Shown here: positions 1-53,612 of the stretch, piece by piece
Layout: each line of letters starts with the position of its first letter
How positions within the stretch are numbered: position 1 is the first letter of the stretch
Made by a program: the position numbers and the translations under genes
The notes under the pieces: model-generated
What the model saw: the letters and a program-made list of their open reading frames with translations, nothing else
Databases searched by the model: none
What the model was told of the DNA's origin: nothing
Assembly (NCBI GenBank): GCA_041748615.1
Contig: JBGTCY010000290.1
Location: forward strand, 1 to 53,612
Origin: Chitinophagales bacterium
GTDB lineage: Bacteria > Bacteroidota > Bacteroidia > Chitinophagales > CAIOSU01
Length of the DNA: 53,612 bases
Direction: 5' to 3'

Positions 1-54
1 GAAAATTACGACTGATGCGGAATGCAGCTTTCTTGACTGTAAAGTTGAATGTTT

Positions 55-62
55 TAAATTTG
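55..62 (+). promoter_or_regulatory. Bacteroidota sigma70 -7 element (TAnnTTTG)
   Basis: TAAATTTG ending 20 nt before the GTG at 83. Confidence 0.5.
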
Positions 63-82
63 ATGAAATTCATTTTAAAAAA

Positions 83-1396
83 GTGAAAATACAGGATTTT
101 TTAAATAAACATTTGTTCGGCAGCAAAAAGAAGCGCAAACAATTGCTTTCCGAATCGAAAGTATTTTGCATGGCGCCCTGGATTCAGCTTCATGCGCAGA
201 CCAACGGGAAGGTAGCGCCATGCTGCATGTCGTCCGTTCACCTTAATAATGAATTTATTGGGATGGGTGATTTGAGGGAAAATCCCCGCATTGAAGCCGC
301 ATGGAATTCCGATAATATGAAGCAACTGCGCAGGAACATGCTCGAGGGAAAGAAAAGCTCCATCTGTACGCATTGCTATGATTATGAAAAGCTGGGCAAA
401 TTCAGCGAGCGGATGAAATACAACAGCGACTATTGGCATGAATTTTCGCGTGTCAGGGCAACGGCAGAAGATGGCAGCTTGATAAAGACGGATGTGCCTT
501 TAATTGACATCCGATTTACGAACAAGTGCAATTTCAAATGCAGAATCTGCGACAGCGTGTATAGTTCATTATGGTATGAAGATGAATTGAAAATCGACAA
601 AAAACCGCCCATGCCTACCACAAAGGAAATGAAAATGGCTTTTGATGATACAGGGTTTTGGGAATCTTTCAAACGCCTTTTAAAGGGCGTAAAGAGACTC
701 CATTTTGCCGGTGGCGAACCGTTGGTAATGGATGAACATTACCGGACGCTGGAATACTTGCTCTCTATCGGAAAAACAGATGTTAATTTGAGCTATAATA
801 CTAATTTTTCAACTTTAAAGTATAAGCAATACAATATCATTGAACTGTGGAACCGGTTTAAAAAAGTGGACGTGTGGGCAAGCTTGGACGGCATGGGGAG
901 CAAGGGCGATTATCAGCGGAAGGGGCAACGCTGGCAGAAAATCGAAGACAACATCCGGCAGGTGCAAAATCATTGTCCTTCTGTGCTGTTTGGCGTGAAT
1001 GTCACCGTCAGTATCTTCAATGTGCTTCACGTGCCTGAGTTTTATCGCTACATGGTGGAAAACAAATTAGTAGCCGAAGACCGGATGAATCTCTACCTGC
1101 TTTTCGACCCGCCTTATTTCAATATCACCAACTTGACGCCCGCACTGAAGCAAAAAGTGGCAGCGCTTTATGAAAAATTCGAGCGCGAATATTTAAACAC
1201 GCTCGACCATAACGCGAATATTAAAAATCATGCTCAATCCATCATCAATTTCATGATGTCGGAGCAGGGAAGCCGTCAGGCTGAGTTTAGCCATTGGGTG
1301 AACGCGGTGGACAACATCAGGAATGAAAAATTTACGGAGTTGTTTCCCGAATTGCGGGAGATGATGGAACCCGAAACGAATCATCACAACGAATGA
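83..1396 (+). CDS. Radical SAM protein with N-terminal twitch/SPASM-like Cys domain
   Basis: CNFKCRIC (CxxxCxxC), FAGGEPL and NTN motifs; N-terminal FC-x18-CC...CTHC cluster; GTG start. Confidence 0.9.
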   Translation: MKIQDFLNKHLFGSKKKRKQLLSESKVFCMAPWIQLHAQTNGKVAPCCMSSVHLNNEFIGMGDLRENPRIEAAWNSDNMKQLRRNMLEGKKSSICTHCYDYEKLGKFSERMKYNSDYWHEFSRVRATAEDGSLIKTDVPLIDIRFTNKCNFKCRICDSVYSSLWYEDELKIDKKPPMPTTKEMKMAFDDTGFWESFKRLLKGVKRLHFAGGEPLVMDEHYRTLEYLLSIGKTDVNLSYNTNFSTLKYKQYNIIELWNRFKKVDVWASLDGMGSKGDYQRKGQRWQKIEDNIRQVQNHCPSVLFGVNVTVSIFNVLHVPEFYRYMVENKLVAEDRMNLYLLFDPPYFNITNLTPALKQKVAALYEKFEREYLNTLDHNANIKNHAQSIINFMMSEQGSRQAEFSHWVNAVDNIRNEKFTELFPELREMMEPETNHHNE

Positions 1397-2685
1397 ATCC
1401 TGTTTCTTCTTTCATCAATCAACGGATTTCAATCCGCATTCCCGTATGGACACTGTTGCTGCTTCCATTTGTCTCCTACCTGTTATGGGAATTATTTTGG
1501 TATAAAACCGTAGGACTGCGCTTCATCGCATGGCACACTCACCTGATGGTGTTTGTGTACCTCTGGCTCTTGGGGTTTATCATGTTACGCATTCTTTTAA
1601 GGAAAAATTCATCTGCCTTTAAAAATTTTTTGCTGGCTTTCAGTTCTGTGATTTTCGCGCTGTTCATTGCGGAACTTTATCTTGAATTATCTGGCGTCAA
1701 TAAAACGTATTTAGAAAAAGTAGGTGGACGCTATTCAAGCCCTTATGCCCCCGGAACTCATACGCATTACCATACATGGCCTCCGCATCGGAAAGAACAT
1801 TGGATTGAAAAAAATGAATTCAGGTTTTGGCGACCCAATAATTCTTATGGCATTGGCGACCGGGAGTGGGAAATGAGCAAACAACCCGGTGAAATCAGAC
1901 TATTAGCTTTAGGCGATTCATTCACCGAAGGCGATGGAGCGCCTTACGATTCTTCTTATGTGGCGTTATTGGACACTTTGCTGAGGAAAAACGGTTTTCT
2001 AGTCTATACCATGAACGGAGGCGTCAGCGGCAGCGACCCTTTCTATGATTTCGTTCATCTGCGCGACAAGCTGCATGTTTACCATCCTGATATTATTCTG
2101 CAAAGCCTGAGTACGCAAGACATGACTACTGACATTATTTTGCGCGGAGGATTCGAGCGTTTTCTCGATGACAGAACAACCCGTTTCATACAGCCGCCCT
2201 GGTGGGAACCTCTTTATGCCATCAGCTATTTGAGCAGATTGTATTTTCATCATGAGGGATATACGGAGTTGTTGAGAAAAGAAAAATTAACACCGGAAGA
2301 GGAGCAACTTTTGAATAGGCAGCTTACAGAACTTTTTAGCCTGTATGCTGACTTCTGCACAGAGAAAAACATCAGGCTTATCGTCATGTTGAGACCGGAC
2401 AGCCGCGAGATAGAGCATCATGAGTATGAATATGATTTTACGGTTATCCTGAACGGTCTGCATTCAAATCCGCATATTGAGGTGATTGATTTATTGCCTG
2501 AATTCGTCAGTTACATACAATCCGGCAACACGCAGACAAAGGATTATTTCTGGAAATATGACGGACATCATAATCCTAAAGGCTACCTGATGATGGCAGA
2601 ATGTGTTTTTAATCAGTTAAAGGAGAGTATTTATGCATCACCTTCTTCATCCGAAGAAGTAAACGGTGAAAAATATTTTGATTAG
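1393..2685 (+). CDS. Membrane-anchored SGNH/GDSL-fold protein (paralog 1, long N-terminal TM type)
   Basis: LALGDSFTEG, NGGVSGSDP, DGHHN; three hydrophobic N-terminal segments; ATGA overlap with the radical SAM gene. Confidence 0.85.
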   Translation: MNPVSSFINQRISIRIPVWTLLLLPFVSYLLWELFWYKTVGLRFIAWHTHLMVFVYLWLLGFIMLRILLRKNSSAFKNFLLAFSSVIFALFIAELYLELSGVNKTYLEKVGGRYSSPYAPGTHTHYHTWPPHRKEHWIEKNEFRFWRPNNSYGIGDREWEMSKQPGEIRLLALGDSFTEGDGAPYDSSYVALLDTLLRKNGFLVYTMNGGVSGSDPFYDFVHLRDKLHVYHPDIILQSLSTQDMTTDIILRGGFERFLDDRTTRFIQPPWWEPLYAISYLSRLYFHHEGYTELLRKEKLTPEEEQLLNRQLTELFSLYADFCTEKNIRLIVMLRPDSREIEHHEYEYDFTVILNGLHSNPHIEVIDLLPEFVSYIQSGNTQTKDYFWKYDGHHNPKGYLMMAECVFNQLKESIYASPSSSEEVNGEKYFD

Positions 2686-2891
2686 CTATAGGTTAAATTT
2701 GGAAGCGTGAAAAATGCGTTGCAGGATGATATAAATAAAATTGGAGTGTTTGTAAATTTTTTTTTCTTCTCAAGAATTCATGCCAACAATAGCAACCTGT
2801 TGAAGCGGTCGGATGTTGTTTCTTAGAATATTTAGCATTAGATTTTTTTCTGAATGCCGGTGAATAGTAACATTCTATATTCAGAGCTTGA

Positions 2892-4229
2892 ATGAATAAA
2901 ATATTATTGTCATTTTTTGCTTTAGTTATCACGTTATTTCTGACGGAAGGATTGTTGCGTTTGTCGGGGAAGCAACCCGGTATATTCATGGATATGCAGG
3001 GATTTGAGGTAGTTGATTCGTTGATAGTTTATAAAAATTATATCACGGATGAAGCCGGTATTTACAAATTCAGTCCATGGATAACCGACTCGGTTTACAA
3101 ATATTACAATCGTGAAAAGCGCAGGTTGGAAAATCAAACGGTAAAAAACTATCTGAAAAAAGTAGATGATTTTTACTATATCTATGACAGCTATCATGCC
3201 TTACAGCGGCAACAAAAAAAACTCCCGTTGCGCTACCGGCTGACATATTTTTTCAGGGATGAAAACTGGGATTCTGAAATTGCGAATGTTTATCAAAAAA
3301 TTACTGATAAAGAAATACCTCCTGACGCCTGGGCAGAGGCAATAGCTGCTTACGTGGAAAAACCTTTCAACAATGAAGGGTTTCGCAGTATCGCTTTCGA
3401 ACAACACGTCACTGACAGACCCCGCATTCTGCTCATTGGCGATTCGTTTGTTTACGGTATGTCGGCTCAACCTTTTTTCAATAGTTTTTCCGACATCCTA
3501 CTATCGCGAGGTTACTTTATTTACAATGCCGGCATTCCGGGAACCGATCCCGCGCAGTATGAAGCGATTGCCAAAAAGTATATTCCTTTGCTGAAGCCGG
3601 ACTTGGTCATCGTGGTATTTTACTTGGGAAACGACCTGATGCACTTCCCGCGCGAACCGCACCCGCTTCATCCGCCCGAACACATGACCAATGCCGGTTT
3701 TTATGAAAGTCACTTATCCGGAAAATATCTCGATGCGCAGGCTGCATACGATTATTATCTTTCCCTGATTACAATTCCGGAACAGCAAAGCACATTTAAC
3801 AGGATTTGTTCTAAAACGGCTTTTACTACTTTGTTGTGGAGTGCATTGTATAAAATGAACCACGTGGAGCATGCCGAGTTGGAAAAATATATCAGCAAAA
3901 AGACAAATAATTATTACAATGCAATCGAATATACGCGCCCATATCTATCCCGAATACGTTCATTGGGTGTTCAGCATTCGATTCCGGTTTTGAATGTAGT
4001 AGTTCCCGATATCTATGAAAGTGTGAATGCAGGATTGCAGTTAGTAACGGTAAATACGGCAACTACCGATAATCTATTTGAAAACACAACCTATTTTTTT
4101 CCTGAGAACCTTGATAAAAGAACGGATTTTCATCAAGACAGTTGTCATTTCAATAACTCCGGCTCGCTTAAATATGCTGAATTTTTAGATAGTATTATAC
4201 GGACTGTTACGAGTATCCGCATCCCGTAA
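2892..4229 (+). CDS. SGNH/GDSL-fold protein (paralog 2, divergent)
   Basis: N-terminal TM; LLIGDSF, NAGIPG, YLGND, DSCHFN. Confidence 0.85.
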   Translation: MNKILLSFFALVITLFLTEGLLRLSGKQPGIFMDMQGFEVVDSLIVYKNYITDEAGIYKFSPWITDSVYKYYNREKRRLENQTVKNYLKKVDDFYYIYDSYHALQRQQKKLPLRYRLTYFFRDENWDSEIANVYQKITDKEIPPDAWAEAIAAYVEKPFNNEGFRSIAFEQHVTDRPRILLIGDSFVYGMSAQPFFNSFSDILLSRGYFIYNAGIPGTDPAQYEAIAKKYIPLLKPDLVIVVFYLGNDLMHFPREPHPLHPPEHMTNAGFYESHLSGKYLDAQAAYDYYLSLITIPEQQSTFNRICSKTAFTTLLWSALYKMNHVEHAELEKYISKKTNNYYNAIEYTRPYLSRIRSLGVQHSIPVLNVVVPDIYESVNAGLQLVTVNTATTDNLFENTTYFFPENLDKRTDFHQDSCHFNNSGSLKYAEFLDSIIRTVTSIRIP

Positions 4230-4432
4230 TTCGCGACTAATTACCGAAGATTCTTGAATTGAAATTTACATAACGGCATAAAATATGCTGAGTTTCTGAA
4301 AACTGATAGCCCCCTTACAAAAAATAGAGCCATCTTCTCCCTTCTTTAAGCGTATTGTCACCTGCCTAAAATTACTTAGTTTATAAAACTTAGGCAAAAA
4401 TGCGTATTTTTGACTTTCAATTTTTTATAAAA

Positions 4433-5764
4433 ATGTTTCAGAATAGTTGTAAAACCACATACCTCAAAACCGTCCTGAATTCACATTTAATTATTTTCAT
4501 CTTAACTATTTGTTTCGGGAACGCTTTTGCCCAGAATTTTAAGAGTCAGCGGCATGAACTGACACTAACAGGTAACGATACCATTCATTTCGATTACAAA
4601 CGATTGCCGGGGAAATACGAGGTAAGCATCACCAATGCCGACCCGGATAACGAGATATCGTTTACCATGCGCAATCTCAATGCATCGGACTATACATCTG
4701 CTACCGCCCTGCTACGTTCGGTCATCAAAGATGAATTTACACCCCACGAAAAAGCGGTGGCTTTGTGGCGCGTAGTAAGTATCAGCGGGCATCACAAGTA
4801 TTTTGACGCTTTCCATTCGTTGAAAGACCCTAATGACCCGATGGCGCTAAACCGCTATCCGGTATTTATGTGCGGTGAGAAAAGCGGAATTCTCACCAAT
4901 CTTGCGCTGCTGGCTGGTTTTTCAGATGCCCGTAGAGTATCCCTTAACGGACACGAGGTGACTGAAATATTTTATGACAATGCATATCACATGTTCGATG
5001 CTGACAGACGCTGTTATTTTACGCTTGCTGACGGCAGCATAGCAAGTACGCAGGCTCTGGCATCCTACCCGGACATCATCCGGCAGCAGGCAAAATTATT
5101 TCATGAAAAATTTCCGGTGAAGGAATATATCAGGCAAATCAGCAGCTATGGTCCAGCGAGCATCGCACACGCTCATTCCATGGTCATTCATGATTACCGG
5201 GATAAATTTTTCGACATCACCCTCTGGGCAGGTGAGCATATCCATTTCCGGTTTGACAAGGTGAATTCGAATATGTTTGAAATGAGCTTTCCCGGTTTTT
5301 ACAAAGGCGCGGGCACCGTTGTGCGCAAAGTGTTGCTTTTAAACAGCAATACCTATTTGCGGAACGATACATTAATATGCCGCAATATTTTATCATACCA
5401 GACTACCTCACTGAAAGTGCTTTCAGAAGTGCCGCTGAATGTCCATGTTTATTTTCGTCCCGTCAATGCGGAAAACGGCAAAACGGAATGGGAGTATTTA
5501 GGCAATCTGCTGGATAAAAAATTAGAGCGTAAATTCAATCTTGCCGATGGGGAATTTTATTATGATTATGAAATCATGTACACAGGCTGCAAGCCGGACA
5601 TGCTCCCGCGCTTTTCCATTGTCAAGGATTTTAATTTCAATGGCATCACCTTCCCCTTTCATGAAAAGGGTCCCGTCTTAATCAGCACGGTAAAAAGCAC
5701 TTCCCTTCATTCAGAACGACTGTGGGTAAACATCCGCAAAGCTTCATCAAAGAAAAGAAGCTAA
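4433..5764 (+). CDS. Secreted transglutaminase-like (Cys-His-Asp) protein
   Basis: Signal peptide ending NAFAQ; FMCGEKSG...NGHEVTEIFYD..YHMFDAD. Start moved from 4400 to the ATG at 4433 because a TATTTTTG promoter-like box lies at 4405-4412. Confidence 0.7.
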   Translation: MFQNSCKTTYLKTVLNSHLIIFILTICFGNAFAQNFKSQRHELTLTGNDTIHFDYKRLPGKYEVSITNADPDNEISFTMRNLNASDYTSATALLRSVIKDEFTPHEKAVALWRVVSISGHHKYFDAFHSLKDPNDPMALNRYPVFMCGEKSGILTNLALLAGFSDARRVSLNGHEVTEIFYDNAYHMFDADRRCYFTLADGSIASTQALASYPDIIRQQAKLFHEKFPVKEYIRQISSYGPASIAHAHSMVIHDYRDKFFDITLWAGEHIHFRFDKVNSNMFEMSFPGFYKGAGTVVRKVLLLNSNTYLRNDTLICRNILSYQTTSLKVLSEVPLNVHVYFRPVNAENGKTEWEYLGNLLDKKLERKFNLADGEFYYDYEIMYTGCKPDMLPRFSIVKDFNFNGITFPFHEKGPVLISTVKSTSLHSERLWVNIRKASSKKRS

Positions 5765-5807
5765 CGGCACGGTCAGATAACCCTTTTTTTTATTCCGGTG
5801 CTAAAGT

Positions 5808-5964
5808 CTGCCCGTTTCAATGGGTGTAGGACAGAATGCAGAGTTATAAACCCGCAGGGTTTAATTCAAATATAAAATGTTATGTAGAAGACTTCATTAA
5901 ATCCTTGCGGGTTTTAAAAAGCGCTGCTATTTGTCTTACACCCGCTGCAATTTCGGATGGGCAG
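5808..5964. repeat. Nested inverted-repeat element (REP/MITE-like)
   Basis: CTGCCCGT(5808)/ATGGGCAG(5957); GGGTGTAGGAC(5822)/GTCTTACACCC(5933); AAACCCGCAGGGTTTAAT(5848)/ATTAAATCCTTGCGGGTTT(5896). Confidence 0.65.
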
Positions 5965-5993
5965 GTCAATAAAAAAACGTAAATTGACCAGCG

Positions 5994-6998
5994 ATGAAAA
6001 GGCTGATTGGTTCGTTGATCATCGCGATGCTTACTGCATTTGCATTAGAGGTGTCGGCATTGCTGATTTTGAAAGGGAAGGGTGGCCATTACTTCAGCCC
6101 GCTGCTGAATTTCAGAAGACTTACAGCGCCTGAAATCAACTATCTGCGGGTTTTCGCCTTTGATGAAGTGGACCCGTTACTGGGGTGGTCTATGAGTGAA
6201 AACACCATTGTTCGCAGGGGATTTGATGCAAGTAATGGAATGGCGATACTTAAAACAAGCGAGTGTGATTCCCCGCTGATTATTTTCATCACAGGCGGCT
6301 CTACATCCGATATCGCGCTGCATCAGGGTAATTGGCCGGTTCATCTTTCCGCGTTGCTGAAAAAGGAACACTTGTGCGCTGAAATTTATATCGGAGCGAC
6401 CGGAGGATACAATTCCGGTCAGGAACTGCTGAAACTTATCCGGGACGGTTTGCCGCTTTCTCCGGACATCCATATCAGCTACAGTGGCGCGAATGAATAC
6501 ATGGAGCCTTCCTATGTTACTCGTTACGAAAATGATTTGTTTTCCCGCCTTGTCTATGATAAATCTACCACCGTCATTTTGCCAAACATTGTTTTTTTAG
6601 CGAGGAAAATATCCGGGCTAAATGTAAGCTTAGAACTGAAACAATCAGAGAAAATAGCAGCATCGGCTTTCTGGCACCGGAATATGATGACCATGCATGA
6701 TATCGCGAAAGGCAGACAATCTGTATTTGCAGGCATCCTACAGCCGGTGCTTGGTACCGGCAGCTATACGCAAGGCGAAATCAGCGAATCTTCAGCCGGA
6801 TTTATCAGAGGCTATCAAATATTTTACCCGGATGCCCGAGAAATCGCATCAAAACATGATTTTATATATGATTTTACATCACTCTTTGACGGCATGGAAC
6901 ACCAAGATGTATATATTGACGATTGCCATATCAACGAACAGTATCAGCCGGTGGTCGCGCAGGCGGTATTCGAAGTAATTAAACTTTCTTTACACTAA
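5994..6998 (+). CDS. SGNH/GDSL-fold protein (paralog 3, GGST type)
   Basis: N-terminal TM; ITGGSTS, GATGGYNSGQE, SGANE, DDCHIN. Confidence 0.8.
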   Translation: MKRLIGSLIIAMLTAFALEVSALLILKGKGGHYFSPLLNFRRLTAPEINYLRVFAFDEVDPLLGWSMSENTIVRRGFDASNGMAILKTSECDSPLIIFITGGSTSDIALHQGNWPVHLSALLKKEHLCAEIYIGATGGYNSGQELLKLIRDGLPLSPDIHISYSGANEYMEPSYVTRYENDLFSRLVYDKSTTVILPNIVFLARKISGLNVSLELKQSEKIAASAFWHRNMMTMHDIAKGRQSVFAGILQPVLGTGSYTQGEISESSAGFIRGYQIFYPDAREIASKHDFIYDFTSLFDGMEHQDVYIDDCHINEQYQPVVAQAVFEVIKLSLH

Positions 6999-8477
6999 AT
7001 GAGTAATCGGTTGACAAAGCTGCTCCTTGTTATCCTATCTGCTGGATTCAGCGCATGGTGTCTTGCATGGCTGTTTGCCGGGGCATGGTTCTGCGAGCCG
7101 AATGCCGAAGATTTTTCACTTGCCGCCAAAGCACGAGATGAAGGAATAATCGCCTCCACGGTCAGCCTTTTGCTTACTTATGACGGCAGGTATTTCACCA
7201 ATATCCTACACGGTGTGAATCCGCTCGCAATCGGTTTTACGAAAGGATACAAACTGATGCCCGTTGCGGGTATTTTCATGTTTGCTCTGTCGCTTTTTTT
7301 TATGTTAAACGCCCTGTTGCCCGCGCGGGAATATCGCCCGCAGCTTATATTCTATTCACTGATATTTACATCGGTTCATTTCGCACTCACCCCTTCGCTG
7401 CCGCACGACCTCTACTGGATGGTCAGCAGTTTCGTTTTTCTCTATCCGTGGATTTTTGTCTTTTTTTGGCTCGGTTCATTTATTCATTTACAGCGGGCTT
7501 CAGGCAATAGCGCTCAAAAAGGGTGGTATTTACTTACAACGCTATTGCTGATTTGCGGCACGGGCATGAGTGAGATGTTTTTGATTGTGAATGCAGTGGC
7601 GCTTTTTTTCCTGTCAGGCTATTACTTTCTGCAAGACAAAAAGCGCCTGCATGATGTGTTGCCGCTTGCAATTATCGGTATCGGCTGCATCCTGTTGTTC
7701 ATCCTCAGTCCCGGTATTCATCATCGCGCATCGGAGTTTAATGAAGGACGTAATATTCTATTCACCATTCAGACCATCGGTTACGGAACAAAAGATTTTT
7801 TCGCTTCATTGCTCAACTGGACATTTCGCAACCCGCTGATGCTGCCGGCTGCATTGTTAGCCGCGTTATATTTTCCGGCTAAAAAACCGGCAGCAGCGGA
7901 TAAAAAAATGCTATTCGTCCTGACGGTGTCGCTTTTGCTGACGGCATGGCTGATGACGATTCCTTTTTATTTATTTATGGGCGACCATACCGGAGCTTAT
8001 CCGAATAGAATCTATACATCGGTATTGACAGCATATCAGCTTGCTCTCACAACAGCAGTCATCTTAGTTGTTCACTACACTAATTTGAGCGGATTTTTCA
8101 GGCGATTTTCTTATTTGAGAAACTACACAGCGATGGTTTTGCTGCTAGGGATGTTTGCGGGCGTCCTGTTATCAGACAACAATATTTCAAGGCTAAAAAA
8201 TGAATATGATACAGGGATTCTGCATCAATTCAAGGATGAAATGGAGCTGCGCTACACGCTGATTAATCACTTGAATACTGACGCGCCCTGTAACGCAGTG
8301 ACGCTGGACGCATTGAGCAATCCGCCCCGGACGATATGGTTTCCGCCTGATATAGAGTCTGACAGAAGTCATCCTCACTGGAACAGGGCATACGAATTAT
8401 ATTTCGGGATTGATGAGGTGAGACTTTACAACGATACCACTACAATTTCAAAAATCCTGATGAACGATGCGCTTTAG
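6999..8477 (+). CDS. Polytopic membrane protein, DUF6056-like (putative GT-C-type transferase)
   Basis: About ten hydrophobic segments; loop after TM1 with EPNAEDF...YDGRYFTN; GMSE motif; starts immediately after the 6998 stop. Confidence 0.65.
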   Translation: MSNRLTKLLLVILSAGFSAWCLAWLFAGAWFCEPNAEDFSLAAKARDEGIIASTVSLLLTYDGRYFTNILHGVNPLAIGFTKGYKLMPVAGIFMFALSLFFMLNALLPAREYRPQLIFYSLIFTSVHFALTPSLPHDLYWMVSSFVFLYPWIFVFFWLGSFIHLQRASGNSAQKGWYLLTTLLLICGTGMSEMFLIVNAVALFFLSGYYFLQDKKRLHDVLPLAIIGIGCILLFILSPGIHHRASEFNEGRNILFTIQTIGYGTKDFFASLLNWTFRNPLMLPAALLAALYFPAKKPAAADKKMLFVLTVSLLLTAWLMTIPFYLFMGDHTGAYPNRIYTSVLTAYQLALTTAVILVVHYTNLSGFFRRFSYLRNYTAMVLLLGMFAGVLLSDNNISRLKNEYDTGILHQFKDEMELRYTLINHLNTDAPCNAVTLDALSNPPRTIWFPPDIESDRSHPHWNRAYELYFGIDEVRLYNDTTTISKILMNDAL

Positions 8478-8997
8478 ATATGGAGTAGCCATATTGATTA
8501 TATTCATCCTGCTATTATGCAGGTTGTTTGCCGTGAAAATACCGCACGAATGGGAAATGGCTTACGTCCACATCCACCTGAATGCCGACAGTACATACGC
8601 AGCAGGCAAGCGGCTGCATGAAAACTCATTGTTGCTTTCCGGACTGAAGCAGGAAATTTTATGCGCGGAAAGTGAAGGAACCGGCTGGCTTCAATTTTAT
8701 AAACTCGATGACCCTGCCAACATTCATCGTGTGATACAGCATTGTTTGATTATTTTCAGGACGCTGGGCGTGAAAAGTTGTAAGATGAGTAAAGACAATG
8801 AACAGGTGAAATTTCACCTGCTTGTCAACCGCGTGAGGCCGGTGGCGTTGACTTTCGTTTTCAATAACGCCAACGGGCTGATGCAGCTTGAAAAAATCGA
8901 GGGGCTTTGCGAAATACTCAGGCAGATTGACTGTCTCGATATTGTGTTGCCGGTTCAGTCGGTGAACATTAGGGAGTCGTTTAAAAACGCTTTTTGA
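8467..8997 (+). CDS. Hypothetical membrane-anchored protein
   Basis: 176 aa with N-terminal hydrophobic helix; 11-bp overlap with the upstream gene suggests coupling; no family recognised. Confidence 0.55.
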   Translation: MRFRYGVAILIIFILLLCRLFAVKIPHEWEMAYVHIHLNADSTYAAGKRLHENSLLLSGLKQEILCAESEGTGWLQFYKLDDPANIHRVIQHCLIIFRTLGVKSCKMSKDNEQVKFHLLVNRVRPVALTFVFNNANGLMQLEKIEGLCEILRQIDCLDIVLPVQSVNIRESFKNAF

Positions 8998-10157
8998 AAA
9001 ATCAATTCTGCGAGCAGGCGGTAGCCCTCAGGGTTAAAATGTCCGTCAATTTTCCAATAGAGCTTTTCAGGATTATCAGCCTGTCGAAAGCCGGGAAGTA
9101 AATCATAAAACTCCAGTTCGGGTATTGACAACAAGCGGTTGCATAACTCCATGTAATAAATATTATTTTCTGCAACTTCCGAAACAAACGGATGCATCGC
9201 TGCTTTCACGGCAATACTATTTTTATTTGCCCACGGCAATATTTGATTCTCAAACAATAGACCGATATGATCAATTGCTTCCATTCTTTGCCGGTGGTTT
9301 TCTTCATCGGTGAAAAGGCTCCAGTCTATTTTCACCACCTTGTGCATGAACAGCCGGAATACAAAACTGACGGCATACACCGGCTCCCACCAGGGCGAAG
9401 GATTGAATCGCACACTGCCACTTTCAAGAAACCGTTCGCTTCCCCCGCGTGAGGCGACATCCAGAATATCACTGTAATTGAGCAAAAAAACGGCCTGCCT
9501 GACGGGAATCGTATCCTGTATTTTTTGCAGCAGTTTAAAATCAAAAAAAGGGTCGCTGCCGCTGACTCCCGCATTCAGCACAGCCCATTCGCTGTTGACG
9601 GCTTTGATGAGTTGTTCCAAAATGAAAGGGTAAGCGCTGTCGGCAGGCGCACCAAACGATTCGGTGAATGAATCGCCAAGCGTGGTAATGATTTTTTGGT
9701 CTTTTCCGGGCAAAGCACCGCGCAAACCCAACGCATTCAATTCTTCAGCCGGATAGTTAAACTCGGCTGTGCTGTAATTTCTTAACTCTCCCGGCTGAAA
9801 CTCTATGGTGTGCCTGATTTCATCAACGCCCAATAATTTGTTTATTCGGTTATTCAATTTTTGATGAAGACTCAGATGGCTGGTGTATCCTTCGCAACAC
9901 AACTCGGTGTAGGTAACCGGGTATTTGAATAAATAGCGAAGCGCAGCTTCCGAAATGAAAAAAGTAAATATCAATGCATAAAGCGCGGTTTGTAATGAAG
10001 CGGGTATTTTTAATCTTCCCGATAATTGATATACCAGCCAGCCTAAAATAATATATAAATACGCGGTCGTGATAAACGTTGACTCTCCGTTCATCAACTT
10101 ATACAATAGCGATATGCCACAGAAGAGTAAAATCACCTTGGTAATTAGCTTAAGCAC
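8955..10157 (-). CDS. SGNH/GDSL-fold protein (paralog 4)
   Basis: TLGDSFTESFG, NAGVSGSDP, RGGSERF...PWWEPVY, DGHFN; GTG start. Confidence 0.85.
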   Translation of the reverse strand: MLKLITKVILLFCGISLLYKLMNGESTFITTAYLYIILGWLVYQLSGRLKIPASLQTALYALIFTFFISEAALRYLFKYPVTYTELCCEGYTSHLSLHQKLNNRINKLLGVDEIRHTIEFQPGELRNYSTAEFNYPAEELNALGLRGALPGKDQKIITTLGDSFTESFGAPADSAYPFILEQLIKAVNSEWAVLNAGVSGSDPFFDFKLLQKIQDTIPVRQAVFLLNYSDILDVASRGGSERFLESGSVRFNPSPWWEPVYAVSFVFRLFMHKVVKIDWSLFTDEENHRQRMEAIDHIGLLFENQILPWANKNSIAVKAAMHPFVSEVAENNIYYMELCNRLLSIPELEFYDLLPGFRQADNPEKLYWKIDGHFNPEGYRLLAELIFQKAFLNDSLMFTD

Positions 10158-10571
10158 TTGATATAGTTGACTGGTGAAAATAACCTATTTCCTTTCACCT
10201 TTGTTACCTGTTTTTAGTTTCAATCCATGTCATCCAATTCCAATCCCGCCTATTCATTTGTTATTTAATAACCGCAAGCTCATTGCTGATTGCGTACTTT
10301 GCATATTAGCCTGCACGACAGCCAGTGTCATCCTCAAATTAGTAAACTTGTCCTTCAGCGAGAACCCTTTGACTTAAAACTTTGTCCTACACCAGTTGAA
10401 AACCTGCTTGGAATTCTTCATCATTGAAAGGATTAAATTTGAAGAAACACTATAGATTGAGTCAATGAAAATTTCATATTATCTTAATTACTTTCGTGTA
10501 AAAAGTAAGTTTTGCGGCAACTGTTATGATGACCTGAGCGAGATAATCCTTGAGCAAAAAATATCTTTTTC

Positions 10572-11840
10572 ATGATGAATCGACTGTCTGATTTCCTTCA
10601 CCAAAATATTGTAATCCGTGTGCCGGTATGGATTTTTTTGCTGTTGCCGCTTGCCGCTTACTTAGCTTGGGAAATTTACTGGTATTCCAGAGTTGGATTG
10701 CGTTTTATAAAATGGCACACACATTTAATGCTATTTGCTTATATATGGATGGCCGGAATGTTGGTTTTGCGTATTTTATCCGAAAAAAAAAGAGAAGATT
10801 ATTTTAAAAAAATTGCTTTGAGTTTCAATGCTCTCATTTTCACTTTTTTCCTGCTGGAAGTCACTCTTTTAATAACCGGAATCAATAAAACCTATTTAGA
10901 AAAGGTAGATAGTTTTTATACCAGTCCCTATCAAGCCTTGCAAAGCAGCTATTACCATACATGGCGAACTAACAAACAAAGGTGTCTTATCAAACCGGAA
11001 TATCATTATTGTGCACTTTCGAATTCGTTGGGATTTGTTGATGAAGAGTGGAAGGTTAATAAAAAACCCGGAGAAAAAACGATAATAGCGCTTGGAGATT
11101 CATTTACCGAAGGCGATGGCGCGCCTTACGATTCCAGCTATGTTGCTTTGCTCAGGGAAAAATTAAACTCCCGAAACGATTCATTTTATGTGATGAATGC
11201 AGGTATTTGCGGCAGTGACCCTTTTAACAATTTTGTAATACTGAGAGACTTGCTGATGGTTTATGAGCCTGACTATGTCATTCAGGTTTTATCTTCTCAT
11301 GACCTCATAACTGACATTATATTGCGTGGAGGCATGGAGCGTTTTCGAGAAGACGGAACTGTAAAACACTACTCAGCCCCCTGGTGGGAGCCAGTTTATG
11401 CCATCAGCTATAGTAGCCGAATCTTTTTTAATGCAGCAGGCTATGATGAATTACTCCGGAGAGGGGAGATTACGAATGAAGAAGAAGCGAAACTGAATGA
11501 ACAGGTTATTGAATTATTTAGAATGTATGCCAGGTTTTGCAGAGAGAACAATATCAAGTTATTTGTTTCTTTGAGACCTGACAAATTTGAAATTGAGAGC
11601 AACAACTATTCGTTTGATTTTTCATTAATACAAAATGAACTCATGAAAAATGAAAATATTATATACTTTGATTTATTGCCGGATTATTTAGAATACATTG
11701 AACAAAGAAAAACACAACCTGCTGATTATTTTTGGGTGCATGATGGGCATCATAACTCAAATGGATACCAAATGATGGCGGATGCGATTTTTGATAATAT
11801 CCGCCCCTATCTGAATGATTCAACAATATCTGAATTTTAA
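10572..11840 (+). CDS. SGNH/GDSL-fold protein (paralog 5, closest to paralog 1)
   Basis: IALGDSFTEGDGAPYDSSYV (matches paralog 1 except the first residue), NAGICGSDP, DGHHN; same WHTHL N-terminal TM domain. Confidence 0.88.
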   Translation: MMNRLSDFLHQNIVIRVPVWIFLLLPLAAYLAWEIYWYSRVGLRFIKWHTHLMLFAYIWMAGMLVLRILSEKKREDYFKKIALSFNALIFTFFLLEVTLLITGINKTYLEKVDSFYTSPYQALQSSYYHTWRTNKQRCLIKPEYHYCALSNSLGFVDEEWKVNKKPGEKTIIALGDSFTEGDGAPYDSSYVALLREKLNSRNDSFYVMNAGICGSDPFNNFVILRDLLMVYEPDYVIQVLSSHDLITDIILRGGMERFREDGTVKHYSAPWWEPVYAISYSSRIFFNAAGYDELLRRGEITNEEEAKLNEQVIELFRMYARFCRENNIKLFVSLRPDKFEIESNNYSFDFSLIQNELMKNENIIYFDLLPDYLEYIEQRKTQPADYFWVHDGHHNSNGYQMMADAIFDNIRPYLNDSTISEF

Positions 11841-11881
11841 TTCTGGTATTTTTCATTTACCCAAGTCAACTAATTTGTACT

Positions 11882-12946
11882 ATGAAAAAAAATCTCCTGC
11901 TATTTTCCGGGTCGCTGATTCTCGGTTTTTTAATAGCGGAATCCGTTTTCAGATATAAGGGTGATTATCAGACATATCTTGAAAGGACAGGTGCGGGAAA
12001 CTACACATCGCCATTCCAAGAACATAACAGGGGATGGGCACATACCTACCAGCCGCACTATGAGCAATATCTGGCGCGCGAAGAATTTACCGATTCTTGG
12101 ACAGCCAATGAAGATGGATTGAAAGACGTTAATATCGCTGATGTCAAAACAGGTAAACGTATTTTTGTTTTAGGCGACAGTTTTACGGAAGGAGTGGGTG
12201 CCCCGCCCGACAGTTCACATCCCCGCATATTGGAAACCTTATTCAGGTTGCATGGCGATTCTTCGCTTCAGGTCATTAATGGCGGACTTGGAGGGTCAGA
12301 TGTATTTTTTGCCTATCAATTAATGAAAAAATATTTTTCCAAATACGAGCCGGATATGGTGATATTGACTATCAATTCTTCTGATATAGCTGATTGTCTG
12401 GCAAGAGGAGGGTTTGAGAGATTCAGGAGAGATGATGTTGTTCAATACAGGAAACCGCCCTGGTTTGAACCGATTTATGCCCGCAGCATGTTTGCACGCA
12501 TGATCGCGCATGAGATATTCGAATATGATTATCTATTTATTCGAAAAAAAGATTTGCCTCAAAAATATGAAGAGGCGTTTCATCTGATCAAATTGGCTAT
12601 TGACAGTTTCAAGGTATTTAGTAAAAACAAACAACTGCAATTTGCGATTGTAATCCATCCCTTTTGCTCAGAGTTTCAATATCCGGAAACTTATCTGTTA
12701 GCTTCCTTGTCCGGTTACATTCGAAATAGCGGAATACCATACCTCGATGTTTTTCATTGCATGAATATGCATTCCATGGATAGCGCCAATTGCCATCAAT
12801 ATTATTGGGAAAAAGATGGTCACTATAATTCAAGAGGATATGAAATAATGGCTCGATGTGTTTTTGAATTTATTCAGAAAGAAAACAGGGTAGAAAATAC
12901 TTTTCATACACCCCATCCGCCACAAGCTGATTCCCTTTTTGATTGA
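11882..12946 (+). CDS. SGNH/GDSL-fold protein (paralog 6)
   Basis: Single N-terminal TM; VLGDSFTEG, NGGLGGSD, RGGFERF...PWFEP, DGHYN. Confidence 0.85.
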   Translation: MKKNLLLFSGSLILGFLIAESVFRYKGDYQTYLERTGAGNYTSPFQEHNRGWAHTYQPHYEQYLAREEFTDSWTANEDGLKDVNIADVKTGKRIFVLGDSFTEGVGAPPDSSHPRILETLFRLHGDSSLQVINGGLGGSDVFFAYQLMKKYFSKYEPDMVILTINSSDIADCLARGGFERFRRDDVVQYRKPPWFEPIYARSMFARMIAHEIFEYDYLFIRKKDLPQKYEEAFHLIKLAIDSFKVFSKNKQLQFAIVIHPFCSEFQYPETYLLASLSGYIRNSGIPYLDVFHCMNMHSMDSANCHQYYWEKDGHYNSRGYEIMARCVFEFIQKENRVENTFHTPHPPQADSLFD

Positions 12947-14093
12947 AATGCAAATCAAGGGTCCAGTAATAATTTCCAATAGAGTCGCCTCTTTCGGCAA
13001 TAATCTCAGCCATGTAATCCGTCAATGAAATCATACGGATATCAGTGCTGACGGGGATATCCTCAAGCGGTGATTTTCCGGAAATAAGTTCATAATGCAT
13101 CGGTTGCAGCGCTAATAAAAATTCAAATCCCTTTTCAGATGATAATTTGTAATAGTCTTCAATTTTCCGGCTGATTTTATCTAAGGCTTTTTGTGTTTCC
13201 AATGCCTCTATTTCCGGGTTCATCAGATTGAATTCTATCTGGAATACAGCTTTAGCAAATAAGCGTACTAAGTAACTGCTCCCGTAAAAAAAATCCCACC
13301 GGGGTCCTGCTTTTGCAACAAGCTTTCCTTTGTCGTTCCACCTTTCCTCACCACCCGCCCCCATGACCTCAAAAATGTCTGACGAATTGAGCTGTAGAAT
13401 AACCAAATCCGGTTGAAATTGAATTAAACATTTTTCCAGCAATTCATAACTGAAGAAAAGGTCGCTTCCTGACTTTCCGGCATTGATGGTAGTGAAGTGC
13501 ATACTGTCGGTTGCAGCATTCAGACGATTTTCCAACAATCGGAGCCAGGTGGAATCCTGATGTGCGCCAACACCCTCCATAAAGGAATCGCCCAAGCCGA
13601 GAATGCGGTATTCTCCTTCAGCTTTTTGCAGGGGAATATCCCGCTCCCGCAATCCGTAAGCGTTGTATTGATGCAGGAAATTGAATTCAGGCCTGTTCAG
13701 GTAATCGGAATCATGGGGAGGCGAGACGAAAAAATGACCGTTATCGCAAGCCGACAGCAGGGGGAGTTCCTGCTTCCCGTAGGGCGATGAGTAGAAAAAA
13801 CTCCCGTTGCGTTCCATGTAGGAAGCTAAATCAGCTCTGACCACTCTGATAATCATTTCTCCGGCAAGCAGCACAAAGACTAAGGAAACCAATGCCGTGT
13901 GAAAATTGGAAAATTGATTTTCCCGCAAGATATTTTTCTGCAATAAAAGCGATAAGAAAAATCTGCCCGTAAAATACAAAGTCAATAAAAGCGCAATGAA
14001 GCCCAATGGTGAAGTGGTTTTAAATATCAACCACAGACTGGCAACAAAAATGAATAAGAGCACAATTGGAATAAAAATCAGCCTTCGAAGCAT
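12870..14093 (-). CDS. SGNH/GDSL-fold protein (paralog 7)
   Basis: N-terminal TMs; GLGDSFMEG, NAGKSGSD, DLHFN. Confidence 0.85.
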   Translation of the reverse strand: MLRRLIFIPIVLLFIFVASLWLIFKTTSPLGFIALLLTLYFTGRFFLSLLLQKNILRENQFSNFHTALVSLVFVLLAGEMIIRVVRADLASYMERNGSFFYSSPYGKQELPLLSACDNGHFFVSPPHDSDYLNRPEFNFLHQYNAYGLRERDIPLQKAEGEYRILGLGDSFMEGVGAHQDSTWLRLLENRLNAATDSMHFTTINAGKSGSDLFFSYELLEKCLIQFQPDLVILQLNSSDIFEVMGAGGEERWNDKGKLVAKAGPRWDFFYGSSYLVRLFAKAVFQIEFNLMNPEIEALETQKALDKISRKIEDYYKLSSEKGFEFLLALQPMHYELISGKSPLEDIPVSTDIRMISLTDYMAEIIAERGDSIGNYYWTLDLHFNQKGNQLVADGVYEKYFLPCFLSE

Positions 14094-14119
14094 GGATTTG
14101 TGTTTGTTATTTTGCCCTT

Positions 14120-14224
14120 GCCGGTCTAAGCGTTAGTATAGTGCGTTTGAAAGACCGGCAAGCGGGATGCCGTTCCTCTCGGTGGTCGGTCTGTCAATCG
14201 CTCGCAGGCATCACTTAGACCGAC
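14120..14224. repeat. Inverted doublet of a 40-bp palindromic element
   Basis: 14120-14159 (+) and 14185-14224 (-) match at 27 of 40 positions; each copy is itself a hairpin. Confidence 0.7.
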
Positions 14225-14235
14225 AACGGCTATTA

Positions 14236-15489
14236 TCAACCGGCATACTGAGGCACCACGTCAGCGGGGCAATATTTTTCAATCTCGCGGTAAAATTCAG
14301 GAAACACCTCCGCGAAATTTTCCTGGCGGTATTTATCATGCCGGGCGAGGTGACGGAAAAATTCACCGAAATCGCGTTCATCGTGGGCGTTGAGGAAGGA
14401 AATCAGGTTTTCAATGGTTTTCGTTCTGCGCTCTTCCATTTGGTAAGTCGTTTTCACATAATTTTTCAATCGCTCGGCAATCAAATCTTTCACCTCATGC
14501 GGCAGGAGGGAAATAGACAGTTCCCAGGGTTGGTAAACTAAATTCCAAAACACCGATAGTCCCGGAAAATGTTCGTTGAAAAATTCAAAATATTCCGGGA
14601 AATAATAAATATTCATACTCGTGACCGAGCAGCAGATTTTGCATTGAATCTGGTCGCTGCCCGAGTAACCGCCATGTTTCACAAATTTCTTCAGATTCTC
14701 CACCACCTGCTCCCAGTTAGCGCCACTGCGCTGATATTCAAAACGCTTTCCGATGTCGTCAATGCTGAAATTCAGATACACGTTTTTGAATTGCTTGAAA
14801 AGCTGAATCAACTCATCGGTATAAAAAGTAGTGTTGGTGTTAATCAGCAATGAAATATGTTTGGCGTGACCGGTCTTGACGCAATAGCGCATCAATTCGA
14901 TATTTTCTTCGCTCATCAGCGGCTCACCTCCGAAGAATCCGATTTGCGAGAAATGCGGCACCCATGAGCGGATTATCCGCTGGTTTTCAGGCGTCATGTT
15001 CAAGTGTACCTCGCCTTCTATGCCATACACTTCTTTGGCTTCCTTTATCCAGCGCGAAGAAGCGTGTGACCAGCAGATTCTGCATCGCAGATTGCAAATA
15101 TTGCTCGCGTTGATTTCCACGCGCATGGGTGTTTCAGGATTTTCCACCTGACTTTCCGGAATATCGTATCCGTAAGAATCGTAGCGCATCGGCTTCAGTC
15201 CCATCGCCTGTTCTTTCCAGCATTGAACACAGCCTTTGTGACGCACGTTGTTTTTGAAATTATCACGGAGGGTGCGCATGTACTCCGAATTCCAGGCGTC
15301 TTCAATCGTGTATTTGTCAGCCGTGATTTCTTTGCCGTTTTCCGTCATGAACCCGGTATGGTGGCTGCACGGCATATATTTTCCGTCAGCTGAGAGTAGC
15401 ACCTGAAAAAAAGGGTAGTAACAGAAATCCGTTTTGTCGGGGTCACGTTTGGGGGCAGGCGCTTTCTTTTTGAAAAATTTTGCAAGCAT
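14236..15489 (-). CDS. Radical SAM protein with N-terminal twitch/SPASM-like Cys domain (second copy)
   Basis: CNLRCRIC, FFGGEPL, INTN; N-terminal FC-x18-CS...CVQC. Confidence 0.9.
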   Translation of the reverse strand: MLAKFFKKKAPAPKRDPDKTDFCYYPFFQVLLSADGKYMPCSHHTGFMTENGKEITADKYTIEDAWNSEYMRTLRDNFKNNVRHKGCVQCWKEQAMGLKPMRYDSYGYDIPESQVENPETPMRVEINASNICNLRCRICWSHASSRWIKEAKEVYGIEGEVHLNMTPENQRIIRSWVPHFSQIGFFGGEPLMSEENIELMRYCVKTGHAKHISLLINTNTTFYTDELIQLFKQFKNVYLNFSIDDIGKRFEYQRSGANWEQVVENLKKFVKHGGYSGSDQIQCKICCSVTSMNIYYFPEYFEFFNEHFPGLSVFWNLVYQPWELSISLLPHEVKDLIAERLKNYVKTTYQMEERRTKTIENLISFLNAHDERDFGEFFRHLARHDKYRQENFAEVFPEFYREIEKYCPADVVPQYAG

Positions 15490-15514
15490 AACGGATAAGA
15501 ATTTTCCTTACACA

Positions 15515-15533
15515 CAAATATATGGTAAATTGG
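15515..15533. promoter_or_regulatory. Divergent promoter pair
   Basis: TATATTTG on the - strand (15515-15522) before the radical SAM gene; near-match TAAATTGG on the + strand (15526-15533) before the SGNH gene. Confidence 0.45.
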
Positions 15534-15568
15534 AAGCTAAATCAGGCAAATGCGCTAAACAGACTGGG

Positions 15569-16861
15569 ATGAAACTACCTGCATGGCTTAATCAAACTGT
15601 TGTCTTACAAATCAATATTACTATTTGGAAAATAGTGCTTGCCCTGTTATTGCTGATCTATGGCGCTTACGTGGCATGGGAAATTTATTGGTACCGGCAA
15701 GTCGGGTTGTATTTTATCAAGTGGCATACACATATTGTTTTTACCACACTGCTTTGTTTCCTGCTATGGCTTCCGTTTCTTTTATTCCATAAAATATTTC
15801 GCGTTGCATTTACCAAAAACCTGTTATTAAGCACAGGTACGGTTGCATTACTGCTGGTATTGTTTGAAATATTCCTTGTAATTACAGGAATGAATAAAAA
15901 TTATATGGAGCAAAGAAGCGGATACTATCAATCGCCTTACGATCAAAACATGGGCAACTATTACAATATCCGACAGCCGCAGAAAGAGTATTTGCTTGAA
16001 AGCGGGGAATTCTCATTTACGAGGGTTACCAATTCGCTTGGCTACAGCGATGGTGAATGGAAACTGGAAAAAGACACAAACGTAATTCGCATCGCGGCAT
16101 TGGGCGATTCATTTACCGAAGGGGATGGCGCGCCTGCCGATTCGGCTTATCCGGTTGTTTTAAGCAGGTTGTTAAATGAATTGGCTTACAAGGTTGAAGT
16201 ATTCAATGCGGGTATCAGCGGCAGCGACCCGTTTTTCGGGTATAAAAATTTTACGGACATCATCTTGCCCTATCAACCCGATATTGTGCTGCAGACGGTT
16301 TCCAGCGATGACATGCTGTATGATATCTCGTTAAGAGGCGGCTTCGAGCGGTTCGGGAATGACTCGCTGTTGCAGTTGAAAAAAGCCCCGTGGTGGGAGC
16401 CGGTGGCTGCAGCAAGTTATCTATTCAGAGCATTAATGAAAATTGCCGGATTGGATATTGACAACCCCGGTGGAGGCGTGAAGAATAAGCAGCATGTTGC
16501 AAAATTGAATGAACAACTGCAAAATCTCATCATAAAATATGACAGCGTTGCTGCATTCAACAACGTGAAGGTTATTTGGCTCATCAAGCCTCTCAAGCAT
16601 GAATTCAAAGGCGGACAATATGTTTTCGATTATACCGATGTAAATTCAGTATTTCCTGAATTAAAAAATACCATCGTGTTCGACTTGCTGCCATGTTATC
16701 TGCAACATGCTTCCCCATCATCGCAAACTTACTCAGATTTTTACTGGATAATTGACGGGCATCATAATTCGCAAGGCTATCATCTCATGGCGCAATGTAT
16801 TGCGCCCGTTGTGGCTGGGAATATAAAAAACCGAAAAGCGGCAAATGCGTTATCAGACTAA
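15569..16861 (+). CDS. SGNH/GDSL-fold protein (paralog 8, long N-terminal TM type)
   Basis: ALGDSFTEGDGAP, NAGISGSDP, RGGFERF...PWWEP, DGHHN. Start moved from 15434 to 15569 to match paralogs 1 and 5 and avoid overlapping the divergent gene. Confidence 0.85.
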   Translation: MKLPAWLNQTVVLQINITIWKIVLALLLLIYGAYVAWEIYWYRQVGLYFIKWHTHIVFTTLLCFLLWLPFLLFHKIFRVAFTKNLLLSTGTVALLLVLFEIFLVITGMNKNYMEQRSGYYQSPYDQNMGNYYNIRQPQKEYLLESGEFSFTRVTNSLGYSDGEWKLEKDTNVIRIAALGDSFTEGDGAPADSAYPVVLSRLLNELAYKVEVFNAGISGSDPFFGYKNFTDIILPYQPDIVLQTVSSDDMLYDISLRGGFERFGNDSLLQLKKAPWWEPVAAASYLFRALMKIAGLDIDNPGGGVKNKQHVAKLNEQLQNLIIKYDSVAAFNNVKVIWLIKPLKHEFKGGQYVFDYTDVNSVFPELKNTIVFDLLPCYLQHASPSSQTYSDFYWIIDGHHNSQGYHLMAQCIAPVVAGNIKNRKAANALSD

Positions 16862-16917
16862 AACACTATTTTCAATTTCCAATTATCAAACCGATTGAGA
16901 AAGGAACTTTTTAATAC

Positions 16918-17844
16918 ATGCGTCACCATTTTTGTACGATTACCACTTTAAGCCATTTTTATAAGGTTTATACCTTGTTTGATTCTATACTGGCAGTTGA
17001 CAGTTCCACTCATTTACACGTCCTGATTTCAGACGCTGATGATACAGCATTAATTAATAAATATAGTAAATCAGGAATGAAAATATACCTAAAAAAAGAT
17101 ATAAAAGGAGAATTGACTTCAAAAATGATTCGAAAATATATTGGAAGCCGGGACAAACTGCGCTGGACATTAAAACCTCTATTTTTAAAATATTTATTAT
17201 CGGATTTAAAAATAGAAAAAGTAATTTATGTAGATAATGATATTGCTTTTTTTGGCGATTTTGAATTTTTATTTGATTATTTAGATGAATATAACATCCT
17301 GCTGACACCTCATAATTATTACCGAAATCCTGATGCGCATCAAAACTGGCTCGAAGCAAATTTTAAAGTTGGCCTATATAATGCAGGGTTTTTAGGCGTT
17401 AATATAAATGCTTGCAATACCCTGGAATGGTGGGCTAAGTGCTGCCTGTATCGGTGTGAGAAAAGCCCGATGAGGGGCTTGTTTGACGACCAAAAATACC
17501 TGGATTTATTTCCGGTGATTGAAAATAGAACATTAATCGTACCGCATAAGGGGTGTAATCTTGCTGACTGGAACGAAGAAATATGCAAACGTGAAATGCA
17601 TGGCGACAGGGTTCTTATCAACGGAAAGTATCCCGTAGTTTTTATCCATTTCAATAACACCACTGTCAGAACATTTTTGCAATATCCTGATAATTTACTG
17701 AATCCCTATTTTGAATTATACTTATCTTACCTGCGTAAGTATAAGCCGGAAATTAAGATAGAAAATGAAAGCTATAAGCCTACCATTATTGAAAACATTA
17801 AATTATTTATTTGGAATCATCTTAACAGGATGAATAACATGTAA
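16918..17844 (+). CDS. Glycosyltransferase, GT8-like GT-A fold
   Basis: IYVDNDI (DxD), YNAGF, FDDQKYLD, CNLADWN, FIHF. Confidence 0.75.
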   Translation: MRHHFCTITTLSHFYKVYTLFDSILAVDSSTHLHVLISDADDTALINKYSKSGMKIYLKKDIKGELTSKMIRKYIGSRDKLRWTLKPLFLKYLLSDLKIEKVIYVDNDIAFFGDFEFLFDYLDEYNILLTPHNYYRNPDAHQNWLEANFKVGLYNAGFLGVNINACNTLEWWAKCCLYRCEKSPMRGLFDDQKYLDLFPVIENRTLIVPHKGCNLADWNEEICKREMHGDRVLINGKYPVVFIHFNNTTVRTFLQYPDNLLNPYFELYLSYLRKYKPEIKIENESYKPTIIENIKLFIWNHLNRMNNM

Positions 17845-17851
17845 AGACGGC

Positions 17852-20629
17852 ATGAAGTCGAAAAAAATTAATTATACTCAAAAACTACGACTGCCGGATA
17901 ATAAAAGAAAGTGGCTGATATACGGAGCGCTTTTTCTTTTCGCATTTCTTCTCTATGGAAATACCATCAATCACGACTATAATCTTGACGATGAATTAGT
18001 AACAAGAAATCACAGGCTTACCAGTAAAGGAATTAGCGCCATTGCTGAAATATTTACTTCACCATATTACCAGGATGATTCCGGCTACTCTTATGAATAC
18101 CGTCCTGTTGTCTTGGTAAGTTTCGCATTGGAACACGAGTTGTTCGGGGATAACCCGAAAGCAAGTCATTTAATTAACGTCTTATTATATGCGATTACAG
18201 GAATCATTTTATTTATCCTGCTTACTAATTTATTCCCCAACTTGAATGTAATCTTTCCTGTTTCAGCAGTCCTGCTTTTTATTGCGCACCCAATGCATAC
18301 GGAAGTCGTTTCGAGTATCAAAAACAGAGATGAGATGCTTTCATTCCTTTTTGGAATACTGGCATTGAATTATATGGCTCGTACAATAAAATTTAACCTG
18401 CATATTAAATACATACTTGTTTTTTTCTTTCTTCTCCTAAGCCTGCTTTCAAAGACTTCCGGAATATTTCTATTGGGATTAATCCCTATCGTATTGATAT
18501 ACAAAAAAGAAGAAAAACTGAGTTTATTATATTCATTCTTCATAGTTGCCTTATTAACTGCAATAACCATCTATATCTCCAGCAGTAATATGCAAAATAT
18601 GAAGATGTTATTAACCGGTTTTACGGTTTACTATATTATTTTATATATTATATTCTATTTAAAATTAAATACGACTGTAATTGCCGGTTTCTTTACAAGA
18701 ATAAAAATGATAAAGGAACGAATAGGGTGGCCCGAATCAACCTTGTTGCATAAAACATCATTCAAAGAAATCACTCTTGGTAATTTACTGTTTTATCTTT
18801 TATTTATAGCAATATTTACTTTGTTTGTCAAATACAGCATGTATATCGGCTCTGTGCCGGCATTGATATTATTGATATTTTATCCCTTTTATTCCCGCTT
18901 AATCAGATATGACATTATTATTCTTACAATTGTTGCATTTATAATATTTTACATTTTTTCCCCATTAGATATGCTTACGGAGGCAATTTTTTATATTGTT
19001 GCACTATATTTAATAATAATAAATATATATTTAAATAAAAACAATAAAAAACAATTGGTTTTGGTTATCATTTTTTTAATGGCGTTATCATGCATTGCTA
19101 TTTATTTAAGGTTTAATGAATTTCAAACGGTTATAGGATATTTATTCCTAATTATAATAGTGAGCTTACTAATATATATAATAAAAAAATACAAATACAA
19201 ATGGCTTTATATCCCCTTTCTTCATATGATTTTTACATCTTTTATAGATATTGTTTTATACTTTCATCTGTACGAATTGAATGTTTTTTCATTTTATATT
19301 TTATCTTACATTTTATTTTTAACCAAATATCGTTCGAATGCTAAAGCATCCTTATTGTTAATTTCAATTTCTCTCTCGTTTGTTTTATGCATAAATGTTG
19401 TGCATAAAAACATCATGCTTAATAAATCCCCTGAACATATCGAATTAAAAAGGTTGCATGAGGAAAAGATGAAAAATACTCCTCCATCAGAAGTAAAGAT
19501 TGAAGAACCAAAGGATAATTACTTCTTTAATATGGATCGCCCGCTCGATTTTGTCGAATATCCTTTGGGTTTTAATGCTTCTATGGAGGTAAGAATAGCC
19601 ACGTCCGCATATATTTTAGGCGAGTACCTGAAGCTGCTTATTATTCCGCACCCTATGGGATTCTATTATGGCTATGCTCATATTGTACCTGTTGGTATCA
19701 GGAATCCTCAAGCCTCAATTTCATTAATAATATATTTTACACTTCTGATTATTAGTCTTTTATTAATAAAAAAGCATCCTGGTCTATGTCTTGGCATTTT
19801 GTTCTATTTATTCTCCATTGCAGTTTATACTAACTTAATACAGCCTGTTGCCGGTATGATGGCGGATCGTTTTACCTATGCTGCCAGTTTTGGTTTTTGC
19901 ATCGCAATAACTTACGCCCTACTCAATCTTTTCAAAATAGATATATCAAAAAATGCTCCGCTGAAATTAAAGCCTGCATTTACTGTTGTTTTGGTTTTAA
20001 TCCTCAGTTCATATTCTTACCTGACCATCGCCCGAAACGCGCTCTGGAAAGACCACCTGACATTAATGCGGCATGACATCGGACATCTTGATAAATCCGC
20101 GCAGGCACATAATCTGCTGGCTTCTAACCTGATGAAATATTCTTATCAAAATGAATATTCTAAAGACGCTTTTTCGATGAGAAAGGAAGCGCTTGGTCAC
20201 TTCAAAAGGGCAGTTGAGATTTATCCCGGTTTTTTTAACGCCTGGTATGACCTGGGCAGAACTTATATGATTCTCAATCATCCCGACAGCGCCTTCCATT
20301 GTTTTGTGAGAGTACATGAAATGGATTCCACTTTTTCTGATGCCACCATTAATATTGCTACCATTGCAGAGCAAAGAAATGATTTCAATACCGCTATCAA
20401 ATATTATGAAAGATTATTGAAAGCTCAACCTGATTATTACACTGCTTACACGAATCTCAGTTATCTCTATTTCAGGTTGAATCAGCCTGAAAAGTCTATT
20501 GAAACTAATCAACGGGCAATCAAAATTTTCCCGACCTGGCGCGACCCGTATGAAAATATTGCGCGGGTTTACATTTCTCAAGGTGATACACTGTCGGCTC
20601 AGGAATTTTTGAAAAACGCTCCGCGCTAA
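17852..20629 (+). CDS. TMTC-like GT-C glycosyltransferase with C-terminal TPRs
   Basis: YNLDD acidic pair after TM1, YRP, HLINVLL, HPMHTEVV, ADRFTY, RNALWKD, then TPR-like helices. Confidence 0.8.
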   Translation: MKSKKINYTQKLRLPDNKRKWLIYGALFLFAFLLYGNTINHDYNLDDELVTRNHRLTSKGISAIAEIFTSPYYQDDSGYSYEYRPVVLVSFALEHELFGDNPKASHLINVLLYAITGIILFILLTNLFPNLNVIFPVSAVLLFIAHPMHTEVVSSIKNRDEMLSFLFGILALNYMARTIKFNLHIKYILVFFFLLLSLLSKTSGIFLLGLIPIVLIYKKEEKLSLLYSFFIVALLTAITIYISSSNMQNMKMLLTGFTVYYIILYIIFYLKLNTTVIAGFFTRIKMIKERIGWPESTLLHKTSFKEITLGNLLFYLLFIAIFTLFVKYSMYIGSVPALILLIFYPFYSRLIRYDIIILTIVAFIIFYIFSPLDMLTEAIFYIVALYLIIINIYLNKNNKKQLVLVIIFLMALSCIAIYLRFNEFQTVIGYLFLIIIVSLLIYIIKKYKYKWLYIPFLHMIFTSFIDIVLYFHLYELNVFSFYILSYILFLTKYRSNAKASLLLISISLSFVLCINVVHKNIMLNKSPEHIELKRLHEEKMKNTPPSEVKIEEPKDNYFFNMDRPLDFVEYPLGFNASMEVRIATSAYILGEYLKLLIIPHPMGFYYGYAHIVPVGIRNPQASISLIIYFTLLIISLLLIKKHPGLCLGILFYLFSIAVYTNLIQPVAGMMADRFTYAASFGFCIAITYALLNLFKIDISKNAPLKLKPAFTVVLVLILSSYSYLTIARNALWKDHLTLMRHDIGHLDKSAQAHNLLASNLMKYSYQNEYSKDAFSMRKEALGHFKRAVEIYPGFFNAWYDLGRTYMILNHPDSAFHCFVRVHEMDSTFSDATINIATIAEQRNDFNTAIKYYERLLKAQPDYYTAYTNLSYLYFRLNQPEKSIETNQRAIKIFPTWRDPYENIARVYISQGDTLSAQEFLKNAPR

Positions 20630-20787
20630 TCTTTTCGACCCGAATCCGGGATATTTTAAAATTTACATTTTCCTGCTATTTGTACAAAGGGGTGTTTTTC
20701 CACAATTTTTCAGGAAAAGGAAAACAAGTGAGATTAGTTACCCCCAATGTTTTTTTTTATATTGCACCCCGTTCAACTTAATATTTA

Positions 20788-23700
20788 ATGATGATGAGAA
20801 AACTTTCATGCTTACTGTTCGCTTTTACCGGTATCTTATTTACGCTTGAATCCAATGCGCAATGTCCTGCTTTTCCACCCGGAACCGTTGGGATTTATCC
20901 TGATCTGGATTCTTTAGCTTGCATTCCGAATGACAGCTCACAATATTCAGAGTACATCTCGGTGATAAGTCCCGATTCGTCATCCGGCATCATTTATCTG
21001 ATACTTGACAGCATTGTTGGCCTGCCGGATGGAATCAGTTGGAGCTTAGATGTTCCATTCGGAAATCCCCCTAACCGTTTGAACGCGGGTGATTCCGGCT
21101 GTCTCAATATTTTTGGAGCAACTAAAGATACTACCGGCATTTATGTGACTGAGATTTTTGTGACTGTACTCACGAACATCGTACCTTTTCCAATTTCCAG
21201 TGAACTCAATCAATTATTGGCAATCAATAGTTTTCCTCCGGTAGGCACCTCTGTCAAAGTATGCGCACCCTGTCCTGCAACCAGTTTGACGCTGACTCCG
21301 GCAGATGTTAGTTGTTTAAGAGCGGATGACGGCAGTATCACCGCAAGCGCAAGCGGAGGTGATGCTCCCTATTCATACAGTTGGTCAAACGGAAGCACAG
21401 GGGAAACAATTCAAGGTCTGGCTGCGGGGAGTTATACTGCCACAGTGAGCGATGCCAACGGATGTACCGCAACAGCTTCGGCAACCGTCAATCAACCTTC
21501 AGAATTATCGGCAAGCATCACTTCATTAACCGATGAATCCGGTTGTGGTGCATTGGATGGCGCAGCTACAGTTTCAGCCTCTGGTGGAACCGGTTTGATT
21601 TCTTATGAATGGTCAACCGGGGCAACCGGTACATCAGTGACCAACCTTTCTGCAGGAAGTTATTTCGTAGTAGCCGAAGATGAAAACGGCTGTAACGATA
21701 CCGCGAGAGTGAACATTGCAAGATTAGACTCAGTGCTGATTTCCGTTGTGTCAACGGATGTTTCCGTTTGTGGTGGTGCTGATGGCTCGGCAACAGCATC
21801 AGCCAGCAATGGCGTTTCACCTTATTCTTTTGCATGGTCGAGTGGCAGCACGGATAGTGTTGCAAACAACCTTTCTGTGGGAACCTACACCGTCACGGTT
21901 ACCGATTCCACCGGATGCCAGTCAACAGCTATTGCATTCATCGGTCAACCCGGAAATATCCTTGTTGCTGTTGATTCATTTAAAAATGTAAGTTGTTTTG
22001 ATTTTACGGACGGAAGTATTTCCGTATCTGCAAGCGGAGGCAATGCTCCCTATAATTTTGCATGGTCGAATGGCGGTTCGGGCGAAACGCTTCAAAATCT
22101 TGCAGCAGGCAGTTATACCGTTACCGCTTCTGACGCAGGCGGATGTACTGCAACCGCAACCCAGGTAATTGCTCAACCAACAATCTTGCTTGTTTCTATT
22201 GATTCCGTAAAAGACATTTCCTGCAATGGCGGGAATGATGGCTCTGTTTCAATCTCTGCTTCAGGCGGTACAGCGTCCTATCAATTCAACTGGTCGAACA
22301 GCGCGACAAGCGCCAGTCTTTCAAATCTCACTGCCGGAGATTACATTTTTACTGTGACAGACGCGCAGGGATGTATTTTAACTGATTCTGTTTCACTCAC
22401 GGAACCACCGGCATTATTTGCCTCATCTACTCCCACAAATACTTCTTTTGCGGGCGGCACTGACGGATCCGTTAATGTAACTGCCGGAGGTGGAACACCG
22501 CCTTATAATTATTCATGGACAACTGGCGCTACTACCCAGAATTTAAGCGGAGTGGCAGCCGGAAATTATGAGGTGACCGTAACGGATGCCAATGGTTGCA
22601 CAGTTGTAACCGGAGCCAGCGTGAGCGACCCGGCAGCATCATTTTCTATTTCATTAACTGCCGCGTCTGTGCGCTGCAATGGTGAATCAAATGGTTCAGT
22701 CTCTTCCTCATTGAGCGGAGGCGCGCCACCGTTTTCTTACAGTTGGTCAAATGGTTCCTCTACTCAGAATTTATTGGGTGTTGCTGCCGGAAATTATTCT
22801 GTAACGGTAACCGATCTTGATGGAATCACCGCCACCGCATCAACCACGGTGAGTCAACCCGCAGTACTTTCCGCAACCACTTCTGTGACGGATGTTTCCT
22901 GCAATGCCGGGAATGACGGCAGCATCAATGTGACGCCAGCCGGAGGAAATCCACCCTATAATTATCTCTGGTCAAATGGCTCCACTTTAGCCACAAGAAG
23001 TAATCTGACAGCAGGAAATTATTCTGTTGTGATTACAGATGATAAAGGATGTAATACAGTTGTTTCAGCGAATGTATCTCAACCCACTACAATCGTGCTT
23101 GCATTTATTTCAACTGATGCCACTACTGCGGCAGGTTCAGATGGCTCGATTGATTTAACAGTTTCCGGGGGTGTAGGTCCTTACACTTTTCTTTGGTCGA
23201 ATGCTGATACAACTGAAGATATTAATAATCTGACAGCCGGAGTTTATACAGTGACGGTTACCGATAGTAATAGCTGCACAAAAACCGGAAGCGCACCGGT
23301 GGGTGACCCTTCTCAAATGCGGATTGTAGCGGTAGCGGAAAATGTCAGTTGCAATGGAAGCAGTGACGGCTCTGTGACATTAACGGTTACCGGGGGTGTT
23401 CCGCCTTACGGTTTTTCATGGTCAAATAGCGCGACTACACAAAATTTAAGCAATGTCCCTGCCGGCAGCTACACGGTATTGGTTTCTGATGCCGGAAGTT
23501 TGACAGAAACTACAACAGTTGTCGTGAATGAACCTGCGGCAGTTTCTTTGAATATTACCGTCATCAATGCCACATGCATTCCCGATGGTTCAGCCGCTGT
23601 CAGTGTCAGCGGAGGAACTCCTCCTTATTCTTACAACTGGTCATCGGGTTCAGCCGTTGAAATCGCAGGTAATTTATCAGCAGGAGATTATTTTGTTACT

Positions 23701-24504
23701 GTGACGGATGGCGAAGGTTGTTCGATATTAGATACCGCAACTGTGCTTGCCTCAGATCCGATTGTACTTGCCTCTACGGTAACTCCTGCCTCCGTTGCCG
23801 GAGCTTCCGATGGAGCGATTGTGTTGAGCGTAACCGGTGGAACCGCGCCATATTCCTACGCATGGTCGAATGGAGCTTCAACCAAAGACCTTTCAGGATT
23901 GACAGTGGGAACATATACCGTAGTTGTAACGGATGACAACGGATGTACGGCTACCGCTTCAGCAACGGTCAATGATGGCGCGGCTGGTTGCAACTTAGGC
24001 GTTGGTGAAATCAGTGGTGAACCTTATCCGTTTGAAAGTACCACCCGTTACTATTCCATTTTATTTAACCCAGCCTACACCTATCAATGGACGATTGACA
24101 ACGGGCAAATCAATTTCGGGCAAGGTTCCGGTTTGGTGAATGTTACCTGGGGTGGTAATGGTCCCGGATTTTTGGAGGTAATCGTGAGCGATGGCTCCTG
24201 CTTTGATACGGTTTCGCTTAACATAGGAGTGCCGGTGATTGATGTGTTATCAGACCTAAATTTTATCATTTATCCCAATCCGAATCAGGGACAGTTTACG
24301 TTAAAATTTAACGGGCAAACAACCGTTGTTGAAAGAATTGAAATCATCAATCTGCTTGGAAGAGTGGTGGCGAATGTGCCGGTTAGTCCGGGTGTTCAGG
24401 ATAATTTACTGCATCTTTACGCTGACCTGAATGGTGGAATTTATTTTGTACAGTTGGTGAGTGATGGTCAGGTCTTCAGAAAAAGATTTGTTGTAGCGGA
24501 ATGA
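20788..24504 (+). CDS. T9SS type-A cargo adhesin with 12 SprB-type repeats
   Basis: Signal peptide (SNAQ); 12 copies of DGS..SASGG.PY.Y.WS...L.AG.Y.V.V.D..GC; C-terminal IYPNPNQG...GIYFV sorting domain. Confidence 0.88.
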   Translation: MMMRKLSCLLFAFTGILFTLESNAQCPAFPPGTVGIYPDLDSLACIPNDSSQYSEYISVISPDSSSGIIYLILDSIVGLPDGISWSLDVPFGNPPNRLNAGDSGCLNIFGATKDTTGIYVTEIFVTVLTNIVPFPISSELNQLLAINSFPPVGTSVKVCAPCPATSLTLTPADVSCLRADDGSITASASGGDAPYSYSWSNGSTGETIQGLAAGSYTATVSDANGCTATASATVNQPSELSASITSLTDESGCGALDGAATVSASGGTGLISYEWSTGATGTSVTNLSAGSYFVVAEDENGCNDTARVNIARLDSVLISVVSTDVSVCGGADGSATASASNGVSPYSFAWSSGSTDSVANNLSVGTYTVTVTDSTGCQSTAIAFIGQPGNILVAVDSFKNVSCFDFTDGSISVSASGGNAPYNFAWSNGGSGETLQNLAAGSYTVTASDAGGCTATATQVIAQPTILLVSIDSVKDISCNGGNDGSVSISASGGTASYQFNWSNSATSASLSNLTAGDYIFTVTDAQGCILTDSVSLTEPPALFASSTPTNTSFAGGTDGSVNVTAGGGTPPYNYSWTTGATTQNLSGVAAGNYEVTVTDANGCTVVTGASVSDPAASFSISLTAASVRCNGESNGSVSSSLSGGAPPFSYSWSNGSSTQNLLGVAAGNYSVTVTDLDGITATASTTVSQPAVLSATTSVTDVSCNAGNDGSINVTPAGGNPPYNYLWSNGSTLATRSNLTAGNYSVVITDDKGCNTVVSANVSQPTTIVLAFISTDATTAAGSDGSIDLTVSGGVGPYTFLWSNADTTEDINNLTAGVYTVTVTDSNSCTKTGSAPVGDPSQMRIVAVAENVSCNGSSDGSVTLTVTGGVPPYGFSWSNSATTQNLSNVPAGSYTVLVSDAGSLTETTTVVVNEPAAVSLNITVINATCIPDGSAAVSVSGGTPPYSYNWSSGSAVEIAGNLSAGDYFVTVTDGEGCSILDTATVLASDPIVLASTVTPASVAGASDGAIVLSVTGGTAPYSYAWSNGASTKDLSGLTVGTYTVVVTDDNGCTATASATVNDGAAGCNLGVGEISGEPYPFESTTRYYSILFNPAYTYQWTIDNGQINFGQGSGLVNVTWGGNGPGFLEVIVSDGSCFDTVSLNIGVPVIDVLSDLNFIIYPNPNQGQFTLKFNGQTTVVERIEIINLLGRVVANVPVSPGVQDNLLHLYADLNGGIYFVQLVSDGQVFRKRFVVAE
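21283..23976 (+). repeat. Twelve tandem ~75-aa SprB-type coding repeats
   Basis: Repeats counted directly in the translation; degenerate at DNA level. Confidence 0.85.
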
Positions 24505-24527
24505 GCGGACTCTCATTTTTATCTAAA

Positions 24528-24539
24528 GGGCTTTAGCCC
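24528..24539. repeat. GGGCTTTAGCCC REP-like palindrome
   Basis: Exact copy also at 37665-37676; variant ACGGGCATTAGCCCGT at 27025-27040; all three intergenic. Confidence 0.55.
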
Positions 24540-24569
24540 GCATTAGGGTAAAAAATCTCGAATAATACC

Positions 24570-24616
24570 CCAAATAAAAAAAGCTCCGAAATCATTTCGG
24601 AGCTTTTTTTATTTGG
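24570..24616. terminator. Bidirectional intrinsic terminator
   Basis: Perfect 23-bp inverted repeat CCAAATAAAAAAAGCTCCGAAAT-C-ATTTCGGAGCTTTTTTTATTTGG between the convergent adhesin and rpmE2 genes. Confidence 0.85.
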
Positions 24617-24633
24617 ATTCAGAAAAGAAACAA

Positions 24634-24882
24634 TTATTTCTTCTGATATTTCTTATTGAATTTCTCAATACGTCCCGCGGTGTCAATGAATTTCATCTGA
24701 CCGGTAAAAAACGGATGCGATTTGTTGGAAATTTCAAGTTTCACAAGAGGATATTCATTACCGTCTTCCCACACGATGGTTTCTTTTGTTTCAGCCGTTG
24801 AGCGGGAAATAAACGAGAAGTCGCAGGAGAAGTCCTTGAACACAACGAACCGGTATTTTTCGGGGTGAATGCCTTTTTTCAT
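24634..24882 (-). CDS. rpmE2: 50S ribosomal protein L31 type B
   Basis: [17 protein letters not shown]...[12 protein letters not shown]; start trimmed to the ATG at 24882. Confidence 0.95.
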
Positions 24883-24907
24883 AATAGCTTTTTTAATTTT
24901 CGGTTGG

Positions 24908-24915
24908 CAAATGTA
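24908..24915 (-). promoter_or_regulatory. -7 element TACATTTG for rpmE2
   Basis: Exact TAnnTTTG match 25 nt before the ATG. Confidence 0.6.
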
Positions 24916-25111
24916 GCATTTTCCGTTTGAATTTAAAAGTCTTTTCTCATGCAACCTAATCAACCCCGGTATTATCAGAAAATAAGGGAATAGTTAAGCC
25001 CGGGTTACTTTCCACCGTTTTTACACAATGTTGAGTAACTTTTTTTGAAGACAATCGGTTAAGTGTATATCATTGATAAACTATAGGTAGTTCTAACAAT
25101 CGCCTTTCACT

Positions 25112-25141
25112 CCTTCTCCTTTGGAGAAGGCTTGGATGAGG
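25112..25141 (+). repeat. CCTTCTCC-TTT-GGAGAAGG-CTTGGATGAGG REP-like element
   Basis: 8-bp hairpin plus a tail resembling the widespread CCCTCTCC..GGAGAGGG..GGGGTGAGG intergenic repeat family (from recall). Confidence 0.4.
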
Positions 25142-25189
25142 CAATTAAAGGAATGATTTTTTAGGACTGCTCACTAAAAAAATCAGGCG

Positions 25190-25687
25190 ATGGTACAAAA
25201 TCTGTTTCCCGGAATGACCAAATGGCGCAAGTTTAATGGCGACCGGTTAGCGCTCCCCATCAAGGATGAAGTGGAGCAGGCAATTCTGCGCGAAAAGGCA
25301 GCAGGCAACAAACTCATGCTTTGTATCGGCACAGATTCGCAGGTGCGGGGTGATGTGATTGAGTTCGCGACCGTCATCGTTTTTCTCAGAGAGAAAAAAG
25401 GCGGTTTCATGTACATTCACAATGAGCGTTCAAAGCAGAAGATGTCGCTCAAAGAGCGTTTGCTGATGGAAGTATCCATGTCTATTAACATCGCCTATGA
25501 GTTGTGTGATTTGTTAGACAAACACGAAGTGGACCTGGAAGTCCATGCAGATATCAACACTAATCCGAATTTCAAGTCCAACACCGCGCTCAGCGAAGCG
25601 ATGGGCTACATCCTCAGTATGGGATTTGCTTTCAAAGCCAAGCCACACGCCTTTGCCAGCACCTGCTGCGCGGATAAAGTGGTGTAA
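25190..25687 (+). CDS. YkuK-family RNase H-like protein
   Basis: LCIGTDSQ, ERLLME, LEVHADIN, KPHAFASTCCAD. Confidence 0.8.
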   Translation: MVQNLFPGMTKWRKFNGDRLALPIKDEVEQAILREKAAGNKLMLCIGTDSQVRGDVIEFATVIVFLREKKGGFMYIHNERSKQKMSLKERLLMEVSMSINIAYELCDLLDKHEVDLEVHADINTNPNFKSNTALSEAMGYILSMGFAFKAKPHAFASTCCADKVV

Positions 25688-25720
25688 TTATTCATCAGAT
25701 TTTTACAAGGGGATTGCGAC

Positions 25721-25752
25721 ACAAAGTCATCGGAAATTTCCGGTGACTTTGT
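25721..25752. terminator. Stem-loop after the YkuK-like gene
   Basis: ACAAAGTCATCGGAA-AT-TTCCGGTGACTTTGT with one G.U pair, followed by a T-rich run. Confidence 0.6.
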
Positions 25753-25803
25753 TGTTTTTATGAGGATGTTATTAAATAACCGCTTGCATATAACTAAAAT
25801 GAA

Positions 25804-25811
25804 TACTTTTG
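25804..25811 (+). promoter_or_regulatory. -7 element TACTTTTG
   Basis: Exact match 16 nt before the ATG at 25828; TTG 17 nt further upstream. Confidence 0.55.
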
Positions 25812-25827
25812 CCAAAAAATAAACACC

Positions 25828-26736
25828 ATGTCAGAAAACAGTTCCTCAAATAAAGTCCTGATAATTCTATTGATTCTGTCAGTACTGCTCAATGCATTTT
25901 TATTCTTTACACAAACAAAAAAATCCGGTGAAATTTCGCAACTGAACACGAAAGTGGATTCGCTGCAACAAGCTACAACATTGCTTGCTTCTTCAGTAGA
26001 AACCACCGGTTCGCGCCTTGAAACCGCGGAAGAAGAGTTAGATGAGTTCAAGGGGTTGTCCGTTGAGTTGGACAGCTTACTTGATGTGGCGAAAAAAGAC
26101 ATTGCCGCCAAAGAGTCGCGCATTAATGTGTTGCGCAAAGACGCCTCCAAAGCCAAAGAGTTGGAAAAAGAAATGACTGAATTAAAAGCCCTGAAAGAGC
26201 GCTATCTCGAAAGGATTGATTCGTTGATTTCAGTGAATAACCTGCTGGCGGATGAAATTGTCATCCACAAGGAAAATATCGAACAACTGACTTCCGCCAA
26301 AGAACAGTTGCAGAAAACCGTTGAAAAAGGCTCGGTGTTGAGCGCGGATAACGTACTGGCGGTTCCATACAAGCAGAAAGGCAGCGGCAAATTTGTCGCT
26401 ACCGCAATCGCGTCAAAATCCCGCAGGGTTGAGGTTTGTTTCGATATTCTGGAAAACAAAATTGCTCAGGCGGGTGAAAAAACGGTTTACCTGCAAATGA
26501 TATCTCCTGAAGGCGTCACCCTCGGCACGGATGCCACCGGGGCGGGAGTTTTCACCTCAATGGAAGATAACTCTCAAAACCGCTACACTACCGTGGCTAA
26601 AATTAATTATGAAAACCGCAAGAAAAACTATTGCGTCACCTGGGATTATGAAATGCAGCTCTCCAAAGGCAATTACACCGTAAAAGTATTTTCCGATGGA
26701 TTTTACAGCGGGGTAGGAGCGTTTATTTTGAAATAA
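25828..26736 (+). CDS. Membrane-anchored coiled-coil protein with C-terminal beta-rich domain
   Basis: N-terminal TM, long E/K/L-rich helical stretch, beta-rich C-terminus; no Walker A motif. Confidence 0.75.
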   Translation: MSENSSSNKVLIILLILSVLLNAFLFFTQTKKSGEISQLNTKVDSLQQATTLLASSVETTGSRLETAEEELDEFKGLSVELDSLLDVAKKDIAAKESRINVLRKDASKAKELEKEMTELKALKERYLERIDSLISVNNLLADEIVIHKENIEQLTSAKEQLQKTVEKGSVLSADNVLAVPYKQKGSGKFVATAIASKSRRVEVCFDILENKIAQAGEKTVYLQMISPEGVTLGTDATGAGVFTSMEDNSQNRYTTVAKINYENRKKNYCVTWDYEMQLSKGNYTVKVFSDGFYSGVGAFILK

Positions 26737-26858
26737 TATTGTTGTTTAAAATAACATACCTAATTTGTTATCTGTCTTTGGATATTAGACTTTAGATATT
26801 AGTTGCCATGGGAAGTGTTACTGGAAATGAGCCATAGACACAATCATCAACACATAAA

Positions 26859-26892
26859 AAAAAAAGACCGGGTTTTCGCCCGGTCTTTTTTT
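26859..26892. terminator. Intrinsic terminator
   Basis: A7-GACCGGG-TTTTCG-CCCGGTC-T7. Confidence 0.8.
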
Positions 26893-27207
26893 ATGCAGAA
26901 AATCGGTTGGTTTGTAATCATCTGTTTTCTGAATAAAAATCTTGTTTTGAGCAAAAGCCCTGACGAAACTCAAAAAGCCCTGTAAGAGCGACCTTTTAGT
27001 AGAAAATATTTGTCTCCAAACCAGACGGGCATTAGCCCGTTTTTGCCGGTCAACAGTGTGATTTTTTTATTAACAATTTAAAATCATCAATATTTTTTCA
27101 AAATAAATACTTACATTTGATTAAGTAGAATGGCGAGGTGATGTTAAGCGATTAACTGATATTATATTTTTACAAAATATTTTATTCACTCTCAAAACCC
27201 AAAAGCC

Positions 27208-29565
27208 ATGAAAACAACCGACATGCGGGGTAATATATTACCCCCCCCCTCTAATGTGTATTTTTCATCTCTATTCAGGAAAATAGCAACGCTGCTGTTG
27301 ATTCTGTTTTTCAACATGAATGGATTCCGAACGTATGCTCAATGCACGGTAACTAACATTACAGGACATGTAGTATGGAATACTAACATGAATATTTTTA
27401 ATGAAATCAGAATTCAAAATGGAGCCACACTTTCCATAACTGGAAACATTCAAATTGTTTTTTGGAACAATAGCTGCGGCATAGTAGTAGAACCGGGTGG
27501 TTATCTGAACATTAATGATGGCGCGGTTTTGAAGCCAAGAAGCGGGTTGTGGAAAGGCATATATGCTAGAAGTATGGATTCCGGTGGTGTGCAAATAACA
27601 AATTCCACGATTGAGCGCGCCCAAATTGGCGTTCATCTGGAAGCCTATCTGCCAGCGCCTCCCTACATTTGGTATTCAGCGAGTATTTATGCTAATAACG
27701 CCACCTTTTTGAATAACCAAGTTGCAATCCATCAATACAATATTGTTTCTCCTTATTACGCTAATCCGAGTCATTTGATTAATTGTTCCTTTATTACAAA
27801 CATTAGTTCACCTTTGCAAAATCCGGTTAAATATATTGATTTAATTGCATCGGATGTGTTTAATATCACAGGATGCACTTTTACCAATAATACCAGTGGT
27901 TCCAGATTAGTTTATGCAATTGTAATTGACCACTCTAATAGAGAAGCTTTAATTGACGATTGCACTTTTAATAATGTTGAGAGAGGTGTATATATTACCG
28001 GAAATTCAGTTGTAAACACTGTAAAATACAGCTCATTCAACAATATCCCCGGGAATACAACACCAATTGTTTGGCAGGATAATAATGGCTGGTGGATTCA
28101 TGGCAGTAACTATGGCATTATGGCGGTAGCTACAAAGGCTAAAGTGCAGGACAATAACTTTGACGGTGACCCGCGCATATCCATCAACCATTGTCCCACC
28201 TATGGCACTGTGTTTGACAACACCGGCAGCGGTGGTTCTATCGCTTTCCGTAACAATTACCAAAATATTGATTACGGCTTTCAGTCGCAGAAAGATAACA
28301 CTGAGCTCGTAGTAAGTTGCAATCATTTTATCGGCTTTCAGCCTGACCCTTCGGCTACACTAAAACGATATGGCTGGCTCACGCAAGGCGGCACAGGTGC
28401 GTTTATGAGAGATCAGGGGACTATGCAAGGAACGGATCCAGATTGTTCGGCTGATGACCTGCAAGCAGGTAATGAATGGTCAACGCTATGCGTCAGTTCT
28501 ACGCATGATGTGGATATCCGGGTAAACGGAACCATTGTACCGTTTTATTATGCCTCGCATACAATTTTAGGCAGCACAGGGCAGGAACAGCCTAAGCCCA
28601 ATTGCAGCACTTCAGGCTGGAGGACAACATATTTAAAACCTTGTTTAAGCCCGTCACCAGGATATTCAAAAGGACCAAATTCTTGCGATGCACCATTTGC
28701 CTACCCGCCAGGAGTTTGGAAAACAGGAGGAAGCAAAGTGAGTATTTTGGATGACCCGGAAAAATATTTTGATGCCGCTGAAGATTATATCAGTTCCATT
28801 AATACAACAGCCAACTCCAATGCGTACATTTACTTTCGTGGCGCTATGCAATGGGCAAGCAACGAAGTAGTTACAAAACTGCTGACAGCAGGTGATGAGC
28901 GGGGTGCAATTGACTGGTTGGGCAAATCGCCTTTAGCGGAAGACGCCAGAGCATTGTGTGAAATCTATCTCAGGAAAAGGGATTTTGCCTCAGCGGAAGC
29001 GGCATTGACGGATTACCTGCAAAAAGTCAGTGGCAGTATTCAGCAACATGCTGAATATTCCGACTATTACAACGAAGATGCCCGGCAGTATGCCGAACTG
29101 ATTCGGCTGGTGATTGATATTTATACTGCGGAAAATGATGTAACGGGGTTGACGGACGAACAGCAGGCTTCGCTTGATGAATTTGTAAAACTGACATCTG
29201 AAACGGGCGTGAGAGCAAGAAGTTTTATCAGGTTGTTTGGCGGTGAAATGTATTTTTATGAGCCGATGCCTGTAACAGATGATGCAGAAAGCCATAAGAC
29301 TTCATTTGAACAAATACAATTCAAAATTTATCCCAACCCCTCAGATGGCTTTTTCCGGATTGAATACGAATACACTGATGAAATTGATTTGCTTGAATTT
29401 GTGCTTACGGATTTAGCCGGAAAAGAAGTAGCCAAAATCAATCTCCCCTTAGAAAATAAAGTATTGGAGATTAACAGCGCTCACTTTCAAAAGGGAATTT
29501 ACCTGTATTCCATATTGGAAAATGGAAGGCAAACTCAAGCAGGCAAACTCGTTTTTCTAAATTAA
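27208..29565 (+). CDS. T9SS type-A cargo with parallel beta-helix-like region
   Basis: Signal peptide (TYAQ); Asn-rich repeats (ITGCTFTNN, IDDCTFNN); helical region; C-terminal IYPNPS...GIYLY. TACATTTG box at 27112-27119. Confidence 0.75.
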   Translation: MKTTDMRGNILPPPSNVYFSSLFRKIATLLLILFFNMNGFRTYAQCTVTNITGHVVWNTNMNIFNEIRIQNGATLSITGNIQIVFWNNSCGIVVEPGGYLNINDGAVLKPRSGLWKGIYARSMDSGGVQITNSTIERAQIGVHLEAYLPAPPYIWYSASIYANNATFLNNQVAIHQYNIVSPYYANPSHLINCSFITNISSPLQNPVKYIDLIASDVFNITGCTFTNNTSGSRLVYAIVIDHSNREALIDDCTFNNVERGVYITGNSVVNTVKYSSFNNIPGNTTPIVWQDNNGWWIHGSNYGIMAVATKAKVQDNNFDGDPRISINHCPTYGTVFDNTGSGGSIAFRNNYQNIDYGFQSQKDNTELVVSCNHFIGFQPDPSATLKRYGWLTQGGTGAFMRDQGTMQGTDPDCSADDLQAGNEWSTLCVSSTHDVDIRVNGTIVPFYYASHTILGSTGQEQPKPNCSTSGWRTTYLKPCLSPSPGYSKGPNSCDAPFAYPPGVWKTGGSKVSILDDPEKYFDAAEDYISSINTTANSNAYIYFRGAMQWASNEVVTKLLTAGDERGAIDWLGKSPLAEDARALCEIYLRKRDFASAEAALTDYLQKVSGSIQQHAEYSDYYNEDARQYAELIRLVIDIYTAENDVTGLTDEQQASLDEFVKLTSETGVRARSFIRLFGGEMYFYEPMPVTDDAESHKTSFEQIQFKIYPNPSDGFFRIEYEYTDEIDLLEFVLTDLAGKEVAKINLPLENKVLEINSAHFQKGIYLYSILENGRQTQAGKLVFLN

Positions 29566-29577
29566 TTTTTTTTAACC

Positions 29578-29611
29578 AAAGCAGCGGACTGTTTGTTCAG
29601 TCCGCTGCTTT
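29578..29611. terminator. GC-rich stem-loop between tandem T9SS cargo genes
   Basis: AAAGCAGCGGACT-GTTTGTTC-AGTCCGCTGCTTT. Confidence 0.65.
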
Positions 29612-29625
29612 ACCTTTATGTATAT

Positions 29626-31347
29626 ATGAAATATATAATTTTATTTCTCCTCATATTTAATCAGGCTTACGCTCAATACTTTGTAAAGAAACCAATCAGT
29701 TTGGGAGTTGATAAAGCTGATGGCGCTTTTTCAATCAGAGAAACATCTCGGGGAAACTTTCTCTTGAGCGGCAGTAGTTACTTTTTTAATCCTAACCCTG
29801 TTACTTCGGGAATATGTTTGCAGGTAGATTCACAAGGTATCATCATTGATACGTTGGAATATAACCATAATAGTTTTGGATTAGATGTGATTTTTGATGC
29901 CATTGATTTACAGAATCATCTCTGGCTTTTAGGTCGTTTTTACTCGCCCGGAAAAAATGATTATGATACCTATCTGATAAAGTCGGATACCAATCTTCGC
30001 CCATTATCTATATATGTATATGATTTCGGGTATGCCGAGGAGATGAGGTTTTTGTTCATTGACACTATCGATAATACATTATTATTACTAGGATATGAAT
30101 ATCATAACCCGGAAATGGACAGTAGCCAAATTATACTAGCTAAAATTGATACAGCCGGTAACGTGCTGATGAAAAAAGAATATGGAGGTCCCGGTTATGA
30201 TTTTGCCTACCACATGCTGTTTCTGCCTGATGGCGGGTATATGCTGACTGGTGAAATGACCGCCCATCCATACCCTAATAATACAGTGAAAAATTTATTC
30301 ATATTGAAATTAGATACAGATTTTAATTACGAATGGTCAAAATACTACGGCTCTCAATATACCGATAGAGCAGGATTTTCACGGAATTCCATATTAACAG
30401 CAGATTCCGGTATCATTATGGTAGGGTGGCAACATGTGCTAAACCACCCAACTTACTACAAAATGGCGTATGTTTTTAAGGTTGATTTACAAGGTAATAT
30501 AATATGGGAAAAATATCATCGGGGTGGAAGTGGTCATTTTATAGTTGAGCATCACAGTATTTTGCCAACAACAGATGGTAATTTTTACATAACAGGATAT
30601 TTGAATGAGACTTTCAGTTCTTTACATACATGGGTAATGAAAATTGATATGGATGGAAATATTTTATGGGAAAGATTTCATAAAACAGGCATTCAGGATG
30701 ATTCACATTATGTATGGGACGCCACCCTCAATCCTCACGGAGGCGTAGCCATGACCGGCTTTGTCATCTATCAGGGTCCCCAATCCAACGACATCATCTT
30801 CATCACCACCGACAGTTGCGGCTACACCGATGGCGATGTTGCCAGCGCGGAGTTGTTTTATGAAGGATTGAATGCCATCACCTACCGCTTCATGAATAAC
30901 GGCTCACAATACTGCTCCACCCATTGGAATTTCGGTGACGGTACATCATCCAACTTGCCGCAATACACCCACACTTATACTGCACCCGGGACTTACACCG
31001 TCACCCTCACCTCCCGCGCGGGCAACGCGGTGGATGTAAAAACCGCCATCGTCAAAATTCCCGATGTGTTCAATAGCATAGAGGAAACACAACTGGCTGC
31101 TCTCAGCCTGTACCCCAACCCGGCTTCTACGCAACTCAAGCTTTCCGGCAGTTTGCCGCTTTCAGCCGGTGAAGCTGTTTTCGAACTGTTCAACACCGCG
31201 GGCAAAACCGTGTTGTCAACTTCCCTGCCGACAGGTGACATCAGCCAAAATATCAACATCCGCCATTTGCCGGAAGGATTGTACGGCTACCGCATCATCA
31301 GCGAAAAACGGATGTGGCATTCGGGCAGGGTAGCGGTGGTGAGGTGA
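29626..31347 (+). CDS. T9SS type-A cargo with propeller-like repeats and a PKD domain
   Basis: MKYIILFLLIFNQAYAQ signal (start moved from 29593); repeated K.D..GN..W.K.YG units; WNFGDG...HTY..PGTYTVTL; LYPNPA sorting domain. Confidence 0.8.
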   Translation: MKYIILFLLIFNQAYAQYFVKKPISLGVDKADGAFSIRETSRGNFLLSGSSYFFNPNPVTSGICLQVDSQGIIIDTLEYNHNSFGLDVIFDAIDLQNHLWLLGRFYSPGKNDYDTYLIKSDTNLRPLSIYVYDFGYAEEMRFLFIDTIDNTLLLLGYEYHNPEMDSSQIILAKIDTAGNVLMKKEYGGPGYDFAYHMLFLPDGGYMLTGEMTAHPYPNNTVKNLFILKLDTDFNYEWSKYYGSQYTDRAGFSRNSILTADSGIIMVGWQHVLNHPTYYKMAYVFKVDLQGNIIWEKYHRGGSGHFIVEHHSILPTTDGNFYITGYLNETFSSLHTWVMKIDMDGNILWERFHKTGIQDDSHYVWDATLNPHGGVAMTGFVIYQGPQSNDIIFITTDSCGYTDGDVASAELFYEGLNAITYRFMNNGSQYCSTHWNFGDGTSSNLPQYTHTYTAPGTYTVTLTSRAGNAVDVKTAIVKIPDVFNSIEETQLAALSLYPNPASTQLKLSGSLPLSAGEAVFELFNTAGKTVLSTSLPTGDISQNINIRHLPEGLYGYRIISEKRMWHSGRVAVVR

Positions 31348-31432
31348 GGAAAATAAATTTTACAAAACAGAATTTGTTAGCCTCAGTGCAGATTTAATCA
31401 TGAGAAACAAACAGGCTACGGACAGGATAGAA

Positions 31433-31645
31433 TCAATCTGAAATATCAAACCTATTCCTGACTCTAACGCTTTTCATTCTTTTGTTCCGCCTCACATTTT
31501 TCATCAATTTTGGGAAATCTTTCTCTTCAAATTCAAGAATAAAATTGTCCGGCAGTTTATCAAGCAATTCCGGCTGCTCTATCAGTTGGTAAACAAAGTC
31601 AAATGTCAAACCTAAGTTTCTACGGATTGTATCTTTGTTTGTCAT
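31433..31645 (-). CDS. Small protein resembling DUF5647 family
   Basis: MTNKDTIRRNLGLTFDFV...LPDNFILEFEEKDF resembles that family from recall; A-rich start context. Confidence 0.55.
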   Translation of the reverse strand: MTNKDTIRRNLGLTFDFVYQLIEQPELLDKLPDNFILEFEEKDFPKLMKNVRRNKRMKSVRVRNRFDISD

Positions 31646-31718
31646 TTTTCCTAAAAATCGTTCCTTGATAAACCCGGTCTTTTTATTTAGTAGCTTTCCA
31701 AAATAACTTCCCTAAGTC

Positions 31719-31746
31719 GTCTAACATCTAAAGTCTAAAATCTGAC
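31719..31746. repeat. Degenerate heptamer tandem repeat (RTCTAAA type)
   Basis: GTCTAAC ATCTAAA GTCTAAA ATCTGAC; related arrays at 26782-26802 and 53537-53612. Confidence 0.65.
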
Positions 31747-31806
31747 AGCAGATAGCACAAGATGATGCTTTTTTGACAACATTACTTACGAATCAAATCA
31801 GCGGAT

Positions 31807-33141
31807 TTACAACACCACATCCCTCGCATTAGCTTCAGACTTTTGCAGTTTTTTACCAAAATTGGCATCAAGCACATTGCGCACCGCGCCATACTGCCTG
31901 AATTTGCGCATCATCGCCTCTTTCAATCCCGAATGCGTGATTTTGGTCACGTTGTTCGAGATGGTGTAGCAATAGTCAACGAGTATTCCCGAAAGGTCTT
32001 TGTAATAAGAAATGAAAGCATCTTCATCTTCTTTGTTGACGACTTGTTTTTTGCTTGTAGGGTCTTCGGATGTTCCCACATAAGGCTGGTTTCTTTTCAC
32101 ATCTTCAAAAAATGAAGCCACATCTTTGAGCGGCATCAAATATTTCAGATTGGATGAAATGGCTTTGCCCATGTCGGCATCGCCCATCGCTTCAAAAGAA
32201 GCTTTTGCATTGGTGTAATCCAAATCAAAAAGTTGTTCAAAAGCCAGAGCGCGCGAGGCTTTTTGCTGTTTACCGGATTTTTGATAAAAGCCTGCCGCTA
32301 AGTTGAAGTTGTTTCTTTTTTCCGCGTCATCTCCCAGCGCGGCAAGGGCGTCATAGTCCTTTTTTTCAATGTACATTTCACCCACGCGCGCATACAGCGC
32401 GTCACCATCGGAGATTTCACCGTTGTCATAGAGTTTGTCCGCATACTTTTTGATGCCTTCTGCAATCATCCCTTTGTCATAAGCGGTGAAGGCGTCATTA
32501 TATTCGCCCGCGTTGAAGTAGAGGTCGCCCGCTTTTTTATAGCCTTCTTCAGTATCCAATTTCATGTAAACTTCAGCCGCTTTGGTGAGTTTTTTCTCCG
32601 CGATGTATTCATTGGCGATTTTATCCACTTTCGCGGTGATTTTTCCCTGCGCGTAATAATCAGCGGCTTTCATATAATGTTCTTTGCCTTTCGTGTAGTA
32701 GGCATCTCCAGCAGCTTCATACCCTTCGGCAGCGGCTCCCCCTTTTGAAAAATAGTCAATAGCTTTTTTCATCGTTTTCGCTTCATTCTTCGGGTCGTCA
32801 AATGCCAGCTCTATCATTTTATGACCGGTTTTTACATAACCTTCATTTTTGTCGGCTTTATCTGTGCGCATGTAAAATTTTACCGCGTTATTGATATCGC
32901 CCTCCTCCAGATATGAATCGGCAATTTTGACGTACTCGCTTTTATCCAATCTTGCTGACATGATGAGCGCTGCTGCCTTGTTGTAGAGTTCGTTTTTCTT
33001 TGCGACATCCGTGGTTTGTTTTGCTTTGGCAATGTAATCATCCACTTTCGCTACGTTTTTATCCTGCGCCTCCGCTGCGCTGAACAGAAATACAAAAAGA
33101 AGCATGGACAAGAGCGATTTGAAATGAAAAGTGTTTTTCAT
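31807..33141 (-). CDS. Exported alpha-solenoid (TPR/SNAP-like) protein
   Basis: Signal peptide (AEAQ); repeated KA(A/G)..Y...G helices. Confidence 0.7.
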   Translation of the reverse strand: MKNTFHFKSLLSMLLFVFLFSAAEAQDKNVAKVDDYIAKAKQTTDVAKKNELYNKAAALIMSARLDKSEYVKIADSYLEEGDINNAVKFYMRTDKADKNEGYVKTGHKMIELAFDDPKNEAKTMKKAIDYFSKGGAAAEGYEAAGDAYYTKGKEHYMKAADYYAQGKITAKVDKIANEYIAEKKLTKAAEVYMKLDTEEGYKKAGDLYFNAGEYNDAFTAYDKGMIAEGIKKYADKLYDNGEISDGDALYARVGEMYIEKKDYDALAALGDDAEKRNNFNLAAGFYQKSGKQQKASRALAFEQLFDLDYTNAKASFEAMGDADMGKAISSNLKYLMPLKDVASFFEDVKRNQPYVGTSEDPTSKKQVVNKEDEDAFISYYKDLSGILVDYCYTISNNVTKITHSGLKEAMMRKFRQYGAVRNVLDANFGKKLQKSEANARDVVL

Positions 33142-33201
33142 GGCGATGGGGTTTTATGTTTGATTTGGAAAATATAGACATATTTTTGTGTTTTTTGAAA
33201 A

Positions 33202-34194
33202 ATGTTTTATTCTTTTATTATTCCGGTTTACAACCGCCCTGAAGAAATTGCCGAGTTATTGGAGAGCCTTTCGAGGCAGACTTTCCGGAATTTTGAAGCG
33301 CTGGTGATTGATGACGGCTCTTCGGAAAAGTCTGAAACCGTAGTTGCTTCGTTCAATGAAAGATTAAACATTTCTTATTTCTTCAAGGAAAATACAGGAC
33401 AGGGATTCACCCGCAACTTTGGTTTTGAGCGCGCGAAAGGCGACTTTTTCATCATCCTTGATTCGGATTGTATTTTGCCGGAGCATTATCTGGAAGTGGT
33501 AAACCGGCAATTGGAAAATGTTTATTTGGATGCCTATGGTGGTCCTGACCGGGCGCATCCTTCATTCACCGCGGTGCAGAAAGCCATCAATTATTCCATG
33601 ACTTCGCTGTTCACCACAGGCGGAATCCGCGGGAATAAACGGCATCTCGGTCCCTATCATCCGAGAAGTTTCAATATGGGTATTTCGCGAAAAGTCTATG
33701 AATCAACGGGCGGATTCATCATCTCCCGATTGGGGGAAGATATTGAATTCAGCATCAGAATCATCAATCAGGGTTTCAAAACAGGGTTTATTGAAGAAGC
33801 CTTTGTGTATCATAAAAGAAGAACCGACCTGTCCCGTTTTTTTCAACCACTTCAGTTTTTCGGTCAAGCGCGTATCAACATTTATACATTATATAAAAAC
33901 GAATTAAAAGCGGTTCACTTTTTTCCAGCGATGTTCACACTCGGACAAATCCTGTTGTGTTTGCTGGGGTTATTTTTTTTCAAAGTCTTTTTAGTTTTCT
34001 TTTTCTTTAATCTTGCTTACGCCTTATTGATTTTCACGGATTCTTTTTTTCAAAACAAAAATATCAAAGTCGCGTTTCTCAGCATTGCCGCAGCGTATGT
34101 GCAGCTCATTGCTTACGGAACGGGGTTTATGCGGGAATTTTGGAAACGAATCATCCTGAAAAAAAATCACAACATTCACCAATATCCATCCTGA
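33202..34194 (+). CDS. Glycosyltransferase family 2
   Basis: SFIIPVYNR, IDDGS, LDSDC, GEDIEF, C-terminal TMs; TATTTTTG box at 33181-33188. Confidence 0.9.
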   Translation: MFYSFIIPVYNRPEEIAELLESLSRQTFRNFEALVIDDGSSEKSETVVASFNERLNISYFFKENTGQGFTRNFGFERAKGDFFIILDSDCILPEHYLEVVNRQLENVYLDAYGGPDRAHPSFTAVQKAINYSMTSLFTTGGIRGNKRHLGPYHPRSFNMGISRKVYESTGGFIISRLGEDIEFSIRIINQGFKTGFIEEAFVYHKRRTDLSRFFQPLQFFGQARINIYTLYKNELKAVHFFPAMFTLGQILLCLLGLFFFKVFLVFFFFNLAYALLIFTDSFFQNKNIKVAFLSIAAAYVQLIAYGTGFMREFWKRIILKKNHNIHQYPS

Positions 34195-34784
34195 TGAACG
34201 AAAAGATAAAACACATTGAAGCTATCCTTAAGGAATCCGCAGCGGTCAATGAAAAATTGCTGAACAATGCAAAATTGCTCAACATGACCGAGTCGGTTGT
34301 GAAAGCAATGGTTCAAATCTTCAAGTCGGGCGGGAAAGTTTTATTGTGCGGAAACGGGGGCAGCGCAGCGGATGCACAGCATATTGCAGCGGAATTGTCC
34401 GGTAAGTTTTTACTCAACCGCGATCCTTTATTTGCCGAAGCGTTGCATGTCAATACTTCCTACCTGACCGCTACCGCCAATGATTTTTCATTCGATGAAG
34501 TTTACAGCCGCTTAGTGCGCGCCAAAGGGAAAAAGGGCGATATGCTGATTGGCATTTCCACTTCCGGCAATTCGATGAATATTGTGAAAGCGCTTGCGGA
34601 AGCGAGAAAAAAAGAAATGACTACGGTGGGCATGACTGGAGAGCGGCAATCAAAGGCGGATGCTTACTGCGATTTTTTAATCAAAGTGCCAACTGAAAAC
34701 ACTCCCCGTGTGCAGGAAGCGCACATCTTGATTGGTCATATTCTTTGCGAAATAGTGGAGAAAGAATTGTTCGGACAATCCTGA
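34194..34784 (+). CDS. gmhA: Phosphoheptose isomerase (SIS domain)
   Basis: CGNGGSAADAQH, ISTSGNS, RVQEAH; start trimmed to the ATG sharing a base with the GT2 stop (TGATG). Confidence 0.9.
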   Translation: MNEKIKHIEAILKESAAVNEKLLNNAKLLNMTESVVKAMVQIFKSGGKVLLCGNGGSAADAQHIAAELSGKFLLNRDPLFAEALHVNTSYLTATANDFSFDEVYSRLVRAKGKKGDMLIGISTSGNSMNIVKALAEARKKEMTTVGMTGERQSKADAYCDFLIKVPTENTPRVQEAHILIGHILCEIVEKELFGQS

Positions 34785-34909
34785 AACAATTTTTTTTCAG
34801 AAATTCCGTCAACATTTTTTCAAGATGGTTGTTAATTCGATGATGAAAAAAATGTTTCAATTCCAACCTGTAATCTTATTTTCGCATTCAAATTAAGAAC
34901 TACAGCAAA

Positions 34910-35695
34910 ATGAACATCAGCGCATTTATCACTTCTTCCATCGGCAGGAAACTTCTCATGAGCCTTACGGGGCTTTTTTTATGCACTTTTCTGCTGACAC
35001 ACCTTGTGGGCAATCTGCAATTATTTTATCAGGACAGCGGTTACGCTTTTAATAATTACGCGGTTTTTATGACCACCAATCCTTTCATCAAAACCGTTTC
35101 CTACCTGTTATACTTCACCATCCTGTTTCACGCGGTGTGGGGATTTTATGTCACAGCCATCAACAAAAAAGCACGTCCGCAGGGATATGCCGTGAACGCG
35201 GGCAGCGCCAACAGTTCCATTTTCTCCCGCAACATGGCGGTGCTTGGCGTGTTTGTGCTTGTGTTTATTTCCGTGCATATGTCAAAATTCTGGTATCAAT
35301 ATAAGTTTGGCGACCTGCCTTACATCGCTTATGAAGAAAATTTTCAAACCGGTGAAATCAACTCCGCTGCACACCCGGCTATTACGGATAAAAAATTAGA
35401 ATATATGAAAAATGATTTCACGAAAGTGAGGGTCTTACGCGATTTATATAAAGAAGTTGCAACAACTTTCGGCAACAACATTCTATTCGTATTGTTTTAT
35501 GTGGTGTCTATGGTTGCTGTGTCTTTCCATCTCATTCATGGTTTTCAAAGCGGTTTTCAATCATTGGGATTGAATCACAAAAAATATACGCCTGCCATCA
35601 AAGCGGTGAGCTTGTGGGGTTTTGGCGTCATCATCCCGCTGTTGTTCGCGCTGATGCCGTTGTATTTTTATTTCGGAAAAGACTTAATTAAATAA
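34910..35695 (+). CDS. sdhC: Succinate dehydrogenase cytochrome b subunit
   Basis: [27 protein letters not shown]; first gene of the sdh operon. Confidence 0.9.
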
Positions 35696-35700
35696 TTCAT

Positions 35701-37638
35701 ATGGCTGAACTAAACTCAAAGATTCCGGAAGGACCGGTTGGTGAAAAATGGACGAACTACAAGCGTTCTGTAAAGCTCGTGAATCCGGCTAACAAAAGAA
35801 AATTGGAGGTGATTGTGGTGGGCACCGGTCTTGCGGGCGCTTCTGCCGCGGCAACGCTGGCGGAGTTGGGCTACCAAGTGAAGGCATTTTGTTTCCAGGA
35901 CTCACCGCGCAGGGCGCACTCGATAGCCGCGCAGGGCGGCATCAACGCGGCAAAAAATTACAAGAATGACGGTGATTCCGTTTTCCGGCTTTTTTATGAT
36001 ACTATCAAAGGAGGCGACTTTCGCGCACGCGAAGCAAATGTGCACCGACTCGCGGAAGTTTCGGTCAATATCATTGACCAATGCGTGGCTCAAGGCGTGC
36101 CTTTCGCACGGGAATATGGCGGATTGTTGGATAACCGCTCTTTTGGCGGAGCGCAGGTGAGCCGCACTTTTTATGCCCGCGGGCAAACAGGACAGCAGTT
36201 GTTGTTGGGCGCTTACCAGGCGCTCGAGCGTCAAATCGGGTTGGGAAATGTGCAGATGTTTTCCCGCCATGAAATGGTGGATGTGGTGATGATTGATGGA
36301 AAAGCGAGAGGCATCATCGCGAAAGATTTAGTGAGCGGAAAAATGGAACGCCATTTCGGTCATGCAGTGTTGCTTTGTTCGGGAGGATATGGAAACGTGT
36401 TTTTTCTTTCCACCAATGCGATGGGCAGCAACTGTACCGCCATTTGGAAAGCGCATAAAAAAGGCGCTTATTTCGCCAATCCCTGCTACACTCAGATTCA
36501 CCCTACCTGCATTCCCGTAACCGGTGAATACCAGTCGAAACTGACGCTCATGTCAGAGTCATTACGCAATGACGGACGCGTGTGGGTGCCGAAATCAAAG
36601 GAAGATGCGAAAGCGATTCGTGAAGGTAAAAAGCGAGCGGAGGACATCAAAGAGGAAGACCGCGATTATTATTTAGAAAGAAAATATCCATCGTATGGAA
36701 ATCTCAGCCCGCGCGATATCGCATCCCGTGCCGCAAAGGAAGCCTGTGATGACGGCAGAGGAGTTGTTGCTTCCGGTTTCGGGGTTTTTCTGGATTTCAG
36801 CGATGCGATTCAACGGCTGGGTGTGGAAGTGGTGAAAGCGCGGTATGGCGAACTGTTCCCGATGTATCACAACATTACCGGGGAAGACCCGCTGAAAACA
36901 CCCATGAAAATTTATCCCGCGGTGCATTACACGATGGGCGGCATCTGGGTGGATTATGAATTGATGACCTCCATTCCCGGTCTTTTCTCATTGGGTGAAG
37001 CTAACTTCAGCGACCATGGCGCTAACCGGCTTGGCGCATCCGCTCTCATGCAGGGACTCGCGGATGGTTACTTTGTGATTCCATATACGATTGGAAATTA
37101 TCTGGCGGATGAAATTTTCACCAAACCGATTCCCACCAATCATCCCGAGTTTGACAAAGCGGAACAAACAGCGACTGAGCGGATGAAGCAGCTATTTAAC
37201 GTGAAAGGAAAACGCAGCGTGGACAGCTTTCACAAAGACCTCGGTCACATCATGTGGGAATATTGCGGGATGGCGCGTACAGCCGAAGGCTTGACCAAAG
37301 CGCGGAAATTGCTGCGCGATTTGCGCCAGGAGTTTTACAGCAATGTACGCATCCCCGGTGAACTGGAAGATTTTAACCCTGAATTAGACAAAGCGTCCCG
37401 CGTTGCGGATTTTATTGAGTTGGGCGAATTGATGGTGATTGATGCGCTGAACCGCAACGAATCCTGTGGCGGGCATTTCAGAGTGGAATTTCAGGATGAA
37501 GGTGAAGCGAAACGCGATGATGCGAATTACACTTACGTTGCCGCGTGGGAACATCAGGGCGTGGATGCCGAACCGGTGCTGCACAAGGAAGCATTGAAAT
37601 TTGAGAATGTGAAATTGCAAGTCAGAAGCTATAAATAA
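35701..37638 (+). CDS. sdhA: Succinate dehydrogenase/fumarate reductase flavoprotein
   Basis: [42 protein letters not shown]. Confidence 0.95.
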
Positions 37639-37726
37639 TCAATACACTGGTAGTTTTTAGGTAAGGGCTTTAGCCCTAACCCATAAAAAAACGAACTATT
37701 GAATAATCAGAAATAAAGAAAATCAC

Positions 37727-38476
37727 ATGAATGTTAATCTGAAAGTCTGGAGACAAAAAAACAGCAACTCACCCGGAAAATTCGGTGATTACAGGGTTGA
37801 AAATGTTAATCCCGATATGAGTTTTTTGGAATTGATTGATGTGCTGAACGAGCAGTTGGTCGCAAAGAATGAAGAGCCGATTGCCTTTGACCACGACTGC
37901 CGGGAAGGAATCTGCGGCACGTGCAGCATGTATGTCAACGGCCGCGCTCATGGTCCGAAACATGCCACCACCACCTGCCAGTTGTACATGCGCAATTTCA
38001 AAGATGGCGAAACCATCACCGTGGAGCCGTGGCGCGCCAAAGCATTCCCGATTATCAAAGACTTAGTGACGGACAGAACCGCCTTCGACAGGATTATCGC
38101 TGCCGGTGGATTCGTGGGAGTGAACACCGGGCAGGCGCAGGATGCCAACTCACTGCCGGTAGAAAAAGAACTCGCGGAAAAAGCGATGGACGCAGCCGCC
38201 TGTATTGGTTGTGGCGCTTGTGTCGCGGCTTGCAAAAATGCATCCGCGATGCTTTTCGTTTCCGCGAAAGTTTCGCATTTGTCCTTATTGCCGCAAGGTC
38301 ATCCGGAAAGAACACGCAGGGCATTGGCGATGGTGGCGCAAATGGATGCCGAAGGATTTGGCAGTTGCACCAACATTGGCGCCTGTGAAGCCGAGTGTCC
38401 GAAAGAAATTTCCATAGCCAACATCGCGCGCCTCAACCGCGAATATCTTACAGCCGCTGTGTCTGATGAGAAGTGA
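37727..38476 (+). CDS. sdhB: Succinate dehydrogenase iron-sulfur subunit
   Basis: [32 protein letters not shown]. Confidence 0.95.
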
Positions 38477-38521
38477 GGATAGAAAGATGGATTAAAAAAT
38501 AGAGTTTGCATTAGTACAATG

Positions 38522-38554
38522 AAAAAGTGTGCATTACTAGTGCACACTTTTTTT
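38522..38554 (+). terminator. Intrinsic terminator after sdhB
   Basis: AAAAAGTGTGCA-TTACTAG-TGCACACTTTTTTT. Confidence 0.75.
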
Positions 38555-38745
38555 CTAAATGAAATTTATTCTCCTGATCAGTTTGTTCAGGCAACCGGTT
38601 TGAAATAATCCCGTAAACATTTTAAAGCGAAAAAATAAAGCCCTTCCCACTTCCGTTGAGGGTTCATCAAACCATCTTCAGAAAAGCGTTGTTCACTCAT
38701 TCATGCTGAACTTCCTTTTTTGCTAACTTTATCAAAACTGAAAAT

Positions 38746-41502
38746 TTGTTGCGCGGTTTTATTCATATCTATTTTCTTGCGTGTTTTGGAATCCTCCTCA
38801 TTCCGGAGTTAGCTCATGCTACACACAACCGCGCAGGCGAAATTCAATATGAGGTCATTTCTTATCTCCGTTATCGCGTTACGATTATCACCTACACAAA
38901 AGCAAGCAGTGTTCAGGCTGACAGGGATACCTTAAATCTGAATTGGGGAGACAGCACACCGATTGAAAAAGTATTGCGCGTCAATGGTCCGATTGGAACC
39001 AATGGTGTGCCGCAGGGTGAAATTTTAGGGAATGACGTGAAAAAAAATATCTACCGTTCAGGCATTCATGCGTATGCCGGTCCGTTGCCGTTTTATATTA
39101 TTTCCGTTGCCGACCCAAACAGGATTTCAAACATCATCAACATCAACGGGGGCGCGTCAGTGAATGTGCAGTTTTATCTTGAAGACACGCTGCGCATTTT
39201 GAATCCCACATTTGTCGGATTAAACAGTTCGCCCATTCTGCTTTATCCCCCGATTGACTACGCCAATGTGAATGACACATTTTATCACAACCCGGCAGCC
39301 TTCGACCCGGATGGTGACAGCCTCGTTTTTACGCTCACCACTCCGTTTCAGGCAGCAGGATTTCCGGTTCCGAATTATCAATATCCCGACCAGGTCAGCC
39401 CCGGAATCAACAATCAGTTTACCATCAATTCACGAACGGGTGAAATTATCTGGGCAACCCCGCAGCGCGTGGGAATTTATAATATCGCCATCTTGATTAC
39501 TGAATATCGCAACGGGATAAAACTCGGCACCATGTTGCGCGACATGCAGATTATTGTGAATGATGAGCCGAACAATCCTCCGCGCATCACCGAGTTCGCG
39601 GATACCTGTGTGGTGGCTGGTACTCTATTAGTGCGAAATGTGAACGCTTTTGACCCCAACCCGGGTCAATCTGTTACGCTGTCAGCCGAAGGAGGTCCGT
39701 TGAGAATAGACATCAGCCCGGCAACATTCTCCGCGCAACCTCCCGGCAATCCGGTCTCCGGGCAATTCCGGTGGCAAACGACTTGTAATCATATCAGGAA
39801 GGAATTTTACCAGGTGGTGTTTAAAGCGCAGGATAATTATCCATTCGTTCCGCTTGTGGATTTGAAAACGTGGATTGTGAGAGTGGTGGCTCCGGCACCG
39901 GAAAATCTGCAATCACAGGCGATGGGCAACAGCATCACGCTCACCTGGAATCAACCCTATCATTGCGACAGCGTGAGTGATTTCATCGGGTTTTCCGTTT
40001 GGAGAAGGGAAGGTTCCAATCCATTCACGATGGATACGTGCGAGGTTGGACTGGCAGGAAAAGGTTACACGAAAATTGCGGAGAATGTCACGGCATTTAC
40101 TTACACGGATAATAATTTAAATCGCGGCAGGCTTTATTGTTACCGCATCCTGGCTGAATTCGCAAAGCGCACACAGTCAGGATTGTTTTATAATAAAGTG
40201 GAAAGTCTTCCTTCCAACGAAACCTGCGCGGAATTGAAACGCGACTTGCCCATCATCAAAAATGTCAGCGTAGAAACAACGGATGTTACCAATGGTGAAA
40301 TGTTTGTCTCCTGGTATCGCCCGATAGCGTCTCCTGATAATTTAGATACATTGCAGCTTTCCGGTCCTTACAGTTACAAACTTTATCGTTCCGTTGGATT
40401 TACGGGAGCTAATCTTATTGAAGTCGCCACTTTTACCAATCCCTTTTTTGGTAATTTATTGGATACCGTTTTTACGGATACCCAACTGAACACGGTGGAC
40501 AACGCCTATTCTTATTTAGTTAAATTTTTTGCCAACAATCTGGAAGTAGGAGAGAGTGATCTTGCTTCTTCTGTGTATCTCACGATTGGAGCGAATGACA
40601 AACGCCTTGAACTTTCGTGGGAGGAAAATGTGCCCTGGGAAAATTATGAATATGTTGTTTTCAAAAGAAATGAACTGGGCGTTTTTGATTCCATTGCCAC
40701 GGTGACGACTCAGGAATATACCGATGATGATTTAATCAATGATTCATTGTATTGCTACTACATCAAAAGCGTAGGAGAATATTCATCCTCTGATTTGAAT
40801 GAAACGCTTTTTAATCTTTCGCAACAGCGATGCGAGCGACCGATTGATACGATTCCGCCTTGTCCGCCAATCTTAAGAGTGGAAAACAGTTGTAACGAAG
40901 TGACGGATGGTGATGTGTGCGCTTCCGGTCCCGAAGCTTTTCAAAACCGTTTGATTTGGGAAAACAGACGAACCGGTGAATGCTTTCCTGACGAAATAGA
41001 AAAGTATTACATCTATTATTCAAAGCCGGGCGAAAATGATTTCGCTTTGCTTGACAGCGTGCTGAATGCATCCGATACAACTTACGCCCATTTAAATGAA
41101 AAATCACTCGCGGGTTGTTACGCGGTGACAGCGTTTGACAGTACCGGCAATGAAAGCGCGTTCAGCAACATTATTTGTGTGGACAATTGTCCCTGTTACA
41201 AATTGCCGAACGTGTTCACTCCGAACAATGACGGCAGAAACGATTTTTTCACCCCCATTCTGCCTTATCGCTATGTGGACCGGGTGGACATGAAAATTTA
41301 CAATCGCTGGGGAACGCTTGTTTATGAAACCACCGACCCTGAAATCCGCTGGGACGGCAGGGATATCAATAATGGAAAAGATTTGCCGGAAGGCGTCTAT
41401 TATTATGTCTGCGAAGTGTATGAAATCCGGGTGGATGGCGTGCGAAAAAATTCAAACATCCTGAATGGGTATATTCATTTGATTAAGGGGTTTAAGCCTT
41501 GA
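38746..41502 (+). CDS. T9SS type-B cargo (gliding-motility-associated C-terminal domain)
   Basis: AHATHNRAGEI N-terminus, FnIII-like modules, C-terminal LPNVFTPNNDGRND...IYNRWG..WDG..GVYYY; TTG start. Confidence 0.85.
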   Translation: MLRGFIHIYFLACFGILLIPELAHATHNRAGEIQYEVISYLRYRVTIITYTKASSVQADRDTLNLNWGDSTPIEKVLRVNGPIGTNGVPQGEILGNDVKKNIYRSGIHAYAGPLPFYIISVADPNRISNIININGGASVNVQFYLEDTLRILNPTFVGLNSSPILLYPPIDYANVNDTFYHNPAAFDPDGDSLVFTLTTPFQAAGFPVPNYQYPDQVSPGINNQFTINSRTGEIIWATPQRVGIYNIAILITEYRNGIKLGTMLRDMQIIVNDEPNNPPRITEFADTCVVAGTLLVRNVNAFDPNPGQSVTLSAEGGPLRIDISPATFSAQPPGNPVSGQFRWQTTCNHIRKEFYQVVFKAQDNYPFVPLVDLKTWIVRVVAPAPENLQSQAMGNSITLTWNQPYHCDSVSDFIGFSVWRREGSNPFTMDTCEVGLAGKGYTKIAENVTAFTYTDNNLNRGRLYCYRILAEFAKRTQSGLFYNKVESLPSNETCAELKRDLPIIKNVSVETTDVTNGEMFVSWYRPIASPDNLDTLQLSGPYSYKLYRSVGFTGANLIEVATFTNPFFGNLLDTVFTDTQLNTVDNAYSYLVKFFANNLEVGESDLASSVYLTIGANDKRLELSWEENVPWENYEYVVFKRNELGVFDSIATVTTQEYTDDDLINDSLYCYYIKSVGEYSSSDLNETLFNLSQQRCERPIDTIPPCPPILRVENSCNEVTDGDVCASGPEAFQNRLIWENRRTGECFPDEIEKYYIYYSKPGENDFALLDSVLNASDTTYAHLNEKSLAGCYAVTAFDSTGNESAFSNIICVDNCPCYKLPNVFTPNNDGRNDFFTPILPYRYVDRVDMKIYNRWGTLVYETTDPEIRWDGRDINNGKDLPEGVYYYVCEVYEIRVDGVRKNSNILNGYIHLIKGFKP

Positions 41503-41588
41503 TGTATTTATCCCGAAAGAAATGTAATCAACGAATTGTGTACGTTCTATACGACTTTTAACACTAAAGTATTTTATTTAATAAAATC

Positions 41589-42200
41589 ATGTTCACCGGA
41601 ATCATCGAATCCATCGGGGAAGTCATTCAGATTGAAAGAAAAGGTACCAACCTATTGTTAACCGTTCAATCACCCTTTTCACAGGAATTGAAAATTGACC
41701 AGAGTGTGGCGCATCATGGTGTTTGCCTCACCGTGATTGCAGTAAATGGTAAGCAGCATACGGTGGAAGCGGTGCGTGAAACTCTCGAACGAACAAATCT
41801 CGGTTTGCTGAAAGTCGGTTCATACATCAATCTGGAGCGCGCCTTGGTTGCAGGAAGCAGATTAGACGGACATTATGTACAAGGGCATGTTGACCAGTGC
41901 GGTGAATGTATTGAAATTGAGGAACAGGATGGAAGCTGGAAATTTTGGTTTGAATACCAGTCTGATGAAAATAATCTTTTAGTTGAAAAAGGCTCCATCA
42001 GCATTGATGGCGTCAGTCTCACAGTGGTGGATGCGGAACCATTCCGCTTTTCTGTGGTCGTGATTCCTTATACATTCGAACATACCTGTTTCGGAAAAAT
42101 GCAGCCGGGTGAGCCGGTAAATCTTGAGTTTGATATTCTGGGAAAATATGTGATGAAAGGATTATCCGTCTATCAATCAAATTTAAGAAAGGCAGGTTAA
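41589..42200 (+). CDS. ribE: Riboflavin synthase (alpha chain)
   Basis: MFTGII, GVCLTV, GHYVQGHVD, GSISIDGVSLTV, VNLEFD. Confidence 0.95.
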   Translation: MFTGIIESIGEVIQIERKGTNLLLTVQSPFSQELKIDQSVAHHGVCLTVIAVNGKQHTVEAVRETLERTNLGLLKVGSYINLERALVAGSRLDGHYVQGHVDQCGECIEIEEQDGSWKFWFEYQSDENNLLVEKGSISIDGVSLTVVDAEPFRFSVVVIPYTFEHTCFGKMQPGEPVNLEFDILGKYVMKGLSVYQSNLRKAG

Positions 42201-42213
42201 ATCAATTATTTAT

Positions 42214-45200
42214 CTACCGCGCGAGATACATTTTACCGAATCCGCTCTTGAAATATTTATCGGCTCCGGAATTCATTTTTTCAATTTGTTTGCCGTCAAT
42301 GGACGCTACAACGCGATACAAGTAAAGTCCGTTGCCAAGCGGGTCGCCATATTGGTCGGTGCCGTCCCAGGCATATTCGGTGATGTTGTTGCCCACACGA
42401 ATATTCCCTAAATCCGTTTGCGTGAGTTCACGCACAACTTTACCGGAAACAGTCATGATTTGAATTTTGAAAAAGTCGGGAGGCTGCATGCCGGTGAGCG
42501 TGAAAACAAAGCGGGTGGATGAAGTGAACGGATTTGGATAATTCAGCACATTCGTGATGCGTGATTCGCGGATTACTTCAAAGGAAATCCGAAAGTCAAC
42601 TCCATCCTGCGGGACGCCATAAGTGCCGGAAATATTCCTGCTGCGGTCTTTTGCCTGCACCAGCAAAGTATAGACGCCATCTTCTTCAAATTCTTTTTTC
42701 AACCGGACTTCTGCCGTGTTATTCGCTGAGGAGCCGGCTGGCATAAATTGCATGGAAATTCCGTCATAGTGCATTTTCACTTGCTGTCCTGAAGGTGATT
42801 TCAGAAATACATTAATCAGCGAAGTATCATTCAGCAGCAAATATTTGTTTTCATCTTTCAGGCGAATGAGAATTTCCGGTTCTGCCGAAACAATATCCCC
42901 ATCCATAATATGCACCCCGTCAAAAGTCACATCAAGCAATGGATTGATTTTGTCTTTATCCATTTTGAATGTCAGAATACCGATATTATTGAAATGATAT
43001 TGCTCCGGTTGGTCATTGTCAGGATTCACTTCGATAATCAGGGTATTGATTTCACCCAGGCAATTGCAATCGGTATTGAACAGCCAATCCAAATTCACGA
43101 TATCATTTGCCCGCAGAGAATCATAGCGGACATAGTTGTTTACAGACGGGTTACCGGTTGTCATCAGGGTGTATTTCACCAGCAAGCTGTCCATATGGAT
43201 GTTAGTGACATTTTCCACCGCGATGGATAGTTGCAATTCTTCTCCCATATTGATGGTGTCTCCCACGAAGGTGAAATGAAAATCAGGGTGCAGAGCCGCT
43301 TCCGGCACTTTTTTATACAAGACGCGCCAGTAATTTAATTGTGTGGGTGTCCGGTTTGCATCATCGCGGGTATGTAATCTCAGTTTAATGTATGGATAAG
43401 TATTCGGATTAATAAACGTAATTGCGGTATCTAATGATTTTAACCCGGAATATACAACCGTTTCAATTCCGGTGGCAGTTACGCCTATGATGTCAAGCTG
43501 TTGCTGGTCCATTGAATTTGATTCCAATGCGTGATATTTCCAATGAACGGAACCCCATTCATAAGCGGGACCAATCAGCGGAGTGGTCATGGTGCCCTGG
43601 TTCCAGCTCGCGTTAAAAGTCGCGGATAAATCAACAATTGCTTTAATACCATTTCCTTTCAATTCGACCGCTGTAGATGGGTCGCCTTTTTTTACAAAGA
43701 AAGCCCAAGGTGAATTACTGGTGGAAAACAAGGTTTGAAGTTCCTGAGTGCCCAGATTGGTAAAAGTGTTTCTTAGTGTCCCGCTCCAGCTATTATAAAA
43801 TCCACTGTTTACACTGTATGCAAGAATGTAATTTCCATTCGGAATGCTGTTAATAAAATTGTTAAGTCGGGTTTGTACAATTCCAGTTGCACTTTGATTG
43901 TTGGCAACAATTATCGGAAAATCAAAACCTTCAAAGTCCCTTGTTTTACAATGGATATTTCCATGCACCTGATTGAATCGTTGATTGGTGACGCCATTAT
44001 CATTTCTAGTATCCGAGTATTTGCTGATCCACGGTTGTCCACTGATGGAATCAAATACAGCAACAACGATTCCGTTTGGAAAGCCTTCTCCACCGCATAC
44101 CCAACGATGTTTCAATGCTCCATTCAGATAATGCGCAAGTTGCTCCCATGGCACTGAACCATTATAGCCAAAATCCGCAGTTGTTCCAGAACGTGCAGTG
44201 ACATTTTTGATATCATCAACAAATTTCAGAACACGGTCATTATCCAAATAGAGATTATTAAAATCATCTTTCAGATACTGGTAGTAATGCGATTGATTCC
44301 ATCCGGGATATTCGCCATCCAAATAAATAAAGGAACTGTAATGCCAGCCGGTCGGGCGGTTGTACGTGACGGAATCCAAGCCGCAACGCCAGTAATAAAC
44401 AACGCTATCCATCAGCGGCAAGTTAGGCGTCCACGTCACGACACCACCGGTTTGTGTGATGGTGGTTGAAAGTTTTAAGGAACTATTAAACAATTCTGTG
44501 GTATCTATTTCTAAGCGATAAGTCCTTATAGGAGCGAATGGACTGGCGGTGGATGCTTTCAGTGTAACAGGTTGATTGGGCACAATAGCGAATTCGTAAG
44601 GATGAATAGGAATCAAATCATCAGAAGTGATATTCAGGATGATTCCGCCTAATTCATTATTTGTTTCAGATAGCTCATCCACTTCATCGTTAAAATCTAT
44701 TTTGATGTGAAAAGTATTCAATCCGAAAGCGCTGGCGCCACCGGTCGGAATCGTGAAGATTACGGTATCGCTGAACATCGTTCCGCGCATTCTTTTCACA
44801 TACGGAATACTGCCGGCTGCCGCATCCGGGAAAAACCTGGTCACTACCAAATTGATGCTGTCAGCCAAAGCCATTCCGAGGTTGGTGACAATTACTTTTA
44901 CATCAAATGATTCCTGCTCAACGGTGACAGTGCTCGGAAGGAATGAAACCATTTGAGGCTCTAAAGAATAATCGGGTTTGGGATGAATATTCAGTTTCAA
45001 TCCCGGGTCGCCATGTAACGTCATTTCTTCCACAATGCCCCTGTTGATGACAGCATTGCAACAGCTTTCAACATCAGCCGCAGTCATTCTCATGATGGTG
45101 CCAATGGATTTGCCATAATGCTTACGGCTCAGGTTGTTATAAAAATTGGATGAATAGGTATGCAATCCCCCGGAGGATGAAAGGCTGATTGTGGAAATAA

Positions 45201-47307
45201 ATCCGATGGCTGCCCTGCTGTCTGCCAATACAAAACGCTCACTGATTCCCGGGGACGGATTATAAATATTACCCGTGAAACAACCGTTGGATAAAATGAG
45301 ATGATACCGCTCGAAATTGTTGTATTGTTCCGGGTCATCAATCGCGATGTCAAAAGAGTTGGGAGATGAGTGACCGAAAAAAGTAATCAATGAAACTCCT
45401 GTATTAATCAGGTCGCGCATGTAGTCGGATTGTACCACCTGAATCGGAGCAGTGCTAGTTTTATAAAAAGAGGTCACATCCGCCCCGTATAAAGTATCCT
45501 TGATGATACTTTCATAGCTCTGCAAAAAACCTTTGAACTGCGTTTGCTGACCTATCCCTTCTCCACCACCCATGTGCAAGACTCTTTTCATCCAGATTTT
45601 TTCATCAATCTTTTGATGTGGGTCGCCTCTTTCAGCCTGCACCCGTTCATAAGCCATTACTTTTTCAAGGTATTTTCCGATTGCCGCGCCATTTTCTGCC
45701 GACAACCTTCCAACCGCAACTCTTGGTGCAATCGAAGTGTTGGTCGCGGCAAGTAAAATATCAGAACCGGGATTTCCAAAAGTCGGGACTAAACATTGTT
45801 GATACGCGGATGAAGTAGTTCGCATGGCATTATATTCCCGCGCTTTTCCAATCAGGAAGATATGTTCGGGTTTGTTCACCCAGTTTGCCATCGCGAAGTC
45901 CACAAAATTTCTGATGGCAAGCGGATGTTTTCTGACGCCATAACAAAACTGGTCATATAATTGGTCAATCATCAACACCGCCACTTGATGATTGCCGCCC
46001 TGAATGCTGTTGCGGTATTTGGCATAAGCGCTCACGTTGTCAACGCCATTGCCATCATCCCTCAGTTTCTGATGACTGATGATGACATAATCGCCCTGGA
46101 AAGCCTGGTTGAAATAATTCACGAAATTCACGCGCTCCATCGAGGTGATAGTGAGAATATCGCTGCTATTTTGACTGGTGAGAAATAACTCGCGCGCAAT
46201 GTTTTGCGATTGCGCGGGCAATTTGAATTTTCCTGAGCTTTGTGTACCAACTATTCGCAAGTGATTAGTGAGGTCGTATAAAATCGGAGCGGTGTTTTTG
46301 TCATTGAATAAAAGCATTTCAAAATACCGGGCAGCAGAACCCGGATTCAATTTGAAATAGAATTTTGCATCTGAACGCAGAAATTCATGCGGGTAAATGC
46401 ATTCAATCACTGCTACGGCATTTCTGTCAATGCCTTCAGTGCCCATCGCTGTAATTCCCAGATTATTGTAATTATTTAACTGGTTTAGAGGGAAATTATA
46501 GCTGAAGTGACTCATTCTGAAACCCCTGAATGTAGTGTCTGCTATCGTATAAGTGTTAAATCTGAATCTCAGTTTGTGTTCAAGCGTTGAAATACTGAGC
46601 AGGCTGATGTTAATGGTGGGATTCACCGGGGCGTTGGAATAAATATTCGGGACAACTACTGTGTTGTTTGAAGTTGTCTGGTTGAAAGGAATTCCGGTGA
46701 AACCTTCACCTTCATCAAAAATGGATTCATACACCGGTTGTCCACCGGAAAAAGGAGGCGGAGGTCCAATCCAGGTAGGTTTTCCTAATTGATAATTACT
46801 GGTAATTGAAGTCCTTACCGTGTGCATGAAATATTGCTCAATAGGTGGCAGGTTGGTGAGGTCGTTGGGAATGTTGTTGATTAAAATATTCGGATTCGAA
46901 CCATTCCAGGTCAGGTAATAGGTTGAACTGTCATTGAACAAACTATGATATTTATTCACCTGATGACTTGGGTTTGAGAATAAGCGCGTATCAAGCGTTC
47001 CGTCATTTCGTTTGCCGTAAAACTCAATGAAATCATTCGAGCCGAAGTTGCCGGTGGTAGAAACATAAATCGGCACAGGCTGCCCCATGTGATAAAGATT
47101 GAAATTTACTCCCAGCACATTGTTGATATTCGAGTTGGGCAGCGTATTCAGCGTAGAGTAAGGGATGCGATAAAGACCATCGCTAGTGACTTTGAATTTG
47201 TAATAGGTGAGGTTATATTCAATCCATTCATTGCCGAATTGCGCCTGCAATGAAACGCTCGAAAGCAACGTGAGAAAGAAAATGATATGATTAATGAGGG
47301 GCTTCAA
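42214..47307 (-). CDS. C25 (gingipain-family) peptidase, long PorU-like putative T9SS sortase
   Basis: YYKFKV..DGLYRI, VAVGRL, TFFGHSS (His), SNGCFTG (Cys), TLHGDP, C-terminal NYPNPF. TTG start at 47307 inferred: it gives a signal peptide and removes the overlap with the upstream gene. Confidence 0.8.
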   Translation of the reverse strand: MKPLINHIIFFLTLLSSVSLQAQFGNEWIEYNLTYYKFKVTSDGLYRIPYSTLNTLPNSNINNVLGVNFNLYHMGQPVPIYVSTTGNFGSNDFIEFYGKRNDGTLDTRLFSNPSHQVNKYHSLFNDSSTYYLTWNGSNPNILINNIPNDLTNLPPIEQYFMHTVRTSITSNYQLGKPTWIGPPPPFSGGQPVYESIFDEGEGFTGIPFNQTTSNNTVVVPNIYSNAPVNPTINISLLSISTLEHKLRFRFNTYTIADTTFRGFRMSHFSYNFPLNQLNNYNNLGITAMGTEGIDRNAVAVIECIYPHEFLRSDAKFYFKLNPGSAARYFEMLLFNDKNTAPILYDLTNHLRIVGTQSSGKFKLPAQSQNIARELFLTSQNSSDILTITSMERVNFVNYFNQAFQGDYVIISHQKLRDDGNGVDNVSAYAKYRNSIQGGNHQVAVLMIDQLYDQFCYGVRKHPLAIRNFVDFAMANWVNKPEHIFLIGKAREYNAMRTTSSAYQQCLVPTFGNPGSDILLAATNTSIAPRVAVGRLSAENGAAIGKYLEKVMAYERVQAERGDPHQKIDEKIWMKRVLHMGGGEGIGQQTQFKGFLQSYESIIKDTLYGADVTSFYKTSTAPIQVVQSDYMRDLINTGVSLITFFGHSSPNSFDIAIDDPEQYNNFERYHLILSNGCFTGNIYNPSPGISERFVLADSRAAIGFISTISLSSSGGLHTYSSNFYNNLSRKHYGKSIGTIMRMTAADVESCCNAVINRGIVEEMTLHGDPGLKLNIHPKPDYSLEPQMVSFLPSTVTVEQESFDVKVIVTNLGMALADSINLVVTRFFPDAAAGSIPYVKRMRGTMFSDTVIFTIPTGGASAFGLNTFHIKIDFNDEVDELSETNNELGGIILNITSDDLIPIHPYEFAIVPNQPVTLKASTASPFAPIRTYRLEIDTTELFNSSLKLSTTITQTGGVVTWTPNLPLMDSVVYYWRCGLDSVTYNRPTGWHYSSFIYLDGEYPGWNQSHYYQYLKDDFNNLYLDNDRVLKFVDDIKNVTARSGTTADFGYNGSVPWEQLAHYLNGALKHRWVCGGEGFPNGIVVAVFDSISGQPWISKYSDTRNDNGVTNQRFNQVHGNIHCKTRDFEGFDFPIIVANNQSATGIVQTRLNNFINSIPNGNYILAYSVNSGFYNSWSGTLRNTFTNLGTQELQTLFSTSNSPWAFFVKKGDPSTAVELKGNGIKAIVDLSATFNASWNQGTMTTPLIGPAYEWGSVHWKYHALESNSMDQQQLDIIGVTATGIETVVYSGLKSLDTAITFINPNTYPYIKLRLHTRDDANRTPTQLNYWRVLYKKVPEAALHPDFHFTFVGDTINMGEELQLSIAVENVTNIHMDSLLVKYTLMTTGNPSVNNYVRYDSLRANDIVNLDWLFNTDCNCLGEINTLIIEVNPDNDQPEQYHFNNIGILTFKMDKDKINPLLDVTFDGVHIMDGDIVSAEPEILIRLKDENKYLLLNDTSLINVFLKSPSGQQVKMHYDGISMQFMPAGSSANNTAEVRLKKEFEEDGVYTLLVQAKDRSRNISGTYGVPQDGVDFRISFEVIRESRITNVLNYPNPFTSSTRFVFTLTGMQPPDFFKIQIMTVSGKVVRELTQTDLGNIRVGNNITEYAWDGTDQYGDPLGNGLYLYRVVASIDGKQIEKMNSGADKYFKSGFGKMYLAR

Positions 47308-47314
47308 AAGTTGG

Positions 47315-48403
47315 TTATTGTGTTTTCTTTTTATTGATACCAATATTGAGCGAAAAGACATGCGAGTATAAAGCATCTGACTGATTGCCGATATCCGTGA
47401 AAGCGTAATCAATTCCAAATGATTTTATCTGCAATCCTAAACCAATATTAGGCTGGAAGGTCACAATTTTTTCACCGAAATCATCCGTGGAGCGTTGAAT
47501 ATTTCCTACACCACCACGCAGATAAATGATGTCGAGATAATTCAATTCCAGCCCAAAGCGCGGGTCAAAACTCACTGCGTCTGTGCGAATCGGCACATTA
47601 CGTTTTCCGTCCGTAGTCATCTCGAAATTCAGTTCCGGCAGGATTTTAAATTTATCCTTGATATTCACTTCGTATGCTGCGGCAAAAATGAACTTAGGCA
47701 CAGTTACTTCAAGTGAATTTTCAGGAATAATGTTCCCGGTGCTCACCAGCACGGCTTTTTCTTTGTCCGTGAAATTGAAATTCCACGCGTTGAAAGTGCC
47801 GGTAACGTCTTTACCCATCAAGCCAAATCGCCATTGTTTGATGTCATAAGCCGCTGCAAAATCCAATCCGAATCCCCATGCGGTGGCAAAATCACCCGCG
47901 ATGCGGTAAATAATTTTCGTGTTGCCGCCCAGGCTCAACCCGGTCTCTTTCACTTTTTGGGCATAGGAAAAAATAAATGCCCAATCGGCAACGGAGAATG
48001 ATTTGATATTATCATAATTGATGGAGCCGTCCGGTTCAAACAAGTTGAGCGTATTGGGAATATCATCCACCGCGAAACGGATGGCGGAAAAGCCGATAAC
48101 GCGGTTTTTGTCTTTCATCGGCACCGCGAACGCGCCATAATCATACTTCGCGATACCCGCGAAATATTCTGCGTGCATGAGCGAAAGATTGACATTGTTT
48201 TTTACCCTGGTCAAGGCAGCCGGATTCCAAAAACCGGCAGTAGCGTCACTCACGGATGCCACTTGCGCGGAGGACATGGCAAGCCCGCGTGCGCCTACGC
48301 CAATGGATAAAAATTCATTGCTGTATTTTCTGACCTGAGCAAAGGAAGCGCTGGCAGTGATAACCGTTAAAAAAACGATGGCGGTGAGTCGGGCTGAATT
48401 CAT
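47315..48403 (-). CDS. PorV-family outer-membrane beta-barrel
   Basis: Signal peptide; KYSNEFLSIGVGARGLAM, FWNPAAL, amphipathic beta-strands, DYAF. Confidence 0.8.
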   Translation of the reverse strand: MNSARLTAIVFLTVITASASFAQVRKYSNEFLSIGVGARGLAMSSAQVASVSDATAGFWNPAALTRVKNNVNLSLMHAEYFAGIAKYDYGAFAVPMKDKNRVIGFSAIRFAVDDIPNTLNLFEPDGSINYDNIKSFSVADWAFIFSYAQKVKETGLSLGGNTKIIYRIAGDFATAWGFGLDFAAAYDIKQWRFGLMGKDVTGTFNAWNFNFTDKEKAVLVSTGNIIPENSLEVTVPKFIFAAAYEVNIKDKFKILPELNFEMTTDGKRNVPIRTDAVSFDPRFGLELNYLDIIYLRGGVGNIQRSTDDFGEKIVTFQPNIGLGLQIKSFGIDYAFTDIGNQSDALYSHVFSLNIGINKKKTQ

Positions 48404-49101
48404 TTCAAAGTTTTGGTTAATGCTTCATCATTTAGCCAAAAACGCATTTGGTCAAAAACTGATAACAGTTGCCCGCGGTAATCGTTTTCGATATTTTCCG
48501 CAAGGACCTTTAGTGTTTCCTTTTCGCTAATGCTGACGCTTACAGGGGTGATTTTTTGATACACCCTGATTAACGCCCCAATAAAAAAATCATTGTCAGT
48601 GTAAAAATGTAGATGTGCTCCGCTATTGAACTTACTAAAATTATCAAAAAAATGGGTCAATTCACCGGATTTCTGAATATGGGAAAAGTACGAAGCAACC
48701 ACTCCGGTTTCAACCCTTGAAAACTCCTCCCGGATTTTTACGCTAAATTCAGGATAATGTTTGCTCAACAGGCGGTCAAGCATCAGTTCAAGAAACACAT
48801 GGGCAAAAAAATAGGTCCTGAATCTGACGGAAGGCAAGGAGGCTTCTTTAATTTTTTGATGAATCAAGTCGCTGTTTTCTTTGAAAAAGGACGATTGATG
48901 AAACAAGGCATCCACCCGGTAATGCCTTTTGATACCTGCAAAAATTTCACGGTGTTCTGGCGCTTCATGTTCATGGTTAAAATGAAACACCTGTTTTCTC
49001 ATTTTCTGATTGAAACCCGAAATCAGGTCGGGCATAATGCAACCGATTTTGAAATAGGGTGAAGCGTCAGTGTCAAGGAAGCAATGGGAGAGGAGATTCA
49101 T
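48400..49101 (-). CDS. ACP phosphodiesterase (AcpH)-like protein
   Basis: MNLLSH, G..MPD, GIKRHYRVD..FH, ELMLDR; ATGA overlap with the PorV-like gene. Confidence 0.6.
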   Translation of the reverse strand: MNLLSHCFLDTDASPYFKIGCIMPDLISGFNQKMRKQVFHFNHEHEAPEHREIFAGIKRHYRVDALFHQSSFFKENSDLIHQKIKEASLPSVRFRTYFFAHVFLELMLDRLLSKHYPEFSVKIREEFSRVETGVVASYFSHIQKSGELTHFFDNFSKFNSGAHLHFYTDNDFFIGALIRVYQKITPVSVSISEKETLKVLAENIENDYRGQLLSVFDQMRFWLNDEALTKTLK

Positions 49102-49172
49102 GCAATGCGATGGTGAAAATTAATCGCAATCCATCACTTTAAAAAAGTAATATTTCCTGACCGCTTAAAATC

Positions 49173-49180
49173 TAAATTTG
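49173..49180 (+). promoter_or_regulatory. -7 element TAAATTTG for tyrS
   Basis: Exact match 15 nt before the ATG at 49196. Confidence 0.55.
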
Positions 49181-49195
49181 CCCAAAGTTTTTTCT

Positions 49196-50473
49196 ATGGA
49201 TTTTATCAGTGAACTCAGGTGGCGCAATTTATTTTTTGAGATGATTCCCGAAACGGATGGCTATCTCAATCAACACAAAACGCGCGGATACATTGGCTTT
49301 GACCCCACCGCTCCCTCTCTCGGCATCGGCAACTTGGTGCAGGTGATGCTGCTGCGATTATTTCAAAAATCCGGACATCAGCCGGTGGCTTTGCTGGGTG
49401 GCGCCACCGGTATGATAGGCGACCCTTCCGGTAAATCTGCTGAGCGCAATCTGCTCACGAAGGAAACGCTTGAATTCAACAAAGAGAAATTTAAAAGCCA
49501 GTTTCATAAGTTCCTCGATTTTGACAAAGGAGAACATGCGCCTTTGTTGTTGGATAATTATGATTGGTATCAAAACATGAACCTGCTTGACTTTCTGCGG
49601 GATGCCGGAAAACATCTCACCGTAAATTACATGCTCGCGAAAGACTCCGTGAAATCACGGCTTGAAACCGGTATTTCATATACCGAATTTTCTTATCAAT
49701 TATTACAGGCTTATGATTTCTACTGGATGAATAAACAATATGATGTTCGTCTGCAAATGGGTGGTTCCGACCAGTGGGGCAACATCACAGCTGGTGTGGA
49801 ATTAATCCGGAGAATGGGCGGAACTGAAGCTTATGCCGTCACCTGTCCGCTGATTACAAAACCGGACGGCACAAAATTCGGCAAAACGGAAGATGGCAAT
49901 GTTTTTTTGGATGCCGGGATGACTTCGCCCTACAAGTTTTATCAGTTTTGGTTGAATGTCTCCGATGCTGAAGCGGAGAAGTATATCAAAATTTTTACTT
50001 TTCTTGAAAGACAGGAAATCGAAGCGCTGATAGCGGAACACAACAATGCGCCACACCTGAGAAATCTCCAAAAAACACTTGCAAAAGAAGTCACGGTGAT
50101 GGTGCATTCGGATGATCATTACCGGACAGCGCTCAACGCTTCAGAAATTTTATTTGGCAAAGCCACCAAGGAAACCCTGCTGGCGATTTCAGAGCGCGAT
50201 TTCCTGAATGTGTTTGAAGGAGTTCCGGTTTTTCCGGCATCAAAATCCATTTTTGAAAACGGGGTTGACCTCATGGAAGGACTGACCGCGTCCGCTCCCG
50301 TTTTTTCTTCGAAAGGCGAATTAAGGCGTGTGATTAAGGAAGGCGGATTGAGCATTAATAAAGAAAAAATAACGGACGAACATCTGAAACTTTCGTCAAG
50401 CGATTTATTGAATAATCGTTATCTGCTTGTGCAAAAGGGAAAGAAAAATTATTTCTTAGTGGTTGCGGAATGA
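49196..50473 (+). CDS. tyrS: Tyrosine--tRNA ligase
   Basis: YIGFDPTA, GGATGMIGDPSG, QMGGSDQWGN, KFGKT, SPYKFYQFW, C-terminal S4-like domain; start trimmed to 49196. Confidence 0.95.
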   Translation: MDFISELRWRNLFFEMIPETDGYLNQHKTRGYIGFDPTAPSLGIGNLVQVMLLRLFQKSGHQPVALLGGATGMIGDPSGKSAERNLLTKETLEFNKEKFKSQFHKFLDFDKGEHAPLLLDNYDWYQNMNLLDFLRDAGKHLTVNYMLAKDSVKSRLETGISYTEFSYQLLQAYDFYWMNKQYDVRLQMGGSDQWGNITAGVELIRRMGGTEAYAVTCPLITKPDGTKFGKTEDGNVFLDAGMTSPYKFYQFWLNVSDAEAEKYIKIFTFLERQEIEALIAEHNNAPHLRNLQKTLAKEVTVMVHSDDHYRTALNASEILFGKATKETLLAISERDFLNVFEGVPVFPASKSIFENGVDLMEGLTASAPVFSSKGELRRVIKEGGLSINKEKITDEHLKLSSSDLLNNRYLLVQKGKKNYFLVVAE

Positions 50474-50545
50474 TGAAATTTGAAGTTGTAAATAAAAGGT
50501 TGTGAAAAAAAAGATTCAGAAGTGATTCGCAACTCTCCCATTTCA

Positions 50546-50573
50546 CCTGTCCCATGCCCCTTGTCCCCTGTCC
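50546..50573. repeat. Heptamer tandem repeat (CCTGTCC type) x4
   Basis: CCTGTCC CATGCCC CTTGTCC CCTGTCC between the convergent tyrS and gpsA genes. Confidence 0.65.
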
Positions 50574-50582
50574 CAAACATTC

Positions 50583-51626
50583 TTACATATAATCCACATC
50601 CTGTTCTAACTGGTATTTCATTAAAAACTCAAGGGCTTCATTCACGGGAAGTCTGTCAAACAAAACGCGGTGGATAATCTGGATAATCGGCACTTTCACT
50701 TTGTAATGGTCGGCAAGCAATTTAATTACGCGAACAGTATTAATCCCTTCGGCAACTTCATCGGAAGTATCAATGATTTTCTGCAAGGAATCCCCTGCCG
50801 CGAGCCTCATGCCCACCGTATAGTTTCTGCTGAAACGGCTGGAAGCGGTTGCGATAATATCTCCAATACCGGCAAGTCCCAAAAACGCTTTCACATCCCC
50901 GCCCAGCGTTGTTCCGATTTTAATTAATTCACTGATGCTTCGGGTGATGAAAAGCGCGCGCGCGTTTTCACCCAATTCAAGACCGGTGACCGTTCCCGAG
51001 CCGATGGCGATGATGTTTTTTAACACACCGGCAAGTTCAACCCCGGTAATGTCATGCGAGCCGAAAACCTGAAAACGCTCACTGCGTAAAGACTCCATTC
51101 CGAGTTTTATCACTTCGTTAAACCTGCTGGCTATCACGGTGCCAGCCGGCAAGTGTTGCGCCAATTCTGTCGCGAGATTAGGTCCCGAAACACATCCCAC
51201 CCGCACAACCACTGTTTTTTCACGAATCACATCACTCATCGTTTGAATTCTGTCACGGGAGAGTGATTTCATGTTTTCTAATTTTTCGCCCTCATTCAAT
51301 TTCACATTAAATCCTTTTGTGCCATGAATCAGGATATGGTCGGGACGAAGGAATGGGGAAATTTTTTCAATCACATCGCTGAAAAAAGCGGAAGGGATAG
51401 TCGGATAAATAAGCGTGCATTTTTCTGCTACTTCTTTCAAATCATTGGTCGCCTGAATGGATGAATTAACAACTTGACCAGCGCATTCCCGCTGAGTTAA
51501 AATCTGCTGCACCACTTCCGGACGTCTTGCATACAACAACACCTCATGATTTTCAGCAATGAGGTTGGCAATGGAAATTCCAAAATTACCAGCGCCTACG
51601 ACTCCGATGATTTTCTTTTCAGGCAT
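50583..51626 (-). CDS. gpsA: NAD(P)H-dependent glycerol-3-phosphate dehydrogenase
   Basis: GVVGAGNFG, SGPNLA, GVLKNIIAI, GLAGIGD, SRNY, AEG. Confidence 0.92.
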   Translation of the reverse strand: MPEKKIIGVVGAGNFGISIANLIAENHEVLLYARRPEVVQQILTQRECAGQVVNSSIQATNDLKEVAEKCTLIYPTIPSAFFSDVIEKISPFLRPDHILIHGTKGFNVKLNEGEKLENMKSLSRDRIQTMSDVIREKTVVVRVGCVSGPNLATELAQHLPAGTVIASRFNEVIKLGMESLRSERFQVFGSHDITGVELAGVLKNIIAIGSGTVTGLELGENARALFITRSISELIKIGTTLGGDVKAFLGLAGIGDIIATASSRFSRNYTVGMRLAAGDSLQKIIDTSDEVAEGINTVRVIKLLADHYKVKVPIIQIIHRVLFDRLPVNEALEFLMKYQLEQDVDYM

Positions 51627-51667
51627 GGATGTTTAGTCAGTTCAACTCTTTTTTTAAAATCATTTTT

Positions 51668-53386
51668 TCAAACAAATTGCTCTAATCCGTATCCGTCTAA
51701 ACGGTTTCTGTAAAAATATAACAGCTTCAGGTCAGGACTCATCACATCCCCGTTTTTTTTCTTCATTAAAGGTCTCCGGTCATGATACAATCCGACTTGC
51801 TCAAGCCCCCGCTCCACGATCATTTGAATGTCTCGTTTCATGGTGTGCGTCAATTTGATTTCATTGTTATTTTCCATTTCAACTAATCTGTCACGGACAC
51901 GGGTACAGGATTCCATCAACTCCTGATATGGGATAAAAGTGTCTTCCGGAGGCAGTCTTAAAATTCCAAACAGGTCAAGTTTTTTGAAATTTTTACGAAT
52001 GATTTCAAAAGCGCAGAATGCCACCAACTGGCTGGTCATCACGATATTGTATGTGTGGTATCGCTGAACAATTTTGTCGCCCAGCATTTTCACATATTCT
52101 TCATTGCGTTGTTTATCGTCCTGCAGTGTTCCGCCCGAAATAAAATATTGCCGCACATCTATCGGTCTGTCATTCCGGTCATAGCTGATGCCGTATTTAT
52201 CAACCCTGTTGCCGAACAAATCCATACATGGCGCGAAAGAAAGATACATCCGGGAACTTTGAGTCAAAAACTTAAAGATAAAACGCGCCATCCTGAGCGA
52301 GGTTGAGTAGGAGTCAAGCCGCTCGGCAAGATAAAATTCTTTCCCGGTTCTTTTCAGATGCTCCTCAATGAGGTCGGGCGCTTCCAGCACAAAATGATAA
52401 TTCATCACCACCGGCACAATGATGATTTTTTTTGCGGCATCGCCATGATGCAGATAATTCAGATACTGAGCTTCCAATGATGTTCCGAGCAATCCGAGTT
52501 TCAGTTGTTTTTCCACCAACCCTGAGCGCGAACGGGTGCCGCCCGGAAAAAAAAGACTGTGACATTCGCGGTGCATAGCAAGCGTGGAATAAGTTTTCAG
52601 CGTTTCAAGGTAAAGCTGGTTTTTTTTACGCCTGTCCACTTTATAAGCTCCGAGACGATTCATGAAATATGCCAGCATTTTAATCCCGAAAAGATTCAAT
52701 CCCGCTCCGTAAATGAAAGCGGGCAGCCCCATTTCCTGAATCGCCCAACCAATGACAATCGAATCAATATTACTGATATGCGTTGGAACGATAATAATCG
52801 TATGTTGCTTCGATAATTCCCTGACAGTGTCGAGGTCGCCCTCAAGAATCACACGGTCGCGGATGCTGAACTGCTGGCTCAAACGCTCTTTGAAATTTTT
52901 TCCGAAAGATGTTTTCAGCAATCTGGAAATACCAAAAGGGACCGCCATTCTTGCGAATTCATAGATGGACGGGTCAAAATTGCCCGCAATTTCATTGGCG
53001 TAGCGCGAAATGATGGTTTTGGATAAAAATTGCGCGTCTTCCTGATATTCTTCAGTGCCTTGTCTTTCCTTACGGGTAATGCGCAATAATTTGTTTTTGA
53101 TGTCACTCCAGAATTCACGTTCATCTTCAGGGTCGGCTTTCCAGGGATTTTGTGTCAGGCGGATGCGCTCATGGTAAACAGTGCGGGCAAGCTCTTCCGT
53201 GATATTGTTTTTTTTATTGAAAGAAGTCAGGAATTTTTGAAAACTGGTGTTTTTTACCTCCTCGATAAATTGATAGCGTGACGCGCTCAATTTATAAATG
53301 GGCCACTCCTCGAGGTTGGGTTCAATGACATCAAACTTACGGGTAACGTAGTCGGGTAATGATTCGGAATTGTCTTGTTGTTCCAT
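51668..53386 (-). CDS. Glycerol-3-phosphate acyltransferase, PlsB-like
   Basis: PTHISNID (HxxxxD), GAGLNL, GAYKVDR, FFPGGTRSRSG, KLGLL; directly upstream of gpsA. Confidence 0.75.
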   Translation of the reverse strand: MEQQDNSESLPDYVTRKFDVIEPNLEEWPIYKLSASRYQFIEEVKNTSFQKFLTSFNKKNNITEELARTVYHERIRLTQNPWKADPEDEREFWSDIKNKLLRITRKERQGTEEYQEDAQFLSKTIISRYANEIAGNFDPSIYEFARMAVPFGISRLLKTSFGKNFKERLSQQFSIRDRVILEGDLDTVRELSKQHTIIIVPTHISNIDSIVIGWAIQEMGLPAFIYGAGLNLFGIKMLAYFMNRLGAYKVDRRKKNQLYLETLKTYSTLAMHRECHSLFFPGGTRSRSGLVEKQLKLGLLGTSLEAQYLNYLHHGDAAKKIIIVPVVMNYHFVLEAPDLIEEHLKRTGKEFYLAERLDSYSTSLRMARFIFKFLTQSSRMYLSFAPCMDLFGNRVDKYGISYDRNDRPIDVRQYFISGGTLQDDKQRNEEYVKMLGDKIVQRYHTYNIVMTSQLVAFCAFEIIRKNFKKLDLFGILRLPPEDTFIPYQELMESCTRVRDRLVEMENNNEIKLTHTMKRDIQMIVERGLEQVGLYHDRRPLMKKKNGDVMSPDLKLLYFYRNRLDGYGLEQFV

Positions 53387-53536
53387 TGATTACAATCCGG
53401 TATTGATAGATTGATTTGCCGAAAATACAAATTATAGGAGATAAAAAAATAAAAACCGAATTGTTGGTTCAATGAAAATCGGTGGGTAAGTGCAGTTGTC
53501 AAAATAACAACCGCAATTTGAAGTCTGCATGAGCGG

Positions 53537-53612
53537 ATATTAGACGATAGATTTTAGATGATAGACTTTAGATGATAGGCTTTAGACTATAGTGTCTAAC
53601 ATCTAAAATCTA
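53537..53612. repeat. Heptamer array (RYNWTAG x8) followed by inverted copies
   Basis: ATATTAG ACGATAG ATTTTAG ATGATAG ACTTTAG ATGATAG GCTTTAG ACTATAG, then GTCTAAC ATCTAAA ATCTA up to the window edge. Confidence 0.75.

Follow-up and report, generated by a model that had tools for sequence, protein, structure and literature searches.

Covariation of paired cysteines points to an inter-domain disulfide ladder in a SprB-type repeat stalk from a Chitinophagales bacterium

Introduction

SprB of Flavobacterium johnsoniae, the source of the PF13573 repeat family, is a 6497-aa protein with a type B C-terminal sorting domain (CTD) and depends on its cognate SprF. A literature search on SprB and the term 'SprB repeat' did not find a cysteine rule described for these repeats. 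GhpA of Aureispira sp. CCB-QB1 is a T9SS cargo of 5898 aa with tandem Ig-like domains of ~83 aa (52 repeats), arranged in 249-aa super-repeats of three domains, and it assembles as a heptamer into a hollow stem whose N-terminus is shaped like a hook. CryoEM of GhpA (PDB 9flp, 9fls, 9flw, 9flx) has revealed many intramolecular disulfides joining neighbouring Ig-like domains, C2988-C3140 being one example (bioRxiv 10.1101/2024.01.29.577165). By sequence, the repeats described below reached no solved structures other than phage Ig-like decoration domains (E 2e-6 to 1e-4). These, T5 pb10 (PDB 5lxk, 8zvi) and RB49 Hoc (3shs), share the Ig-like core 'GG.xPYtYxW ... aGsYxVtVtD' with these repeats, but they lack both repeat cysteines and the staples discussed here, possess a longer C-C' region, and decorate viral capsids rather than cell-surface stalks.

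The window analysed here is a stretch of 53,612 nucleotides from a Chitinophagales contig (GenBank JBGTCY010000290.1), and it contains an ORF whose product resembles SprB in its repeat family, in T9SS export and in its Bacteroidota host, while differing from SprB in its length of 1238 aa and its type A CTD. The type B CTD profile (TIGR04131) gave 42 matches in the genome, none of them at 20788-24504, and the ORF lies between an upstream gene for a TPR protein and a downstream gene for an RNaseH-like protein. Given its type A CTD, its length and these neighbours, the ORF is unlikely to be an orthologue of the SprB gliding adhesin; a paralogue of 3416 aa on contig C129, which combines 31 repeats with a type B CTD, is by its sequence features the better SprB candidate.

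Results

Layout of the ORF

The features of the ORF are as follows.

20788..24504, + strand: whole ORF, 1238 aa, T9SS type A cargo with SprB repeats (Pfam PF13573, Por_Secre_tail, TIGR04183)
20788..20859, + strand: predicted Sec signal peptide MMMRKLSCLLFAFTGILFTLESNA, with the cut placed before Q, as read from the translation
20860..21273, + strand: N-terminal domain, aa 25-162, with Cys 26, 45, 105, 159 and 162
21274..22632, + strand: repeats R1-R6, aa 163-615; predicted staples C176-C302, C253-C377, C328-C453, C403-C529 and C479-C604
22447..22827, + strand: unstapled junction 6/7, F554 for C1(6) and I680 for C2(7); SDP linker
22633..23310, + strand: repeats R7-R9, aa 616-841; predicted staples C630-C755 and C705-C830
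23125..23502, + strand: unstapled junction 9/10, T780 for C1(9) and L905 for C2(10); GDP linker
23311..23979, + strand: repeats R10-R12, aa 842-1064; predicted staples C855-C978 and C930-C1053; V1003 for C1 in R12
23980..24267, + strand: 13th beta-sandwich (Ig/PKD-like) domain, aa 1065-1160; linker-type C1068 and C2-like C1138 ('VSDGSC')
24268..24495, + strand: T9SS type A C-terminal sorting domain, aa 1161-1236 (TIGR04183, PF18962)

PF13573 matched 12 stretches of the ORF with 395.5 bits (cut-off 28), placing them in the SprB repeat family, and the type A CTD at aa 1161-1236 was recognized by both TIGR04183 (85.6 bits, cut-off 23) and PF18962 (71.1 bits, cut-off 27). No Pfam family matched the 138-aa N-terminal domain at E<=1, and the 13th domain gave a weak match to PKD_6 (E 0.0026) that lies below the cut-off. 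The T9SS translocon SprA is encoded in the same genome (SprA_N, 559 bits on a 2485-aa ORF). Judged by these features, the gene product is an ordinary secreted Bacteroidota surface protein and a T9SS type A cargo.

Cysteine pattern of the repeats

The 12 repeats, of 73-76 aa each, span aa 163-1064 and can carry an early cysteine (C1) and a late one (C2). C1 is found at aa 176, 253, 328, 403, 479, 630, 705, 855 and 930 and is replaced by F554 in R6, T780 in R9 and V1003 in R12, while C2 is found at aa 226, 302, 377, 453, 529, 604, 755, 830, 978 and 1053 and is replaced by I680 in R7 and L905 in R10. This agrees exactly with an earlier, sequence-only reading of the locus, which had C1 missing in repeats 6, 9 and 12 and C2 missing in repeats 7 and 10; the motifs that it quoted (NTSFAGG at 22438, DATTAAG at 23116, PASVAGA at 23785, DLDGI at 22813 and DAGSL at 23488) translate as given, and its count of five odd cysteines under intra-repeat pairing is also right (C604, C630, C830, C855 and C1053).

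That reading further held that pairing C1 of repeat n with C2 of repeat n+1 accounts for every presence and absence. The co-losses at junctions 6/7 and 9/10 fit this scheme, but C226, the C2 of repeat 1, is left without a repeat partner. Because of this, C226 must under the scheme bond upstream of the interval which that reading had covered, and the predicted partner is C162 or C159 in 'VKVCAPCP', as judged from cysteine parity and from linker-cysteine variants in homologues. Repeat 12 is not the last unit either, as had been assumed, for a 13th Ig-like domain with C1068 and C1138 comes after it; a C1068-C1138 bond inside this domain is predicted as a linker-cysteine variant of the staple, and the same variant occurs in homologues. 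By our own count, with the three C1 losses taken as fixed, the two C2 losses would land on exactly repeats 7 and 10 with a chance of ~1/66. The co-loss pattern is thus suggestive in the single protein, and the sequence evidence becomes overwhelming only once family data are added.

Covariation across the repeat family

Two collections of relatives were scored for C1(n) and C2(n+1), set 1 consisting of 120 homologues with 2134 junctions and set 2 of 150 independent cluster representatives, giant members of the family, with 4770 junctions. Both cysteines were present at 2089 junctions of set 1 and both absent at 21, C1(n) occurring alone at 3 and C2(n+1) alone at 21 (odds ratio ~700, phi 0.66, p 7e-36). 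The corresponding counts in set 2 were 4688, 62, 10 and 10 (odds ratio ~2900, phi 0.86, p 1e-119), so that independent variation of the two positions was looked for and not found in either set. Shuffling within proteins of set 1 gave 3 double absences on average and never more than 9, compared with the 21 observed. The reverse pairing, C2(n) with C1(n+1), was tried and rejected: its phi was -0.03 in set 1, and the weak signal seen in set 2 came from proteins unstapled at alternate junctions.

The exceptions follow a pattern of their own. Junctions that lack C1(n) but retain C2(n+1) carry a cysteine in the linker between n and n+1 in 19 of 21 cases in set 1 and 7 of 10 in set 2, as do both exceptions in the genome studied here (n=2), and several junctions with C1(n) only have a second cysteine in the A-B loop. 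Set 1 is left with about 2 uncompensated exceptions of the former and 3 of the latter kind, and set 2 with a handful. At the ends of the arrays, C1 is absent from 16 of 61 last repeats compared with 43 of 2144 internal repeats (protein-terminal repeats counted), and C2 is absent from 9 of 67 array-first repeats, the nine including some that directly follow a signal peptide.

These raw counts are inflated, since repeats within one protein are not independent and are copied in blocks; the 83 double losses form 55 clusters at 60% identity and 19 at 50%, and the true events are therefore well below the raw counts. As far as sequence clustering can tell, double-loss events are still far above the ~two expected by chance. 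Block copying lends some weight to the idea that the cysteines are unbonded (free, metal-binding, or lipid/thioether-modified) and that their co-loss reflects nothing but shared duplication history. However, the protein is extracytoplasmic, the double losses fall into at least 19 sequence-distinct clusters, single losses that go uncompensated are very few, a linker cysteine next to the same C2 takes the place of a missing C1, and disulfides between neighbouring domains are seen in the GhpA cryoEM, all of which make unbonded cysteines very improbable.

Coevolution contacts and predicted fold

A C1-C2 disulfide inside each repeat is the default expectation for an Ig-like repeat with two cysteines, and both are present in 2448 of the 2582 repeats scored in set 1. 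The five odd cysteines would then be free or mis-paired. However, the two cysteines within one repeat show no association (phi -0.01 in set 1, 0.005 in set 2), and only 1 of 134 defective repeats in set 1 and 4 of 285 in set 2 have lost both. Mean-field DCA on consecutive repeat pairs (gap-poor pairs, zero-sum gauge) bears on the same question: C1(n)-C2(n+1) ranked 7 among all couplings in set 1 and 3 in set 2, being by far the top inter-repeat coupling, and the intra-repeat C1-C2 score was ~0. The couplings also outline the fold, with strands A and G parallel (7-70, 9-72, 12-74), A-B, B-E and F-G antiparallel, the A-B loop coupled to the E-F turn (18-50) and to its own C-terminal linker (15-74), and the B-C loop coupled to the F-G turn (29-60, 30-62). 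These strand and loop couplings therefore put the two cysteine positions of a domain at its opposite poles, leaving the intra-domain bond extremely improbable. The arrangement that the earlier reading gave for Ig-like sandwiches, in which the A-B loop occupies the C-terminal pole and the F-G turn the N-terminal one, is borne out by the contact map.

AF2 models of R5-R8 (pLDDT 96.7) and R8-R11 (94.2) have six DSSP strands per repeat, with C1 placed in the loop that follows strand A and C2 directly ahead of the last strand. The models, the DCA contacts and the phage Ig-like profile matches agree on an Ig-like beta-sandwich with strands A and G parallel and the termini at opposite poles. Inter-repeat rather than intra-repeat disulfides, as the sequence-only reading had proposed, are strongly supported as a prediction by the covariation in two sets, the missing within-repeat association and the top inter-repeat coupling, along with the AF2 models and the likeness to GhpA.

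Junctions without a staple

Unstapled junctions make up ~1% of those in the family (21 of 2134 in set 1, 62 of 4770 in set 2). The two in the 1238-aa protein had been read as programmed hinges, staple loss and a DP linker together making a flexible joint, by design, at every third domain in the distal half of the rod. Both 6/7 and 9/10 do combine a DP linker with the loss of the staple, DP is enriched at unstapled junctions in set 1 (5 of 21, compared with 35 of 2089 stapled ones), and the most frequent spacing in that set is 3 (7 of 11 cases). However, only two proteins account for the five DP cases, and DP also occurs at junction 11/12 ('LASDP'), where both cysteines are present. As a general mark of unstapled junctions, the DP linker was ruled out by set 2, in which it is found at 0 of 62 unstapled and 110 of 4688 stapled junctions. 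Spacings over both sets were 2 (15 cases), 3 (17), 4 (4), 5 (8) and 6 (4), not specifically 3 in set 2 and tied to super-repeat duplication, and so the period of three does not hold as a rule. Nor are the joints distal: a type A CTD makes the C-terminus the anchored end, and junctions 6/7 and 9/10 therefore lie in the cell-proximal half. Programmed hinges are, on the sequence data, distinctly unlikely.

A reading that we on balance favour takes the staples as real and the unstapled junctions as tolerated decay, in which one cysteine is lost, the orphan is purged, and the result is copied by super-repeat duplication. The rarity and variable spacing of such junctions fit this course, as do the period-3 patterns of two homologues (P0006 and P0076), which accompany clear period-3 super-repeats, and a faint identity bump at repeat offsets 3 and 6 in the 1238-aa protein. 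The replacement pairs are hydrophobic or complementary (F/I, T/L, G/Y, A/I) and could keep the interface packed, and pLDDT is at least 87 at both junctions. On the other side, 2 of 11 junctions (18%) are unstapled in this protein, well above the family rate, and some relatives are strikingly regular, such as P0152 with every second junction unstapled, which could reflect selection for segmented rods. The pLDDT minimum also falls exactly on these junction elements in both AF2 models: the lowest block (87) in the first lies just past the 6/7 linker, and in the second the lowest blocks cover the A-B loop of R9, which lacks its cysteine (88-90), and the linker at 9/10 (90-91). The modelled dips (87-91) are small.

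Cysteine pairs have been lost together at 6/7 and 9/10 here and, in some proteins, at a regular spacing of 2, 3 or 5 domains. A wider proposal, that the two cysteines of the family never act within a domain, that the ladder cannot be extended, and that paired removal of rungs is selected to set bends in T9SS fibres, appears doubtful on present sequence evidence.

Discussion

We propose that the product of the ORF is a Sec/T9SS-exported rod of 12 SprB-type Ig-like domains carrying an interleaved inter-domain disulfide ladder, a reading to which we assign a probability of roughly 0.8. The rod would form a stalk on the cell surface, in which a disulfide would link the C-terminal pole of domain n, where C1 sits in the A-B loop, to the N-terminal pole of domain n+1, where C2 ends the F-G turn. 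Nine such bonds would make up the ladder, with end caps formed by C226 and either C162 or C159 at the N-terminal end and by C1068 and C1138 at the C-terminal end, and all 26 cysteines of the mature protein could be paired in this way. Junctions 6/7 and 9/10, where both partners have been lost together and F/I and T/L stand in their place, are probably somewhat less constrained. Oxidation of the cysteines to disulfides would presumably take place in the periplasm before export, and the ladder may stiffen the rod or lock it mechanically.

Few building blocks are commoner in Bacteroidota surface proteins than SprB-type repeats, which were found in 135,395 of 1.84 billion cluster representatives at E <= 0.001. 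If the ladder is general, single repeats or fragments cut at repeat boundaries would carry orphan cysteines, which matters for construct design. Models of export would have to let a covalently laddered rod cross the T9SS folded, laddered rods in gliding adhesins and hooks should resist forced unfolding, and the places where a stalk lacks a staple could be told from sequence alone.

GhpA and the protein described here are alike in being T9SS cargoes with tandem Ig-like domains, although they differ in length, domain size and number of repeats; the heptameric stem and the hook are features described for GhpA. A Foldseek search with the AF2 model returned GhpA fragments as the top matches (E 2e-10, TM 0.5, 20-22% identity), and GhpA shares the F-G hairpin 'GsYtvtvtDanGC' with the repeat profile. 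Sequence similarity to GhpA is marginal (E 0.008) and involves only the C-terminal half of the repeat, and a profile of the N-terminal half searched against the PDB did not reach GhpA; the mapping of C2988-C3140 therefore rests on the coordinates of the C-terminal-half match. On that mapping, C2988 lies 27 residues past one F-G cysteine and C3140 one domain period ahead of the next mapped F-G cysteine, and the bond would be of the C1(m)-C2(m+1) type, by arithmetic from alignment coordinates rather than from a displayed alignment. Since the principle is already visible in the cryoEM of GhpA, the ladder rule proposed here for SprB-type repeats would extend and generalise a known feature rather than represent a new kind of feature.

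A secreted protein of twelve SprB-type repeats

The cysteine pattern lies entirely within one open reading frame (ORF), whose N-terminus reads as a signal peptide.

20788-24504, + strand: SprB-repeat ORF, 1238 aa
20860-21273, + strand: N-terminal domain of this ORF (aa 25-162), presumably outermost, with five cysteines

The ORF encodes 12 SprB repeats (R1-R12; Pfam PF13573, 395.5 bits), followed by a 13th, beta-sandwich-like domain (aa 1065-1160, weak Pfam match to PKD_6) and a terminal T9SS C-terminal sorting domain (CTD) found by Pfam and typed as A by NCBIfam TIGR04183 (85.6 bits). The N-terminal domain, for which no Pfam family was found even at E<=1, probably sets the choice of binding partner. 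The host genome (completeness 97.7%, 330 contigs) encodes the T9SS translocon SprA, 374 SprB-type repeats in 67 ORFs and 42 type B CTDs. Identity as the SprB orthologue was rejected, given that the ORF is short and its CTD is of type A instead of type B; a better candidate for the true SprB-like gliding adhesin is the largest SprB-repeat paralogue, a 3416-aa ORF on contig C129 that combines 31 repeats with a type B CTD (C129:4275-4526). The label "adhesin" for the ORF studied here is an assumption.

The window holds a second T9SS cargo, which carries a type B CTD at 41200-41427 (+; TIGR04131, 55 bits) within a 930-aa open frame. Upstream of the SprB-repeat ORF, a 925-aa ORF (17852-20629, +) with TPR repeats at its C-terminal end covers the most AT-rich part of the window (GC 0.31 at 18001-20000). 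If it were a glycosyltransferase, the Ser/Thr-rich SprB repeats might be its substrate, a possibility raised because all domains of GhpA, a grappling-hook protein that Aureispira exports by the T9SS, are glycosylated.

Early and late cysteines are lost together across repeat junctions

Each repeat can carry an early cysteine (C1) and a late one (C2), and the motifs and coordinates assigned to them by the sequence-only reading were all correct. In repeats 6, 9 and 12 the C1 position is taken by F554, T780 and V1003, and in repeats 7 and 10 the C2 position holds I680 and L905, so that junctions 6/7 and 9/10 lack both partners of a proposed C1(n)-C2(n+1) disulfide, or staple, between consecutive repeats. 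By our own count, such matching of losses in this one protein has a chance of about 1/66. We segmented 120 homologues (set 1), drawn from a collection of 5.8 billion proteins, with an HMM built from the 12 repeats. Among 2134 adjacent repeat pairs, both cysteines were present in 2089, only C1(n) in 3, only C2(n+1) in 21 and neither in 21 (odds ratio about 700, phi 0.66, p 7e-36). By contrast, C1 and C2 of the same repeat showed a phi of −0.01, with both absent in one repeat only, and C2(n) and C1(n+1) a phi of −0.03. When C2 states were shuffled within proteins (2000 trials), double absences averaged 3 and never exceeded 9, versus the 21 observed.

An independent set 2 comprised 150 giant proteins, each representing a 50%-identity cluster, taken from a search in which a profile was run against 1.84 billion proteins (135,395 matches at E <= 0.001). 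Its 4770 junctions were divided into 4688 with both cysteines, 10 with C1(n) only, 10 with C2(n+1) only and 62 with neither (odds ratio about 2900, phi 0.86, p 1e-119), while the same-repeat phi was 0.005. Raw double-loss counts overstate the independence of events, and clustering the 83 double losses of both sets leaves 19 groups at 50% identity and 55 at 60%; therefore, the signal is not one event copied many times. Independent variation of C1(n) and C2(n+1), the outcome named by the sequence-only reading as refuting its pairing, was looked for, and tight linkage was found in both sets.

The two cysteines lie at opposite poles of the repeat

In AF2 models of R5-R8 (pLDDT 96.7, pTM 0.69) and R8-R11 (pLDDT 94.2, pTM 0.60), used for confidence and secondary structure only, C1 falls in the loop that follows strand A, and C2 directly precedes the last strand. 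Geometry was taken from coevolution contacts, obtained by applying mean-field DCA to a non-redundant set of adjacent repeat pairs (Meff about 1090 in set 1 and 2210 in set 2). Strands A and G are paired in parallel (7-70, 9-72, 12-74), the A-B loop touches the E-F turn (18-50) and the C-terminal linker of its own repeat (15-74), and the B-C loop touches the F-G turn (29-60, 30-62), a map that is that of an Ig-like sandwich. By these contacts, the C-terminal pole of the domain carries C1 and the N-terminal pole carries C2, as the sequence-only reading had argued. A bond between C1 and C2 of one domain was rejected as sterically implausible given the opposite poles, and its coupling score is about 0. 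A cross-junction bond is natural, and C1(n)-C2(n+1) ranked 7 (set 1) and 3 (set 2) among all couplings, several-fold above every other inter-repeat pair.

Exceptions and array ends

Where C1(n) was absent and C2(n+1) present, the n/n+1 linker itself carried a cysteine in 19/21 junctions of set 1 (e.g. NEPGC, NDSSC, APPDC), 7/10 of set 2 and 2/2 among paralogues of the same genome. C2 would therefore always be paired at its domain's N-terminal pole, with a cysteine either in the A-B loop of the previous domain or at the very start of strand A of its own. The R12/domain-13 junction is such a linker-cysteine variant: its linker contributes C1068, and the C2-like motif VSDGSC contributes C1138. 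The C2 of repeat 1, C226, has to pair beyond the repeat array, and C162 or C159 just upstream are candidates. In P0002 of set 1, the linker variant recurs at every second junction (2, 4, ... 16).

Several of the opposite exceptions have a second cysteine within the A-B loop (e.g. NATCFSC). Pairs three residues apart occur in P0133, P0137 and P0204 of set 2 (NATCFSC, NNNCYNC and QANCFGC) where the next repeat lacks C2, and look like a local loop disulfide in place of the inter-domain staple. C1 was absent in 16/61 last repeats versus 43/2144 internal ones, and C2 in 9/67 array-first repeats, some directly behind a signal peptide; array ends match the prediction of C1(n)-C2(n+1) pairing. The exceptions support this geometry.

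Unstapled junctions find no support as general hinges

The 6/7 and 9/10 linkers do switch to DP, as had been noted, but DP fails as a mark since the stapled 11/12 linker also has it. Across set 2, DP occurred in 0/62 unstapled versus 110/4688 stapled junctions; the 5/21 versus 35/2089 in set 1 includes five unstapled cases all from two proteins. Spacing likewise speaks against a joint at every third domain, successive unstapled junctions being spaced by 3 (7 cases), 4 (1), 5 (1) and 6 (2) in set 1 and by 2 (15), 3 (10), 4 (3), 5 (7) and 6 (2) in set 2. Clear period-3 unstapling in P0006 and P0076 coincides with a period-3 super-repeat, while in the SprB-repeat ORF identity rises just faintly at offsets 3 and 6. 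In set 2, alternate junctions of P0152 (2, 4, ... 26) are unstapled, P0133 has a 5-5-3-3-5 rhythm and P0258 is also regularly patterned; together with P0002, these patterns suggest two-domain or multi-domain structural units.

T9SS cargo with a type A CTD is attached via its C-terminus, which puts the unstapled junctions in the half nearer the cell rather than in the distal half claimed for them. Replacement residues (F/I and T/L; G/Y and A/I in relatives) look like packing substitutes. Unstapled junctions make up 2/11 here versus about 1% in the family, and the pLDDT minima of both AF2 models fall on elements of these junctions, with 87 just past the 6/7 linker (R5-R8) and 88-91 on the cysteine-less R9 loop and the 9/10 linker (R8-R11). 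Along with the missing staple, these hint at some extra freedom at 6/7 and 9/10. Taken as general rules, the hinge, the DP linker and the "every third, distal" arrangement either lack support or are contradicted.

Comparison with GhpA

A sequence search of solved structures reached only phage Ig-like decoration domains (T5 pb10, Hoc). The best fold matches were four cryoEM fragments of GhpA (E 2e-10 to 9e-10, TM 0.4-0.5), and a single-repeat profile matched the full GhpA sequence (E 0.008) via the hairpin aGsYtvtvtDanGC. This match puts F-G cysteines at 1301, 1385, 1551, 1634 and 1716 (period about 83), with further ones at ~2961 and ~3222 inferred from coordinates of later stretches. C2988 lies 27 residues past 2961, the C2(n)-to-C1(n+1) spacing being 25-27 here, and C3140 lies 82 residues, one domain period, ahead of 3222. 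The cryoEM study of GhpA (bioRxiv 10.1101/2024.01.29.577165) describes many intramolecular disulfides that link neighbouring Ig-like domains, C2988-C3140 among them; by this position arithmetic, that bond is most simply of the C1(m)-C2(m+1) type. In the 9flp sequence (~1915-3726), profile matches are spaced exactly 249 residues (1915/2164/2413; 3172/3421/3670), so that GhpA consists of super-repeats of three domains, the commonest super-period among SprB-type proteins.

Supported by covariation in two sets, DCA and likeness to GhpA, the inter-repeat disulfide ladder is very probably correct and family-wide. It agrees with this experimentally solved relative, and therefore extends a known principle rather than introducing a new one.
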